64,000 nt of DNA, taken from positions 1,646,037 through 1,710,036 of the forward strand of contig OY764266.1 in NCBI GenBank assembly GCA_963668365.1. The letters run 5' to 3'. Shown here piece by piece: positions 1-64,000 of the stretch. Source of the stretch: Pseudomonadales bacterium (GTDB taxonomy: Bacteria > Pseudomonadota > Gammaproteobacteria > Pseudomonadales > Azotimanducaceae). The first letter of the stretch is position 1. Each line of letters begins with the position of its first letter. A program made the position numbers and the translations under genes. The notes beneath the pieces were generated by a model that made no database searches, was not told where the DNA came from, and saw nothing but the letters and a program-made list of their open reading frames with translations.

Positions 1-480
1 CTCGATACGGAGTTCCATGTGGTCGCTTGCGGCATGCACGAACATGCACATGTAGAGGTGGCGTTGGCCGTGGATTTCCTTGACTTGGGGCCATGCCGAC
101 AAGGGCTGGGTACGTCTCTCCGCCCACTACGGGGGCTCTGCGGATAGCGTGGTCGATGATTTCCCATTGGTTGCTCTCGTCCTGGGTCCCGTGCTCGGTA
201 GCGGCGGGGGGCCGGTCCGAGTCGAAATCGGACCAGAGCGCGGTACGAATCGGGGGACGGAACTGCTGTCGAAAGGCGGCTTGAGCGGCGCTCGCGGCGG
301 CCAGGAGCTTCAGAGTGCAGTCTCGAATCCGTACCCGGCTCGCGAAGAGGTAGCGGATGAGCAGGAGGGAGCCTGCGGAAAGGAGAGCGAGCGAAACTGC
401 GGGGGGTACCTTGGCCAACAAGCCCCACCATGCGGCGGCGAGCCCAGGATCGCGGGCCAGGGGCCGTTGACGAAACGCGA
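1..480 (-). CDS. possible partial CDS running off the window start (3' end missing); hypothetical protein with one predicted TM helix
   Basis: Minus-strand frame is open from about 500 down to position 1 and reads ...LSASPARWHHANHVLAFRQRPLARDPGLAAAWWGLLAKVPPAVSLALLSAGSLLLIRYLFASRVRIRDCTLKLLAAASAAQAAFRQQFRPPIRTALWSDFDSDRPPAATEHGTQDESNQWEIIDHAIRRAPVVGGETYPALVGMAP... with high GC3. Only TTG/CTG start candidates. Absent from the ORF track, presumably because it has no stop inside the window. Confidence 0.25.
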
Positions 481-634
481 GAACATGGTTGGCATGATGC
501 CACCGTGCCGGCGAAGCACTCAAACGATTGTCGTCGCGATAGACCCCGAACGTGATGGCGGGCCCAGCGATTCGGTAGAGGGCAGGACGTCAAGAAGGCT
601 TGATTGCATCGCAATCGCCGCGTAGATTGGCGGT

Positions 635-901
635 TTGGCAGCGTGTGGGGCAGAAGCCGTGGCGAGCATCACGATTCGTAATCTGGACAACGACGTGAAG
701 ACCCGGCTGCGCGTGCGTGCGGCGGACAACGGTCGTTCGATGGAAGAGGAGGCGCGGCTGATCCTGCGCGATGCCGTTGGACGGAAGCCGGGACCCCGCA
801 ATCTGGCAGCGGCGATACGTGCCCGGATCGAGCCGCTTGGCGGAGTGGACCTCGAGTTGCCGCCGCGGATGCCGGCGCGCGAGCCGCCGTCGTTCGACTG
901 A
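635..901 (+). CDS. vapB: type II antitoxin VapB/FitA-like (ribbon-helix-helix plasmid-stability protein)
   Basis: 88 aa. ITIRNLDNDVKTRLRVRAADNGRSMEEEARLILRDAV is the classic RHH FitA/VapB signature. TTG start. Stop lies 8 nt before the PIN gene. Confidence 0.8.
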   Translation: MAACGAEAVASITIRNLDNDVKTRLRVRAADNGRSMEEEARLILRDAVGRKPGPRNLAAAIRARIEPLGGVDLELPPRMPAREPPSFD

Positions 902-909
902 ACCCTGCG

Positions 910-1335
910 ATGGCCGTCCTGTTGGATACGAACGTGGTGTCCGAACTGCTGCGCCCGTCGCCGAACCCGGCGGTGGAAGGCTGGGTTGCGGATCGGGTGG
1001 CGGCGGAGCTGCATTTCTCGGCGGTTGGCGAGGCGGAGTTGCGCTACAGCGTTGCGGTTCTGCCGGCGGGCCGACGCAGGGATGCGCTTGCGGAGGCGAT
1101 CGAGGCGATCCTGAGGGAGGACTTTGAGAACCGCGTGCTGCCTTTCGACCGGGATGCCGCGCGCCAATACGCGGACATCGCCGCTGCGCGGCGCGCGTCC
1201 GGTCGACCCGTCGCGCCAGCCGACTGCCAGATCGCAGCCATCGCGCGGTCCCGCGGCATGGCGCTCGCCACGCGCAACACCCGCGACTTCGTGGGGATGG
1301 GACTGGACCTGTTCGATCCGTGGGTCGCCGAGTGA
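910..1335 (+). CDS. vapC: type II toxin VapC (PIN-domain ribonuclease)
   Basis: 141 aa. N-terminal MAVLLDTNVVSEL (PIN acidic motif). Downstream acidic residues consistent with the PIN catalytic quartet. Immediately downstream of the RHH antitoxin. Confidence 0.8.
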   Translation: MAVLLDTNVVSELLRPSPNPAVEGWVADRVAAELHFSAVGEAELRYSVAVLPAGRRRDALAEAIEAILREDFENRVLPFDRDAARQYADIAAARRASGRPVAPADCQIAAIARSRGMALATRNTRDFVGMGLDLFDPWVAE

Positions 1336-1353
1336 GGGGCACGACCGAGGCTT

Positions 1354-1956
1354 TTGCGCGTGAAGATCGACGCGCTTCTGAAGGACGCGGGGTGGGACCT
1401 GACGGACGGTTCGAGCGTGATGTTCGAGTACGCGCTGGAGGACGGGACGCAGGCCGACTACGCACTCTGCGACCGTCAGGGGCACCCCAATGGCGGCGCT
1501 GGAAGCGAAACGGGCGAGTACGGATCCGATTTCCGCACAGGACCAGGGGCGCCACTACCGGAACAGTTCGGCGTGCCCTTCGTGTTCCTCTCCAACGGGG
1601 AGGAGATGTGGTTTCTCGACCGGGAGACCGACGCTCACGCGCGCCAGATAGCAGGCTTCTACTCGCAGGACGGTCTGGAGCGCCGGATCGCCCCACGGGG
1701 CGTTCGCCGCGACCTTTCGACCGTGGAGACGGATCGGCGGATCGTGGACCGCGACTACCAGAACGAGTGCATCGAGGCGCTGTGCGGCAAGATCTCCCAC
1801 GGACGCCGCGACCTGCTGGTCGAGATGGCGACAGGGACGGGCAAGACACGGACAGCCGCGTCTTTGTGGGGCCAGCGGGGCGGAATGGCGAAAGACGCGG
1901 GGAGACGCGGTGGGGCCGATTCGCGGTTTGCGGGCTTCCTATGCGGAGCCCGATGA
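1354..1956 (+). pseudogene. hsdR: N-terminal fragment of a type I restriction endonuclease R subunit (HsdR), degenerate and truncated
   Basis: HsdR_N-like start (KIDALLKDAGWDL...ADYALCDRQG...VPFVFLSNGEEMWFLD). DYQNECIEA...GRRDLLVEMATGTGKTRTAA is helicase motif I. The nuclease E-x-K region is replaced by a Gly-rich stretch. The ORF stops after about 200 aa, where a full HsdR is about 1000 aa. No hsdM or hsdS nearby. Confidence 0.6.
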
Positions 1957-1984
1957 GGGACCAGATGAGGGACCCTTCCCTCTC

Positions 1985-2029
1985 ATAGACGATTTAATAC
2001 AACAAAAACAAGTATTTACAAGACATATA
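1985..2029. other. AT-rich junction abutting the 3' end of tRNA-Ser
   Basis: gatttaatacaacaaaaacaagtatttacaagacatatat sits in an otherwise roughly 65% GC window, right where the hsdR fragment ends and the tRNA 3' end begins. This is typical of an island or tRNA integration boundary. Confidence 0.4.
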
Positions 2030-2120
2030 TGGCGGAGAGGCAGGGATTCGAACCCTGGGTGCCCGCAAGGGCACACCTGATTTCGAGTCAGGCCCGTTCG
2101 ACCAACTCCGGCACCTCTCC
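2030..2120 (-). tRNA. tRNA-Ser (anticodon CGA)
   Basis: Reverse complement gives GGAGAGG-TG-CCGGAGTTGGTCGAACGG... The anticodon stem-loop CCTGA/CTCGAAA/TCAGG has CGA at positions 34-36. Long variable arm GTGTGCCCTTGCGGGCACC. T-arm CAGGGTTCGAATCCCTG. Acceptor CCTCTCC-G-CCA is encoded. 91 nt. Confidence 0.85.
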
Positions 2121-2217
2121 GAACGGTGCGGTACGCCAGGAGCATCACAACTCCACAGCGTCGCCGCAAGCGTCAAATTCTCTTCGACTTCTTCGCGTGA
2201 GTCTATCGGGACCGTAA

Positions 2218-2343
2218 TGGCGGAGAGGCAGGGACTATTCGCCGCTTCCAGCGGCTCACCCCTTTCGGGGCCGCTCGGCGACTGCGTCGCCTGCGTTCTC
2301 TCACCGCCTGGCGGCGGCTCGAGTCGAACCCTGGGTGCCCGCA
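2218..2343 (-). pseudogene. partial duplicate of the tRNA-Ser 3' half, interrupted by an ~80-nt insertion
   Basis: TGGCGGAGAGGCAGGGA (2218-2234) and TCGAACCCTGGGTGCCCGCA (2324-2343) are identical to the 3' acceptor/T-stem and T-loop/variable-arm segments of the intact tRNA 190 bp away. They are separated by about 89 nt of unrelated GC-rich sequence inserted inside the T-loop. No 5' half is present. Confidence 0.55.
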
Positions 2344-2352
2344 CGGGGATGC

Positions 2353-3243
2353 CTATCGCTGCAAGTGCGGCATCACCTCCGCCGCAAACAGATGCGTCCC
2401 TTCTATCCGCGGGGCATCGGAGATGTTGACCACAAACATGTCCGCGCCCTGATCGATTTCTTTGAGCAGGGTTTCCGTGACCTGCTCCGGCGTTCCGACC
2501 AGGCTATTGCCACCGGACCTGACATTGGGATCGGCTTTCAGGCGGTTGAGTTCTTTTTCGTTCTCGGCAATGAAGACGACTCTGCATATGACTTGCCTGA
2601 TTTCGTCGTAGTCACGGCCAACCGCGCGACAGTGGGACTTGAGAATCTCCTGCTTGTGGCGATAGGTCTCCAAGTCTTCGAAAACATGGTTCCACCAATC
2701 GGCCTGTTCAGCCACGACGCGCAAGGTGTATTTCTCGCCTGAGCCGCCAACCATCACCGGCGGTATCGGATCCGGTACCGGCTCACAGTAGGCATCCTTG
2801 ATCTGATAGTGCTGGCCCTCGAAGTTGGCCGGGGCCACCGTCCACATCAGGCGACAGATTCCTATGGCCTCGGCCAGTTGCGCGATGCGTTCTCTCGCCG
2901 TCGGGAATGGCCAGCCATACGAGAGATATTCGGCCTCGTTCCAACCGGCGCCTATGCCCAACACGACGCGTCCGCCGGAAATGGCCTGTGCGGTAGCCAC
3001 CATTTTCGCGAGATGGGCCGGATTGCGAAAACTGTTGCACAGGACCTGGTGGCCGACGGTCTTGTCCGGATAGCGCCCCAGGGCAAAGGACAACAGGGTC
3101 CAGCCTTCGCCGACCTTGTGACCGTTGTTCTGCACATGGTCGGGGACCCACAGTGAATCGAATGGAGCCAGGACCTCGTCCAGATAAGGGAAGATCCGCT
3201 CCACCAGGCGGGACCAGACATTGAGACCTACAGGGATTGACAT
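2353..3243 (-). CDS. LLM-class flavin-dependent oxidoreductase (luciferase-like monooxygenase family)
   Basis: 296 aa. Overall similarity pattern of the bacterial luciferase-like/F420-dependent oxidoreductase fold (GIGAGWNEAEY, VGTPEQV...L motifs). Confidence 0.65.
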   Translation of the reverse strand: MSIPVGLNVWSRLVERIFPYLDEVLAPFDSLWVPDHVQNNGHKVGEGWTLLSFALGRYPDKTVGHQVLCNSFRNPAHLAKMVATAQAISGGRVVLGIGAGWNEAEYLSYGWPFPTARERIAQLAEAIGICRLMWTVAPANFEGQHYQIKDAYCEPVPDPIPPVMVGGSGEKYTLRVVAEQADWWNHVFEDLETYRHKQEILKSHCRAVGRDYDEIRQVICRVVFIAENEKELNRLKADPNVRSGGNSLVGTPEQVTETLLKEIDQGADMFVVNISDAPRIEGTHLFAAEVMPHLQR

Positions 3244-3260
3244 GCGAACCTCCTGCCCAC

Positions 3261-4446
3261 TCAGCGGCGGGGCTCGTGGGTTCCGTGCGAGTGGTCATAG
3301 CGCTCGTGATGCTGGCGCAGCAGGTCGACCCCATAGTCGCCCCCGTTGGGGGTGCGCACGATGGTGTGGATGTGGTTGCGGGACGGCACGGGGTTGTCGA
3401 ATACCACACCCGGGTGATGGTCGAACTCGATCAGGACAACGGGACTGTGCACCCGGTAGTAGAAGGGTCCGTCGTCGGACGTCGCTCCCATCCAGGAGAA
3501 CCAAGTCTCGTCAAGGTGCGCGTTCACCTCCCGCATCTTGATGTCGGCGTGATGGTCCCGGGTCCAGCCTACGTACGTACCGATCAACGACAGCAGCAGG
3601 CGGCGCTGGGCATCGCTGAAGTCGCTGGCCGTAACGCCTTCGTACGGCACGACCGCATTGTCGTGGCCGGTCCCGCCCACCATGCGGCCGTCGAAGGGGT
3701 GCTTGAGTTCCTGTGGCAGATCGTCGGGGTGAATGGACGGGCGCGTCACCGCTCTCGACTGTTGTGAGTCGTCCAGCGAACGAATGAGATCGAGTCCGGC
3801 CCGCTCTTCGGTGACAAAAACCCTGGTTCCTTCCAGCAGCCCATTGCCCCCGTCGCAAGGCTCCGATCCCAGGAACGTTGGAGTCATCACGAGGTGATCG
3901 CCAATCACCATGCAGTTGATGTTCAGGTGATGACCGTCGAGCTGCCATCCCCAGGGTTCGGAGTCGGATGGCTGGCCGAAGATGGAAAGGAAGTACGGCC
4001 ACTCGCCGAACTCGTCCGGACTCTCGGAGACGACGGCGAGCAGGCCGTTCAGACGCATGACATCGCGAGCCTGGCCGAACCCTCGGGCGGACAGGGTTGC
4101 TGCGAGCAGGTCAAGTGCCAGCTTCCGGGTCGCGTCGGACAGATCCTCCAGCATGATCCCGTGGCGCCAGCAATTGAGATGAATGTTGTTCCAGGTTCGC
4201 CACTCGTCCGCGTCGATCGAGTGCAGAGTTTGGCGTCGTTGCTCGACCGTCAGCGCCTGCAGAAAGGTGCCGGCCGCCTCGGTGATCGGCTTTGTCGATA
4301 CGCCGGTCGCCGCCAGCGGGTAAAGACCTTCCCGCGCAACACCGTCGGTCGTGATGCCTCGGACGGGGTCGCCCAGCGTGGACAGGCGATCGTCAAGCAG
4401 GCGCGAGAGGCCCGGACTCTGTTCAACACGCGTCCGGGCCGACATG
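3261..4446 (-). CDS. DUF3500 family protein
   Basis: WGWQLDGHHLNINC, FDHHPGVVF and the HIHTIVRTPNG motif are characteristic of DUF3500. The ORF track extends to 4856, but the first about 130 codons are Arg/Pro-rich with no RBS. Start placed at ATG 4446 (alternative ATG at 4489). Confidence 0.6.
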
Positions 4447-5009
4447 TGCCCGCCCTTGCGGACCGGAAGTCTCGTCCAATGCTCGGTCATTCTTGCCTGG
4501 CTCCTTCGTGTTGTCGGTTGCGTGTCACTCGCGTTGGCAGGGATTCCACTCCGTGATTCGAAACATGATAGTGCGACTGGCGGTCGGTGCGAAACGACCC
4601 GGGCGGAGATGATGACAGGTTCGCCCGCGCGTCTCGGTCGGCCACCTGCAGATTGTCTCGCCGCGAAAGAGTTCTGACTTCCGCCGAGCATCGCGCGGCC
4701 ACTCTCGCGCCCCGCTTCCCGCGCAGGGCGTCGATTCGGTTGATGCGCGCCGGTTCGACCGAACCTACAACTCCTGGTTGGTCTCTGACCTTCGGGTGGC
4801 GATATGTCTGTCGTGCCTTCGCCCGATCTCTCGGCGCTGTCGGTCAGCAGCTTCAACCGCTATACACGCACCCATCGGAATGGGTCCGTGGTCTCGACCG
4901 TCGCTTCAACCCGCTGTCGCACGGAAGGTTGATGCTGAGTTTCATTGGACCGCGCCGGTGCTAACCATGCGCGATGGCGGCCAAGTTCACCCGGCTACCT
5001 TGGCTAACC

Positions 5010-5324
5010 TCAGTCCCCGAAGTCCTCCCGAAATCGGTCAATCTGATGCATGCGTTCATGCAGCACAGTGACGATACCGATGTCGCCGTTGCCGAGCGTC
5101 TTCCAGTAGACGAGATGCTTCTCATACCGGAAGACGTAGCCATTCACGCCCAACTCGGCCGGGATCGGACGCGAGGCGACACCCCCTGCCGCGATCCGGT
5201 CAAAGGCTTCGAAAAGGCCAGTGATGCAGGCATCGGCTTGGGCCGATCCCCGCCTGGAGCGGGAGTAGCGGTAGATTTCATCGATGCGTAAAGACGCCGC
5301 CTGCTGGACGCGGACGGCCGTCAT
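5010..5324 (-). CDS. parE: type II toxin ParE/RelE family
   Basis: 104 aa. YEKHLVYWKT...GIVTVLHERMH is a typical ParE C-terminus. Overlaps the upstream antitoxin gene by 4 nt. Confidence 0.75.
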   Translation of the reverse strand: MTAVRVQQAASLRIDEIYRYSRSRRGSAQADACITGLFEAFDRIAAGGVASRPIPAELGVNGYVFRYEKHLVYWKTLGNGDIGIVTVLHERMHQIDRFREDFGD

Positions 5325-5575
5325 GCGCCGGTGCGTGCCTTGTTTCTCGCAATGACCTCTGACGCCGAGAGAGGATGATACGAGTCGTCCGGTGCCGCGA
5401 AGGCGCGTGCCAACTCGGCTTTAAGGCGTTCGAATGTCTCCGATTCCGACCGCTCCTTGTCCCGCCGAATGAGATCGCGAATGTATTCGCTGATGTTCTC
5501 GTAGGATCCGGTCTCGCCGACATTGGCCGCGACGAAATCGCGGAGCGTGCCACTGAGTCTAACTGTCATCGTCAT
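5321..5575 (-). CDS. parD: type II antitoxin ParD-like (RHH/CopG)
   Basis: MTMTVRLSGTLRDFVAANVGETGSYENISEYIRDLIRRD is a ParD signature. Start moved to ATG 5575 from the ORF-track 5629. Confidence 0.7.
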   Translation of the reverse strand: MTMTVRLSGTLRDFVAANVGETGSYENISEYIRDLIRRDKERSESETFERLKAELARAFAAPDDSYHPLSASEVIARNKARTGA

Positions 5576-5774
5576 CGTGCTTGGCAACGCCTGGACTCCG
5601 TGGAGAATGATCGTATGGAATATAACCAATATTGAACACGAGTTTCGAACGGCAGTTTCTGAGCTTCGGCACGCGGTGCCAATGCTCCATGGTCATTGAC
5701 GCCCATCCCTGTATTCAATGAACCCCATGCACAGTGGCGAACCGTCTCGTCACCAACAGCCCGACGATGCCGGG

Positions 5775-6350
5775 TCACGCGCGCGTGAAGTCCACCAACC
5801 CGTGACTTCGCACTACTCTTTTCTCGATTCCGGTCGGTTGTTCGCAGAATACGATCAGGTTGCTCTGGGTCACATCACGCGCGCTTGGTACCCGCATGCC
5901 GTCCGCGCCCAGGAATGCACACGCCTCGGCAACCTCCTGTGATCGCGGGTACTCCCTCTCACGCTCCACGTAGCTAAGCAGCCCGTACCCTTCCGCCCGC
6001 AACCCAACATCCACCAACGCTTCGATACTGGCAAAGCGTATGACGGACTTGAGCGAGACCCATAGTTCGAACAGTTCGTAACGCACCCTCGACGGCGGAA
6101 ACGGCTGTCCCTGGTAGAGGTGGAACCGCCGTTCGGCGACCGCGGCCTCTCTCGTCTCCGAGGTGTACAGTACATCCAGCGTCCCATCATCCCATCGTCC
6201 CCCGGGCCGCCCGCACACGAGCGGATCGTGTCCCGCTCGCACCGATCTCCACACGGTTCCTTCAAACGGCGCGCTCGGCAGTGCTTCGATCAGGTCCAGT
6301 AATGACTGATCGCGGATTCCCCTGGGACTCCCCAGGCTTTTCCGGGCCAT
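5775..6350 (-). CDS. RES-domain toxin (RES-Xre type II TA system)
   Basis: 191 aa. GGRWDDGTLDVLYTSETREAAVAE (the R and E of RES) and the C-terminal GMRVPSARD...NLIVF (S) match the RES domain architecture. Confidence 0.7.
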   Translation of the reverse strand: MARKSLGSPRGIRDQSLLDLIEALPSAPFEGTVWRSVRAGHDPLVCGRPGGRWDDGTLDVLYTSETREAAVAERRFHLYQGQPFPPSRVRYELFELWVSLKSVIRFASIEALVDVGLRAEGYGLLSYVEREREYPRSQEVAEACAFLGADGMRVPSARDVTQSNLIVFCEQPTGIEKRVVRSHGLVDFTRA

Positions 6351-6352
6351 GC

Positions 6353-6703
6353 TCAGAGGTACGCGTCTGCATCGAGGCGATCAAGTATCGCAATGACCTC
6401 CTCGGTTCGCTGGTCATGGATCAGGTCGATCGCACGATTCCCATCCAGTTGCGGATGCCTCGAGTAGAGCCAGGCTCGGACTTCCTCGTGTCCGTAATAC
6501 TCGCCAAGCCTCATCACCACGTAGGACAGGTCCGACATGATGAGTTGCGTCTGCGGATGCGGCGATTTCTGACCACTGTTCCATCGCGACACGGTCGCCT
6601 TCGACACGCCCGTGAAGTTTGCGATGTCCGTACCCTTCAACCCTCCGGTTTCTTGCAAACGTGTCAGAAACTGCACCACGGGTTTCGGTTGTGCCTGACT
6701 CAT
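6353..6703 (-). CDS. Xre-family antitoxin with DUF2384 (MbcA/ParS-like) domain
   Basis: HTH region DIANFTGVSKATVSRW and C-terminal EEVRAWLYSRHPQLDGNRAIDLI (DUF2384 motif). Ends 2 nt before the RES gene. GGAGA RBS ahead of ATG 6703. Confidence 0.7.
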   Translation of the reverse strand: MSQAQPKPVVQFLTRLQETGGLKGTDIANFTGVSKATVSRWNSGQKSPHPQTQLIMSDLSYVVMRLGEYYGHEEVRAWLYSRHPQLDGNRAIDLIHDQRTEEVIAILDRLDADAYL

Positions 6704-6988
6704 GTCTCGGTCTCCATTCGCCATCACTGCAAACGCAACATTTGTGTTTCAAGGAGAATACTTAATGTAACAACTATGTCAACTTCCCGGCTCTCGACGG
6801 ACCGATGTCTGCCGATGGGTGCTTCCTCGTATAGCAAAAGCCCTACTTGACCGAAATGGCCAACCGCCAACGCGGGCGATTTAGAATGTGCGCAGTGCGA
6901 CCGGGAATTTGCTCGTATGCGCACGACTGGCCACCATCCGACGCACAGGACTGTTAGGGGGACGGCCAGACAGAGGGGATGCGGGGAA

Positions 6989-7672
6989 ATGAAGAACAAG
7001 GTCTTGCCCAATTTCGAGGCGGCGGTGGCGGACGTGCCGGATGGGTCCACGATCATGGTCCCGGGATTCGGCACGCCGGGGACGCCGAGAAATCTCATGT
7101 CGGCGCTGGTCGATCAGGGTGCGACGAATCTGGCCACCATCTCCAACAGCGTCAACCGGGACATCGCAGTTCTGGTTGAGGCTGGCCGCATACGCAAGGT
7201 GTTTTGCGCCTTTACTGCGCCGACGCATCCGTCCCGAGACACGCCGTTTGTGCGCATGTACAACAACGACGAGATCGATGCGGAGCTGGTGCCGCAGGGG
7301 ACGCTCGCCGAGCGCATCCGGGCGGCGGGCGCCGGGATCGGCGCGTTCTATACGCCCACCAGCGTGGGGACCGAACTGGCCGAAGACAAGGAGCACCGTG
7401 AGATCAACGGCCGCATGCATGTGCTGGAATATGCCTTGCTGGCGGACTACGCCTTTATTCGCGCCTGGCGCGCCGATACGTTCGGCAATTTGCAATTTCG
7501 CTTCGCGCAGCGCAATTTCAATCCGATCATGGCGATGGCGGCGGAGGTGACCGTCGTCGAAGTGGAGCATGAGATCGTCGACGTCGGGGGAATCGACCCG
7601 GACTGCGTCCATGTGCCGGGCGTCTACGTCGACCGCATCGTGCAGATTCCCCCCGACGGAATTTTCGATTAG
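6989..7672 (+). CDS. scoA: 3-oxoacid CoA-transferase subunit A
   Basis: MKNKVLPNFEAAVADVPDGSTIMVPGFGTPGTPRNLMSALV... is a family I CoA-transferase alpha-subunit signature. GAGGGG RBS. Start at ATG 6989. Confidence 0.85.
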   Translation: MKNKVLPNFEAAVADVPDGSTIMVPGFGTPGTPRNLMSALVDQGATNLATISNSVNRDIAVLVEAGRIRKVFCAFTAPTHPSRDTPFVRMYNNDEIDAELVPQGTLAERIRAAGAGIGAFYTPTSVGTELAEDKEHREINGRMHVLEYALLADYAFIRAWRADTFGNLQFRFAQRNFNPIMAMAAEVTVVEVEHEIVDVGGIDPDCVHVPGVYVDRIVQIPPDGIFD

Positions 7673-7700
7673 GGGGCCATCGTGACCGAGGAGAGCTGTC

Positions 7701-8381
7701 ATGGCGGATAAACCGAGACTGTCGCGCCAGGCCATGTGCGATCGCATCGCGATGGAATTCCAGGACGGGTGGGTCGTCAACCTGGGCGTGGGCATTCCGA
7801 CGTTGTGTTCGAATTACGTCGACCCGTCCAGAGACATCATCTACCACTCCGAAAACGGGGTGATCGGATACGGACCCCTCGCGGCCGAGGGCCAAGAGAT
7901 TCCGCATCTCGTGAACGCCGGCGCGCAGAAGGTGACCGCCGCGCCCGGGATGGCGATCGTGCACCACGCGGACTCGTTTGCGCTGATTCGCGGCGGCATG
8001 ATCGATGCGACGGTCATGGGCGCCTACGAGGTCTCCGAAAACGGGGACTTCGCCAACTGGCGCTTCCCCAACCGCAAGGGCGGAGGGATCGGCGGCGCGA
8101 TGGATCTCGCGGCCTGCGCCAAGCGGGTGTTCATCGCGCTCGTGCACAACACGCGCGATGGCAAGCCGAAACTGCTGCATCGCTGTCAACTGCCCATCAC
8201 CGCGCCGGGAGTGGTGACGATGGTGGTGACGGACCTGGGGTTGTTTGACTTGACGCCGCAGGGGTTTCAGGTGCGCGAACTCGCCCCGGGATGGACGCCC
8301 GAGGAGGTGCAGGCGCACACCGAGGCGGAGCTAGTGGTTCCCGATAATGTCCCCGAATTTCGGTTGCGGGACTCGAACTAG
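7701..8381 (+). CDS. scoB: 3-oxoacid CoA-transferase subunit B
   Basis: 226 aa. ...ENGVIGYGP... and SENGDFANW (catalytic Glu region) of the beta subunit. 28 nt after scoA. GAGGAGAG RBS. Confidence 0.85.
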   Translation: MADKPRLSRQAMCDRIAMEFQDGWVVNLGVGIPTLCSNYVDPSRDIIYHSENGVIGYGPLAAEGQEIPHLVNAGAQKVTAAPGMAIVHHADSFALIRGGMIDATVMGAYEVSENGDFANWRFPNRKGGGIGGAMDLAACAKRVFIALVHNTRDGKPKLLHRCQLPITAPGVVTMVVTDLGLFDLTPQGFQVRELAPGWTPEEVQAHTEAELVVPDNVPEFRLRDSN

Positions 8382-8895
8382 CGGCGATCGCCTGGGCGGG
8401 AAACGTCCTACAGCGCCTTCAGGGCTTCGTCGGGTAGGGTCAGATCATCCACTCCCCCCCAGACACTCGTTCATCTGTTCGAGCGCGCACGGCCCGATAA
8501 TCGCTGAGGGGACTGTTCGGTTACTCGTTTCGTTACGTGCCGCGTAGCGGGTTTTCAGGGCTTCCGACGGCACTTCCTGAAACGTAGCGGACCAGGCGTG
8601 CGGTTTCAAAAACCGGTAGCGGCGCCTTGGGCGCGGTGGGCTGAGCGAACCTGTGGAACGTACTGGGCAGGCTTTGGCGGTCTGCGCGAAAGGGATCGTC
8701 ACCCGGCAGGGACAAGACCCCGGAGGGGGCTTGGTCGCCGAAGGCGATAGAGCCTGGCCCCCGAAGGGGGGTCGCCCTCCCAAAGATGAGTCGTAGTGGT
8801 GTAACGCGCCGGACTCCTCGGCTTGCGTTGGCGTCTCTCGGGACCGGCAGTTATCCCGGAGTCGATGGGAGGCGATGCTTCGGGTATCTAAAGAT

Positions 8896-9465
8896 CTACG
8901 GGCGAGCCGACAGTTGACTTTCGTGCCAGGCATGACGGGCGTGGTAGGAAATGGACCGCGGCGGCAGCCTCTCGGCGAAGAGGACGAGGTTGTCCCTCGA
9001 GGGGTTTCGGGCCGAAGACGCCATCAAGCCCATCGGGCTGTCCGGGCGGTTGAAAATGGCGCTCGCCAAGTTCTGGGTCGGCGCCAGCGTCCCCCGTAGG
9101 CCATAGTAATGCCAGTCGCCGGTCATTTCCTGAACGGTCGTCTCCACGGCGTCGAGGCGTGCGGGGCGGGCATCTATGATCGAGGCGACGGGACCGAGTT
9201 CGATCCGGTACTCGACCACGACGTGCCGGTTGCCAAGCGACGGGATCGCATCGCCGAACCAGTGGCCGAGCACATCGCGGGCCTCGAATCGCGCGAGGAG
9301 CCCGTCGGGCGCGAAGTACATGATCTGGAGGTGGCCGGGGTTGAACCGGTTCGGGCTGGGCCGGAAGAGCGGCGGCTCGTACTGGTACCGTTCGTCGACG
9401 GAACGGAACCAGGCGACTTCCTCGAGGTGGACGGCGGGTAGCTCGCCAGCGCGAGCGTGGTTCAA
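8896..9465 (-). CDS. RES-domain toxin (second copy)
   Basis: 189 aa. NRFNPGHLQIMYFAPDGLLARFEA... is a RES-like core. TTG start overlapping the stop of the upstream DUF2384 gene. Confidence 0.55.
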   Translation of the reverse strand: MNHARAGELPAVHLEEVAWFRSVDERYQYEPPLFRPSPNRFNPGHLQIMYFAPDGLLARFEARDVLGHWFGDAIPSLGNRHVVVEYRIELGPVASIIDARPARLDAVETTVQEMTGDWHYYGLRGTLAPTQNLASAIFNRPDSPMGLMASSARNPSRDNLVLFAERLPPRSISYHARHAWHESQLSARP

Positions 9466-9842
9466 CTAAACGAACCCCGAATGGCCGTCTCAGCGGCGGT
9501 GACGACAGCCTCAAGGCGTTCGCGCGAACGCTCGCCGCCGGTGAGCATCTCCTCGGGAGACTTTCCGTCGAGATCGAGATGGCGCGCGTGGAGCCAGCGT
9601 TGCTCATCCGACGCGAGGTCCACTTGGTCAGTCGTCACATGAAACTCTTCGGTCGCAACGATGGAATCGTGGAGATCCATGACGACGTTGCCCTTCTGCT
9701 CGTCGGTTGGCTCGACCCAGAAACCGGGCGGGACACCTTCGGACTCGGAAGGCGGAGCGTCGCCGCAGAAGAGCCGATGGATGCGATCACGCAGTGCCTG
9801 CTCCGTAGGATCGGTTTTTTTCGGGGCTGGTTGAGTAGCCAT
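9462..9842 (-). CDS. DUF2384 (MbcA/ParS-type) antitoxin
   Basis: 126 aa. C-terminal EQRWLHARHLDLDGKSPEEMLTGGERSRERLEAVV is the antitoxin Xre/MbcA/ParS toxin-binding motif. 4-nt overlap with the RES gene. Confidence 0.6.
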   Translation of the reverse strand: MATQPAPKKTDPTEQALRDRIHRLFCGDAPPSESEGVPPGFWVEPTDEQKGNVVMDLHDSIVATEEFHVTTDQVDLASDEQRWLHARHLDLDGKSPEEMLTGGERSRERLEAVVTAAETAIRGSFS

Positions 9843-10287
9843 GCTCGGAGTCTATTGAGAGAGGAGCCCCCTTTCAACTTGGCATGGGGCGGCGGGCTTT
9901 CGGGGCGGGAAGCTGTGGAGCGACGGCGCGCGCGCGGCGGTAGACTTCGACGGATCGTCGCAGAGTCGCAGAAGACAGCACTGCAGGGAAGGAAGACTCG
10001 GAGCGGCGGCAGCCGGGACCGATGCGGGATACGGCGGAAGAGAGTGGCATACGGCGTTCGCTGCCCAGACAGACGAGAGCGAAATACGCGAGTTCAAGGA
10101 AGAGACGATGACGGCGTTGGCCGAGGGACGGACGGCGCTGTTTGTGCTGTTCGACTTCGAGTTTCTGCCTATGCGGGCTCACTCGAGGGAAGGCATCGCG
10201 CTCTGGAATGACCTGGAGTGGGAGGGTGTGGGTGACACGTTGCTGACGAACTCCATGTGCAAACCCACGTCGATAGGTCGAGGGCGG

Positions 10288-10900
10288 ATGAGCGCGTCGC
10301 TGCCGGCGGGCGGCAGAATGGCTGAGATACTCGATGGAGGCTGTTACCGCAATCGAGCGATGGGGTGGCTGATGTGCGCGGTAACGCCCGCCGGTGAAAT
10401 CCTTGAAGTCGCGCTAGAAAACGCCGGCTCAATTGTCGAGTACACCGCAAAGGATGACATCGTCACGTTCTTTGCCGAAGACGACCGACTCGACTCCCAG
10501 CGGGAGCTGGACACTCAACACAAGACCAAGGTCACCGCGATCAGAAAGAGGTTCAAGGAGGATCTAGTTCAATCCGTGCCCTCTGCGTTGCCCGGTTGGG
10601 CAAACACCTTGGTAGGGATGCTGGTAGGCAACGTCCTGAGCATCGTCGGGGATTTGCTCAAGCTGGCTCTAGCGACACGTAGCAGGCGATCTTTCATACA
10701 ACGCTGGCGAGCTCGGAAGAGACTGTTTGTATTCACGACGGAACCACGCATTCCAGGGTTTCTCTGGCGGCATATAAAGGCGTACGGCATACGGGCTGAC
10801 ACTCTCGAGGAGGCAAGAGCAAAGCTTTACGGCGTGATGGACATCAAGGCGTGGGACTTTCCGAGGGGCGTCATGATGGTGTTCGTCACGGTCCAGAGTC
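10288..10900 (+). CDS. orphan hypothetical ORF in a locally AT-richer segment; 3' end undefined
   Basis: The part of + ORF 10108-12723 that does not overlap DUF3604. Composition is visibly lower-GC than the surroundings. Candidate ATG starts at 10288, 10317 and 10360. The frame has no stop before it runs antisense into the DUF3604 gene, so the true end is unknown. No recognisable family. Confidence 0.3.
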
Positions 10901-12738
10901 TACATCGCCGTCCGGGACAAGATCCATATGGGCGACGTCCAGGCTCGCTCCTGCAGCGTAGGCTCCTTCTCCGCGCGCAACGGGAGGCCCAATCGAATCG
11001 CATCCCAGGTCGACCACCGGCAGGTTGGGTTCTCGAGCACACGCACGTAGTAAAAGGCGCGCTCGTCGGGGTCGAAGTCTGGATCCTCCCACATCGTCTT
11101 CAATTCAACGTCTCCCTTGTCGAAATCGAAGTCGCAGGTGGCGAGGTCCACGCTGGCCCCGTTGTCGGGACAGCGATGGCCGTCGGTGCTCGGTTCGAGG
11201 CCATCGCCGCATGCAACGTCATAGACTTGCTCCCGCCGGGTGCCATCTTCGAGCCAGCCCTTGACGATCTGCAGGCGCTGCAGCCACGCACTCGAGGGAT
11301 CCCGCAACGCCCAGGCAAAAAAGCGCGGCGCGCCATGTGGGCGCGCCTCGAGATCGCCGCCCATCGGGACCCCGGTGGCATACAGCCGGCTGGCGTCGGC
11401 CGCGTCGAGATCGTAGCCGGCGAAGAACTTCACGCGGATCCGCGGGCCGCTGGTGGCGAAGGTCTCCTTGCGCCGGAGCGCCGCATAGATCGCTTCACGC
11501 GTGTTGGCCTCGGCCCACACGGCCGCCAGCCCCGATGCGCTCCAGTCGAATCCGGTGGTGGTCGAACCAGGCCGCCGGTTCAGTTCCGGATTGTCCTCGT
11601 CAAGTATCGCCAAACGCCACTCGGGACGCCCATCGACAATGCCAATCTTGCCGTGATACGTGGGCTCCTCGTAGGCCCCACCCGTGTTGTGGGTATCGCT
11701 GGAGCCGATGAATCCGAACCGGTACGGATTGAATCCCTGGCTGTGCTGCAGCTCGAGTCCCATCAGCAACGCATCGCGCACGTACGCGCCCTTGATCTCG
11801 TCAATGCTCCTGTCGCGCACCTCGAAGTTGGCCCACTCGTCGTTCGGCGACAGCAGCGGATGCGTCTCGGACGTTCCCTTCACCTGGGTCATTTCCACGA
11901 TCGGCTCGTTGCGCATCCGGACTTCCGCATAGGCCGCATCCATCGGCTCTCCGGCGAACGTGGTAGTCTGGAAGAAGTTGCCTCGGCTCAGATTGGTATT
12001 GTGGGGAATCGCCAGCGCCTCGATGCCCTGTGCCCGCAACCGCTCCAGCCAGGCCCACAGGTCTTCCGGATTGAGGGAATCGAAGGCGGCGAAAGGCAGC
12101 TCGGGTACGCGCGCGCCCTTGAAGATGACATTGCGGTGCAGCATGCCATCCGGCGCCGAGGTGTACTCGAAGCCGACGAAAGTCGTGAATTTACCCGGCG
12201 CATAATGGCGTTCGGCCGCCTCAATGGTCCGTTGCCACGCGTCTCGACGTATCGACTGCGCAAGTCCGGGATCGAGCTCGCCGTCGTGGAGGGCCCGCCC
12301 GAAGGCACTGTAAGCCTCGATCACAAAGTCGGGGGTGACCTCGCCGGGACTCGTAACGGAAGACGGGTCGGCCGATTCGCCAAGCGCCGTGATGTTGCCC
12401 AGATACTCGGCGTGGTCGGTGACGGCCAGGAAGTCCAGCGGCGCACCGCGCATGCGGATGGCCTGGCCGGCCGGATGCCGCAGTGGGGCGCCCTTGGCGT
12501 ACGCGTAGGCCTCGTCCGGCCCCGTGCGTGCGCCGGACTTGTAGGCATCGGCCGAGTACTTCGTGTGCACGTGCAGGTCTCCGAAGTAGGCATTTCGGAC
12601 CGGCGGTTCCGCCCCCGCCTGGAGGGTGAAAGACGAAGCCGCGACCGCCAATGCACCGAGCGCGCCAGCCCTCATGCGCCGGCCCGATGGCGTCGGACCA
12701 GAGAGGCGCCCCAGTGTCGATAGCGGAGTCAGCAACAT
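10900..12738 (-). CDS. DUF3604 family protein (PHP-like metal-binding motif), secreted, copy 1
   Basis: Signal peptide MLLTPLSTLGRLSG...ALAVAASSFTLQAGA, then YFGDLHVHTKYSADA (PHP-type His cluster) and a long conserved DUF3604 body. Start at ATG 12738 with a GGGGGA RBS. The ORF track extends to 13086 through low-complexity sequence. Confidence 0.7.
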   Translation of the reverse strand: MLLTPLSTLGRLSGPTPSGRRMRAGALGALAVAASSFTLQAGAEPPVRNAYFGDLHVHTKYSADAYKSGARTGPDEAYAYAKGAPLRHPAGQAIRMRGAPLDFLAVTDHAEYLGNITALGESADPSSVTSPGEVTPDFVIEAYSAFGRALHDGELDPGLAQSIRRDAWQRTIEAAERHYAPGKFTTFVGFEYTSAPDGMLHRNVIFKGARVPELPFAAFDSLNPEDLWAWLERLRAQGIEALAIPHNTNLSRGNFFQTTTFAGEPMDAAYAEVRMRNEPIVEMTQVKGTSETHPLLSPNDEWANFEVRDRSIDEIKGAYVRDALLMGLELQHSQGFNPYRFGFIGSSDTHNTGGAYEEPTYHGKIGIVDGRPEWRLAILDEDNPELNRRPGSTTTGFDWSASGLAAVWAEANTREAIYAALRRKETFATSGPRIRVKFFAGYDLDAADASRLYATGVPMGGDLEARPHGAPRFFAWALRDPSSAWLQRLQIVKGWLEDGTRREQVYDVACGDGLEPSTDGHRCPDNGASVDLATCDFDFDKGDVELKTMWEDPDFDPDERAFYYVRVLENPTCRWSTWDAIRLGLPLRAEKEPTLQERAWTSPIWILSRTAM

Positions 12739-12893
12739 ATCAATCCCCCGTTTCTGCTTGCCGGACTCGTGTCCGTCCCTGTCCGCGTCAAGCCGTCGTT
12801 CGATGTGCCGAAGTTCATGGCGCCAAGACAGATCCGGCTCACCTTGAGTCCGGATCTGCCGAGGTTGACGTATTCCATCAATCCGAACTTGGT

Positions 12894-14732
12894 CTATATC
12901 GCCGTCCGCGGCAAGATCCATATGGGCGACGTCCAGGCTCGCTCCTGCAGCGTAGGCGGCTTCTCCGCGCGCAACGGGACGCCCAACCGAATCGCGTCCC
13001 AGGTCGACCACCGGCAGGTTGGGTTCTCGAGCACCCGCACGTAATAGAAGGCGCGCTCGTCGGGGTCGAAGTCCGGATCCTCCCACATCGTCTTCAATTC
13101 AACGGCTCCCTTGTCGAAGTCGAAGTCGCAGGTGGCGAGGTCCACGCTGGCCCCGTTGTCGGGACAGCGGTGGCTGTCGGGGCTCGGCTCGAGGCCATCG
13201 GCGCACGCAACGTCATAGACTTGCTCCCGCCGGACGCCATCATCGAGCCAGCCCTTGACGATCTGCAGGCGCTGCAGCCACGCACTCGAGGGATCCCGCA
13301 ACGCCCAGGCAAAAAAGCGGGGCGCACCATGTGGGCGCGCCTCGAGATCGCCGCCCATCGGGACCCCGGTGGCGTACAGCCCGCTTGTGTCGGCCGCGTC
13401 GAGATCGTAGCCGGCGAAGAATTTCACGCGGATCCGCGTGCCGCTGGTGCCGAAGGTCTCCTTGCGCCGCAGCGCCGCATAGATCGCTTCGCGCGTGTTG
13501 GCCTCGGCCCAGACGGCAGCCAGCCCCGACGCGCTCCAGTCGAATCCGGTGGTGGTGATACCGGGCAACCGGTTCAGTTCAGGATTGTCCTTGTCGGGAA
13601 TCGTGAAACGCCACTCGGGACGCCCATCGAGAATGCCAATCTTGCCGTGATACGTGGGCTCCTCGTAGGCCCCACCCGTGTTGTGGGTATCGCTGGAGCC
13701 GATGAATCCGAACCGGTACGGATTGAATCCCTGGCTGTGCCGCAGCTCGAGCCCCATCAGCAACGCGTCGCGCACGTACGCGCCCTTGATCTCGTCACTG
13801 CTCCTGTCGCGCACCTCGAAGTTGGCCCACTCGTCGTTCGGCGACAGCAGCGGATGCGTCTCGGACGTTCCCTTCACCTGCGTCATTTCCACGATCGGCT
13901 CGTTGCGCATCCGGAGTTGCGCATAGGCCGCATCCATCGGCCCTCCGGCGAACGTGGTGGTTTGGAAGAAGTTCCCTCGGCTCAGATTGGTATTGTGGGG
14001 AATCGCCAGCGCCTCGATGCCTTGCGCCCGCAACCGGTCCAGCCAGGCCCACAGGTCTTCCGGATTGAGGGAATCGTAGGCGGCGAAAGGCAGCTCGGGT
14101 ACGCGCGCGCCCTTGAAGATGACGTTGCGGTGCAGCATGCCATCCGGCGCCGAGGTGTACTCGAAGCCGACGAAAGTCGTGAATTCACCCGGCGCGTAGT
14201 GGCGTTCGGCCGCCTCGATGGTCCGTTGCCACGCGTCTCGGCGCATCTCCTCTTGCGCAAGCACAGGATCGATCTCGGCGGCGTTGATGGCCCGGTTGAA
14301 GGCGCTGTAAGCCTCGATCGCAAAATCAGGGTTGTCGCCCGACTCCGAATCGGGCAATAGGTCGGCCGAGTCGTCAAGCGCTGCGACGCTACCTAGATAC
14401 TCGGCGTGGTCGGTGACGGCCAGGAAGTCCAGCGGCGCACCGCGCATGCGGACGGTCTGGCCGGCCGGATGCCGCAGTGGGGCGCCCTTGGCGTATGCGT
14501 ACGCCTCGTCCGGCCCCGTGCGCGCGCCGAACCTGTAGGCGTCGGCCGAGTACTTCGTATGCACGTGCAGGTCTCCGAAGTAGGCATTTCGGGTCGGCGA
14601 TTCCGCGCCCGCCTGGATGGCGAAAAACGAAGCCGCGACCGCCAATGTGCCGAGCGCGCCAGTCATCATGCGCCGGCCCGATGGAGTCGGACCAGAGAGG
14701 CGCCCCAGTGTCGATAGTGCAGTCAGCAACAT
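12894..14732 (-). CDS. DUF3604 family protein, tandem paralog copy 2
   Basis: Roughly 85-90% identical to copy 1 throughout (MLLTALSTLGRLSG...YFGDLHVHTKYSADAY...). The same upstream leader is duplicated. Confidence 0.7.
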   Translation of the reverse strand: MLLTALSTLGRLSGPTPSGRRMMTGALGTLAVAASFFAIQAGAESPTRNAYFGDLHVHTKYSADAYRFGARTGPDEAYAYAKGAPLRHPAGQTVRMRGAPLDFLAVTDHAEYLGSVAALDDSADLLPDSESGDNPDFAIEAYSAFNRAINAAEIDPVLAQEEMRRDAWQRTIEAAERHYAPGEFTTFVGFEYTSAPDGMLHRNVIFKGARVPELPFAAYDSLNPEDLWAWLDRLRAQGIEALAIPHNTNLSRGNFFQTTTFAGGPMDAAYAQLRMRNEPIVEMTQVKGTSETHPLLSPNDEWANFEVRDRSSDEIKGAYVRDALLMGLELRHSQGFNPYRFGFIGSSDTHNTGGAYEEPTYHGKIGILDGRPEWRFTIPDKDNPELNRLPGITTTGFDWSASGLAAVWAEANTREAIYAALRRKETFGTSGTRIRVKFFAGYDLDAADTSGLYATGVPMGGDLEARPHGAPRFFAWALRDPSSAWLQRLQIVKGWLDDGVRREQVYDVACADGLEPSPDSHRCPDNGASVDLATCDFDFDKGAVELKTMWEDPDFDPDERAFYYVRVLENPTCRWSTWDAIRLGVPLRAEKPPTLQERAWTSPIWILPRTAI

Positions 14733-14826
14733 GTCAATCCCCCGTGTCTGCTTGCCAAATTCGTGTCCGTCCCTGTCCGCGTCAAGCCATCGTAACCATC
14801 GCATGACCCGCACGCATGTTCCATCA

Positions 14827-15888
14827 TCAGAAGATCAGCACCGTGCGCGACACGAACCAATAGGACGCGATGCTACCGATGCCGTAAAGCGGTGCGTTGA
14901 TGAGCCATTGCGGCAAGGAGCCTTCAGCCGGGGGTGCTTCCCCAGCCGCTGACGCGTGAGGAAGTGCCGGCATTTCCCCCGTCGCCGGAGGCGTACTTCC
15001 ATGCAAGACCTTCGCATGGCGCACGCAGGCAACCACCGTGAGCGCGGCGGCGACGATCACCAGCTGGCCGATCTCGACGCCCAGGTTGAACAGGAATAGC
15101 GCCCAAAGCGCATTTGCCTTCGGCAGGCCAGTGTCGGCGAGCGCGCCGGCAAAGCCGAAACCGTGCAGGAGTCCGAAAACGAACGCTACGATCCAGGTAT
15201 GGCGGGCGGTGATGGTCGCCTCGGCACCACGCAGACGTTCTACGGCCAGAAGCAGGATCGACAATGCGATCACGGCCTCCACGGGTGCTTGTGAGAGCCG
15301 CACGATCTCGAGCGCCGCCAAGCCGAGCGTAATGCTGTGTGCGATCGTGAACGCGGTAATCGCCTTGATGAGCGGGCCGGGTTTCGTGAGGAAAAACATC
15401 AACCCGATCACAAACAGAATGTGGTCGAAGCCGAACAGCAGATGTTCGACTCCGAGTGTCAGATAACCAGGCAGATTCGCGCGTCCTTTCGAGTCAACCG
15501 TGAAATAGGGCGCCTCCGGTCGCAGCAAAGCCGAGACGGACGTCCCGTCGAGCGGCGCAACGTTGACCAGCACATCGGTGAGCGTGCTCGACAGGCCCTC
15601 GATGCCGATTACGGATCCCACCAGGCCTCCTGGTCCGCAATCGGCCGTCCAGTGTTGAATCAACGCCGCATTGCGAACATCGTCGACGCTGCGGACCTCG
15701 AGCACGCAGTGCTCGGGCAGCACGGGCTCGAGTGGCAGGCGGCGATTGCCGAGCAACGGCTGCTTCCACAACACCTCGAAGACGTCGGGGCTGATTTCCG
15801 TGATCCCGAGGTAGGCCGGCCGGACCTCGTGGCCGGTTGCCGAAGCGGCGCAAAAGACGGCGGTCGCAAGCAGCCACCGGGACCTCAA
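14827..15888 (-). CDS. HupE/UreJ family membrane protein with ~170-aa N-terminal periplasmic extension
   Basis: C-terminal half (HLLFGFDHILFVIGLMF...FTIAHSITLG...HGFGFAGAL) is HupE/UreJ. TTG start at 15888 gives the signal peptide MRSRWLLATAVFCAASA and overlaps the PPIase stop (TTGA). Confidence 0.6.
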   Translation of the reverse strand: MRSRWLLATAVFCAASATGHEVRPAYLGITEISPDVFEVLWKQPLLGNRRLPLEPVLPEHCVLEVRSVDDVRNAALIQHWTADCGPGGLVGSVIGIEGLSSTLTDVLVNVAPLDGTSVSALLRPEAPYFTVDSKGRANLPGYLTLGVEHLLFGFDHILFVIGLMFFLTKPGPLIKAITAFTIAHSITLGLAALEIVRLSQAPVEAVIALSILLLAVERLRGAEATITARHTWIVAFVFGLLHGFGFAGALADTGLPKANALWALFLFNLGVEIGQLVIVAAALTVVACVRHAKVLHGSTPPATGEMPALPHASAAGEAPPAEGSLPQWLINAPLYGIGSIASYWFVSRTVLIF

Positions 15889-16685
15889 CGTTCGACCTCG
15901 ATCTCGTACCGCGAACGCAACGACTCGTAGTAGCGCGCGTTTGCATCTGCACGGCGTTTCGCGTCGAGGTCGTTCACGACCTTCTCTTTCACCTCTTGGT
16001 AGCCAGGTGCGCGTGCCTGGGTCCGTTGGTCGACGCGCACCAGGTGGTAGCCGTAGGCGGACTCGACCGGGCCTTGCCAACCGTCTACGGTGAGCTTGGC
16101 CAGTGATTCGGAGAATCTGGGACCGAAGTCCTTGCGAACGTCGGCCTCGGAGACGTTAGCGAAGGTGTCCTGCAACATGAAAGGATCGCCGAGTGTGCGC
16201 CAGTTGGTCTCGTCGACATGGTGTGCTGCCGCGGTCGCATCCTCGCGCGGCGTCGCACGCGCATCGGGACTGAAGTAAACGTGCGAGAAGGAATATCGCG
16301 CCGGCATTCGGTAGCGCTCGGCGTTCGTTTGGAAAAACTCGATAGACTCCGCATCGGTCGGCGGCTCGAGTAGCGCGAGATCCTCGGTCAAAAACGTCAG
16401 CTTTTGAGCGAGACGGCGCCGGATGATGACGTCGTTATCGTCGAGACCAAGTTTCCGCGCTTCCCGGACCAGTATCTCTTCCCGAACATGCGCGTCGATC
16501 AAGCCGTCGAGCTCCGTGTGAGTCGGCGGCCGGCCCATTTGCGATTGCCATTGATTTTGCAGCCGTTCGATATCCAGCGGTCCGACGCGCAGGAGTTCCG
16601 GGCCGCTCGAACGCCACGCATCTGCGCCAAAGATCGCGGCGCCGATCAACAGGAATGCCACCAACGGGTCCTTGAGGTATTTCAC
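15885..16685 (-). CDS. SurA/PpiD-like periplasmic chaperone / peptidyl-prolyl isomerase family protein
   Basis: 266 aa. N-terminal TM anchor (MKYLKDPLVAFLLIGAAIFG), SurA_N-like chaperone domain, then a parvulin-like region (DFGPRFSESLAKLTVDGWQGPVESAYGYHLVRV). Confidence 0.5.
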   Translation of the reverse strand: MKYLKDPLVAFLLIGAAIFGADAWRSSGPELLRVGPLDIERLQNQWQSQMGRPPTHTELDGLIDAHVREEILVREARKLGLDDNDVIIRRRLAQKLTFLTEDLALLEPPTDAESIEFFQTNAERYRMPARYSFSHVYFSPDARATPREDATAAAHHVDETNWRTLGDPFMLQDTFANVSEADVRKDFGPRFSESLAKLTVDGWQGPVESAYGYHLVRVDQRTQARAPGYQEVKEKVVNDLDAKRRADANARYYESLRSRYEIEVER

Positions 16686-16895
16686 CGCGCTGTTTGAACA
16701 GAAAAGTACGGTGTTGTTGGCATGTCACTTCGTTGTTGAGCCCGGGCGGAGTGTAGATTATGCAGAGACACCGCAACAAAGGGCTCGAGCCCTCGTCCTG
16801 GCAACCTCAAGGCCCGGTCACCGAAGGGCACACGGAAACAGCCCGCACCTTTCGGTGCGGGCTGCGCCATGGTCCAACTCGACAAGCGCTGAGGG

Positions 16896-19535
16896 CTATT
16901 GGTTATAGCTGAACTGCAACCCGAGTGTTCGCGGTGGGTTGAAGCCGTTGTAGCCGCTGCTGCCGAGCGTAAAGGGGGCGATCGCATCGGTGACATTCTG
17001 CAAAAAGACGCCGACCTCATAGTTGTCCCGGGCCAGCAACAGCTTCAGATTCAGGAACCGATTGGTTGGCGTCGGCCGCTCGTTGTTTTCGCTCCTGAAC
17101 AACTTCGTACCCCGGTAGTAGGAATCGGCACGCAGCGTCGCATCGAAGCCGGCGAGCTCGAAGTCATACATCAACGAGGCGAAATAGGAGTGTACAGGCG
17201 TGAAGCTAATGCGGTTGCCCGCGTCGATGTTGACCCGTACCCCCGCACCCGCTATCTCCCCGCCCGACTGCTGCGTCTGGGTTTCCGCATCGGGGACATA
17301 CGCGCCGCCCGCATGCAAGCGCAACGAGTCGGTCAGTCTGCCCCGCAGCTCAAATTCATAGCCTTGGGATGCGGCCTTGCCGATGTTGGCATTGACGTCC
17401 GGGTTATACGGCGTGGTGAGCAACGGGTTATCGGGATCCGGCAGAGCCGGGAAATTGGTGCCGGTGCGGACCACGGCATTATTGATGTCCGTGGCATACA
17501 CGCTCGCGATGATGTCGAGCCGTCCATCCAGGACCTGCGCCTTGACCCCCAGCTCCCAGGACTCTATATCGTCGCCTTCGAAGTTCACTAGTTGGTTGGC
17601 GGCTTCAGCTAGCTCCGCGGCGCCAGCGACGCCCCGGGCGGCGGCATCCTCATAGTCGTCCACTCGGGACACGAGCCCTGTGTTTATGCCTCCAGTGCGG
17701 AACGCCTCTGCATACGTGAGGTAGACCATCGTATCGTCGTTGGGCCGCCAGCTAAGGGTGACCTTCGGCGCCAATTTATCTTGCGTCGCCGGCTCGGCGC
17801 GTGGGTTCGTCTCGCTCTGCGGTACCCACATGCCTCCCGGGCCGCGAAACAACTCCACCGTACTTTCCGCGTAGCGCACTCCGGCCAGGACATGGAACTG
17901 ATCGCTTATGCGATAGCCCACCTCGCCGAAGATGGCCTGCGAATCCCGGTCTTGATAGCTGGCGCTGCTCCTGCGCCCGACACCTTGCAAAAGATTGTGG
18001 ACCTGCCGCATCTGCTCGAGCGTCATGACATCGGGGTTGAACGTGAAGCCCCCGGTGCAGACCACAGGATCCCCATTCTCCGTAACCGCAGGAACACCGG
18101 CGGCAGTGTTCGCGTAGGCGGTTCCACTTACCACCCCCAGTGAGCCGCAAGGCTCCCAAAGCCTTGGATCAGGATCGATGTCGATGCGCTGGATGTAGAC
18201 ACCGACGCTCCAGTCCAACCGGCTGTCCGTGTTGGAGACGAGGCGCGCCTCAGTGGCCCAGCGTTCATTAAGGCTCGAATTGGCGCGGACACTGCTACGG
18301 CCCCAGAATCCACCGGTCCCGCAACCTACTAACGCACATGCAGCATCGGTTCGTCTGTCCCAAAGTCCCCCGTCGATGGTCCCGAAGGCACCGCCGACGC
18401 TCTGCTCCTCCGCAAAGGTGATGTCGTGCTCGTAAAACCCCGAGGCCGCCATCAAGTCTGCCCACGGCAGCTCCCACTCGGCGCTGAGGTTGATGATCGT
18501 CGACCACGAATTTCCACCGTCTTTCAATTGCGGCGAGGCCATGTGCGTCACGTAGACGTGGGACGGGCCGTCTTTGTATCTCTGAGTCTCTCCGTCGAAC
18601 GTACCGTTCTCCCCAGTTTCGCAACCCCCTATGATGGGATATTGCGGTACTTGGGGGAGTTGGTCACCCCGAGGGAAATTGCCGTCTGCGGGGCGTTCCT
18701 CCGAGAAGCAGTGAAAGGCAATCCCAGGGCCGCCGATATCGCTTTCGACATAGTAATACGTCGCATTGAGCGTTAGCGTGTCGGTGGGATAGAAGGCGAG
18801 TTGGGCCCGTACTCCCCTCTCGTCGATCCCATCGACATCCTCAATGATTTCCGGCCCCACCTTATCGAGGATACCGGCCTTATTTCGCGCATAGGGGGTT
18901 ATACGCGCCGCCAGCCGCTCCCCGAGCGGGACATTGATCATGGAGTCGATGCGCCACCCCATGTCACCAGAATGCGACGGGTCCGAAATCCTCGTCGTGA
19001 ACGCCCAGTCGAAGCCCGCCGGATTGGGCTTCTTGGTGATGTAGCGGATCGCCCCCGCCATGCTGCCTTCGCCGTAGAGCGTGCCCTGCGGCCCCTTGAG
19101 CACCTCGATGCGCTCCAGGTCGAAATTCGGAAGCCGCGGCTGCCGGGAGCTCGTGCCCGTGACGGGTACGTTGTCCACATAAATCGACACCGGCGAGGTC
19201 GGGGCCCGGAACTGGGCGATCCCGCGCGCCACGACTCTGTGCCAGGTGTTCGTGGCGTTGCCGTAGTTCAATCCGGGGATCGCCAGAAACAGGCTTGTGA
19301 TGTCCTCGACGCCCCGCTGCTCGATGTCGACATCCGTCAATGCCGAGATGGTCAGCGGCGTGTCCATCAGTTGGGTGTCGCGGTACGTGGCGGTGACCAC
19401 GATCTCCTCGACGATTGAACCGTCTTCGGCCGCTTCTTCGTCGGTTTGGGCCGACGCGGGCAGGCAGAAGATCGTGCCGATCGCGGCCAACGCCGCAATG
19501 ATGAACCGTCCCCGGTTCATAGAATAGGTAGTCAT
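16896..19535 (-). CDS. TonB-dependent outer-membrane receptor
   Basis: Signal peptide, plug domain (DTPLTISALTD...IEVLKGPQGTLYGEGSMAGAIRY), long barrel, and C-terminal TonB-box-compatible ...LGLQFSYNQ. Start at ATG 19535 with a strong GGAGGGG RBS. Confidence 0.85.
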   Translation of the reverse strand: MTTYSMNRGRFIIAALAAIGTIFCLPASAQTDEEAAEDGSIVEEIVVTATYRDTQLMDTPLTISALTDVDIEQRGVEDITSLFLAIPGLNYGNATNTWHRVVARGIAQFRAPTSPVSIYVDNVPVTGTSSRQPRLPNFDLERIEVLKGPQGTLYGEGSMAGAIRYITKKPNPAGFDWAFTTRISDPSHSGDMGWRIDSMINVPLGERLAARITPYARNKAGILDKVGPEIIEDVDGIDERGVRAQLAFYPTDTLTLNATYYYVESDIGGPGIAFHCFSEERPADGNFPRGDQLPQVPQYPIIGGCETGENGTFDGETQRYKDGPSHVYVTHMASPQLKDGGNSWSTIINLSAEWELPWADLMAASGFYEHDITFAEEQSVGGAFGTIDGGLWDRRTDAACALVGCGTGGFWGRSSVRANSSLNERWATEARLVSNTDSRLDWSVGVYIQRIDIDPDPRLWEPCGSLGVVSGTAYANTAAGVPAVTENGDPVVCTGGFTFNPDVMTLEQMRQVHNLLQGVGRRSSASYQDRDSQAIFGEVGYRISDQFHVLAGVRYAESTVELFRGPGGMWVPQSETNPRAEPATQDKLAPKVTLSWRPNDDTMVYLTYAEAFRTGGINTGLVSRVDDYEDAAARGVAGAAELAEAANQLVNFEGDDIESWELGVKAQVLDGRLDIIASVYATDINNAVVRTGTNFPALPDPDNPLLTTPYNPDVNANIGKAASQGYEFELRGRLTDSLRLHAGGAYVPDAETQTQQSGGEIAGAGVRVNIDAGNRISFTPVHSYFASLMYDFELAGFDATLRADSYYRGTKLFRSENNERPTPTNRFLNLKLLLARDNYEVGVFLQNVTDAIAPFTLGSSGYNGFNPPRTLGLQFSYNQ

Positions 19536-19659
19536 CAATATCCCCTCCAGTCTGGTCGTAAGGATCAAACCGGCGACGTTGCATCGCCCGGGGGGCGGGG
19601 TTGCTACACCACTCGCCGACGAGCGATGCCGCGCCGACGGTGTCCTCTCACGTAACAGG

Positions 19660-19730
19660 ACCATTGTACCCCCCCCCCTGCGCGAAGCTGTCAACACCTC
19701 GCACTGTCCATTGTTGTCAACAAATAGAAG
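19660..19730. promoter_or_regulatory. TonB-receptor upstream region with a C10 homopolymeric tract (~19669-19678) and a perfect 13-nt palindrome TTGTTGTCAACAA (~19711-19723)
   Basis: Seen directly in the sequence, 135-190 nt upstream of the receptor start codon in the 270-bp gap to the upstream gene. Confidence 0.5.
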
Positions 19731-19807
19731 TGTCCGGTTCTATGGCGCTAGTCGGTCAATGTGGGTCCTTGGCCCGCGAAGCTTGTGGCCGAGGGACGAA
19801 TCCCCGC

Positions 19808-20932
19808 TCAGAGACTCGCCAGGTCCACTGCCTTGCCGGTGCGTGCCGACTCGTAGATTCCAAACAGCACCTTCATCGAACCCAGGATGTCCTTGCCGCT
19901 GCTGATCGGCTCCTTGCCCTCCCGGGAGCACTCGGCGAAGTGCAGAATCTCATTGGTGAAGCAGTCGTCGCTGGGCAGCCCCCAGGTGCCGGGCGCAAGC
20001 TGGTGATAGTGGCCCATGATGTCTTCCATACTCCGCATCGGCCTTCCCGGCTCGCGCCGGTTCATCACGGGTTCGGTTCCCGGCTCGTCGCGCTCCGGAG
20101 ACGAGACCACGACCGGACCGAAGTGGTCGCCCCGATAGATCGGGAATACCGGCAGGGAGTGCAGGGCGCCCTTGTCCCCAAGGAGCGTGTACTGCTGGGA
20201 TACCGGCCCCCGCACCGCACACCAGGAGCAGAGCACCGTCCCCACAGCTCCGTTCTCGAACTCGAGCGTGGCACAGAGAATGTCTTCGGCATTGTTCTTG
20301 AGTCGGGGCGAGACTGTCCTCGTGACGCCGTTGACGCGCTTCACGTCCCCGACGAGGTGCCTCACGAGGTCCACTTCGTGAATCGTGTTGGTCATGCCGA
20401 TACCTCCGCCGGCATTCCCATCAAGCATCCAGTGCCCTTCCCGCAGTCTCCCGACGGCGTTCATCAGGATGTCGATACGCGCCGCCCGGATCTCTCCGAG
20501 TTCCCCCGCCGCCAGGAGCTGCCGCACTGCCTCTGTTGACGGCGAGAAACGCAGCATGTGGGCGATCATGAAGGTAACGCCCGCCTTGTCGGCGGCGGCG
20601 ATCATGTCGCGGCACTCCTGCATGTTGTTGCCCATGGGCTTTTCGACGAGGGCATGTTTGCCGGCCTCGGCCGCCGCAATCACGATCGGCGCGTGGGTAT
20701 GGTGACTGGTGCAGATGTCTACCCCGTCGATATCCGCTTCCCGCAACATCTTCTCGTAGTCGAGATAGATGTCATCGACGTTGGCTTCTTTGGCGCGTTC
20801 CCGCGCCGCCTCTTCAACGATATCGCAGACAGCGGTCAGCTTTACCTGTTCCGGAAACTGCTCGTATACGGGCAGGTGCGCCCGCGATATTCCGCCCGTT
20901 CCTATCAGCCCGATCTTGAATGGTTCCGACAT
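19808..20932 (-). CDS. Gfo/Idh/MocA family NAD(P)-dependent oxidoreductase
   Basis: N-terminal Rossmann motif IGLIGTGGISRAHL and an EKP...A..M core. 374 aa. Confidence 0.75.
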   Translation of the reverse strand: MSEPFKIGLIGTGGISRAHLPVYEQFPEQVKLTAVCDIVEEAARERAKEANVDDIYLDYEKMLREADIDGVDICTSHHTHAPIVIAAAEAGKHALVEKPMGNNMQECRDMIAAADKAGVTFMIAHMLRFSPSTEAVRQLLAAGELGEIRAARIDILMNAVGRLREGHWMLDGNAGGGIGMTNTIHEVDLVRHLVGDVKRVNGVTRTVSPRLKNNAEDILCATLEFENGAVGTVLCSWCAVRGPVSQQYTLLGDKGALHSLPVFPIYRGDHFGPVVVSSPERDEPGTEPVMNRREPGRPMRSMEDIMGHYHQLAPGTWGLPSDDCFTNEILHFAECSREGKEPISSGKDILGSMKVLFGIYESARTGKAVDLASL

Positions 20933-20950
20933 TGTTCTCTCCTTGTCTGA

Positions 20951-21586
20951 TTAAGCGCTCGCGCTCGAGCGCGCCGACACTTCCGCGTGCCAGCGCGCCA
21001 CGTTCTCGCAGTTCTCCGGCACGGGGACGCGGGCCGCCATCGAGGCGAAATCGACGGCGCAGAGTGCCGTGATGTCCGCGATGGTGAACGCGTCTCCCGC
21101 AACATATTGGGACTGGCCGAGATGCGCGTTCAGCCTGTGGTAGAAGCGCAGCAGGGATGCCTGGCCGCGTTCGACCAGGGCGGGGATGGCGTCGACCTCG
21201 CCCACGTTCCCACCGAGTCCCCGCTTCGAGAACCTCGGGTAGGCGTTTCGAAACGTCTCGGCGGCGCTCAGGAGACCTTCGAACTCCATGTGCCGCTGGC
21301 GCGCTTCGATCTGTGCCTTGCTCACGGCATCCGTGCCCATCAACGGGGGCTCGGGGTGCGTTTCCTCGAGATAGCGGCAGATGGCGACCGACTCGTCGAG
21401 AACCGTGCCGTCGTCGAGCACGAGCGTGGGCAGCAGGCCCCGGGGATTCACAGCGAGGAAGTCGTCGCTCAAGTTCTCTCCCAGGACGATATTGAGTTGC
21501 TCGGTCTCGCAGGAGATGCCCTTCTCCGCCATGAAGATGCGGACGCGGCGCGGGTTCGGCGCCGGCTCGCTGTCGTAGAGCTTCAT
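20951..21586 (-). CDS. glutathione S-transferase
   Basis: MKLYDSEPAPNPRRVRIFMAEKGI... is a thioredoxin-like N-domain plus helical C-domain. Start trimmed to ATG 21586 with a GAGAGG RBS. Confidence 0.7.
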   Translation of the reverse strand: MKLYDSEPAPNPRRVRIFMAEKGISCETEQLNIVLGENLSDDFLAVNPRGLLPTLVLDDGTVLDESVAICRYLEETHPEPPLMGTDAVSKAQIEARQRHMEFEGLLSAAETFRNAYPRFSKRGLGGNVGEVDAIPALVERGQASLLRFYHRLNAHLGQSQYVAGDAFTIADITALCAVDFASMAARVPVPENCENVARWHAEVSARSSASA

Positions 21587-21662
21587 CGGTTGCCTCTCGG
21601 AGAATGCCGGTACTGGAACGGGGCGGCAGACTATCACACGCCCGTCGCCACGGACGCCGGCG

Positions 21663-22148
21663 CTACGGTGCCGGGTCCGCGAACCTGAAACGCTTCTCCT
21701 CGGGCGGATAGCAGAATCCGAAGTCCGCGCAGCCCTGGTACCCAATCGCCACTTCGATGTCGCCATCGCCCCGGTCGAGGATCGGCACGCGCACGGTGAC
21801 CTCGCCGTAGTACACCTCCACGTCGCCGAAGAACTCGTCGGTCTTCGGTTCACCGGCGGGAATGACCGGGCTGCCGAGTACGCCGTCTTCACCCGAGAAA
21901 GCGAACCGGTGCCGGTACAGGTAATAGCCGTCGGGCATGCGCCAGGCCGCGACCAGGAAGCCGTCTTCGGAAAGCTCAGCCGAAAGGGCAAAAGCCTGGT
22001 CGACTGCCAGGACTTCCCGCCGTTCCCGTTTCACGGCAAGCGGGTCAGGCCCCGATTTCAGTTCCGTTGCCGCGCGCGCGGACGGGCACGCCAGGACGAG
22101 AGCCAGGAGCATGGCGGTTCCGATTCGGCGCACAGGCATGCGTGCCAA
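21663..22148 (-). CDS. DsbD N-terminal (alpha) domain-like periplasmic protein
   Basis: Signal peptide followed by an immunoglobulin-like DsbD-alpha domain (FSGEDGVLGSPVIPAGEP...YQGCADFGFCYPP). Confidence 0.55.
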   Translation of the reverse strand: MARMPVRRIGTAMLLALVLACPSARAATELKSGPDPLAVKRERREVLAVDQAFALSAELSEDGFLVAAWRMPDGYYLYRHRFAFSGEDGVLGSPVIPAGEPKTDEFFGDVEVYYGEVTVRVPILDRGDGDIEVAIGYQGCADFGFCYPPEEKRFRFADPAP

Positions 22149-22194
22149 TATGGCATCACCGAGACGCCAATTGAAGTGTTCTTCCCGCCGCTAT

Positions 22195-22911
22195 ATGTTC
22201 CGGTCCTTTCCGCCGTACGATCTACCGTTGGACCGATCCGTCCTGTTTCGAACCTGCCTGGCGCTGCTCGCGGCCGCGCTGCTGATCGGCTGCCCGCAGA
22301 GGCCGCCGGTGGAAGTCGTCGAGCAAGCGGCCCCGCCGCCTGTCGTCGAACCACCTGACGTCAACCCCATCCTGGACCGCGCGGAGGCCGCATTTTCCGA
22401 AGACCGATTGCTCGGCGCGCCGGACGATGCGCACGCACTGTACCTCGCGGCGCTCGAGATCGAACCCGACAATCCGGACGCCCTGTATGGCATCGAACGC
22501 ATCACCGAGACGTTCATCCAGCGGGCGCGAGAGGCCATCCGCCAGGAGCGCTGGACAGTCGCGCGGCTCCTGCTCGAGCGGGCCGCGAGGGCCGATGCGA
22601 ACCACCCTTCCCTGCCTTCCGCGAACACCCAGCTCCATCAGTTGCACAACGCCGAACGCCTGCAGTTGGATCTGTCCCGGGACAATGCGCGCGCGAGGGG
22701 CCAGGCCTCGGCCGCCGCGTTGGCCCGTTTCGGTGTTCACGCACGCATGCCCAACGCGCGCGTTATCATCCGCGCCGGATCCGACGTCGAAGGGCGCTGG
22801 ATTTACGCGCGGTTGAACGATGCTCGCGGCGACAGGCGAATCCGCGGCGAGATCGTGATCGGCCACCCGCCGCGCGTCGTTGTTTTCCTGCTGCCGGAGA
22901 CGGCGCCCTAG
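22195..22911 (+). CDS. hypothetical lipoprotein (lipobox LIGC)
   Basis: ATG 22195. LLAAALLIGC lipobox. Pro-rich linker then a helical repeat-like domain. Confidence 0.5.
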   Translation: MFRSFPPYDLPLDRSVLFRTCLALLAAALLIGCPQRPPVEVVEQAAPPPVVEPPDVNPILDRAEAAFSEDRLLGAPDDAHALYLAALEIEPDNPDALYGIERITETFIQRAREAIRQERWTVARLLLERAARADANHPSLPSANTQLHQLHNAERLQLDLSRDNARARGQASAAALARFGVHARMPNARVIIRAGSDVEGRWIYARLNDARGDRRIRGEIVIGHPPRVVVFLLPETAP

Positions 22912-22938
22912 GACGCGCTCGTTCTCCAAGGAGGCAAG

Positions 22939-23970
22939 TTGAACTGGAAATTCTGGCAGGCCAGCCCGGAGACGTCCGCGCAGGCCAACTGGGTTGCGCG
23001 CGCCGCGGGGATCGCCGTCGGCGCGTACCTGCTCATCGTCACGTTCTTCTGGTGGTGGTGGGATGCGGAGCCCGATACCTTCGACGTGGTCGAAGTCGCG
23101 CGCGAGGCTGCTAACGCGTCGGGCGAAGACCTCGTCACCGGCGCCATCACGACCTCCACGCTCATTCGCATGGGCGAGATTCTGCTCGACAAGCGGGGCG
23201 GCTACCTCGCGAACGACCTGTTCCCGCCCAGCGTGTGGATGGACAACGTGCCGAACTGGGAGTTCGGCGTCATCGTGCAGATGCGGGACATGAGCCGCGT
23301 CATGCGGGCCGACCTGAGCCGCTCGCAGAGCCAGTCCACCGAGGATCCCGACCTTTCACTCGCCGAGGGCAAGTTCTTCTTCAACAACGATAGCTGGATA
23401 TTCCCGCGAACCGAGGATGAGTACCGCGACGGCGTGGAGTACCTGCGGGGCTACAGGGCGCGCCTCTCCGACGCGGACCGGCCGGAGGCGCAGTTCTACG
23501 CCCGCGCCGACAACCTGCGCGCCTGGCTGACCGCCGTCGAAACGCGGCTCGGCAGCCTGTCGCAGCGGCTATCCGCGAGCGTCGGCAAGCGGCAGCTCGA
23601 TGTGGGCCTGGCGGGCGACCGAGCGGCGGCGCAGTCAACGCCGACGCCGTCCGACGCGGCACTGCAGACAAGCTGGTTCGAAATCGACGACGTGTTCTAC
23701 GAAGCCCGCGGCCAAGCGTGGGCGCTGCTGCACATGCTGCGCGCCGTGGAACGCGATTTCGCCGAGGTGCTGGAGGACAAGAACGCCCGCGTCAGCCTGC
23801 TGCAGATCGTGCGCGAACTCGAGGGTACGCAGAAGACGATCTGGAGCCCCATGATCCTGAACGGCACCGGTTTCGGCTTCACCGCGAACCATTCGCTGGT
23901 CATGGCGTCGTACATCTCCCGCGCCAACGCGGCGATCATCGACCTGCGAGCCTTGCTGGCACAGGGCTAA
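22939..23970 (+). CDS. DUF2333 family membrane-anchored protein
   Basis: 343 aa. N-terminal TM (GAYLLIVTFFWWWW) then conserved DUF2333 body. TTG start with a strong AAGGAGG RBS. Confidence 0.6.
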   Translation: MNWKFWQASPETSAQANWVARAAGIAVGAYLLIVTFFWWWWDAEPDTFDVVEVAREAANASGEDLVTGAITTSTLIRMGEILLDKRGGYLANDLFPPSVWMDNVPNWEFGVIVQMRDMSRVMRADLSRSQSQSTEDPDLSLAEGKFFFNNDSWIFPRTEDEYRDGVEYLRGYRARLSDADRPEAQFYARADNLRAWLTAVETRLGSLSQRLSASVGKRQLDVGLAGDRAAAQSTPTPSDAALQTSWFEIDDVFYEARGQAWALLHMLRAVERDFAEVLEDKNARVSLLQIVRELEGTQKTIWSPMILNGTGFGFTANHSLVMASYISRANAAIIDLRALLAQG

Positions 23971-24014
23971 GCGCTGGCTTCGGGTCTCAGTCTTTTGTTT
24001 TGGAGGCAAGAATA

Positions 24015-24236
24015 GTGAGTCAATGCGGCGGTGCAGCAAACAAGAATCTGCCAGAGGAAGGCGGGATTTCGTCCGTCTACAAGGAACCGCTCGACTCCTG
24101 CTGCGGTGACTCGGGCAATGACGGCGACGAGACTGAGACAGATCCCATCCTGTCCCTTCACGGCCTGGGCAAGGACATCTGGGCGGACGAGGAAGCCGAT
24201 GATTACGTGCGGCGTCTTCGGGGAGAGTGGCGGTGA
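24015..24236 (+). CDS. small acidic Cys-containing hypothetical protein (73 aa)
   Basis: GTG start preceded by a GGAGG RBS. C-terminal ...GLGKDIWADEEADDYVRRLRGEW resembles C-termini of some small antitoxin-type proteins, but no toxin partner is adjacent. Confidence 0.35.
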   Translation: MSQCGGAANKNLPEEGGISSVYKEPLDSCCGDSGNDGDETETDPILSLHGLGKDIWADEEADDYVRRLRGEWR

Positions 24237-24567
24237 GTCATCGCCAACCCCAGCGCCCAGAAAAGAGCTTGACAGGCGACTCGACCGGATCCTCAAGCAA
24301 GGGTCTAATAGCACATCCGCAAGGGATACGTCGCCGGAGAGGCTGAGACTTCAGGCACAAGCCCGACGCGACATCGCAAGGTCCAACTTTGGGTGCTCCT
24401 CGCGCTTGTTCGAAACCGCGCCTTCGGTATCATGTCGCGCCCAATCGACCCATAGCGATACACCGTGCGCCGAGCGTGGCGCCCGTCGGTCCGCCATCGC
24501 CGCGCACGGTGGCCCCGAGGCGGACCGCTAGCGGTCCATCACAGAGAATCAACGTTTAAGGGGAGCC

Positions 24568-26604
24568 ATGCTGGAGCAAACGATCCTTCCGCCCGTGTTC
24601 GGCCTCGTCGGACTTGCGTGCGCCTTCATCGTCTATGCGCTGGTCAAGCGATATGCCGAAGGCGAGGACAACGTCCGCAACATCGCCGATCAGATCCATC
24701 TCGGCGCGATGATTTTCATGCGCCGCGAGTACCTGATGCTGGCGCTCTTCGCCGGGGTTCTGATCATCATCCTGCTTGCTTCGCCGGGACTCGGTCCTTC
24801 GACCGCCATCGCCTTCATCGTCGGCGCGCTGTCTTCGGCCGGCGCCGGGTGGATCGGCATGTATACGGCCACCAAGGCCAACGTGCGCACGACTACGGCG
24901 GCGCACACGCAGGGTGCCCCTGAGGCACTCTCGGTCGCCTTCTTCGGCGGCTCCATCATGGGCCTGGCGGTGGCTTCCCTCGGCCTTCTCGGCCTGGGCA
25001 TCGTCTACTACTTCTTCGGCGGCGATCCGCATACGGCGCACCACATACACGGATTCGGCATGGGCGCCTCCAGCGTCGCGCTGTTCTCCCGTGTCGGCGG
25101 CGGCATCTATACCAAGAGCGCCGACGTCGGCGCCGACCTGGTCGGCAAGCTCGAGCAGGGCATCCCGGAGGACGATCCCCGCAACCCCGGCGTCATAGCC
25201 GACAACGTCGGCGACAACGTCGGGGATATAGCCGGCATGGGCTCCGACATCTTCGAGTCCTACTGCGGCGCCATGATCGCGTCCATCGCCATCGCGGCGA
25301 CCCTGAGCCTCGTCATGCTCGACAACCTGACCACCGGCCTCGCGGAACCCGACGCCCGCGGCGCGCTCATGTTCCTGCCGCTGGCGCTCGCCTCCACCGG
25401 CCTCATCTGCTCGATCATCGGCATCGGCATCGTGCGCAGCCGTTCGTCCTCGAACGCCGCGCTCGCCTTGCGCATCGGGATGATGGTCTCGCCGGTCATG
25501 TTCGTCGCCGCGGCCTATTTCGTCATCAACAACCTGCTCGACGTTTCGACGGCCATCTGGTGGTCCGTCGTGGCCGGCGCCGCCGGGGGCATGATTATCG
25601 GTCTCACCACGGAGTACTACACGTCGTCGAAACCCATCGAACGCATCGCCAAGGCGGGAGAAACCGGGCCTGCCACCGTCATGATCACCGGCCTCGCGGT
25701 GGGCATGCAGTCCGTGGTCATACCGCTCCTCGCCATCTGCGGCATCATCTTCGTCTCGACGGAACTCGCCGGACTCTACGGCGTCGGCATCGCCGCAGTG
25801 GGGCTTCTAGCCACCGTGGGCATGACCATGGCCGTGGATGCCTACGGGCCGGTTGCCGACAACGCCGGCGGCATCGCGGAGATGGCCGGCCTCGGCGAAG
25901 ACACCCGCGCGATTACGGACTCGCTGGACGAACTCGGCAACACCACCGCCGCCATGGGCAAGGGCTTCGCCATCGGCGCCGCGGCGCTGGCCGCGCTCGC
26001 CATCATCGCCGCCTTCGTAGAAACCGTTTCCTACAACCGCGGCGGCGACTTCTCGCTGCACATCGGCAACCCCGAGGTTCTGATCGGACTCTTCCTCGGC
26101 GGCCTGATCCCGTTCCTGATCGCCTCCATCACCATGACCTCGGTCGGCGACGCCGCCATGGAGATGATTCAGGAAATCCGGCGGCAGTTCAGGGAAATCC
26201 CCGGTCTGCTCGAGGGCACCGCGGAGCCGGACAACGCCAAGTGCATAGACATCGCGACGTCCGCCGCACTCAAGCGCATGCTGCTGCCGGGCGCCATCGC
26301 CGTGGCGGTGCCGCCGGTCATCGGATTCGGCATCGGCGCGGAAGCGCTGGGCGGCGCGCTCGGCGGCGCCCTGCTAGGCTGCGTCTTGATGGCGCTCACC
26401 ATGGCCAACGCCGGCGGCGCCTGGGACAACGCGAAGAAGTTTGTCGAGAAAGGCAATCTCGGCGGCAAGGGTTCCGACGTTCACGCCGCGACGGTCGTCG
26501 GCGACACGGTCGGAGACCCGTTCAAGGACACCTCCGGGCCGAGCATGAACATCCTGATCAACGTCATGGCGATCGTCAGTCTGGTGATCGCGCCGCTGCT
26601 GTAG
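24568..26604 (+). CDS. hppA: membrane-bound proton-translocating pyrophosphatase (H+-PPase)
   Basis: 678 aa polytopic protein with the conserved DNVGDNVGD motif and [20 protein letters not shown]. Confidence 0.9.
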
Positions 26605-26681
26605 GTGAAGGGCGCGGGACTCAGTTAGGCGGGACCTCGAAAAGGACGTCAGGAAAGGGAACCGAAAGACCTGCGTCCAAT

Positions 26682-27134
26682 TCAGGCACTCCGACGGGCC
26701 CCGCCTCCGTCGATAACAGCCTCAAGGAATTCGCCGAAGCTCGGACTACGTTGTGCGATGGTATTCGGATCGAGAGAGCGAGCGATATCCTCGGAAACAC
26801 GGGCCGTATAAACACGAGTTCCAAGCAAATGCTTGAGATGTAGCTTCGGGTTCGGAATCTCGTCTGGTTTCGACGTGTCCACACTACCAAGGCTTCTTCC
26901 CAAGAAAGCCCTCAATCGTTCGGCGTTGGCGAAATACCAAGCTTCGAGGTGTTGCTGAGCATAAGCAAACAGAATCTCCACGCGGATGTTTGGCAGACGA
27001 GGGGGCAATTCAACCTTGAAGATCTGAATAAGCTCCGCAGGATCTGATTGATCCACGTCGACAAGCACGACGAATTTGTCTGGCGGCGTGTCTGAATCCG
27101 CGAACCAAGCGGCCTTGATCAGCCTCTCCACCAT
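26682..27134 (-). pseudogene. DUF4276 family protein, C-terminal two-thirds only (N-terminal ~60 aa missing)
   Basis: AQQHLEAWYFANAERLRAFLG and DEIPNPKLHLKHLL...YTARVSEDIARSLDPNTIAQRSPSFGEFLEAV match the conserved C-terminal half of DUF4276. Only 51 nt separate it from the upstream bcp stop, so the N-terminal domain cannot be encoded. No partner ATPase is present. Confidence 0.55.
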
Positions 27135-27185
27135 TTCGGTGCTCAGAGCAAACCCCGGGGTGGGATCCCCCGTGGGCTGTGCCGA

Positions 27186-27665
27186 CTACTGGCCCCGGGT
27201 CCGCTCCGAACCGATCCACTCCCGGGCGCGGCGTATGTGTTCCAGCGGCCGGAATATCGACGAGAACATGTCGCGCACGACGCCGTTCTCGTCCAGCAGG
27301 TAGGTGACCCGTCCGGGGACCGGCCCGGTGAACGCGCCATACAGGCGGCGAACCCTGTTGCCGGGATCGCTCAGGACGGGGAAGGGGAGAGAATGGTGAT
27401 CGGCGAAGCGTTCGTGGGATTCGCCCCGACCGCTGTTGACACCGACCACTTCCGTGCCCGATGCGACGAACTCGTCGTAGTGGTCGCGAAACCCGCGGGC
27501 CTGCATCGTACAGCCCAGCGACTCGTCCATCGGATAGAAGAACAGCACCACCTTGCGGCCGCGCAGGGAACTGAGCGAAAAGGTCTCTCCGCCCGCCGCC
27601 GGCAGGACGAAATCGGGGGCCTCGTTGCCAACGGCTATTCTCGTCTTGCGCGCGACCATATCCAT
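27186..27665 (-). CDS. bcp: thioredoxin-dependent peroxiredoxin (Bcp/AhpC-TSA family)
   Basis: [38 protein letters not shown]... shows the peroxidatic Cys context. Confidence 0.75.
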
Positions 27666-27695
27666 GCTGGGAGAGTCGGGTGATGAAAAGCATAC

Positions 27696-28241
27696 CTATT
27701 CCCGGGCTGCGGGACACGACGACGCTAGTAGATCTTCGGCACGATGCGCCACGGCACCTGCGCCCGGTATTGCTCCCACAGCGGTCCATGATTCCAGGCG
27801 CAGCGCCGTCGTCATCGCGCGCGCGGAAAGAGAGCAGCGCCACGTAGTAGAGGGGGTACAGTCGGGGGCCGAGCATGAGCGGCCAGCCGAGAGAGAGGGC
27901 GAGACCGCAGGCCATGGGGAACTCGCCGAGGTAGGCGAGGAAGTGATGCGCCGCGAACGAGAGCAGATTGAGTTCGAGATGGACGGCGCCGACCAGGTAG
28001 AGGAGCATCTTGGCGTCGGCCCTGCCGCCGAACATCTGGGATCGGCGCGCCGACCCAGGTAGAGGTCTTGCAGCAGGGCTTGCCCCTTTCCCGGTGCCGA
28101 CAATGCGACAGCGGCGGCAATCGCCAGGCCCGGCACGAAAGCGCCCGCGACGCCGGACCAGCGATGCTGCCAGAGCCAGTCCCGCGGCATCGCGCCGCTG
28201 AAGCCGGCGGCGAGCCAGAGGCCGATGCTGACGGCGAACAC
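27696..28241 (-). pseudogene. small polytopic membrane protein gene disrupted by a ~62-nt imperfect tandem duplication (frameshift)
   Basis: Two minus-strand frames each encode membrane-like segments (MFAVSIGLWLAAGFSG...QDLYLG and KMLLYLVGAVHLELNLLSFAAHHFLAYLG...). ctctacctgg occurs twice 62 nt apart around 28000-28060. Deleting the intervening copy restores a continuous frame (QDLYLVGAVHLE). Confidence 0.4.
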
Positions 28242-28267
28242 AAGCGGACCGTTCAGGCGGTACAGTT

Positions 28268-29212
28268 TTGGAATCGATTGTTAGCGTCGGAGTACTGGAT
28301 TACATTCTCCATGTGCCAGTATTGATCCCATTGAGCAACGCGCCGGCGGTTGTATGTCATGCTGGCTCGGGTTCGAATCCGGCCCATTCAGACGGTCCCC
28401 GGAATGCGTGCCAGGCGGGTCTCGACGCCATCGCCCGCGGTAACGGCGCGCTGGACGCCGCCATCGCGGCGACGCAGTGTCTCGAAGACGACGTACGCTT
28501 TAACGCCGGAACCGGCTCGAACCTCCGCCTGGACGGGACCATCCAGATGGATGCGTCATGCATGACGAGCGGCGGGAACTTTGCCGCAGTGGCTGCCATC
28601 GAGCGGGTCAGGAACCCCGTCGCTGTCGCCGAACGCCTGCTTGGGACCCCTCAAATAGTGCTTGTGGCGGACGGTGCCACTGCATTTGCCCGTCGCTGCG
28701 GCTTTGCCGACCATGATCCGGTGACACCGGCAGCGCAGTCGCGGCTCCGGAAAGTACTGGCCGTTACCGGTGCGCTTGGGGAATGGTCGAGGTCCGAGCT
28801 GGAACGGGCCTGGAACTACGATACGCCGTTACGCGAGGCCCTGGGCTGTGACACGGTAGGCAGTGTCGCATGGGATGGTAAGGGATTTGCGTGCGGCCTC
28901 AGCACCGGGGGCACAACGACGGTTCTGCGCGGGCGTGTGGGTGATGTCCCCTTGCCCGGTTGCGGCTTGTTTGCCGGTGTACACGGCGCCATCGCCGCGA
29001 CGGGCGACGGCGAATACATCGCCAGATCTCTGCTGGCCTATCGGGCCTACGCCGAGCTTGAGCGGGGGCGAAGCCCGGAGCAGGTTGTGGAATGGGCTCT
29101 CGACGAACTCGCCGAAGGCGTGGACATTGGAGTCATCGTCATGAATCAGACCGGCTTCGCGGGAGGCGCCAGGCGAGGCATGGCCTGGCACGGCCAGTGC
29201 GGCCGTGCATAA
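28268..29212 (+). CDS. isoaspartyl peptidase / L-asparaginase (Ntn-hydrolase family)
   Basis: GCDTVGSVAWDG (autoproteolytic Thr), CHAGSGS near the N-terminus, RFNAGTGSN. True start may be TTG 28322. Confidence 0.75.
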   Translation: MESIVSVGVLDYILHVPVLIPLSNAPAVVCHAGSGSNPAHSDGPRNACQAGLDAIARGNGALDAAIAATQCLEDDVRFNAGTGSNLRLDGTIQMDASCMTSGGNFAAVAAIERVRNPVAVAERLLGTPQIVLVADGATAFARRCGFADHDPVTPAAQSRLRKVLAVTGALGEWSRSELERAWNYDTPLREALGCDTVGSVAWDGKGFACGLSTGGTTTVLRGRVGDVPLPGCGLFAGVHGAIAATGDGEYIARSLLAYRAYAELERGRSPEQVVEWALDELAEGVDIGVIVMNQTGFAGGARRGMAWHGQCGRA

Positions 29213-29375
29213 ACCTGTGTTGCAGGTATCCATGGATAGAGTTACGGTGAATGCGTGCGCCCCAGAGCGCACCCGATCCGCGGGTAGGGCCATGCCCATC
29301 TGGTTGTAGAGATACGACACGATCCTCTTTTCTGTCCAAGGTGCGGATATTGGGCTTGATGAAAGGAGGTCATTC

Positions 29376-30494
29376 ATGACTACCCGATATCCAGGTTCGA
29401 ACCTGGAGAACCTCAAGAAGCAGGCAAAGTCACTGCTGAAGTCTGTCCGGGACAACGACCGGGCCGCGCTCGAGCGCGTCGCGCCGTACGTCAAGGACAG
29501 AGCGAACTTCAAACTCAATGATGCCCAACTCGTCATTGCGCGCGAACTCGGCTACGCGAGTTGGGCCAGGCTCAAGACGTTCCTCGTGGAATCCGTTGGC
29601 GCATTCGTCGCCGCGGCCAACAACGGCGACATCGACGTCGCAAGAGCGATGCTGGCCCGAGAGCCACACCTGGCCCAGGCGCCAAGGGCGCTTTTTCGTG
29701 CAGCCGCAATGGGCAAGATCGACATGGTTCGCCTGCTCGTCGAGCATGGCGCCGATGTAAACGCCGCGACGGCAGAAGACATTTCCTACGTCGGCACTCC
29801 GCTGCTCGCGACGACCGAAATGCTGAACGAAGCGCCGGACACGGTCGCGCTGCTGCTTGAACTCGGCGCCGACCCCAATCTCGAAGCGGGCGGTGAGACG
29901 CCGCTTCGTATGGCCATGGGGACATATGCGCGCAAGCCCGACAAGCATGCGGTCATCGAGTTGCTGCTCGACGCCGGCGCGACGCACGATCAGCCCGAGG
30001 CGGTCATGGCGATCCAGCGCGGCCGTATCGATCTGCTGACGGCGCTGCTCGATGCGGACCCGCAGCTCGTGCATCGGCGCTTCGAAGAGGTCGACTGCCT
30101 GTGGCTCCCGTTCAACCGTCCCGGGCCAACACTGCTGCACATCGCCGCGGATTACAATGAGGTCGAGATGGGGCGACTGCTGTTGTCACGCGGCGCTGAT
30201 ATCAACGCACGCGCCGGGGGCAGCCACGGCCAGAGCCCGATCTTTCACACCGTCGCATCCTGGTCGGCAATCTCGCCGGGTGGCCACTGCTTGCCGTTTC
30301 TCGAACTGTTGCTGGCGCACGGTGCGGACCTGGCGCTGCGCGCCAGCGTGCAGTTCGAGACCCTGGGCGCATCCAACTGCGAGGGACAAGTGCGCGACGT
30401 CACACCGCTCGAATTCGCCCTGGCATTCGCCGATGGACCGGAATGGCGAAACAGCCAGCCAGCAGTTGTGCTGCTTCAACAGCAGGAGGTATAG
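29376..30494 (+). CDS. ankyrin-repeat protein
   Basis: Five or more ANK-like repeats (G.TPL..A...G....V..LLE.GAD.N). AAAGGAGG RBS 5 nt upstream of the ATG. Confidence 0.75.
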   Translation: MTTRYPGSNLENLKKQAKSLLKSVRDNDRAALERVAPYVKDRANFKLNDAQLVIARELGYASWARLKTFLVESVGAFVAAANNGDIDVARAMLAREPHLAQAPRALFRAAAMGKIDMVRLLVEHGADVNAATAEDISYVGTPLLATTEMLNEAPDTVALLLELGADPNLEAGGETPLRMAMGTYARKPDKHAVIELLLDAGATHDQPEAVMAIQRGRIDLLTALLDADPQLVHRRFEEVDCLWLPFNRPGPTLLHIAADYNEVEMGRLLLSRGADINARAGGSHGQSPIFHTVASWSAISPGGHCLPFLELLLAHGADLALRASVQFETLGASNCEGQVRDVTPLEFALAFADGPEWRNSQPAVVLLQQQEV

Positions 30495-31015
30495 AAGGAC
30501 CAATGGCAAGAGAAGAATGGCAAGAATGGCAAGTGAGTGAGTGTTGACAAGCCGTGAGCGGCCCCTATACTCGCGCGCCTCCCATCGGGACAAGCGGATT
30601 TTGGGGAACGTGAATTCATTGATTCTGGCAACAGCAAAGCGTCCTCTCGGCGCCCATTTGCCGAGTGCGTCGCTACCGTCGCAGTCCATCGACTGCGGCG
30701 GTGCGCGTGCGTGCGAGGACGAAACCACGGTGCGTTGACTTTCCTTGAAGTAGTTCCTGGAAGGCGGCGCTTTCGACCTTCCAGGGAAGAGAGCCCTGGT
30801 CGGTTATCGAACAGGGCTTTTTTTATGGCTTGACGAAACATCTGGATCGCGCCGCGCCGGGTTTCCGGTGCGGCGAGGGCCGAGGCGAATGCCTCGTCCG
30901 ACCTGGGGTTGGGCGGCGTGCGGCGTTCTGATGGCGCGGGTTCTCGAATCCCGCCCGGCGCACTCACGCTACCCATCGCACGGTGTGTACCGAGCGGTCT
31001 GTGCGCACCCAACCT

Positions 31016-31088
31016 GTGGAATTGGCTCAATAGGTAGAGCACCGGTTTTGGGAACTGGGCGTTGCCGGTTCGATTCCGGCATTCCAAT
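31016..31088 (+). tRNA. tRNA-Pro (anticodon TGG)
   Basis: D-arm GCTCAATAGGTAGAGC. Anticodon stem-loop CCGGT/TTTGGGA/ACTGG with TGG at 34-36 and G37. T-arm GCCGGTTCGATTCCGGC. 73 nt, CCA not encoded. Position 1:72 is a G:A mismatch, which lowers confidence. Confidence 0.65.
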
Positions 31089-31432
31089 TGTCGACTTCCT
31101 TCAAAGAGGTCACACGGCTGATAGCCGTGCATATCGCTGGTAACGGGCGTTATTCGTTACACGGGCGCCCGCTCCCGGTGCCTGCCCTTGAATGGCAGGC
31201 GCGGCAACGAGGGAGCCGACGGGTGGGCTGGCTTGGCTCCTGCCGAGCCAGCGGCAGTCGTATCCGGCGGATCGCCCGCGAGGCGTCGCTTGAACGCTTC
31301 ATCCCTCTCGAGGGACTTGAGGCGAGAGAGCGTCGCCCGCGCGCGGTACGTCCGATGCGTCGGCACCATCGGTCCGCGACGGTGTTGTGGGAGCGGGCGC
31401 ATTTTTTTGGAGAGAGAAGAGGAGGGCAGGCC

Positions 31433-32569
31433 ATGTTGTTTGTTCAGAAATTCATCGTGCTGAAGCACGAACGCGGACTCCTGTTCAAGGACGGAGACTT
31501 CATCCGTTTTCTTGAACCGGGTACGTACCGCTTTCGCGGGCTTCGCCGACGCTACAACGTAGAGCGTTTCGACCTGGCGGAGCCGATGTTCGCGCACCGG
31601 CTCGTCGACTACCTGGTCGAGGCCGAGCGCGCGGACATCGATCGGTTGTTCACGCTGGTCGAAACGGATGCCAGCGAAGTGGCGGTCGTATACCAGAACG
31701 CGCGCATCGCCGAGGTCATCGGTCCGGCGGAGCGAAGGCTCTACTGGAAGGGTCCGGTGGAGACGCGCGTGGACCGGTTCGACCTGGACGCGGGACTCGC
31801 ACTTGACGCGAAGCTCGCCCGGGAACTCGCATCCTTGAGCCCTCTTCGAGGATTGGGCCAGTACGGCGTTCATACGCGCGAGGTGCCGGACGGGCACGTC
31901 GGGCTGCTGTATGTCGACGGCAAGCTGACCGGTTCGCTGGAGCCGGGCGCGCACGCGTTCTGGACATACGGACCCGCCGTGAAGGTCGAGGTCGTGGACC
32001 TGCGCGTGAAGACGCTGGACGTGCAGGGTCAGGAAATCCTGACCCGAGACAAGGTCAGCCTGCGCGTCAACCTGACGGCGACCTACCGGTTCGTGGACGC
32101 GGAAAAGGCCGTGCGCGCGGCGAAGGATCCGCTGGATCACCTGTACAAGGAGATCCAGTTCGGTCTGCGTGCCGCCGTCGGCACGCGCACGCTCGATGCG
32201 TTGCTGGAGGACAAGTCGGTGATCGACCGGATTGTCGCCGAGCGCGTCGGCGAACGCTTCGCCGAGATCGGCATCGCCGTCGAAAGCGTCGGCGTCAAGG
32301 ACATCATTTTGCCGGGCGACATGAAAGACCTGCTCGGCAAGGTGGTGGAAGCCGAGAAAGCGGCGCAGGCCAACGTGATCCGACGTCGCGAGGAAACCAA
32401 CGCGACGCGGTCGCTGCTCAACACGGCCAAGGTCATGGAGAACAACGCCGTGGCGCTGCGGCTGAAAGAGCTGGAGACGCTGGAAAAGGTCACCGAGAAG
32501 GTCGGCAACCTGTCGGTCTACGGCGGCCTGGACAGCGTGCTGAACGAACTGGTTCGCCTGAAGCAGTGA
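31433..32569 (+). CDS. SPFH/band-7 (slipin-like) domain protein
   Basis: SPFH core (VSLRVNLTATYRFVDAEKAV...LYKEIQFGLRAAVGTRTLDALLEDK...) and a C-terminal coiled coil. ATG 31433 with an AGGAGGG RBS. The ORF-track start 31088 is TTG inside the tRNA flank. Confidence 0.75.
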   Translation: MLFVQKFIVLKHERGLLFKDGDFIRFLEPGTYRFRGLRRRYNVERFDLAEPMFAHRLVDYLVEAERADIDRLFTLVETDASEVAVVYQNARIAEVIGPAERRLYWKGPVETRVDRFDLDAGLALDAKLARELASLSPLRGLGQYGVHTREVPDGHVGLLYVDGKLTGSLEPGAHAFWTYGPAVKVEVVDLRVKTLDVQGQEILTRDKVSLRVNLTATYRFVDAEKAVRAAKDPLDHLYKEIQFGLRAAVGTRTLDALLEDKSVIDRIVAERVGERFAEIGIAVESVGVKDIILPGDMKDLLGKVVEAEKAAQANVIRRREETNATRSLLNTAKVMENNAVALRLKELETLEKVTEKVGNLSVYGGLDSVLNELVRLKQ

Positions 32570-32662
32570 GTTCACGCTGGGGGAGCGGGCGGATGCCGCC
32601 TGCTCCCCCTTTTTTCTGTTGACGGGCAATGACGAAAGTGACTCTGTTGACAGGAGCGGCCG

Positions 32663-32791
32663 GTGTCGCCGACTAGCAAGAAATACACGGAAGATCTCGA
32701 TCCGGTCCGGTTCGGTTCGGTTCGGTTCGGTTCGGTTCGGGGCGATGCTCGACGGGAACGGACGGGAACGGGCTTCCTAACGCCATCGTGA
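32663..32791 (+). CDS. short ORF: duplicated 5' fragment of the 33250 gene fused to a (GGTTC)n-encoded repeat
   Basis: GTG 32663 with an AGGAG RBS. Encodes SPTSKKYTEDLDPVRF (compare MPKPTRKKYIEDLDPVEF at 33250, about 80% nt identity over 45 nt), then FGSVRFGSVR encoded by the microsatellite. Confidence 0.3.
   Translation: MSPTSKKYTEDLDPVRFGSVRFGSVRGDARRERTGTGFLTPS
32704..32770. repeat. pentanucleotide microsatellite (GGTTC)x6 preceded by GGTCC (32704-32738) and an adjacent 10-mer x2 GACGGGAACG (32751-32770)
   Basis: Read directly from the sequence. Unit count cross-checked against ORF-track frame positions 32788 and 32855. Confidence 0.8.
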
Positions 32792-32854
32792 CGCGGCACA
32801 CTTGCGCCCGGCAAGTCTCAAGGTCACCGTTGGAGGATCCAACAAGGAGTACCC

Positions 32855-33220
32855 ATGCCCGACTACGACGGCACGATCACCCTTTCCATCCCCGTGCAGG
32901 ATCTCGATGCATCACTGGCATGGTTCTCCGACAAGCTGGGCTTCCAGGAAATGTTCAAGGTCGCCGAAGCTGGCTGGGCTGAGGTAAGCACACCCGCCGA
33001 GGGCGTCACCATCGGCCTCAACCAGGGCGCTGAGGGGACCGGCGGTGCGACGCCCGTGTTCGGGGTCGAAGACATCGACGCCGCGCGCGCCGAACTTGAG
33101 GCCAAAGGCGTGCAGTTCGAAGGCGAAACGATTGAGCTTCCCGGCATGGTCAAGCTGGCGACGTTCCTCGACCCGAACGGCAATCGCTACATGTTCGCCC
33201 AATCGCTGATGGACGGATAA
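32855..33220 (+). CDS. VOC family protein (glyoxalase/bleomycin-resistance fold)
   Basis: 121 aa with beta-alpha-beta-beta-beta modules (LSIPVQDLDASLAWFSDKLGF... and LATFLDPNGNRYMF). AAGGAG RBS. Confidence 0.7.
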   Translation: MPDYDGTITLSIPVQDLDASLAWFSDKLGFQEMFKVAEAGWAEVSTPAEGVTIGLNQGAEGTGGATPVFGVEDIDAARAELEAKGVQFEGETIELPGMVKLATFLDPNGNRYMFAQSLMDG

Positions 33221-33249
33221 GCCGCGACGCTCGGATTGGGGGACAGTCG

Positions 33250-33510
33250 ATGCCGAAGCCGACCAGGAAGAAGTACATCGAGGATCTTGATCCGGTCGAG
33301 TTCATGGCGGTCCTGGACGAGGGTGGCCGCAAATTCAACGAGGAATGCGACCGGTTGGGGATATCGCGCGTGATCGAGATCGATGGCGAGACCGTGCTTT
33401 ATCACCCCGACGGGTCGTACACGCCGATGCCGGACCCGGATGATCGAGAAGCCGTCCTGGCCCTGTTCCGGCAGTACAAGGTCTCGCTGGATGGCGTTCG
33501 ATACCACTGA
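33250..33510 (+). CDS. small hypothetical protein, putative antitoxin partner of the downstream zeta-like gene
   Basis: 86 aa. Overlaps the start of the P-loop gene by 20 nt. No recognised family. Confidence 0.4.
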   Translation: MPKPTRKKYIEDLDPVEFMAVLDEGGRKFNEECDRLGISRVIEIDGETVLYHPDGSYTPMPDPDDREAVLALFRQYKVSLDGVRYH

Positions 33511-34198
33511 CCGGCCGCGCTTCACCCTGTTTGCGGGCCCGAACGGGTCGGGCAAGACCACGGCGTACCGCCGCTTTCTGGATGCGGGCTATGAGGCCGG
33601 CGAATACCTGAATGCGGACGATATCGCGAGACGGTTGGCGGCGACCTAGAGCCAGACCGCGGCGGAAGTGCGGGCTGGACGAGAAGTGATCCGGCGTACG
33701 CGATCCCTGATCGCGGCCCGAAAGCCGTTCGTGCGGGAAACCACGCTGTCGAGCCAGGAGATCCTTCGCAGCGTTTCCTCCGCGCGTGCGGCGGGCTTTC
33801 GTATCGTCGTGGTGTTCATCGGCATCCAGTCGACAAAGACAGCCAGGAGCCGAGTCACGTTTCGCGTCGCATCGGGAGGTCACGACATTTCGCGACAGGC
33901 CCAGGAAAAGCGGCTTCCCCGTTCGTTGGAAAACGCGCGCCGAGTCGCCGGCATCGCTGACGTTGTCTACTTCCTGGACAACTCGGGGCAGCAGCACAAA
34001 CTGGTGGCGACCGTGTGCGAGGGCACGATCACTTTTCTGGATCATTCGCAGGCCGATTGGCTGGATCGGGCGATAGCGGGTTTGCCACGAGCGCCGTCAC
34101 TCGTCTCGCGGGACGAGGCCCTGAAACGGTTGCGCGAGGCGGAGAGATTGTCTGACAGCCTGCGCGTCAGGGAGGGCGAGACCACCTGCTCGGCTTGA
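33491..34198 (+). pseudogene. zeta-toxin-like P-loop kinase/ATPase gene with an in-frame TAG after codon 52
   Basis: Walker A FTLFAGPNGSGKTTAYRRF at the N-terminus and a GGHDISRQ downstream motif. The same frame is interrupted by TAG at 33647-33649 and continues from 33668. Confidence 0.5.
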
Positions 34199-34395
34199 TC
34201 TCAAGGGGCGAGTGCGGATCGCCGCTCCACCTTTGCGTGGCCCTGGCTGGCAGCTCGGAATGAACGTCTCCCGCTTTTTGCGGATTTCCTGCACTTTCCG
34301 GTTAATGTGCTCCCCTACCATTTGTTCGTCTGCAGCGAAACGTGGAGTTGTCCGTGGGCGTGGAAGAGTCCGAGTCGCCTCCCTCAACCAAGAGC

Positions 34396-35763
34396 ATGCG
34401 GGGTATTGGACTCAATCCGCGCTCCGTTTCACTGCGGTTCGTCGTCGTCGCCCTCCTCATAGGCGCGTCGATGATTCCGCTCGGGCTCGTGCGGTGCACT
34501 GTTCAAGATCGGGAGCTTTATCGCGACGAGGCGGTCGAGGACATTGCCCATTCCTGGGGCCAGGCGCAGCGCATCGTCGGTCCCATTTTGCTCATTCCTA
34601 TCGCTGATGGCCCGAGCGAACGTCGCGAGGTCGGCAAGAAAGTGGTGTCTTCAGAGCGGGTAGACATCCGCATCGTTGACGACAGCCGAAGCGAGCGTCG
34701 CGAGGAGTACGTCGCGGTGATGCCCGAGCACATGAATCTCCGAATTGAGACCGGTTACGAGATGCGTCGGCGAGGGATCTTCGGGGTTCCCGCATTCAGT
34801 CTGGCCATCGTTGCAGAGGGAGCGTTCGCGCCCCTCGATGTGGAAGAACTCCGCAACCGGAACGGTGATCTGCGCCTGGACCTCGCCTCGATCGGCATCG
34901 GCATATCCGATCCGCGCGGGATTCGCGATGCGACCCTCGTGTGGCGCGATGGCAAGGTGGACTTGACTGCCGCTTCAGGTGGAGGGCCAGTCAGGAGCGG
35001 CCTGAACGGTGAATTGGGGGATGCCGCGGTGCCTGGCGGTGACTTTTCCCTCTCGCTCGACATGCGGGGCACGAGTCGGTTCTCGGCGGTGCCGGTGGGT
35101 GACCGCTCGACGGTGGCAATGAAATCGACGTGGCCGCACCCAAGTTTCGATGGCCGCGTGCTGCCGGATAAGCACGACATCAGTGACGATGGTTTCACGG
35201 CCTCCTGGACCATGCGCGACCTGGCGCGCGGATTCCCCGGGGTGATGCGCGTTACGTCGATTAGCGGAGACTACTTCAAGGAGAAGGACGTGGGTTTCAC
35301 CGTCTTCGAGCCCGTCGACCTGTACAGCAGCGTTGCCCGGAGCATCAAGTATGGTGTGCTGTTCGTGGTATTGACCCTGGTGAGCGTGCTCTGCCTCGAG
35401 TTGGCGACCGGCATTCGATTTCACTTCGTGCAGTACGGCGTGACGAGCGTTGCCCTGGTGATCTTTTTCCTGACGCTACTGGCGCTTGCGGAACACATCG
35501 GGTTTACGCTGGGCTATGTTGCGGCGGCCGTCTTGCTCACCGGCATGATCAGTTGGTATGCGTTTGGTTCGACGGGCAACCGACGGCTCGCACTTGCGGC
35601 GTTCGGCTCGCTCGCGGCCTTGTACGCCGTGCTCTACACGCTCCTGCGATTGGAGTCCTTTGCGCTCCTTGTCGGAGCAGCGGTGCTGCTTGCGGCCCTG
35701 GCGATGCTCATGCGCGTGACGCGCGGGCTGACGCCGACTGCCGAAGCAGAAGCGCCCGATTAA
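34396..35763 (+). CDS. creD: cell envelope integrity protein CreD
   Basis: N-terminal TM, large periplasmic domain, C-terminal cluster of TM helices (YGVLFVVLTLVSVLCLE...). Start at ATG 34396 matches the CreD N-terminus. Confidence 0.7.
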   Translation: MRGIGLNPRSVSLRFVVVALLIGASMIPLGLVRCTVQDRELYRDEAVEDIAHSWGQAQRIVGPILLIPIADGPSERREVGKKVVSSERVDIRIVDDSRSERREEYVAVMPEHMNLRIETGYEMRRRGIFGVPAFSLAIVAEGAFAPLDVEELRNRNGDLRLDLASIGIGISDPRGIRDATLVWRDGKVDLTAASGGGPVRSGLNGELGDAAVPGGDFSLSLDMRGTSRFSAVPVGDRSTVAMKSTWPHPSFDGRVLPDKHDISDDGFTASWTMRDLARGFPGVMRVTSISGDYFKEKDVGFTVFEPVDLYSSVARSIKYGVLFVVLTLVSVLCLELATGIRFHFVQYGVTSVALVIFFLTLLALAEHIGFTLGYVAAAVLLTGMISWYAFGSTGNRRLALAAFGSLAALYAVLYTLLRLESFALLVGAAVLLAALAMLMRVTRGLTPTAEAEAPD

Positions 35764-35775
35764 CGGATCGCCGTA

Positions 35776-36966
35776 TCAGATCGCCTTCGCTTCGCGCAGG
35801 GCGGAGATTTCCGCGTTGGTAAGGCCGGCTTCCCGCAGCACCTCATCCGTGTGCTCGCCGAGTTCGGGCACGGCGGCGTTCGGTTCCAGGGGCGTCTCGC
35901 TCATGCGGATAGGCGTTGCCACGATCCCGCGGCTGTCGCCGTCACTGTCCGGCGCTTCCGTGAAATAGCCGTTTTCCCAGGTGCCGGGATCGGCCAGCGC
36001 CTGTCGATGGTCGCGCACCGGGGCGTACCGAACGCCGGTGTCACGCAGGGCGTCGCACCACGCGTCGGTAGTCCGGGTCCTGAACACCTGCGCCAGTTCT
36101 TCACGCAGCCAGGTATGAACCTCCGGCGTCATTTCCCTGTCCCGCAGACGCTCGTCGACGGTCAGGTCGGGGCGTTCGAGGGCGATGAAGAACGCGTCCT
36201 TTTCGCGGCCACGCACCCCGACGATGGCGATCCAGCCATCGGCCGTCGGGAAGAGGTCGTAGATGGTCCTGATCATCGGATGACCGAGGTTCGCGCGGCC
36301 GGCGACCCGATCGGTCAGCATGAGATGGGTGTATTCGGCGGCTTGCGCCCATATCTGTCCCCCGAGAAGCGACACGTCAACCTGTTGCCCGCGGCTGGTG
36401 TGGTTCCTGTGGTGCAGCGCCGACAGGATTCCCGCGACCATGTTCAGCGAGGCGATGTGATCGGCGATGAAGATGGCGACGGGAGACGCCGGATCGCCGT
36501 CGCGTCCCGTGGTGCTCACCAGTCCGCCGGCGGCTTGCGCCGCGAGGTCTGCACCCTGGCGCGCAGCGTCGGGTCCCAATGATCCGAAAGTGCTTCCCTG
36601 GGCACAGATGATGCGCGGATTGACGGCGGCGAGATCGTCCTGGCCGAGTCCCCACTTTTCCATGGTGCCGGGTGTGAAATTGGTGATCACCACATCGGCG
36701 TCTCGAACTAGGCGCTTGAAGACCCCGGCACCCTCGGGATGGCCGAGGTTCAGGGAAACGCCGCGTTTGCCGCGGTTGCAGGCGCTGAAGACGGCACTGC
36801 GCGGATCGCCCGGCTCGACCTTGATGTTGCGACTGTGGTCGCCGTACCCGGGGAGTTCGATCTTGATGACATCGGCGCCCATGTCGCCCAGCAGGAGCGA
36901 TGCCTGGGGCCCCTGTATCAACAGGCCCGCCTCGAGTACCCGAATGCCGTCTAGTGGCCCTGCCAC
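35776..36966 (-). CDS. CoA transferase, family III (CaiB/BaiF)
   Basis: [37 protein letters not shown]... and the conserved Asp region. Confidence 0.8.
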
Positions 36967-38828
36967 GATTGCTCCTCCCGTATCTCTCCTTGCGCGGAAC
37001 TCCCCGGGGCGCCTGCGGGCTCAGGGTTCTCCTCTCCGCGCAGGGCGTCGAGAAATGCCGCGCCGTAGCGCTCAAGTTTAGCTTGGCCGACGCCGTGTAT
37101 GGCCAGCATCTCCTCGAGGGAGACCGGACGCCGATGCAGCATCTCCTTCAGCGTGGCGTCGTGGAAGATCACGTAGGGCGGCACGCCCGCCTCCTCCGCC
37201 AGGTCCCGACGGCACTGCCGAAGCGTTTCCCACAGGCCCTGGTCCTTTGGATCGACTTCGAATACTTCCCGCCGGCTGACGGTCCGGGCACGGGCTTTGA
37301 CGGATGCATCCTTGCGTAGCCGCACGGTCCTTTCGCCGCGCAGCACGCCCCTGGCGTCGGCCGTCAGACGCAGCGCCCCGAAGCGCGCGTCGTCGGCGCG
37401 CACGAATCCCTGGACCATGAGCTGGCGCACGAACGAGCGCCACTCGGTGACCGACAGGTCGGCCCCGATACCGTAGGTGCTCAACCGTTCGTGCCCCCAC
37501 TGGCGAATCTTCTCCGTGTCTTTGCCGCGCAGGACGTCGATCACGTGGCCCGCGCCGAAGCGCTGGCCCGTGCGATAGATGGCGGAGAGGAGCTTCTGCG
37601 CCGCAGTGGTGCCGTCCTGCGTTTCGGGCGGCGTCAGGCATACGTCGCAGTTGCCGCAGTCCTCGGGGAGATCGTCGCCGAAGTGCCGAAGCAGCGCGCG
37701 GCGTCGGCAGGTCGTCACCTCGCACCAGCCGAGAAGGGCGTCGAGCTTGCCGCGATCGATCCGCTTGTGCTGATCGTCGGCCTCGGACATGTCTACCATC
37801 TGGCGCATTCGAACCACGTCCTGAAGGCCGTAGACCATCCATGCCTCCGCCGGGTCGCCGTCGCGCCCGGCCCGGCCGGTCTCCTGGTAGTAGGCCTCGA
37901 CGCTCTTCGGCAGGTCGACGTGGGCGACGAAACGGACATCGGGCTTGTCGATGCCCATGCCGAACGCGATGGTGGCGACGACGATCACGCCGTCTTCGCG
38001 CAGGAACCGGCCCTGAGATGCGGCGCGGACGTCGCCGGGCAAGCCGGCATGGTAGGGCAGCGCGGTGAACCCGCGCGCGTTCAGCATTTCCGCGATCGAT
38101 TCCGTTTTCTTGCGCGTCATCGCGTAGACGATTCCCGCTTCGCCTCGGCGCTCTTCGAGAAAGGCGCGCAGCTGGGCGTTGGCGTCGGTCTTCGCGCGCA
38201 CGGTGTAGCGGATGTTGGGCCGGTCGAAACCGCTGACAAAGCGCTCGGCCCCAGAGTCGAACGCGAGCTTCGCCAGGATGTCGTCGCGCGTGGTGGCGTC
38301 CGCCGTGGCCGTCAGCGCCATGCGCGGAACGCCCGGGAACCGGTCGCGCAATACGTCGAGACCGAGATAGTCCTGGCGGAAGTCGTGGCCCCATTGCGAT
38401 ACGCAGTGGGCCTCGTCGATGGCGATCAGGGACAGGTCGACGCCCGCGAGAAGAGACAATGTGTCCTCCTGCAGCAGACGCTCCGGCGCGAGATACAGCA
38501 AGTCTAGCGCACCGGCCCGCACTGCTTCGATGATGCGCCACTGCTCGTCGTGCGCGAGGGTCGAATTCAGGAACGCGGCGCGCACGCCGAGTTGCCGCAG
38601 GGCTCCGACCTGGTCCTGCATCAACGCGATGAGCGGCGAGACGACGACACCGGTTCCCGGCCGAATGATGGAGGGCAACTGGTAGCACAGGGACTTGCCG
38701 GCGCCCGTGGGCATGACGACCAGGGTGTCGCGGCCCGCGAGCGCGGCGGCGAGGACCTCTTCCTGGGCGTCGCGAAAGTCGGTATAGCCGTAGATCTCCC
38801 GCAGCAGGTCGCGCGCGTGCTGGATCAT
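36951..38828 (-). CDS. recQ: ATP-dependent DNA helicase RecQ
   Basis: DEAH helicase motifs ([30 protein letters not shown]), Zn-binding Cys cluster, RQC and C-terminal HRDC. Start at ATG 38828. Overlaps the CoA-transferase gene by 16 nt. Confidence 0.9.
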
Positions 38829-38945
38829 GCGCGTTCCCGTGTGTGTTCCATTGGGTCCGAGAGTTCCTTCGCTCCGCTCACTCGGCGGAATGCAAATCGC
38901 GTATTCGCCCATGGTCTTCCAGCTTGTCCGACGCGGCTTGGGCGA

Positions 38946-39965
38946 TCATTTTCGCTCGGCAACTCGGTTCGTCGCGCCAAAGATAGAGACCACTCGATCC
39001 AAGTACTTTCGGATGTCCAGCGAAAGCGCTCTCAACGCCAGAACCGGGAACCTTGGATACTCGTCGGCATGGGCACCTGCGGTCAGCATTCGACAGGCGG
39101 ACCGAAGAGCAACCAGCAAGAACATGCAGGATTCGATACCTTTGTCCGCAACAGGGCTGGTCGGCCTGTTCAGGACGCCTACGAGTGGTAGATCGCCGAA
39201 GCCGCGCCCCTCAACCCCCAACGCTTTCGCCAGTGCGCGCGCTACGTTCGGCAAGTCCGCAGAGCTGCAGGAGTTCATATGCCCCCAAAGACGTGCGACG
39301 ATGCTGTCGTTTCTTCCCGGTCTGGTACTGGGCCGGTAACGGGATACGTTCCCTGATAGCTCCTTCAGCTTTTGTTCACTCGTTTCCAAACAATCTGCCA
39401 AACCGCCGTCGAATACCCTGTCGTTGAGGCTCTGTATGGTCCTCTTAGTCGACGACATCTGCGCGAGTCGCTCCACAAGCACGACGTCTAGCTCATACAA
39501 CAATCTCGAGAGATCGCCAAGTGCTGCCACTTCGTCGCTCAACGGCACGCCCGTCGACCAAGTCAAATCCTGAACCGTCGTTGCAACCAGCGCACCCCGC
39601 ACTCGCTCAACGGGCCACCAGTCGGGTAGTTGCACGGGCGACGACGCATCCGCGATGTTCAACTCGCGGCGTGCCAACAGGACCAAGTCAACGCCCACCG
39701 CTCCGTCACCTATCGCTTCGATCTCCGTCCGCGCAGCTTCGAGCATGTCCGCAACATCCGTCATGACCGAGTTCGCGTCGTTGAACACGCCCGGATCGCG
39801 CACGACCCAAGGAACAGTCGCGCGATCTCCGCCGACGGCCCGCACGGCGAGATCTTTCGCAAAGCGGTCACGGCTCTCGTCGAAGACCAGGATCCAGAAT
39901 ACGCGCAGATCCTCTCCGGAAGGACGTCGCCGAATCTCGTCGGTTACTTGCCCGGTGCCAAGCAC
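38946..39965 (-). CDS. hypothetical protein (339 aa), downstream partner of the P-loop NTPase
   Basis: GTG start 7 nt after an AGGAG that overlaps the NTPase stop codon (translational coupling). No recognisable domain. Confidence 0.5.
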   Translation of the reverse strand: MLGTGQVTDEIRRRPSGEDLRVFWILVFDESRDRFAKDLAVRAVGGDRATVPWVVRDPGVFNDANSVMTDVADMLEAARTEIEAIGDGAVGVDLVLLARRELNIADASSPVQLPDWWPVERVRGALVATTVQDLTWSTGVPLSDEVAALGDLSRLLYELDVVLVERLAQMSSTKRTIQSLNDRVFDGGLADCLETSEQKLKELSGNVSRYRPSTRPGRNDSIVARLWGHMNSCSSADLPNVARALAKALGVEGRGFGDLPLVGVLNRPTSPVADKGIESCMFLLVALRSACRMLTAGAHADEYPRFPVLALRALSLDIRKYLDRVVSIFGATNRVAERK

Positions 39966-39973
39966 AGACGCTC

Positions 39974-42187
39974 CTAATCGACTTGCGGGCGCGCGGATGC
40001 CGCCAATCTTCCGAGAACCCGGATTCTCGAACTGACCGACTCGCCATCGAAGGACAGGAAGTTGGCCATCGCCGCCTGCATGAGAATCTCAGTCCACGGC
40101 CTGATTTCTCGACCGTTCGGCTTCGGCACACGATCCACCAGTGCCCGAAATCCATCCTTGTCAACAGACCCCTCACCAAGGTAGTGCAGTATCCAGTACA
40201 CGGCATATACCCACGGATTCGTCTTGAATGCCCGAGTTGACATATTCCTCGTAATATAGTCGCGGAAGAAGGCGAACTCTGGTTGCAGGGCGACGCCCCC
40301 GTTGTCGAGCTTCGCCTCCCTGAACCGTACGAAGTCATGGTCGTCAACAGCGTCGGAAGCGCTCCAGCGCCGCTCGATGAGCCACTCGACGAACGCGACC
40401 AGTACGTTTACGGTCAACCAAGGATGTCCGGCCACTTCCTCGAACAACTCGTTTGCGAACCCCGACGAAAATTCCAGTCTTCCGCCGAATACTCTGCCGA
40501 TCAGCTCTGCGAATTCGCCCGACGTCGTGTTAACGCGGTGTTCGAACAGCGGAAACGCCTCCTGTTTCACGTACGGAGCCAGTTGATTCTGGTCCATCAA
40601 CACGAAGTGTGCGTCTGGTTGCTGGCCGAGGAAAACGACTAGATTGTGTATCGAAAAAGCAAGAAGCTGGTTCAAGAAAGGCTCGAGGAGATTGAGACGA
40701 ACCTTTTCGTTGTCCTCGTTGGCGCGAAAGTGGCGAAACAGCGACTCGTACTCGTCGAGTATCAGCACTATCCTGTCGCTCTCCTTCTTGCCGGCGTCAT
40801 CGACATCCGGGATGCATGACCTGACGAGGTCGAAGACGAAACCGTCGTCAATCGCTACGTCGTTCGTCTTGGCGTCCTTTAATGCGTTTCTAAAACCCCG
40901 CATGAACGCGTCGCTGGCATACCCCGTCTTCGCGCCGCAAGTTTCCTTGAGGACCAACGTCCGGTCCGATCCCGACTCGAGATCCACGCAGGCGGTGGTC
41001 TTTCCGCTGCGCCGTATGCTGCACCATAGCCGGACCCCACTGCCCTCTCGGTCAGACACACGAAGCAAATCGCGCACGCTCGTTCGAGTGACGTGAAAGT
41101 GCCGGACCTCGTCCGGTTTCTGTAATGGAAATTCCCGAGCAAAGTTGTACGTTAACGGTCCGCCACCTCGCCATGCGCTTACGTATTGCAGGAACACGTC
41201 GTCCAAGATCCGGAAACACCGATTGGTCTTTTCGTCAGGCTTGTCGCCGGCGAATACAAGCGCATCGACCATTCCGGGCTTTTTCTTCATAGACGACGTC
41301 GCGTCCGGTCTCATCGGCGCGACGATCAGCCTCACCCGATTCCGCCAACAGTCCTCTATATCCGCCGTCGATGCATCTTCGAGAAACGATGCCACGCGAG
41401 GCGTCGTGTTGTTGGCGGGCCCCGGCGGCCTAAGGTAGATGTCCAACCGGCGCTTCGGCGACTCGGCGAACTGGCACTCGACAGGCATCGGCGCAATCGC
41501 TGGTCGTTGCCCTTCTCCGAGCCAGTCGATGGCATGCAATACGGGTGCTACCGAAGCGTCGATGGCGTCCGCCAATAAGCCGGTACCCATTCGTTTGCGT
41601 ACGCTCGCCGCGTCACGATGCGTCATGAATCCCAGGTAGCTCAGCCATGCCTGGGGGGCATCGTCTAGGCATCTGCCGCCGGATGCCGATCCGAAGGTTG
41701 CCGAAGCGAACCCGTTGACTATCCCGGCGAACGCGCCAGAACACACTGATCGAAGTACGGTTGCGTCGTGCGCGTCTGCGCTCGATATCCGCTCCGAATA
41801 GAATTCAAGGGGCAGTCTCAGGAACGAACGCAATCCATTGAGCGCCTTGTGCAGGGCTTCCTCATGTTCAACGTGGTTGTCTCGGGCGAACGAATAGCCC
41901 TGCGAGAAGATCTGGTTGGCATGCTCGGACAACGCACGTCCCCATGCTTCGGACGCGGTATGGGGTGAGGCTTCGTTCTTGGCGTCCTTGATTGCGGCGG
42001 CGAGGTCTCTGTCCAGGCAATCCTTGTAGGACGTCGTCCATTGGAAAAGGTGTTTGCGCTGCAGGTTGTCCAGCGAGCTGCGAAAGGCCGCGAGGTTCGG
42101 CGAGTGGTAGTCGATCAGGTACTCGGCTTGGCGTTCGACGATCTCTGGGGGGGGGGCGACCTCTGTTGGCGGCGAGCTTGCCGTCAA
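39974..42187 (-). CDS. large P-loop NTPase (AAA_14/STAND-like ATPase core flanked by unknown N- and C-terminal domains)
   Basis: Walker A GVRLWCSIRRSGKTTA (about aa 385-398) and Walker B RIVLILDEYE (about 472-480) with about 80-aa spacing. The first 380 aa and last 250 aa are unassigned. Annotated start is TTG, only 30 nt upstream of a G10 tract. Confidence 0.55.
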   Translation of the reverse strand: MTASSPPTEVAPPPEIVERQAEYLIDYHSPNLAAFRSSLDNLQRKHLFQWTTSYKDCLDRDLAAAIKDAKNEASPHTASEAWGRALSEHANQIFSQGYSFARDNHVEHEEALHKALNGLRSFLRLPLEFYSERISSADAHDATVLRSVCSGAFAGIVNGFASATFGSASGGRCLDDAPQAWLSYLGFMTHRDAASVRKRMGTGLLADAIDASVAPVLHAIDWLGEGQRPAIAPMPVECQFAESPKRRLDIYLRPPGPANNTTPRVASFLEDASTADIEDCWRNRVRLIVAPMRPDATSSMKKKPGMVDALVFAGDKPDEKTNRCFRILDDVFLQYVSAWRGGGPLTYNFAREFPLQKPDEVRHFHVTRTSVRDLLRVSDREGSGVRLWCSIRRSGKTTACVDLESGSDRTLVLKETCGAKTGYASDAFMRGFRNALKDAKTNDVAIDDGFVFDLVRSCIPDVDDAGKKESDRIVLILDEYESLFRHFRANEDNEKVRLNLLEPFLNQLLAFSIHNLVVFLGQQPDAHFVLMDQNQLAPYVKQEAFPLFEHRVNTTSGEFAELIGRVFGGRLEFSSGFANELFEEVAGHPWLTVNVLVAFVEWLIERRWSASDAVDDHDFVRFREAKLDNGGVALQPEFAFFRDYITRNMSTRAFKTNPWVYAVYWILHYLGEGSVDKDGFRALVDRVPKPNGREIRPWTEILMQAAMANFLSFDGESVSSRIRVLGRLAASARPQVD
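42147..42156. repeat. G10 (C10 on the coding strand) homopolymeric tract inside the 5' coding region of the NTPase locus
   Basis: atctctgggg ggggggcgac. Encodes the PPP of VAPPPEIV in the NTPase frame and of GRPPP in the upstream frame. Confidence 0.85.
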
Positions 42188-42422
42188 GCAGTTCCTTCAG
42201 TTCCCGATAGCGGCGCATTGCGCGCCCGCCCGATTTCGCGGGCGGCCTGGGTTCGAACTCGCGGATCAGTTCGCAGAAATCTTGCTGCCAAGTCGTGAGT
42301 TCGACGCGACCCAAGTTTCCGATCAGCATCCTTACCATATCCGCCGGATGTTCCTTATGGCCCTTGGCCATCGCATCGCGGATCTCCCTGAGGTGGTCTT
42401 CTATGGCCGTCGCCGTTGGCAT
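42157..42422 (-). other. upstream ATG-initiated reading frame (-1 frame relative to the NTPase) that runs into the G10 tract
   Basis: ATG 42422 preceded by GGAG. Encodes MPTATAIEDHLREIRDAMAKGHKEHPADMVRMLIGNLGRVELTTWQQDFCELIREFEPRPPAKSGGRAMRRYRELKELLDGKLAANRGRPPP. A 1-nt contraction of the tract would fuse it in-frame to the NTPase ORF. Confidence 0.4.
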
Positions 42423-42966
42423 CTCCAGACTCCGTCCGCCCGTATCCAGTCGGGAACGGGCATTCCGTTCCATCAGCAAGGCTTGACGCTGCATGCAGTG
42501 GGACAATGATAAGGCATTGGAGTCGGCGAGTTCTCGCGGCCATCCGGCGAGGTGTCGGGTCCGTGGGCGACGTTCCAATCGAGGCCGACGAGCCAGTCGC
42601 GTGCCGCTTCCTCTACGGAGTTTCGCTGAAACTCATCGCGGAGCTTTGCTGACGCAATTCCCCGTGCGAGGGGAATGTGGGGGTACCCGTCGCTCAAAGC
42701 GGCTGGTGCCCGGATCCGTCACCAACTTGGCGATTGGGTTGAAGGAGGCGGCCAATCTGCGACGAGGCGTAGTGGCCGCGGCTATCCGTCTGTGGCGTCG
42801 GCTGCGATTCTAGCAACGCGCCGAGTGATCGTCTCTTTGGCGCTGGCCCATGCGGCTGACCACAGGCATAGGTTGCGCCCGTACTGCGGGCCACAGCTTG
42901 GTCGGAGGTGACCGCCACCCTGACCTTGCGAGTCCTCTCGCACGCTGACCAAGAACCCCGTCTCTC

Positions 42967-44070
42967 TCACGCCCCCCGCAGACACGACTCCACCAGGGGT
43001 CCGGTCACATTGAGGCTGTCGTTTATCAGGGTGATGATGCCGTGGCCGCTGCAGACCTCGTCCGGGGCGGGGTTTGTATGTACGCCGCGCTGGTCGAAAT
43101 ATCCCATCGGGATGCCGGCGTTGCCGCGGGCGAAACTCACCACCACGTCGCGCCAGAGAAGCCCCTCGAATTGCGCGTCGAAACGGGCGAGCCGTCCGGC
43201 TTCGTGGGTGAACATCGTTTCCAGCACCTGCTCGACGCCGGGCGCGGTCAAGGCGCGCACGACGAATTCCGGGTAGGCGCGGATCGGCCGGATCACGGTG
43301 GTGGCGCCGGCTTCGAGGATGCGTTGGCGGTTTGCGTCATCCACCACCTCGGCCACGATGGTGGCCCGCGTTCCCAGCTCGCGGATGCGGCCGAGGATGT
43401 CGTACGTGTGCGCGTCCGAGCGGGCATCGTAGATTTCGTCGGCGACGATGATGATGCAGCGCGCGTGGCTGACATTGGCCGCGGCCAGGTTCTCGGAGTT
43501 CTCGGCCATGGCGCAATACAGGGTGACGCCGGCATCGACGAGTTCGTTGCCCAGGCCGTCCTCGAAGTCGGGCGTCAGCAACTGTATCGGAATGTCGCTG
43601 AGGCGCGGCGCGCGCCGGACGTGGTCCACCAGCCGCGGCAGGTAGTTCTCGGCGTCCCGGGACGGGACGTTGATTACCAGCAGATGATCTTTCATGTTGC
43701 TCCACCTGATTTCTCCGCGCCGCCGGCGATCCCGTTGCAGCGCGCGATAGTCGAATATGTACGTGGCGATCTGCGCCAGCAGGAAGGTTCCGAAGACATA
43801 GATGCACACCACCGTGGCCAATCGACCGGCGGCTGTGACAGCGGAAGCGTCGCCGTAGCCGACGGTCGTCGCGGTGGTCATCGTGAGCCACGCGGCATCG
43901 CCGGGGGTCATGTCCTCGAACACGATCATCGCCACCACGTGCAGGCAGAACAGTCCCGCGAACAGGGCGGCCGTCAGATAGAGGCGCCGCTTGATCGCGC
44001 CGGCGACGTACCGCGTGTAGCGCAGGTATCGCCGTCGGCGCAGGAGTCGCCAGAGCATAGGGGCAGGCAA
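42967..44070 (-). CDS. potassium channel protein with RCK/TrkA-N domain
   Basis: Selectivity filter TTVGYGD within a 2-TM pore module, followed by a Rossmann-like RCK domain. Confidence 0.8.
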   Translation of the reverse strand: MPAPMLWRLLRRRRYLRYTRYVAGAIKRRLYLTAALFAGLFCLHVVAMIVFEDMTPGDAAWLTMTTATTVGYGDASAVTAAGRLATVVCIYVFGTFLLAQIATYIFDYRALQRDRRRRGEIRWSNMKDHLLVINVPSRDAENYLPRLVDHVRRAPRLSDIPIQLLTPDFEDGLGNELVDAGVTLYCAMAENSENLAAANVSHARCIIIVADEIYDARSDAHTYDILGRIRELGTRATIVAEVVDDANRQRILEAGATTVIRPIRAYPEFVVRALTAPGVEQVLETMFTHEAGRLARFDAQFEGLLWRDVVVSFARGNAGIPMGYFDQRGVHTNPAPDEVCSGHGIITLINDSLNVTGPLVESCLRGA

Positions 44071-44161
44071 GGGGGTTATCGCGACAGTCGCATCGCCGAA
44101 GAGACTATCAGGGCGATGCCGAGTGCTTCAATGCGACGGGATGATGGGACGGGATGATGGC

Positions 44162-44503
44162 TTACGCGTCGTCCAGTTGTGACTCGATCTCTTCCAGCAC
44201 GCAACGTTTCAGGACTTGCGGGTCGGCGTCCGGCTTGGCGTAACGCTCTGCGAGGACGCGGAGGTCGGAATCGCTGAAGGACAGGCTGATGCGCGGGCGC
44301 TGTATCTTGGAGAAGGGCAGCCCCACGAGTTTTCTCACGTAGTCGGAATAGCTCAGGTCCGCTGCCGCGGCGGCGAGGCGGACCTTGCGCAGCAGCGACT
44401 GGCGGAACTCGAAGTGAACCTGGATCTTCCGCAGCGCCTGCCGTTCAGCCTGAAACCGTCCCGGCTTCGGTTCGCGGGCGGCGCGACGCGAAGATGCTCT
44501 CAT
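44162..44503 (-). CDS. small ribbon-helix-helix (MobC/CopG-like) DNA-binding protein
   Basis: RKIQVHFEFRQSLLRKVRLAAAAADLSYSDYVRKLVG fits the RHH pattern of MobC-type proteins. Start moved to ATG 44503, which overlaps the DUF4178 stop. Confidence 0.4.
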   Translation of the reverse strand: MRASSRRAAREPKPGRFQAERQALRKIQVHFEFRQSLLRKVRLAAAAADLSYSDYVRKLVGLPFSKIQRPRISLSFSDSDLRVLAERYAKPDADPQVLKRCVLEEIESQLDDA

Positions 44504-45147
44504 CCCTGGCCCGGCCACATCGACTCGATGACGTCCGGCGGGCAGTTCACTTCGGCGAAAACTTCCGTCTCGCCGTCGGCCGAGACCTCTACGCTGAGGC
44601 CATAGCGACCGGAGTCGTCCTCGCATTCGTGGCAACGCAGTTCCTCGGCGTCGTCGTCCTGCAGCCGCGATGGCGTTTCGCCGCGACAATCGCGGTCATA
44701 GTAGTAACCCTCGGCCCACTTCTTCGTCTGCGCGTAGCGGTCCGCTATCCATCCCTCGTACTTTGGTGGGGGATCGGTCACCTCAAGTTCGGCGAAGTCT
44801 TCGTCCCACAGCGCGGCGAACGCATCCTCGTCGAAGAGCCGCAACACATCGGCTCGGGGCACCGTTCGGGAAAGGGACATTTCGCTTGCGTCGCCGGCGT
44901 CGAACCCGAGATAGATTCGGTCTCCGCCGGTTCCGTCCAGGGTCAGTTCGGCGTAGAGGCCGTCTTCGAAGTGGTACGCGCCCACCGCGCTGACCTCGAA
45001 CGTCTGTCCCTGGACCTCGGGCGGCAGGAGCAGGCGGTGCTTGAACGTCAGGAGGTCGCCGGCCGCGAGATCGCCCGGACCGGACAGTTGGCGCGGCGAG
45101 TCGTCGTCGCGCTTGCCGAAACGGCTCCTGAGTATCTTCCGCAGCAC
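44500..45147 (-). CDS. DUF4178 domain protein
   Basis: 215 aa, 6 nt downstream of pspA. The DUF4178/PspA gene pairing is common. Confidence 0.55.
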   Translation of the reverse strand: MLRKILRSRFGKRDDDSPRQLSGPGDLAAGDLLTFKHRLLLPPEVQGQTFEVSAVGAYHFEDGLYAELTLDGTGGDRIYLGFDAGDASEMSLSRTVPRADVLRLFDEDAFAALWDEDFAELEVTDPPPKYEGWIADRYAQTKKWAEGYYYDRDCRGETPSRLQDDDAEELRCHECEDDSGRYGLSVEVSADGETEVFAEVNCPPDVIESMWPGQG

Positions 45148-45153
45148 GACTGG

Positions 45154-45849
45154 TCAGCCCGATTGCCTGGCCTTGAGCCGCGCGAGAACGTCCGATCCCG
45201 CCGATGCGCCCGAAGCGCCGATTCCCTTGGCCTTCAGTTTCGCGTCGATGTCGTCGACACCTTCCTGCGACTCCATCCATTCCCCGGCTTCCATGCGGTC
45301 CTGCCAGTTCTGCTGCTTGGCCTTGACGCGGTCGAGCGCCTGGGACACCCGGTGTCCCTTCGATCCCGTCGCCGCGAAGTTGCGCGAGACGCTTTCCGTG
45401 GCGCGCTGCAGCTCCTGTACCGTTCGCACCTTGTCCAGTTCACGCTTGTTCTTCTGGATGGTTCGCTCCCGGGCCTTGATCATGGCGTGGATCTTGTTGA
45501 CCTCCCCGTTCAGTGCCGCCTGTTCGCCGGCCTTGTCGTCGCGCTCGCCTTCCAGTTCGGCAATGCGCTCGGCGACCTCCGTCGCGAGCGCCTCCTCGCC
45601 GGCGTTAAGTGCCGCGATAGCCTTCTGCTCGTAGTCGGCGATGTCCGCGCCCAAGGTGGACAGGTCCCGCTTGAGGCCAATCTCGGAACTCTTCATGCGC
45701 GTCAGGCTCTGCTTCGCGCTGGCTATCGCCGATTCGGCGTCGCGAATCTCCTGTTCGAGAATGCGGATGGCGTTGGCGTCTACGATGGCCTCGCCGACTT
45801 CGTTTGCGCCGCCTCTCACGGCCTGCATCAGGTCTTTCAGTACACCCAT
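45154..45849 (-). CDS. pspA: PspA/IM30 family protein (YjfJ-like)
   Basis: MGVLKDLMQAVRGGANEVGEAIVDANAIRILEQEIRDAE... followed by a long coiled coil. Start at ATG 45849. Confidence 0.75.
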   Translation of the reverse strand: MGVLKDLMQAVRGGANEVGEAIVDANAIRILEQEIRDAESAIASAKQSLTRMKSSEIGLKRDLSTLGADIADYEQKAIAALNAGEEALATEVAERIAELEGERDDKAGEQAALNGEVNKIHAMIKARERTIQKNKRELDKVRTVQELQRATESVSRNFAATGSKGHRVSQALDRVKAKQQNWQDRMEAGEWMESQEGVDDIDAKLKAKGIGASGASAGSDVLARLKARQSG

Positions 45850-45910
45850 GTTGTTTGCCTCTCTCGTGTTGCTTTGCTTCGGTTTGTCGCGTAAATCCCC
45901 TGAATTCGGT

Positions 45911-46312
45911 TCAGGCCAGCAGGTGTTCCACGGCTTCGAGCACGTCGATGGTGTTTTCCGCCTGGACCTCAAGTTCGTGGGCGATCACCTCGAACCGTGT
46001 CGACAGCGCCATGGCGCCGAAGAGAATGTAGGTCTCTCCCTGCAAGCCGATGGATGACAGTGGCACGGCGGGGCTCAGGCGCAGGAAGATCGCATTGAGT
46101 TCCTCGATATTGTCGGGCTCGACTTCGGAAATGTTGAAAAGGGGTGTCACCGCGAGGATCTGCGTCTCCGTCTGGGTGACGTGGATGGGGAATTCGTCGT
46201 TGTTCGAGCAGGTGACCTCCAGGATATCTTGCTCCGTCACGAGCGCATCGAAGGTGGTGCCTTCCTCGCCGTCGAAATCATTCAGCCGGAAGGCCAGCTC
46301 GTCCAAGGTCAT
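45911..46312 (-). CDS. DUF2170 (YjfI-like) family protein
   Basis: MTLDELAFRLNDFDGEEGTTFDALVTEQD...TETQILAVTPLFNISEVEP. In E. coli yjfI sits next to the pspA-paralog yjfJ. Confidence 0.55.
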   Translation of the reverse strand: MTLDELAFRLNDFDGEEGTTFDALVTEQDILEVTCSNNDEFPIHVTQTETQILAVTPLFNISEVEPDNIEELNAIFLRLSPAVPLSSIGLQGETYILFGAMALSTRFEVIAHELEVQAENTIDVLEAVEHLLA

Positions 46313-46446
46313 CGCGTATCTCCCAGTTTCCTTTGTGGTCGTTCCCGCCGACAGCGGTAACCCTCGAAAGCACACTATGACATATTATGTCATCGGTCAA
46401 GCGTTAGTTGGACGGGCGTTCGCTGAAGCACTCGAAGGGTCTTCGA

Positions 46447-46770
46447 TCAACGGGCCAGGCGTTCGAGGAGGAGGCTGGACAGGTCGCGCCGCGCGTCGAG
46501 GACCGCGGTGACGTAGACGTTGCGCGCGTCGTACCGATACACGATCCGCCAGGGGCCCTCGACCAGTTCCCGGTAGGTCTGCACACCGGCCGCTCTCAAC
46601 TCCGGAACGATGCGCCCTCGCTGGGGCATGGGCCCGAGACTCAGGCAACGGCGCTCCATCCGTTCCAATACTGCGAGCGCATTGGACGGCGTGTTCTCGG
46701 CGATGAACTGGACAATCTGCTGAAGGTCGAGTCTTGCGGCGTCCGTCCACCGGACCTGACGGTCAGCCAT
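46447..46770 (-). CDS. type II toxin RelE/ParE family
   Basis: 107 aa. ...RIVYRYDARNVYVTAVLDARRD C-terminus. 8-nt overlap with the upstream Phd gene. Confidence 0.7.
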   Translation of the reverse strand: MADRQVRWTDAARLDLQQIVQFIAENTPSNALAVLERMERRCLSLGPMPQRGRIVPELRAAGVQTYRELVEGPWRIVYRYDARNVYVTAVLDARRDLSSLLLERLAR

Positions 46771-47038
46771 CGCTGGCCGTCAACTGTCCCTTGATGTCTC
46801 GGAACACCTCGTCCTGAGGCGTGGTGCGGCCTGCCGAGATGTCTATCTCGCCCTGGACCATGAGCTTCAGCATCAACAGGGCGTCCTGCAGGCGCTGGTG
46901 CGATTCGTAGTCCTGTACGACCGCGCTGGCTGCGCCGCGTTGCGTCAGCACGACCACCTGTTCGGAGGACTTCATCTCCGCAAGCATCTGCGCCGCCCTG
47001 GCCTTGAATTCGCTCAGGCTTACGATGGACGTTGGCAC
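46763..47038 (-). CDS. type II antitoxin Phd/YefM family
   Basis: MPTSIVSLSEFKARAAQMLAEMKSSEQVVVLTQRGAASAVVQDYESHQRL is a Phd/YefM signature. Confidence 0.75.
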   Translation of the reverse strand: MPTSIVSLSEFKARAAQMLAEMKSSEQVVVLTQRGAASAVVQDYESHQRLQDALLMLKLMVQGEIDISAGRTTPQDEVFRDIKGQLTASDG

Positions 47039-47235
47039 TAGACGACCCTTTTTTGGTCTGAATTCGGTTCGATTGTACGGAATTGCCGAGAGTCCGCAAA
47101 TCTATCGGTGCGCGAAATTTGCGTACTCGGCCTTGACTTTGGGGACCATAAGATCATTATCGCGCGCTTCGTTCCGCCAGCCCCCTTGCGGAGGGTCTTT
47201 CGGCGGCTCGGCATGTTGGCACTGGAGAGGCTCCC

Positions 47236-49038
47236 ATGTTCGACCGAGCGGTCTCGTTTACCGAGGTTTTTCTTTTTGTCTGGAGCTACTGGCGGCAGCA
47301 ACCGGCGAAGTTCGCCCTGATCCTTGCCGGCGTGGTGGTGAGCATCCTGCTCGAAGTCCAGATTCCCGACCGGTCCGCGGAACTGGTGACCGCGGTGTTG
47401 CACATCGGGGAAGGTCCCTCTGCCCTTGCGCAGGCCTGGAGCGCGGCTTTCTGGCTGCTTGGAATCCTGGCCCTCGTATCCCTGGTGCAACAGGGATACT
47501 TTCGGGTGTGGATGTACTTCGCCGCCGGAGCCATGCAGGTGATAGTCATGGATGGTTTCCGCGCGTTGCAGCGGTTCAGTGCGGACTGGCATGCGAACGC
47601 GTTCGCGGGGGCCACGGTGCGCAAGGTCACGCGGGGCATGTGGGCCTACGACAACTTTGCCGACGTCGTGGTCGTGCAACTCGGCCCGACGTTGATCCTG
47701 CTCGTCGCGCTGTCGATCGGGATGTTTCTGCGCGAGCCCATGATGGGGCTTTACTTCGCGGTTTCCGTTGCGCTGTTCGTCGGCGTCAGCGTATGGATGT
47801 CCCTGTCGTGGGTGGCTCCAGCAAACCGGCTTTCCAACGATGCGGATACGAAGATGGGCGGAGCGCTGGCCGATTCGATTACCTGCAACTCTGTGGTCAA
47901 GGCATTCGGAGCGGAACATCGCGAAGACCGCCTGCTGCACGACGTGTCTTCGGATTGGCGGCGACGCGCCTGCGCGGCGTGGACGAGGAGCATGGATCCG
48001 GTCGCCGTGCAGTCGGTGCTCATCATCGCGATGCTCGGCGGGCTGTTGGCGATCGCGCTGGGCCGCGCGGCCGACGGCGCCACCGTGCTGGCCGACATGG
48101 TCTACGTCATCACGGCGTACTTCATCGTCAACGGGTATCTGCGCGAACTCGGCTGGGAAATCCGCAGCCTGCAGCGGGCGGTGAACGAGTTGGACGATCT
48201 TGTGAAGATCTCCAGGACGGCGCCGCAGGTATCGAACCGTCCGAACGCTCCCGATTTCCAGCCGGGTGCGGGCACGATTCGATTTCGAAACGTTGGTTTC
48301 ACGTACAGCAATCAGCCGAAGGCGATCTTCGACGACTTCTGTCTTGAAATCGCTGCCGGGGAGAAGGTCGCGCTGGTCGGCGAGTCCGGTTCCGGCAAGA
48401 CCACGTTTGTGAAACTGCTGCAGCGTCTCTACGACGTCGAGACGGGCTGCGTCCTCGTCGATGGCCAGGACATTGCGAGGGTCATGCAGGAAAGCCTGCG
48501 CCGGGGCATCGCCCTGGTGCCGCAGGAGCCTATCCTGTTTCACCGCTCGCTACGGGAGAACATCGCGTATGGGCGACCCGAGGCAACCTTCGACGAAGTG
48601 GTCGCGGCGTCGAAGAAGGCGCACGCGGACGATTTCATCGGCAGGCTTGCGGCAGGCTACGACACGCTGGTCGGGGAGCGAGGCGTCAAGCTCTCCGGCG
48701 GCGAGCGGCAGCGCGTGGCGATCGCGCGCGCGATCCTCGCCGATGCGCCTATCCTGATCCTCGACGAGGCCACCTCGAGCCTCGACTCGATCACGGAGTA
48801 CCTGATCCAGGATGCGATCGCCAACCTCCTGAAGGGTCGTACCGCCATCGTCGTGGCGCACCGCCTATCGACGGTGCGGAACGTGGACCGGATCCTCGTC
48901 TTCGACAGCGGCCGGATCGTGGAAGAGGGGAATCACGAGGAGCTGATGGCACGGCCCCGGGGCCACTACCGGCGCCTGTTCGACATGCAGTCGCTCGGTT
49001 TCATCGACGAGCTGGAGGCCAGGGCCGAGATCGCCTGA
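47236..49038 (+). CDS. ABC transporter ATP-binding protein/permease (MsbA-like exporter)
   Basis: Six-TM domain plus NBD with Walker A GESGSGKTT, signature LSGGERQR and Walker B ILILDEATS. GGAGAGG RBS. Confidence 0.85.
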   Translation: MFDRAVSFTEVFLFVWSYWRQQPAKFALILAGVVVSILLEVQIPDRSAELVTAVLHIGEGPSALAQAWSAAFWLLGILALVSLVQQGYFRVWMYFAAGAMQVIVMDGFRALQRFSADWHANAFAGATVRKVTRGMWAYDNFADVVVVQLGPTLILLVALSIGMFLREPMMGLYFAVSVALFVGVSVWMSLSWVAPANRLSNDADTKMGGALADSITCNSVVKAFGAEHREDRLLHDVSSDWRRRACAAWTRSMDPVAVQSVLIIAMLGGLLAIALGRAADGATVLADMVYVITAYFIVNGYLRELGWEIRSLQRAVNELDDLVKISRTAPQVSNRPNAPDFQPGAGTIRFRNVGFTYSNQPKAIFDDFCLEIAAGEKVALVGESGSGKTTFVKLLQRLYDVETGCVLVDGQDIARVMQESLRRGIALVPQEPILFHRSLRENIAYGRPEATFDEVVAASKKAHADDFIGRLAAGYDTLVGERGVKLSGGERQRVAIARAILADAPILILDEATSSLDSITEYLIQDAIANLLKGRTAIVVAHRLSTVRNVDRILVFDSGRIVEEGNHEELMARPRGHYRRLFDMQSLGFIDELEARAEIA

Positions 49039-49045
49039 ACGCTGG

Positions 49046-50767
49046 CTATCTCGGTCGGTTGCCGGAGCGGCCGGCGAAGAAAACGCCCCGGTATTCCTGC
49101 AGTGCTTCCTGGTGGTAGCCATAGACGACGTGGCTGCCGAGGCGGTTGATCCGCACGTCGTCGAGGTCCGCGTAGTAGCCGTTGGGGAAGGCGAATGCGG
49201 CCAGGATCTGCTCGCGGTCGAGCCAGCCGTCCGGCGTCGGCCCGGCATCGGCGTCGGCAATGCGTTCTGAAGCGGGTTTCCCGCGCAGGGTGCCGATGGT
49301 CCATCCCCATTCGCCGAAACTCGGCACGTTGGCGTGAAACTGCTCGGTGTCGAAGCCGACGTGCGAGACCGTCTTGCCGATCGAGAGGAAGGCCGCCTTG
49401 GCATGGAACGGTGATGTCGACTGCAGGGCGAGCACACCGTCGGGCGACAGCAACTGGCCGATCCGGGCATAGAAATAGTCGCTGTAGAGACGGTTCAGGT
49501 CCGGGTGGCCGGGGTCCGGCAGGTCGACCACCACGACGTCGAAGGTCTCGCCTTCGGCGGCAAGCCTTTCGACCTCGATGAACGCGTCGGCCTGGACGAC
49601 GACGACGCGGGGATCGGCGAACGCGCCCTCGTTGAGTCCGACCAGGGTTTGGCTCAGCCATGCGGGCGCGTTCGGGTCTTCGCCGGAGAACAGGCCGACG
49701 AGCTCGGCATCGATGTCGATCAGCGTGACCGAGTCCGGATTCCAACGGAGCAGGTCGCGAAGCGCCAGACCGTCGCCGCCGCCGAGGACCAATAGCCGTT
49801 CGCGCCGGTAAGTGGCCACCATCGCCGGGGACGTGAGGTAGGCGTGATAGATCCGCTCGTCGTTGGACGCGAACTGCAGGCGGCCGTTCAGGTACAGGCT
49901 GAGCACGTCCGGCTTGCCCCGGGCCACGTGCCGCTTGGTGATTACGGCGTTCTGATAGGGGGTCTGCAGCCGGTAGGCCACGCGGTCCTGGAACAGCGTG
50001 TCGCCGAGCCGCGTGGTCCACTGCGTGCCGAATACGGCCAGCACGACGAGCAGGCCGGCGAGCAGGCCGTGTCCGATCCAGAGCCGCGAGGAGGGTCGCA
50101 GCCGACGGCGGTAGATGGAAAGGAAGGCGATGCCGACCAGCGTGTTGACAGCGGCGGTGCCCACCGCCGCATAGATGATCGGAATCCGGAGACAGATCGC
50201 GACCCATATGGCGGCGCCGATGCCCGCCCCGATGTAGTCCGCGCCGTACATGGCGCCCAAGTTGTGTTCCAGGCGGCGCTGGTGGATGTGCTCGCGCACC
50301 CGCGCGATGAGCGGTATCTCCATGCCGATCAGGAACCCGATGATGAACCCGACCACGAACGGCAGTACGCGCGCCGACTGGAGCAGCATTGCGGCGAGCC
50401 CCCCGTCGACGACGATGGCGGCGTCGAGGTTGTAGACCGCGCGCAGCCATTCGGGCAGGGAGTAGGCAAGGGCCACCGCGCCGGACAGGAGCAGAATGGA
50501 CGTCCCGCCGAGGATGCCGATCCCCAGTTCCAGCCAGGCGAAACCCCTGTAGATCGAAGAGATCCATCTCGCGGCCAGCGCGCCGCACCCCATGGCGACG
50601 ATCATCAGGCCGATCATCGCGTACACCGTCGGCTCGACGGCGCCCAGAATGCGGCCGGCGTAGTGCGCGAGGAGGTACTCGTAGACCAGTCCGCAGGCGG
50701 CGACCAGTCCTATGGCGCCGATCAGTACCGTATCGTGGCGGCGAACGCGTGCGCTGTCGTTAACCAT
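49046..50767 (-). CDS. speE: polyamine aminopropyltransferase (spermidine synthase) fused to an N-terminal polytopic membrane domain
   Basis: About 200-aa multi-TM N-terminus, then a spermidine-synthase fold (LVLGGGDGLALRDLLRW...VDLPDPGHPDLNRLYS). Confidence 0.75.
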   Translation of the reverse strand: MVNDSARVRRHDTVLIGAIGLVAACGLVYEYLLAHYAGRILGAVEPTVYAMIGLMIVAMGCGALAARWISSIYRGFAWLELGIGILGGTSILLLSGAVALAYSLPEWLRAVYNLDAAIVVDGGLAAMLLQSARVLPFVVGFIIGFLIGMEIPLIARVREHIHQRRLEHNLGAMYGADYIGAGIGAAIWVAICLRIPIIYAAVGTAAVNTLVGIAFLSIYRRRLRPSSRLWIGHGLLAGLLVVLAVFGTQWTTRLGDTLFQDRVAYRLQTPYQNAVITKRHVARGKPDVLSLYLNGRLQFASNDERIYHAYLTSPAMVATYRRERLLVLGGGDGLALRDLLRWNPDSVTLIDIDAELVGLFSGEDPNAPAWLSQTLVGLNEGAFADPRVVVVQADAFIEVERLAAEGETFDVVVVDLPDPGHPDLNRLYSDYFYARIGQLLSPDGVLALQSTSPFHAKAAFLSIGKTVSHVGFDTEQFHANVPSFGEWGWTIGTLRGKPASERIADADAGPTPDGWLDREQILAAFAFPNGYYADLDDVRINRLGSHVVYGYHQEALQEYRGVFFAGRSGNRPR

Positions 50768-50861
50768 TCAACCCGGCCCCGACAAAACCTTGTCCTCGCA
50801 GTGCTCGCGACGAGAAACTGCCGGACAGCCGTGCTGAACCTCGCGTTGTATGTCTCAGGTT

Positions 50862-51758
50862 TCAGCCGATGACCGCATGCATCACCAGCCCGACGCCGAT
50901 GAACACCGCCGCTTCGATGGCGGCCACGCCTATGTTCGCCTGAACGTCGACTTCCTCGACGACATCGATGCCGTGCAGGATGGCGCGTTGCGCCAGCATC
51001 GACAGCAGCAGCAACACGCCGGCGAGAACGACCGCCAGGCCGAACAGAGCGGCGTACAGGACGATCATCGCGGCGTCAGGCGGCACCAGGTAGACGATCA
51101 TTCCACCCGCCGCGGACACCGCAAGGGCGGTGCCGATCAGGTGACCGGCATAGCGGACCCCGAGCGCCGTGTTGCCGCCGTCGATCGCGGCCTGCCACTT
51201 GGCGCCCTCGTTGCGTTTCGCGTAGATGAGCCCTCGCAGCCGCGTGACCCCGAGCAGGACGATCTGTGCCAGCAGGAACACGATGACCACCGTCGCCACG
51301 GCGGTGGCGAGATCACCCTCCGAATAGCCGATCGCGGCGTTCACGAGGACGCCGATGGCGATCAGGTTTGCGGCCTGGGCCGTACCGGCGGCGGCGTTGC
51401 CGCCGTTGATCGCGTCTTTCAGGGAGAACTCGTTGAAGACGACCCAGTCGTTGATGAGCATTCCGACCTTCAACAGCACCAGTCCGAGCACCGCGTAGAG
51501 CGCGACCACGCCAAGTTCCTCGGCGAAATCGATAGCGGGGTCGCCGGCGGTGGCGGCCGCCAGCACCAGCGCCACCGCGCCAGCGCCACCAGCGAGGGTC
51601 AGCCCGAAGGCGAGGTTGTCCTTTTCGGCGAGTTCGTTCCGCGAATCGACGCCGAACAGCAGTCCGGACACGTACCGCAGGGCGCATATCGCCGCGACGG
51701 CAACCACGAGGTCCAGCACGACGATGGCCCAGATCCAGATACTCACCGAGTCGAACAT
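50862..51758 (-). CDS. DUF350 repeat membrane protein (YjfL-like)
   Basis: Four tandem DUF350-type TM hairpin repeats (NxAxGxxxAgxLIAIGVLV-type). ATG 51758 with an AGAGAGG RBS. Confidence 0.6.
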   Translation of the reverse strand: MFDSVSIWIWAIVVLDLVVAVAAICALRYVSGLLFGVDSRNELAEKDNLAFGLTLAGGAGAVALVLAAATAGDPAIDFAEELGVVALYAVLGLVLLKVGMLINDWVVFNEFSLKDAINGGNAAAGTAQAANLIAIGVLVNAAIGYSEGDLATAVATVVIVFLLAQIVLLGVTRLRGLIYAKRNEGAKWQAAIDGGNTALGVRYAGHLIGTALAVSAAGGMIVYLVPPDAAMIVLYAALFGLAVVLAGVLLLLSMLAQRAILHGIDVVEEVDVQANIGVAAIEAAVFIGVGLVMHAVIG

Positions 51759-51771
51759 TTGCTTGACCTCT

Positions 51772-52728
51772 CTATTTGCCTCTGATGGGACCTCGCGAAC
51801 CGCCGCCGAATCCGCGCGTGGACGAAAAGCCGCCGCGTCCACTGGCGAATGCCTTCTGTTTGACGATTCGGGAGGAAGCGCCCTGGCGCTGCCTCACGTA
51901 GGGGCTGCGAAAGGTCCGGCCTTCCGATGCGAACTTGCGCCTCGCGCCGGACTCGACCTGGTTCTGTCGCCGCCTGTCCGACGGCGACGTGTAGGTGTCG
52001 CGTCCCCAGTCGTGGTAGTAGCTGTAGTCGCGCCGGCCGGACCAGGCGCCGTAGCCGATGCGGGGACCTCCGAGGAGGCTGCTGATCAGCGCGTACTGGC
52101 CGTACCAGACCCAGAACGAGGTGCCGCTCGAATCGGTGCGCCAGGAGCCGTAATGGGGATTGCCGACCAACTGACCGCCAGGGCCCTGGGAGTCCGCGGC
52201 GTTGGCGCGGCGCGAGGCGCTGGCGCTGATGGAATCGACCCGAGGCAGCATGCCGTCGGACAAGTCGGCGAGAGCATTGAGCGGGTCGCTGAGCGCGCGG
52301 CTGTATTCTTCCGGGTCGGCTGCCGCGCGTAGCGATGCGTACTCCGAGAGGATGGGTTCGTAAGCCTTCGCGGGCGCGTCGGGCGGCGGCAATGCGGAGC
52401 GGTTTTCCTGAAGCCGCTTGGTGAGCCCCTGGTACAGCCTGCCGTCGGTAGTTCCTTCGCGTCGCAAGACGTCGGCAATCGGTTCCAGTTCGGGCTTGGC
52501 GCGGGTGAGCCGGTCGGCGTACGACAGGATCAGGGCCGCGTTGGGGACGCGGTTTCGCGCGAGATCCTGGCGCAGCCGCGACAGCATCGAGACAACTTCA
52601 TCCTCCGCGCGTTCGGCCCGCTCGCGCGCCGCCGCCCCGCTGTCGCATCCCGCGAGAGAGAGAAGTGCCGCACAAAGCACGCCTGCGACCAGGGCATTGG
52701 GACGGAGCATTGCGGGGACGCGCGTCAC
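51772..52728 (-). CDS. hypothetical lipoprotein with Gly/Arg-rich C-terminus (possibly DUF1190/YjfM-like)
   Basis: Lipobox LSLAGC. 4-nt overlap with speH upstream and 14 nt from the DUF350 gene downstream. Confidence 0.45.
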   Translation of the reverse strand: MTRVPAMLRPNALVAGVLCAALLSLAGCDSGAAARERAERAEDEVVSMLSRLRQDLARNRVPNAALILSYADRLTRAKPELEPIADVLRREGTTDGRLYQGLTKRLQENRSALPPPDAPAKAYEPILSEYASLRAAADPEEYSRALSDPLNALADLSDGMLPRVDSISASASRRANAADSQGPGGQLVGNPHYGSWRTDSSGTSFWVWYGQYALISSLLGGPRIGYGAWSGRRDYSYYHDWGRDTYTSPSDRRRQNQVESGARRKFASEGRTFRSPYVRQRQGASSRIVKQKAFASGRGGFSSTRGFGGGSRGPIRGK

Positions 52729-53123
52729 TTGACCGCTGCCTCCTCTGTCTCATGGTGACTCGACGCCGTTTCCGGGGCCGGGCGATCCAGGGCGCGAATG
52801 CTCAGCCGGGCGTCCGGTACCGCGCACGCGATCTCCTCCGCCGCGCGGTCGGCATTGCAGGTGCCGCACATGAACACATCGAATGCGGCGTACGACCGCT
52901 CGGGCCAGGTGTGAACCGTGATGTGAGATTCGGCCAGCAGCGCAACGCCGGTGACGCCCCCATCGGTTCCGAACCCGTGCATATGGCACGACAGCACGTT
53001 CGCGCCTCCCGCCGTTGCGGCACGGCGCAGCAGGCGCTTGAGCGCCGGGACATCCAGACCGGCGTGGCCGCCGAAAGACTCGATCAGGACATGGCGACCG
53101 CCAGCGTTCTTGGACAACGACAT
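52725..53123 (-). CDS. speH: S-adenosylmethionine decarboxylase proenzyme (small archaeal/bacterial SpeH type)
   Basis: GGHVLIESFGGH...HITVHTWPE...AAFDVFMCG contains the ES self-cleavage site context. Start at ATG 53123. Confidence 0.7.
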   Translation of the reverse strand: MSLSKNAGGRHVLIESFGGHAGLDVPALKRLLRRAATAGGANVLSCHMHGFGTDGGVTGVALLAESHITVHTWPERSYAAFDVFMCGTCNADRAAEEIACAVPDARLSIRALDRPAPETASSHHETEEAAVK

Positions 53124-53241
53124 ATTATGACATCCTATGGGCAACGCACCTGTCGCGCAACAGCGCGGGGAACTCCCGGTCAGCCTCGGTCCGAACGGTA
53201 TTGTAGTCTTCTTGCCTCGTTGCAGTTGGGGCGCGTCGACC

Positions 53242-53520
53242 ATGGGTTCCACCAGAACCGTGCGAGGATCGGTATCGGGCCGCGTGCAGGGCGTGGCCTA
53301 TCGAATATCGCTGCTGCGAGAGGCCACCTCCCTGGGTCTATCCGGATGGGTGCGGAACAGTCCCGACGGGCGGGTCCTGTTTCTCGCGAGCGGAGCGCCG
53401 GGGTCCGTCGAAACGCTGCTGGATTGGGCGCGGCGCGGTCCGGCGCTCGCTCGGGTGGACGCGGTGGAGGTGGAAGATGTCGACGAGCGGCCGCCGGCCA
53501 CCTTTGAGATTCGGTACTAG
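53242..53520 (+). CDS. acyP: acylphosphatase
   Basis: VRGSVSGRVQGVAYR...GWVRNSPDGRV. 93 aa from ATG 53242. Confidence 0.8.
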   Translation: MGSTRTVRGSVSGRVQGVAYRISLLREATSLGLSGWVRNSPDGRVLFLASGAPGSVETLLDWARRGPALARVDAVEVEDVDERPPATFEIRY

Positions 53521-53643
53521 TGTCGTGTCACACGAGTTATGACGCTTCAGCGCGTCCCACGGGGTCTGTGGCAAGGCGCGTCCCCGCAGGGAATGGTCGG
53601 CTCCATTTCCAAGGGGCGCAACACCGCCACAGGCCGCAGTCTT

Positions 53644-53746
53644 CATGCGAGGGTGCCCCTCGCGCTCCCGGGGGGCGCCCTTCGGGAGATCGCCATGCGC
53701 GCCGGAGCCTTCAGCCGGGGTGCGCGAGGGGGAACCCCTCGCATGC
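53644..53746. repeat. cluster of GC-rich palindromic hairpins (two inverted copies of a ~22-nt element plus a central hairpin)
   Basis: CATGCGAGGGTGCCCCTCGCG (53644-53664) and GCGCGAGGGGGAACCCCTCGCATGC (53722-53746) are reverse complements of each other. CTCCCGGGGGGCGCCCTTCGGGAG lies between them. Confidence 0.6.
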
Positions 53747-54129
53747 AAACCGCGTTGTGGCCCTTGCGAATATGCCAGATATTCACTGCGGACCACGCCT
53801 TGCATTGACGCGCATGGCGAACTCTGAAGTACCAGAAACTTGCGGGACACGACACTAGTTTCGCCGTGCTTGCGGAATTCACGTGGAACCCGGCACCAAC
53901 CAGCTTCTCGCCGCGTACCTGTAGAAGGTGCGAGGCATTTCGTGCGTGTTGCCGTTCGAGCGGGAAGATGGTGACGCAATGGGAGTTCGGGTAGAGTACG
54001 ATTTGACGACCGATCCCGACTGTGGTTGCCACTTGAGAGGAACCGTCGGGTCGTTGCGGTGCGGTCACTGGGCGGAGCAGTGGCGCTGGCTGGTTGTTCG
54101 TCATGGCGGGCAGCCCAAGGGGGACAGAC

Positions 54130-55293
54130 ATGATAAAGAGGAAGATGTCGGCGGCGGCGGTCGTGCTGTGCGCCGGTCTCTGGCTGGGCGGCGCGGCTCA
54201 CGGAGACTATCTGGCCTATGCGGTGGGCGAGCAGTCGAAGCTGCCGCTGCCGGAGTCCATCGACCACATCGAGGCGAGGTACCTCGTCAACCTCGAGTGG
54301 GGCGACTACGGCGGCGGGCGCTCGCGGGTGGCGGTGCTGCCGGTGGACAACACGAGCTCCGCGTCGAGCTTCCAGGTCGTCGCGCGCGACGGCGAGAACG
54401 TCGCCTGGGAAACGGAACACGCCAGCATGGTGCCGGTGAACGGAATCGAGGCGATCGTCACCGACGTGATGAACCGCACCGGCCGCTTCCGGCTGGTGGA
54501 GCGCCAGGCGCTGGACTCGGTGCTGCGGGAACAGGATCTCGTCACCTCCGAGCGGGTCTCGAAGCCGTCGGGCGCGAAGACCGGGAACGTGCTCGGAGCG
54601 AAGTACCTGGTGCAGGTCGTCGTGACGGACTACGAAGCGAACGTGTCCGAAAGGAAGGGCGGCGGGCTCGGCGGCTTGGTTTCCAACCGCCTGCCGGCGG
54701 TGATCGGCGCCGTCGGCGTCAAGTCCGGGCAGGGGCGCGTGGGCATGAACTTCCGGCTGATCGACGCCGAGACCAGCGAGGTCGTGTACACGCGGCAGAT
54801 CGAGTCGGTCATCCGCGAGCGCGGACTGGCGTTGGGCGGTCTCGCGATTTCCGGCGGCGGCATTCTTGGCGGCTTTTTCGCGGGCTACTCGCGGACGCCC
54901 ATCGGGCAGGCGGTGATCGCGGGGACGAACAAGGGCATCTATGAACTGGTGAAGCAGATCGGTGCGGAACCGGCATCGGGCAGCGTGGTGCGGGCACAGG
55001 ACGGCCGCGTATGGGTCAACCTGGGGCGCGGCATGGTCGCGGTGGGCGACGAGCTGCGCATCGTTGCGCGAGGCGAGGACCTGATCGATCCCGACACCGG
55101 GTTGAGTCTCGGCAGCATGGATACGGAACTCGGCACCGCGCGGGTGGCGTCGGTGCAGGAGCAGTTTAGCATTGCCGAGACGGTTGCGATGAACGGGACG
55201 CCGAGTCGCGGGGACCGGGTGGTCTCGACCGCAGCGCCACCGGGCATCGAGTTCGCGCAGGAGTGGCAACAACCGAAGCGCGGCAAGTTCTGA
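54130..55293 (+). CDS. csgG: CsgG/HfaB family outer-membrane lipoprotein (curli-type secretion channel homolog)
   Basis: Signal/lipobox region (AAVVLCAGLWLGGAAHG), RVAVLPVDNTS, GRFRLVERQALDSVLREQDL and GAKYLVQVVVTDYE are CsgG hallmarks. AAGGGGGA RBS. Confidence 0.7.
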   Translation: MIKRKMSAAAVVLCAGLWLGGAAHGDYLAYAVGEQSKLPLPESIDHIEARYLVNLEWGDYGGGRSRVAVLPVDNTSSASSFQVVARDGENVAWETEHASMVPVNGIEAIVTDVMNRTGRFRLVERQALDSVLREQDLVTSERVSKPSGAKTGNVLGAKYLVQVVVTDYEANVSERKGGGLGGLVSNRLPAVIGAVGVKSGQGRVGMNFRLIDAETSEVVYTRQIESVIRERGLALGGLAISGGGILGGFFAGYSRTPIGQAVIAGTNKGIYELVKQIGAEPASGSVVRAQDGRVWVNLGRGMVAVGDELRIVARGEDLIDPDTGLSLGSMDTELGTARVASVQEQFSIAETVAMNGTPSRGDRVVSTAAPPGIEFAQEWQQPKRGKF

Positions 55294-55922
55294 CGGGAAG
55301 CCGGACGAACGGACCCGGATCTTCGTCGAGGGTTCGTTGCGGATGTCGGCCTCGCTCACGCCGTTGCGGCGAACGCCGCGCGGGCGGGATGCCCTCGTCG
55401 CGCTGGTGCATGTCGAGGGCTCGAAGACGGTTGCCGGCGCGACGGTGGCGAGGGGCAGGTGCCGGAGATGCCAGCGGCCTACCCGCGCACGGCGCGGTCA
55501 ACCGATCTCGAACGATAGGCGGGTGCGGATGTCGTCGAGGTCCGGCGCGCCGTCGAGTTCGGTGCGAGCGTAGACGGCGTACTCGTCGATAGCGGCACTG
55601 TGGTTCGCCTCCGGCAACGGCTGGCTCGACGGCGACGAACCGCAACAACGCCTGTTCGACGGGGAACTGGTCGTCGCCGCAGCTCGCCGACTTTCGGAAC
55701 CGGCGCGTGGATGAGGAACCGGCCGCGGTCGTACCGTATCCGCCGGAGTCTCCCAACGCGCCTAACGTCGTGGAACTTGACGCGGGGCAACTGCTCCACC
55801 GCATTCACGACCAGTGATTTGCTGGAAATGAGTTCAATCCGTGCAGAGGGGGGCCGACCCGTTTCGCTCCGATCAGGGACGGGGCAGGTCGCTGCATTCC
55901 TTCTCTCTACGCGGGATCCGCT

Positions 55923-56366
55923 GTGGACTCAGCGATCCACGAGACCGTCTTCCACGATGTTCCGCCAAGCGCGAAACGCAAGACCGTGCCGAAGAGCGCC
56001 ATCGACAGGTGCGGCCACAGCACGCTCCTCGTACGCCGCACCCTCCAGCTCGCAAGCCTGCGTGCGCCGGACCTCATGCGGCTGGGTGTCGGCCGCGAGA
56101 CCCTGATCGGCAGCCTGCCGACGCGATACGGCAGAACGGCGCTCTGGGCCAAGGCCATCCATGATCGGTCCGATGACGTGGACGATGTGGGCGGGATGGT
56201 CTGGATTTCGAACCTGTGCGACCCGGATGCTGCGCTGCTGCTCTTCGGCGACCGCGTAGTTCCGGCAGACCTCCTGGTTGCCGGGGTCCGGGCAGGATCT
56301 GAAGGGTCGTTCCTGGACGATGTGCGCAGGGCCGGCCGGCGCAGCGATATCTGGACCACGCTATAG
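55923..56366 (+). pseudogene. degenerate RES-domain toxin-like remnant
   Basis: C-terminus DVGGMVWISNLCDPDAALLLFGDRV and SLYAGSAVDSAIHETVFHD resemble the RES C-terminal and Glu regions. The Arg-containing segment (GAGRCIPSLY) lies upstream of the first possible start codon in this frame (GTG 55923, preceded by TGA at about 55813). No antitoxin partner detected. Confidence 0.3.
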
Positions 56367-56395
56367 CCGCGACAGGGGCTGCCGCCTGCGTGGCG

Positions 56396-56749
56396 TCAGG
56401 ATTCCGACGCGGGCTGGTACCTGGTCGTTCCGGGGCGGATGTTCAGGAATCGGACTCCCTGGTCCCCGACGGTGAACTTGTACTCGGAGTTCTTGCGGAT
56501 GAGCAGAATGCTCTGCGGGCCCATCACCTTGTCCCCCATGCGGAGTTCCCCTTCGACCACGTACATCACCTCATCCTCGGAGTGGCTGTGGAGCTCGGTC
56601 TCGAAGCCCGGTTCGAAATTCATAATGAACGCACAAATTCCATCTTTCGTGTTCTCTCCCACGATCTGCGCTCCTGTCGTGTGCCCTTTCTTTATCCTCT
56701 GGGCCAGCCAGGGCGCGTCTTCTACGCTCGTGATAGTGATTGTGCTCAT
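56396..56749 (-). CDS. cupin-domain protein
   Basis: 117 aa. HSHSEDEVMYVVEGEL...G..G is a cupin two-motif pattern. Confidence 0.7.
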   Translation of the reverse strand: MSTITITSVEDAPWLAQRIKKGHTTGAQIVGENTKDGICAFIMNFEPGFETELHSHSEDEVMYVVEGELRMGDKVMGPQSILLIRKNSEYKFTVGDQGVRFLNIRPGTTRYQPASES

Positions 56750-56880
56750 ATCTCACCTCCCGGTGGCCAGAATACCCGTTTCACAAGATCGTCGCACGAC
56801 GCGTCGCTGTCGGCCGGGCGCCGATTGGGCGATACTAACGGGAGAGGAACGGCACGGCCTGGAGCACGAGGAGGAACACC

Positions 56881-57744
56881 ATGAGCGAAGCACAATTCGA
56901 CAGAACCGAAGAGAACATCGGCAACGTGCTCATCCTGCAGCACATCAACCTGTGCGTCCCGGACCTGTACCTCGCGACCATCTTCTACGTGTCGGGCATC
57001 GGCCTGACGCGCGACCCCTATGTCGACTTCGGCGGGCCCATCATGTGGGTGAACGCGGGCGAGCAGCAGTTCCACCTGTTGCAGAACACGGCCCAGAAGT
57101 GGCGCGGCCATATCGGCGTGGTGGTGCCGAGTCTCGACGACCTGAGGACCCGCCTCGAACGGGTCGGCAAGACCCTGGCCGATACCGAGTTCGCCTGGAG
57201 CGAAGCGGACGGTTTCGTCCAGGTGACGTGCCCCTGGGGCAATGACATCCGCGTCTTCGGACCCGACAGCTTCCCGGGCTGCTACCTCGGCATCCCGTAC
57301 GCCGAGATGCTCGTCGCTCCGGGCGCCGCCGAAGGCATCGCGAAGTTCTACGAGCGCATCCTGAACGCGCCGGCAACGGTCGCGGACGACAATGAAGGCA
57401 GGCGCACCGAGGTCTCGATGGGCTTCGGTCAGCAACTCATCTACCAGGAGACCGATGGCGCCATCCCCGAATACGACGGCCACCACATCGCCATACACAT
57501 CGCCGACTTCTCCGGGCCGCATGCGTATCTCGCCGAGCACGACCTTCTGACCGAGGAATCGGACCAGCACCAGTATCGATTCCAGGCGGTCGTGGACCCG
57601 GACAGCGGCGAGACGCTGGCGGAACTCGAGCACGAGGTGCGCAGCCTCAGGCACCCGATGTTCAAGCGCAACCTGGTGAACCGCAATCCCGGGCAGACGT
57701 TCTTCAATTACGTCGAAGGGCGCGACGCGTTCTACCCGGGGTGA
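56881..57744 (+). CDS. two-domain VOC/glyoxalase-like hypothetical protein
   Basis: LILQHINLCVPDLYLATIFYVSGIGLT is a VOC beta-alpha-beta-beta-beta start. GAGGAGG RBS. Confidence 0.45.
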   Translation: MSEAQFDRTEENIGNVLILQHINLCVPDLYLATIFYVSGIGLTRDPYVDFGGPIMWVNAGEQQFHLLQNTAQKWRGHIGVVVPSLDDLRTRLERVGKTLADTEFAWSEADGFVQVTCPWGNDIRVFGPDSFPGCYLGIPYAEMLVAPGAAEGIAKFYERILNAPATVADDNEGRRTEVSMGFGQQLIYQETDGAIPEYDGHHIAIHIADFSGPHAYLAEHDLLTEESDQHQYRFQAVVDPDSGETLAELEHEVRSLRHPMFKRNLVNRNPGQTFFNYVEGRDAFYPG

Positions 57745-57759
57745 ACGCGCCGCCATGCG

Positions 57760-58179
57760 TTACGTGGCGGGGAGCCGGATCTCCGCGCCAAGCTGGCGGA
57801 CGACGGCCAGGCTGTCGCTGACGACCTCGTAGTCCACGAGCATTCCGTCCTGCAGCCGGAACATGCTCACGTTCCTGGCCTCGATCGGTTTGCCCGTAGG
57901 CTGCAAGCCCCACATTTCCATGGTATGCGTCGTGCGCAGGTGCCATACGCCGACGACCTCGTCGTCCGAGGCGATGATGCGCTCGACATCAATCTCGAAG
58001 TCGTCGAGGCGCGCGCGAAACCTGGACACATGCCTCTTGAGGGCGGCCGGTCCGCGAATGGTCTGCGAATGGTCGACCATGTCCTCGGCGGCGAACCCGT
58101 CGATCAGCTCCAGCTTGCCCCGGGCCACCACCTCCGTGAGATAGCAGCGCATCACTTCTTCGCAACGTTGTCGCGTCAT
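57760..58179 (-). CDS. SnoaL-like polyketide cyclase / ester cyclase (NTF2-like fold)
   Basis: MTRQRCEEVMRCYLTEVVARGKLELIDGFAAEDMVDH... matches the ester-cyclase family. Confidence 0.65.
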   Translation of the reverse strand: MTRQRCEEVMRCYLTEVVARGKLELIDGFAAEDMVDHSQTIRGPAALKRHVSRFRARLDDFEIDVERIIASDDEVVGVWHLRTTHTMEMWGLQPTGKPIEARNVSMFRLQDGMLVDYEVVSDSLAVVRQLGAEIRLPAT

Positions 58180-58278
58180 GGCCTTGCTCCCCGGTAGACT
58201 GCTCGATCATACGCTGCACAACTCAGGTCAGGTGCGGTCAGGCATCAAGCCTGGCTGAGCCCAGGAACACCGCCCGAT

Positions 58279-59979
58279 ATGCGCAATACCGTCGTCGCGA
58301 TACTTGGACTGCTGCTGACCGCCGCGTGCGGCGGCGGGGGATCGAGCCCCCCCTCGCCGCCGGCGCCGCCTCCTGCGCCACCGCCGCAACCTCCCGCCCC
58401 GCCTCAGGGCGAAGCTCGATTCACCGACGTGACAGTGCGGTCCGGCATCAACTACCAGCATGGCTACCTGAATCCCACCGCGGGGTCGGAGCCGGAAGAG
58501 TTCGGCGGCGGCGTGGCGAGTGGCGACTTTGACGGCGACGGTTGGATAGACCTTTTCGTTCTGCGCGGCGACATCGGGCCAAACCTGCTCTACCGCAACC
58601 TGGGCGACAACGTGTTCGAGGAAGTCGCCGAAGCGGCCGGTGTGGCGTACACCCGGTCTTCGGGCCAGAACTACCGGCATAGCGGACCGGCATTCGCCGA
58701 TATGGACGGCGACGGCGACCTCGACCTGTTCATAGGCGGTATCGAACACGATCCGAGCTTCCTGTTCCATAACGAGGGCGATGGCACCTTCACGGACGTG
58801 ACCGCGGAGTCCGGAATCGACACTATCGCCTCCAAGTACACGCTCTCGGCGGCGTTTGGCGACTATGACCTCGACGGCGACCTGGACATGTTCCTCACCC
58901 ATTGGGGCACACGCCGGGGCATCGGCGAGCCCGTCAACACCGAACACCTCTGGCGAAACGACACGCGACACGGCGTCATCAGGTTCATCGACGTGAGCCT
59001 GGAGGCCGGCATTTCGCCGAGCATCATTTCGCCGGACCCGCACAAGTCGCTCGGCGGCGCCGGGTTCGACTACACGTTTTCTCCGACTTTTGCCCGCATC
59101 GACGACGATCGGTTCCCCGACCTGGTGATCTCGGGGGACTTTCTCACCTCGATGTTCTATCTCAACAACCGCGACGGCAGCTTCCGAAACGCCACCGACC
59201 GCAACGTGTTAATGGATCAGAACGGCATGGGCACCGCCGTGGGGGACTACGACGCGGACGGTGACCTCGACTGGTTCGTCACGTCCATCTGGAGCCGGCA
59301 GGACGAACACGGCGAGCAGGCATTCGAACTGGGCAACCGGCTCTACAACAACGTGGGCGGCGCGTTCGTAGATGTCACCGACGCCGCCGGCGTGCACGAC
59401 GGCGGCTGGGGCTGGGCCGCGTGCTTCGCCGACTTCGACAACGACACCGACCTGGATATCTACCACACCAACGGCTGGAGCGTGTCCTTCGAGCCGGATA
59501 ACTTCCACGCGGACGAGAGTCGACTGTTCGTGGCCGCGGGCGACGGCACGTTCATCGAGGACGCCACGACCGCCGGAATCGCGGACAATGAACGCGGCTA
59601 TGCGGCCGTCTGCGCGGATTTCGACAACGACGGCGACGTGGACGTGTTCCAGGCCCACCGCGACCCGGACAACGCCGCCACCCTGTGGCGCAACGACACA
59701 ACAGGCAACCAGTACCTGAGAGTGCGCCTTGTCGGTCTGCCTCCGAACACGGAAGCGGCCGGTGCCCGAATCCGGGCGACAGTGGGGGAAAAAGAACTAC
59801 TGCGCGAGATCGTTATCGGCAGCAACTTCACGTCGCAGAACCCGACAGTGCAGGTGTTCGGCCTCGGCGGCGCATCGGTTGTCGACAGGCTCGTCGTCGA
59901 ATGGCCCGACGGCCGCGAGACCACGCAAACACAGGTCGCCGCCGGACAGACGCTGGTGCTGGAGCATCCCGACCTGTAA
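58279..59979 (+). CDS. CRTAC1-family lipoprotein (FG-GAP/VCBS repeats plus ASPIC/UnbV C-terminal domain)
   Basis: Lipobox LLTAACGG, Pro-rich linker, repeated DxDGDGxxDLF FG-GAP motifs, C-terminal UnbV_ASPIC-like region. Confidence 0.75.
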   Translation: MRNTVVAILGLLLTAACGGGGSSPPSPPAPPPAPPPQPPAPPQGEARFTDVTVRSGINYQHGYLNPTAGSEPEEFGGGVASGDFDGDGWIDLFVLRGDIGPNLLYRNLGDNVFEEVAEAAGVAYTRSSGQNYRHSGPAFADMDGDGDLDLFIGGIEHDPSFLFHNEGDGTFTDVTAESGIDTIASKYTLSAAFGDYDLDGDLDMFLTHWGTRRGIGEPVNTEHLWRNDTRHGVIRFIDVSLEAGISPSIISPDPHKSLGGAGFDYTFSPTFARIDDDRFPDLVISGDFLTSMFYLNNRDGSFRNATDRNVLMDQNGMGTAVGDYDADGDLDWFVTSIWSRQDEHGEQAFELGNRLYNNVGGAFVDVTDAAGVHDGGWGWAACFADFDNDTDLDIYHTNGWSVSFEPDNFHADESRLFVAAGDGTFIEDATTAGIADNERGYAAVCADFDNDGDVDVFQAHRDPDNAATLWRNDTTGNQYLRVRLVGLPPNTEAAGARIRATVGEKELLREIVIGSNFTSQNPTVQVFGLGGASVVDRLVVEWPDGRETTQTQVAAGQTLVLEHPDL

Positions 59980-60002
59980 CGACGGGTCCGTCCGGCGCTT
60001 AG

Positions 60003-61307
60003 GAAGCTCGCCAAATTAATCTATCCGTTCATGGTGTTTGGCAAGAGGCTGTAGTTCCACTCGCCATGGAAGGGGTCGCGCTTGATGGCGAGGTTGTTCA
60101 TCTGCGCGTCGGTGATCTGGCGGCCGGTCGGGTATTGGCCTTCGTCGAGTTCGGAGCGGATCGCCAGGCCCTCCCTGGTGGTCGTTGCGCCGATCAGGTT
60201 GACCACGACCTCGTGGCTCACCAGCGGCCGGCCGCGCCAGTTCTGGGTGATGTGGCAGAACATGCGATGCTCGATCTTGTTCCACTTGCTGGTGCCCGGC
60301 GGGAAGTGACACACCGAGATGCGCAGCCCGAGGGTGTCGGCCAGCTGCTGCAGCTCGTACTTCCACAGGCGCGAACGGCTGCCGTTGGAACCGCCGCCGT
60401 CCGCCGTGACCAGCAGGCGGCGGGCCTCCGGGTAGGCGTGGCGACCCATCTGCCGCCACCAGCGCCGCAGCGTCGCCACCGCGAACTCCGAGGTGTCGTG
60501 GTCCACGCCGACGCCCACCCAGCCGGCGTTGGCCGTCAGGTCGTACACCCCGTACGGAATCGCCTTGCCGAGGTCCCGGTCGATGAAGTCATGCACCTTC
60601 ACCTCCTCGGGGCGTCCCTTCGGACGCCATTCCCTGCCGCCGTTGCGGTACGGGCCGACCAGCTCCTTCTTCTTCGTGTCCACCGACACCACCGGCTGCC
60701 CCAGGCGCTGGAACGCCCGCACGCGTCGGTCGATGCGCCGGAACTGCGCGTCGCGGTCCGGATGCTGGCGTCCTTCGAGCGTCTTGCGGTTGGCCTGCAG
60801 GCTGTAGCCCAGTTCGTGCAGCAGGCGATTCACCGTGCGCTCGCTGACCGGATGCCCCGCGTCCCGCAACCGTCGCGCCAACCGCGCCGCGCTGCTGCAG
60901 GTCCAGCGCAACGGGCCGGTCGGGTCGCCCCGCGTCACCGGCTCGAGTTCCCGCTCCAGCGCGTCCACCAGGCCCGCGTCCCGCGCCGTCAGCGTCTTGC
61001 GGCCGCCGCCCGGACGGCGCTGCCGCGCGGCCCCCACCGGCGCCGCCCCCGCGTCCAGCTCCCGCAACCCCGCGCGCACCGTGACCCGCGACATCCCCGT
61101 CGCCTCGGCGACGCGCGTCACGCCGCCACGCCCGATGGCCCGCGCCTCCGCCGCCGCCCACAGCCGACGCGTGCGCTCATCCAGCAGCGGCCCCAACACC
61201 GCGTACTTCCCCCGCAACGCCTCCGTCACCGCCGCTTGCGTCAAACCAGCCATCGCCGACAGCATAACAAACGCCGATCATATCGGACATTCTATTTTGG
61301 CGAGAGC
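60003..61307. mobile_element. ISAzo13-family insertion sequence (~1.3 kb) with imperfect terminal inverted repeats
   Basis: IRL GAAGCTCGCCAAATTAATCTATCC (60003-60026) vs reverse complement of IRR GCTCTCGCCAAAATAGAATGTCC (61285-61307), about 17 of 22 matching. A single transposase ORF fills the element. Confidence 0.7.
60021..61265 (-). CDS. ISAzo13-family DDE transposase
   Basis: 414 aa with the characteristic VSVDTKKKELVG...HFPPGTSKWNKIEHRMFCHITQNW segments of the Rhodopirellula-type (ISAzo13) transposase. Confidence 0.8.
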   Translation of the reverse strand: MLSAMAGLTQAAVTEALRGKYAVLGPLLDERTRRLWAAAEARAIGRGGVTRVAEATGMSRVTVRAGLRELDAGAAPVGAARQRRPGGGRKTLTARDAGLVDALERELEPVTRGDPTGPLRWTCSSAARLARRLRDAGHPVSERTVNRLLHELGYSLQANRKTLEGRQHPDRDAQFRRIDRRVRAFQRLGQPVVSVDTKKKELVGPYRNGGREWRPKGRPEEVKVHDFIDRDLGKAIPYGVYDLTANAGWVGVGVDHDTSEFAVATLRRWWRQMGRHAYPEARRLLVTADGGGSNGSRSRLWKYELQQLADTLGLRISVCHFPPGTSKWNKIEHRMFCHITQNWRGRPLVSHEVVVNLIGATTTREGLAIRSELDEGQYPTGRQITDAQMNNLAIKRDPFHGEWNYSLLPNTMNG

Positions 61308-61351
61308 CCTTACCGATCTCCGCAGCCAATCCGACAACTGGTCGGACGCAG

Positions 61352-63067
61352 TCAGCTGGCGCGAGCGAGCGGACTCCGCAACACCTGTCCCGACTGGGCA
61401 CCGGTGTGCTCGTTGTTGCGCAACATCACCTGGCCGTTGACCACCGTCGCGGCGATGCCGTCGGCGGTCTGCTTGTAGCGCATCGAGCCACCCGGCAGAT
61501 CGCGCTCGACGGTGGGCAGGCGCGGCCCGACCGTGTTCGGATCGAACACGAGAAGGTCCGCGGCGAGCCCGACTCGCACCAGGCCGCGGTCGTACAGGCC
61601 CCACTGCCTGGAAATGTCGTAGGTCAACAGCCGCACCGCTTCTTCCATCGTCAGCTTCTGCTCCGCGCGCACCCAGTGGCTCAGGACGTGGCTTTGCAGC
61701 GAGCTGTCCATGAGTTGCGCGACGTGGGCGCCGGAGTCCGACAGGGTCACCACCGTGTGCGGGTGTTTCATGATCTCCAGCACGTGATCCTGGTTCAGAT
61801 TCGTCGCAGGGCGCCGCCACAGCGCCTTGAGGTCGGTTTCGAGCGCCAGATCGATGAAGAGTTGCGCGGGGTGGACACCGCGCTCGGCGGCGACGTCCGA
61901 CATGCTGCGCTGGTCGCGATCGATCAGCGTGTCCATGATGAGTATCCGGTCCCAATCCGGCGGACGCGTGTCGAGGCCGCCGAAGGAGTTGCGGAACGCC
62001 TTGCCTTCCGGATTGTCGGCGATGCCGAGGAGCCTGGCCCGGACGGCCGGATCCCCGAGCTTGACCTTCTGCTCCTCGAGCGGCAGCGCCCGGATCTCCC
62101 GCCAGTGATCCCAGGTATCGAAGGGCGTGCGGGCCTCGAAGCTGAACATGACATCCAGGGTGCGCGAGTGCGCCTGGGCGAACATGCGTCCGCCGGCGGC
62201 GGCGACTTCGTCCAGCAGCGCCAGTTTTCCACGCCAGTAGGGCTCCCCCCCGTCCCCGGCGGCCACGCCCCACGTCATGGGCACGCCGGACTCGATGCTG
62301 AGCTGCCTGATGCGGTCGTGGTAGTCGCGGGTCCCCTCGGGGTCTCCAACGGTGATGTCGCCGGCAATCTCGAACACGCCGGCGCCGGTTTCGCCCATGG
62401 CGTTGACGATGGCGCGAACCTCGCTCCAGTCGGAGACGGCGCTCGCCACCGGCTTGTCGGTGAACAGGCGATGCGTGCGCGAGGTCGAGAAGCCGATCGC
62501 GCCCGCGCGCACGGCCTCCTGCACGATCCGGCACATGGCGGCGAGTTCGTCTTCGGTCGCCTGCTCGGTGAACGCGCGTTCGCCCATGACGTAGGTGCGA
62601 AGCGCAGAGTGGCCGATGTAGCCGGCATAGTTGATGCCTTTCGGCACGGCCTCCACCGCATCGAGATAGTCGGGGTAGGTCTCCCAGGTCCACTTGATGC
62701 CTTCCTGCATCGACTCGCGGGCGATGTCCTCGGCCCGCTCGAGGTTTCGGATCGCGAGATCCTGCTGTTCCTCGGGACAGGGCGCGAGGGTGAACCCGCA
62801 GTTGCCCATCACCACGCTGGTGACGCCGTGGTAGCAGGAAGACGAGCCGATGCGATCCCAGAACACCTGGGCGTCCATGTGGGTGTGGCCATCGATGAAG
62901 CCCGGGCTCACGACGTGGCCCTCGGCGTCGATGGTCTCGGCGCCGTTTTCGCGGATGCGGCCGATCAGCGCAATCTTGCCGCCGGAGATTCCGACGTCGG
63001 CATGGAACGCCGGCGCGCCCGATCCATCGATGATGGAACCGTTCTTGATGACCAGATCGTATGGCAT
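61352..63067 (-). CDS. N-acyl-D-amino-acid deacylase (D-aminoacylase, amidohydrolase superfamily)
   Basis: MPYDLVIKNGSIIDGSG...HVVSPGFIDGHTHMD metal-binding start and a conserved C-terminal body. ATG 63067 with an AGGAGAGGAAG RBS. The ORF-track N-terminal extension to 63355 is rejected. Confidence 0.8.
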   Translation of the reverse strand: MPYDLVIKNGSIIDGSGAPAFHADVGISGGKIALIGRIRENGAETIDAEGHVVSPGFIDGHTHMDAQVFWDRIGSSSCYHGVTSVVMGNCGFTLAPCPEEQQDLAIRNLERAEDIARESMQEGIKWTWETYPDYLDAVEAVPKGINYAGYIGHSALRTYVMGERAFTEQATEDELAAMCRIVQEAVRAGAIGFSTSRTHRLFTDKPVASAVSDWSEVRAIVNAMGETGAGVFEIAGDITVGDPEGTRDYHDRIRQLSIESGVPMTWGVAAGDGGEPYWRGKLALLDEVAAAGGRMFAQAHSRTLDVMFSFEARTPFDTWDHWREIRALPLEEQKVKLGDPAVRARLLGIADNPEGKAFRNSFGGLDTRPPDWDRILIMDTLIDRDQRSMSDVAAERGVHPAQLFIDLALETDLKALWRRPATNLNQDHVLEIMKHPHTVVTLSDSGAHVAQLMDSSLQSHVLSHWVRAEQKLTMEEAVRLLTYDISRQWGLYDRGLVRVGLAADLLVFDPNTVGPRLPTVERDLPGGSMRYKQTADGIAATVVNGQVMLRNNEHTGAQSGQVLRSPLARAS

Positions 63068-63099
63068 AGCTTCCTCTCCTGCTGCTTTGCTTACGTCGA

Positions 63100-64000
63100 T
63101 TAATGCGCGGTCTGTGCGAGCGGCCCGCGCAGTACCCGCCCCGGCTGGGCGCCGGTGTGTTCGTTGTTCCGCAACAGCACCTGGCCGTTCACGATGGTCG
63201 CGGCGATGCCGCGCCCGGTCTGCTTCAGGCGCATCTCGCCCGCCGGGAGGTCGTGCTCCACCGTAGGCATGTTCCCGCCGATGGTCTCCGGATCGAACAC
63301 CACGAGATCCGCGGCGAGCCCCATCCGCAACAGCCCGCGATCGTGCAGGCCCCATCGCGTCGCCGGCTCGTAGGTCAGCATGCGCACCGCCTCTTCCAGC
63401 GTCAGCTCCTGCTTCTTGCGCACCCAGTGGCTGAAGACGTGCGTCTGCAGCGAGCTGTCCATGATCATGCCGACATGGGCGCCCGAATCCGAGAACGTCA
63501 CCACCGTGTGCGGATGACGCATCATCTTCAGCACGTGATCGTCGTTCTCGTTGGCGGTGGCGCTGCGCCAGATGAGCTTGAGATCATGCTCGAGGGCGAG
63601 GTCGATCATGAGTTCGACGGGCTTCACCCCGCGTTCGGCAGCGACTTCTGCAAAGGAACGATGCTCGCCCTCGACCGTGTCCATGATGAGCAGCCGGCTC
63701 CAGTTCGGCGGCCGCGCCGGGGAGATGCCGCCCCAGGAGTTGGGGAACAGCTTGTCGCCGGGGTTGGTGGCGATGTCGACAAGCTTGGCCCTGATGGCCG
63801 GATCCCTGAGCTTGACCTTCTGCTCTTCGATCGGCAGTGACCGAACTTCGCGCCAGTGGTCCCAACCGTCGAACGGCGTGCGGGATTCGAAGCTCTGGAG
63901 CAGGTTCAGCGAGCGCGAGTGCACCTGGGCGAACATGTTCCCGCCCGCGGCGGCCACATCGTCCAGCAGCCGGAGATATGTCCGCCAGTCCTGCGGCTCG
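63100..64000 (-). CDS. second D-aminoacylase paralog, C-terminal part (5' end beyond the window)
   Basis: About 60-65% identical to the C-terminal 285 aa of the upstream paralog (…HPHTVVTFSDSGAHVGMIMDSSLQTHV…). The ORF continues past position 64000. Confidence 0.7.
   Translation of the reverse strand, partial: EPQDWRTYLRLLDDVAAAGGNMFAQVHSRSLNLLQSFESRTPFDGWDHWREVRSLPIEEQKVKLRDPAIRAKLVDIATNPGDKLFPNSWGGISPARPPNWSRLLIMDTVEGEHRSFAEVAAERGVKPVELMIDLALEHDLKLIWRSATANENDDHVLKMMRHPHTVVTFSDSGAHVGMIMDSSLQTHVFSHWVRKKQELTLEEAVRMLTYEPATRWGLHDRGLLRMGLAADLVVFDPETIGGNMPTVEHDLPAGEMRLKQTGRGIAATIVNGQVLLRNNEHTGAQPGRVLRGPLAQTAH

Follow-up and report, generated by a model that had tools for sequence, protein, structure and literature searches.

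The 64-kb window (the whole stretch of DNA analysed here) carries on its minus strand a compact two-gene unit, flanked by a K+ channel gene and recQ. The upstream gene encodes a P-loop ATPase. Its native start is the ATG at 42422, with a GGAG 7 nt upstream, and the 5' coding segment (42157..42422, minus strand) encodes residues 1 to ~88, a small helical N-terminal domain. This frame runs into a homopolymer tract at 42147..42156, which reads C10 on the coding (minus) strand and G10 on the plus strand. The tenth base of the tract breaks the frame, and the rest of the gene (39974..42146, minus strand) no longer shares the frame of the start codon. The frame open from the native ATG in the window (41868..42422, minus strand) stops after 184 aa, of which the first ~91 are native and the others out of frame, and a minus-strand open reading frame (ORF) of 737 aa with a TTG start occupies 39974-42187. 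The second gene (38946-39965, minus strand) encodes a partner protein of 339 aa from a GTG start located 8 nt past the TAG stop of the ATPase gene, and an AGGAG ahead of this GTG overlaps the TAG. This arrangement bears out the tight coupling described in an earlier note on this DNA, and the coordinates confirm the ORFs, Walker motifs, coupled partner and G10 tract that it had listed.

Upstream of the ATG, a conserved leader or promoter region of 114 nt (42423..42536, minus strand) holds the GGAG and is alignable in 8/8 close relatives; sequence farther upstream is divergent. We looked for covariation in the leader and found none that would support an RNA structure, and a consensus scan of the leader region gave no sigma-70 site on the minus strand.

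The window carries one frameshifted gene for an 815-aa protein, not two genes. Deletion of one tract base in silico (C9) restores an 815-aa ORF, and addition of one (C11) gives a 102-aa product. The fused 815-aa protein is 100% identical to P0001, encoded on a 3.73-Mb contig of a sister genome in which synteny is kept. Between the window and the sister locus (L001), nucleotide identity is 99.63% across 22.4 kb, with zero SNPs from 33024 to 43543 (~10.5 kb), and the operon differs only in C10 versus C9. The proposal of the earlier note that the N-terminus truly lies in the upstream frame and that G9 restores the gene thus agrees with an intact natural allele. The ~380 family representatives are ~800 aa long with the N-terminal segment included. 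In the clusters of P0001 and of the 737-aa ORF, the other members listed are all 815 aa, except one of 838 aa. The intact allele and the length of the family together show that the 737-aa TTG ORF arises only because a single gene carries a +1 frameshift; the supposed gene behind the weak TTG is the 3' portion of the 815-aa gene. Recording it as such would improve the annotation even without a defence phenotype.

We regard it as very improbable that the 737-aa product is made and functions as an N-terminally truncated isoform, with the frameshift altering regulation and not function. An AAGGA is located 5 nt upstream of the TTG, and the truncation would fall inside a disordered linker, so that the downstream domains would all be intact. 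However, the N-terminal domain is a consistent part of the family: the HMM match starts at profile positions 1-12 in 79/82 loci, conservation across the family reaches at least 90% at L30, L33, W45, F56 and L75, and the first 91 codons are under purifying selection (dN/dS 0.15-0.41, with 0.13-0.23 for the ATPase gene). Apart from fragments, none of the relatives from the profile search begins at the equivalent of the 737-aa ORF start, and the TTG itself lies inside the frame under translation from the native ATG.

A second alternative is that the true tract has nine bases and the gene is intact, the tenth base of the homopolymer having been added in error when the metagenome was assembled from long reads. 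Long reads typically err in the length of homopolymers, and the operon differs from that of L001 by one base of a 10-mer. Relative to L001 it shows no other decay, and the other close relatives listed are all full-length (815 or 838 aa). Over the 22.4 kb compared, however, no second homopolymer differs. Three other indels are present, two of which are changes in short-repeat copy number that look biological (a 13-bp tandem duplication and one AACCG unit). We judge an error of this kind to be rather unlikely.

The full-length ATPase comprises, in order, the small helical N-terminal domain, a disordered linker, a helical-repeat domain, a small alpha/beta domain, an AAA+/STAND-like NTPase, a lid and a winged-helix-like C-terminus. 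Our AF2 model places the N-terminal helices at residues 4-84; its pTM is 0.47, so the arrangement of the domains is uncertain. Residue invariance was scored over 56 sequences. The Walker A motif SIRRSGKTT (40994..41020, minus strand) contains the invariant residues R471, S472, G473, K474 and T475 (815-aa numbering), and the Walker B motif LILDEYE (40745..40765, minus strand) the invariant D556, E557 and Y558. In the helical lid that follows the NTPase, an invariant G665-H666-P667 motif (40421..40429, minus strand) resembles the GxP motif of STAND NTPases and may be its counterpart.

Searches of Pfam, NCBIfam, PADLOC and PHROGs returned nothing significant for the ATPase or the partner, consistent with the earlier description of a P-loop ATPase of no named family. 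Neither protein matches any PADLOC-DB v2.0.0 model (Avs, Gabija, Septu, Lamassu, PARIS, Hachiman, Zorya, Druantia, BREX, HEC, PDC and others) at E up to 1, and 0/56 ATPase homologues do so at E up to 0.01. A profile search with the ATPase retrieved 381 relatives among 1.84 billion representatives and did not reach other P-loop families.

The STAND class, as Leipe et al. are said to have defined it in 2004, combines a Walker A motif GxxxxGK[ST] and a Walker B motif hhhhD[DE] with a GxP-containing helical domain and then a winged helix. The cassette ATPase has the Walker A/B P-loop core of the STAND/AAA+ initiator-clade immune NTPases (Avs/AVAST, CED-4/Apaf-1, plant NLRs) and of archaeal SSO1545/PABY2304, in the form of SIRRSGKTT and LILDEYE. 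Its helical lid with the invariant G-H-P and its winged-helix-like C-terminus may correspond to those of STAND NTPases, and it likewise has an extra helical-repeat domain, a possible sensor. Foldseek matches to the model are weak: the best are the archaeal AAA+ ATPases 2fna and 2qen (E ~7e-4 to 9e-4), followed by RuvB, ORC/Cdc6, RFC, CED-4 and the NLR RPP1. In contrast to STAND/Avs proteins, the ATPase gives no significant match to NB-ARC, NACHT, AAA_16-type or Avs models, the sole Pfam match being AAA_22 in 10/56 members (best E 7.6e-5). Its repeat domain is N-terminal instead of C-terminal, and in place of a fused effector it has an obligate, separate partner.

The 339-aa partner consists of a P-loop/RecA-like alpha/beta domain that lacks a Walker A motif and a helical domain with an invariant C291/H299/Y303/P304/D317 cluster. 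We found a recognisable effector domain in neither the ATPase nor the partner, which means that the mechanism would have to be worked out from scratch.

The two genes and their leader (38946..42536, minus strand) form a self-contained, horizontally transferred cassette of ~3.6 kb that belongs to an uncharacterised family. The 88-95% nucleotide similarity to seven related loci (L002-L005, L086, L087 and L090) is confined to this span, ending at 42536 and at ~38951, and the flanks are unrelated in each genome. The neighbourhoods of relatives also show that the position of recQ, which the earlier note had stressed as directly downstream, is lineage-specific; the placement beside recQ is coincidental. 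Among the first 82 loci, which span Gammaproteobacteria, Vicinamibacterales, Longimicrobiales, Actinomycetota, Pseudomonas and Burkholderiales, the partner gene is adjacent to the ATPase gene in 76, and ~15 loci are disrupted by insertions or frameshifts. At 50% identity, the family of ~380 representatives occurs in sponge symbionts, soil Acidobacteriota and Gemmatimonadota, actinomycetes, Pseudomonas and clinical Klebsiella plasmids. The distant Klebsiella copy resides on conjugative plasmids and is IS-flanked.

Several relatives are located within or next to defence loci. In L086 and L087, the cassette lies between a Type I HsdS and HEC-01A/B (PADLOC E 3e-119 and 6e-64). It follows a Type I methyltransferase (HsdM) and a Fic protein in L002, adjoins an HmaC-like gene in L003, is followed by DUF4238-Pers in L083 and has PDC-S01 and AbiEii nearby in L085. 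The 132 non-redundant nearest neighbours include GajB, LmuB, Drt4, HEC-05, PDC-S02, a Type III REase and PDC-S60; Fic/PDC-S04 is also among the defence neighbours, and an NYN-domain (nuclease) gene is added in nine actinomycete loci. Adjacency to known defence genes thus recurs in unrelated genomes, in a minority of loci as scored with crude gene calling and no background control; family members are surrounded mostly by ordinary metabolic genes.

From these neighbourhoods we infer a defence role, and on balance protection against phages or other mobile DNA appears the likeliest function of this frameshifted, transferred cassette. The ATPase would act as a nucleotide-dependent sensor or switch and the partner as its adaptor or effector, a job that the added NYN nuclease may take over in some actinomycetes. 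The defence-type system suggested in the earlier note fits the R-M, HEC and Hma neighbourhoods of the relatives; the built-in phase switch that came with that suggestion finds no support, the tract being interrupted by T in relatives. If the cassette does protect against phages or plasmids, the known immune systems of bacteria would grow by a new family.

The cassette may instead be a selfish, addiction-type module or a regulatory ATPase pair that travels on mobile DNA and hitch-hikes in defence islands. Its mostly metabolic neighbours, the integrases among its nearest neighbours (3/132), the IS elements around the Klebsiella copies and the lack of a PADLOC match in any of the 56 members are compatible with this, and the ~15/82 inactivated loci would also fit a dispensable or decaying element of another function. 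Repeated insertion in or beside R-M, Hma, HEC, Gabija, Lamassu and DRT loci, the optional NYN nuclease gene and the absence of the cassette from the phage collections searched argue against it. We consider a non-immune role the less probable reading.

A defence role would place the cassette near the candidate systems HEC-01 to HEC-09, which are embedded in Hma and R-M loci (Payne et al., bioRxiv 10.1101/2024.01.29.577857); like them, it is small cargo carried within or next to immune systems of several genes. An ATPase with a second protein is the commonest architecture among the HEC candidates, an NYN domain is found in HEC-09, and 7/9 candidate systems embedded in Hma loci cut phage plaquing (bioRxiv 10.1101/2024.01.29.577857). 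The ATPases of HEC-01 to HEC-04 are ABC-type with TOPRIM, NERD or PIN partners (bioRxiv 10.1101/2024.01.29.577857). The cassette ATPase, in contrast, is of the AAA+/STAND-like kind and its partner shows no signature of a nuclease; neither matches a HEC model.

The tract itself encodes PPP in the low-confidence linker (residues 86-102 of the AF2 model). It is uninterrupted in three closely related genomes only, with ten bases in the window and nine in L001 and L090, where the gene is intact at 815 aa. In L002-L005, L086 and L087 (88-93% nucleotide identity), the proline codons are interrupted by T and there is no tract. Runs of at least 8 nt are not enriched in the family (0.27 per 10 kb inside family genes versus 0.19 outside), and none of these runs shares the position of the window tract. 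Restriction to three genomes and lack of enrichment indicate a lineage-specific slippage hot spot and not a conserved contingency switch; the earlier note had proposed a built-in one. Synonymous T-to-C changes in one sub-lineage created the proline-coding C9 run, and gain of one base then put the ATPase gene out of frame; the coupled partner gene is probably poorly translated as well in this state. As an intrinsic slippage hot spot, the tract could render the OFF state reversible in principle.

Phase-variable R-M and surface genes of Neisseria, Haemophilus, Helicobacter and Campylobacter have tracts that are conserved among orthologues and enriched genome-wide. The cassette resembles these contingency loci in its 9-10 nt G/C homopolymer near the 5' coding end, where one base toggles the frame (815 aa with C9, 184 with C10, 102 with C11), and in the occurrence of ON and OFF alleles in near-identical genomes. 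It differs in that its tract, known from sequence alone, is a feature of one sub-lineage and not of the family. A selected poly-G/C slipped-strand switch of a costly defence system is unlikely on these grounds. Tract lengths of 9 and 10 in genomes otherwise identical over the operon speak for such a switch, as does the uninterrupted C9 in a third relative at 5% divergence, and the G tract in a TonB-receptor promoter of the window would fit a lineage that uses G tracts for phase variation. Yet retention of C9 across 5% divergence is ~60% likely by chance, and the length polymorphism comprises three alleles, with a possible error in one. With one OFF and two ON alleles known, phase variation may occur, but the data do not establish an evolved contingency switch, and we see no sign in the sequences compared that the family evolved the tract as a switch.

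We favour the reading in which the pair is a plausible candidate for a new defence system and its on/off tract an accident. It is doubtful that all elements of a fuller picture hold together, namely a new anti-phage system with a STAND-like ATPase, an N-terminal helical-repeat sensor, a degenerate P-loop-fold partner of novel function and, in some lineages, an NYN RNase, truly phase-variable through poly-G beside a poly-G TonB-receptor promoter in a sponge-associated gammaproteobacterial lineage. The ON/OFF tract is a tangible, checkable example of such a system put out of action by slippage in an uncultured symbiont, and true phase variation would bring uncultured symbionts of high GC content into contingency-locus biology.

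Homopolymers of at least 8 nt occur twice in the 64-kb window (42147-42156 and 19669-19678), the next longest being 7 nt. Four overlapping G9 matches were observed, compared with a mean of 0.86 in dinucleotide shuffles, of which 5/100 reach four. This excess over shuffled sequence is only moderate. The second run is part of a promoter close to consensus (TTGACA-N20-TACAAT), where it occupies the spacer; a gene for a TonB-dependent receptor lies downstream. In a sister genome the run is G11 and the spacer measures 18 nt.

The window genome carries the cassette as two minus-strand ORFs. The larger one (39974-42187) opens with TTG, spans 737 aa and contains Walker A (SIRRSGKTT, 40994-41020) and Walker B (LILDEYE, 40745-40765) motifs, both on the minus strand. 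The GTG start of the 339-aa partner ORF (38946-39965, minus strand) lies 8 nt past the TAG stop of the larger ORF, and an AGGAG overlaps that stop. A run of ten G, read as ten C on the coding strand, occupies 42147-42156, and an ORF beginning at the ATG at 42422 reaches this tract in a different frame from the 737-aa ORF. With one base fewer in the tract both frames are joined in a product of 815 aa, and with one base more the product is 102 aa. All of these elements, from which an earlier note proposed a phase-variable, two-gene defence candidate, are present in the sequence.

A near-identical sister genome provides an intact allele. Its 3.73-Mb contig (L001, from ERZ25084387) has the same neighbours, including recQ, and encodes an ATPase (P0001) that is 100% identical to the fused 815-aa sequence. 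Identity between window and L001 is 99.63% across 22.4 kb; of 63 SNPs, 61 fall at 43543-45971 and none at 33024-43543, and the operon differs in tract length alone: the window has ten bases there, L001 nine. The proposed upstream frame, and its restoration to a protein of about 815 aa by a one-base contraction, are thus borne out. That the tenth base is instead a homopolymer miscall, and the sole operon difference therefore an assembly error, we consider unlikely. In the clusters holding P0001 and the 737-aa ORF, the remaining listed members are 815 aa long, with one exception of 838 aa. The ATPase family has a length of about 800 aa and its profile includes the N-terminal segment, in which L30, L33, W45, F56 and L75 are each at least 90% conserved; in 79 of 82 loci, HMM matches begin within profile positions 1-12. 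The dN/dS ratio, taken against four close relatives, is 0.13-0.23 over the whole ATPase gene; its first 91 codons alone give 0.15-0.41. Given the intact allele, the family length, the N-terminal conservation and dN/dS, the TTG start is an ORF-calling artefact 3' of a +1 frameshift, and the 737-aa ORF, previously treated as a gene of its own, is the 3' part of a frameshifted 815-aa gene. Judged from the sequence, the native ATG in the window genome would yield a truncated product of 184 aa. Beside the full-length family members, it seems very improbable that a truncated isoform of the ATPase is functional.

In the AF2 model of the ATPase, the P-P-P encoded by the tract falls in a linker of low confidence (residues 86-102) that separates a small helical N-domain from the remaining protein. 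An unbroken run is found in three genomes only: the window (10), L001 (9) and L090 (9), the last from ERZ23495349 and with 94.8% nucleotide identity to the window. Six further close relatives (L002, L003, L004, L005, L086 and L087; 88-93% identical) have T-interrupted proline/serine codons at this position. Across the 82 family loci, runs of at least 8 nt occur at 0.27 per 10 kb inside the gene pair versus 0.19 outside, and none of the family's other such runs shares the tract position. Because the tract is interrupted in relatives and runs are not enriched across the family, it is of recent origin, a side effect of synonymous T-to-C changes within a lineage of high GC content. The window contains just two homopolymers of at least 8 nt, this tract and another at 19669-19678, all others being 7 nt or shorter. 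Dinucleotide shuffles temper the earlier description of the run as exceptional: 5 of 100 reach the observed number, so that the excess is moderate.

Homopolymer runs of this kind are prone to slippage, and ON/OFF switching through the tract is therefore mechanistically plausible. The alleles recorded so far are one OFF and two ON, and a scan of JGI metagenomes for further alleles found none. The recorded alleles speak for the phase switch put forward in the earlier note, whereas the T-interruptions and the lack of run enrichment speak against it, leaving a weaker case for phase variation than was first proposed. Nothing points to selection on the switch, and an evolved contingency locus is quite unlikely.

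Nucleotide similarity to the relatives starts at 42536, 114 nt 5' of the ATG, and stops at the partner stop codon; the flanks of the cassette are unrelated from genome to genome. A promoter scan of the coding strand of this conserved leader found no consensus sigma-70 site, and alignment folding gave no covariation support for an RNA structure. The leader also holds a 7-bp inverted repeat, GGAACGG-N5-CCGTTCC (42440-42465, minus strand), about 40 nt before the ATG, in which pairing is partly kept in relatives by G-U-type changes, with no real covariation signal.

At 76 of the 82 loci the partner gene follows directly 3' of the ATPase gene, the hosts being sponge-associated Gammaproteobacteria, Vicinamibacterales, Longimicrobiales/Palauibacter, many actinomycetes, Pseudomonas and Burkholderiales. 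Clinical IncFII/IncR conjugative plasmids of Klebsiella pneumoniae carry a pair of 27% identity, bracketed by IS6 and IS110 elements (L089, NZ_CP115715.1, 45912-49321; WP_159215432.1, 801 aa, and WP_159215431.1, 334 aa). Both proteins are annotated as 'hypothetical protein', and the pair would serve well as an experimental homologue. Run in full over 1.84 billion representatives, HMMER retrieved only 381 relatives of the ATPase, nearly all full length, and the profile did not reach other P-loop families in that set. IMG/VR and PHROGs yielded no relatives, and querying the literature by accession number gave no hits.

At 61 of the 82 loci neither gene is broken. About 15 loci, mostly from sponge-associated long-read symbiont MAGs, are disrupted by insertions (L006, L018, L020, L021, L057, L067, L072) or by frameshifts or stop codons (L009, L019, L044, L058, L070, L075, L081); counter-selection of the system may lie behind this, or else the IS load that these genomes carry in general. 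Often the disruption is an insertion of 1-2 kb inside the ATPase or partner gene. At L004, a deletion of about 500 bp (3776/3777 versus 4940-5449 of L003) has taken away the part of the partner gene that encodes the C-terminal half.

Pfam, NCBIfam, PADLOC and PHROGs gave nothing significant for either protein or for 56 homologues, in agreement with the earlier note that none of the systems which it names fits the domain order, and PDB sequence-profile searches returned no match for either protein. None of the libraries searched describes the family, either of the non-ATPase regions or the partner. In the AF2 model of the ATPase (pLDDT 80.6, pTM 0.47), residues 4-84 form the N-terminal helices, and the linker follows. 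Residues 108-303 make up a helical-repeat domain, 313-418 a small alpha/beta domain and 449-600 the NTPase; after these come a lid, in which G-H-P (665-667) is invariant, and a helix/strand C-terminus. The fold matches of the model are all weak and include the archaeal AAA+ ATPases 2fna and 2qen, RuvB, ORC/Cdc6, RFC, CED-4 and the NLR RPP1; the N-terminal part weakly matches HEAT-like repeats. The partner looks like a P-loop/RecA-like sandwich that lacks Walker A; C-terminal to it is a helical domain in which C291, H299, Y303, P304 and D317 are invariant. Comparison of the two families by hhalign detected no homology that would make the partner a paralogue of the ATPase, and a HEPN-type Rx4-6H motif, considered by eye for the helical domain, was dropped since the arginine is not conserved.

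Several relatives place the cassette among defence genes. At L086 and L087 it has a Type I HsdS gene on one side and HEC-01A/B on the other, and HsdM and HicAB are found upstream; at L002 a Type I methyltransferase and a Fic protein, which matches PDC-S04/SoFic, precede it; and at L003 it comes after a partial HmaC-like gene. The HmaC-like gene upstream at L005 is truncated. Seven of nine candidate systems nested in Hma loci lowered phage plaquing (Payne et al., 10.1101/2024.01.29.577857). DUF4238-Pers follows the cassette at L083, and PDC-S01 and AbiEii are near it at L085. Among 132 non-redundant nearest neighbours, a crude scan gave single strong matches to GajB, LmuB, Drt4, HEC-05, PDC-S02, a Type III restriction enzyme and PDC-S60, together with three integrases and a majority of metabolic genes. 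A search for a third gene conserved across the family found none; only a 487-aa NYN-domain gene (Pfam E 5e-12) recurs, directly after the partner in nine actinomycete loci (L038, L043, L045, L047, L053, L054, L055, L068, L073; for example L054 13283-14758). Addition of this gene, whose NYN domain is of the PIN-like nuclease type, makes a three-gene variant of the system.

An anti-mobile-element system is the most likely function that we infer for the cassette. The restriction-modification, HEC-01, Fic and HmaC-like neighbours favour such a role, but the metabolic majority among the 132 neighbours does not; a selfish or regulatory module outside defence is possible, if somewhat unlikely. The cassette is of a familiar kind, a small ATPase-plus-partner unit of defence islands, here with a slippery tract. 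We propose that the AAA+/STAND-like ATPase senses a cue via its N-terminal helical domains, then switches by nucleotide-dependent oligomerisation or DNA binding, and acts through the partner and, in some actinomycetes, through the NYN nuclease. The window frameshift should abolish the ATPase, and partner output should drop because of translational coupling to the frameshifted gene. With its putative defence function, the cassette is a good candidate for testing.

In the window, a K+ channel gene flanks the cassette on one side and recQ, with its canonical RQC, HRDC and Zn-binding domains, on the other. The earlier note pointed out the position of the cassette directly upstream of recQ; the adjacency is limited to the window/L001 lineage and so carries no functional meaning, and with the canonical domain set of recQ a functional link was rejected. 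The gene calls for L001 place a PhdYeFM antitoxin/ParE toxin pair some 4 kb upstream of the cassette (window ~46447-47038; L001 5397-5988). The 2.4-kb SNP cluster at 43543-45971 covers the K+ channel gene, two small ORFs and a PspA-like gene, with two SNPs in the other ~20 kb, and looks like a recombination tract. Besides the tract, three indels separate window and L001. Two are intergenic repeat-unit changes, namely a 13-bp tandem duplication (CCATCATCCCGTC, 44135-44147) upstream of the K+ channel gene and one AACCG unit fewer in a pentanucleotide repeat at ~32707; the third, at 45151 within the SNP-rich segment, involves one base.

The second long homopolymer, at 19669-19678, is G10 on the minus strand and lies in the spacer of a near-consensus promoter, TTGACA-N20-TACAAT (19663-19694, minus strand), about 128 nt before the start codon (ATG, 19535) of a gene for a TonB-dependent receptor. 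This is a classic phase-variable promoter layout. The counterpart in L088 (3230-3290), from a sister genome more distant than that of L001, has G11, an 18-nt spacer and the hexamers TTGACC and CACAAT. The promoter tract is conserved between these two genomes.
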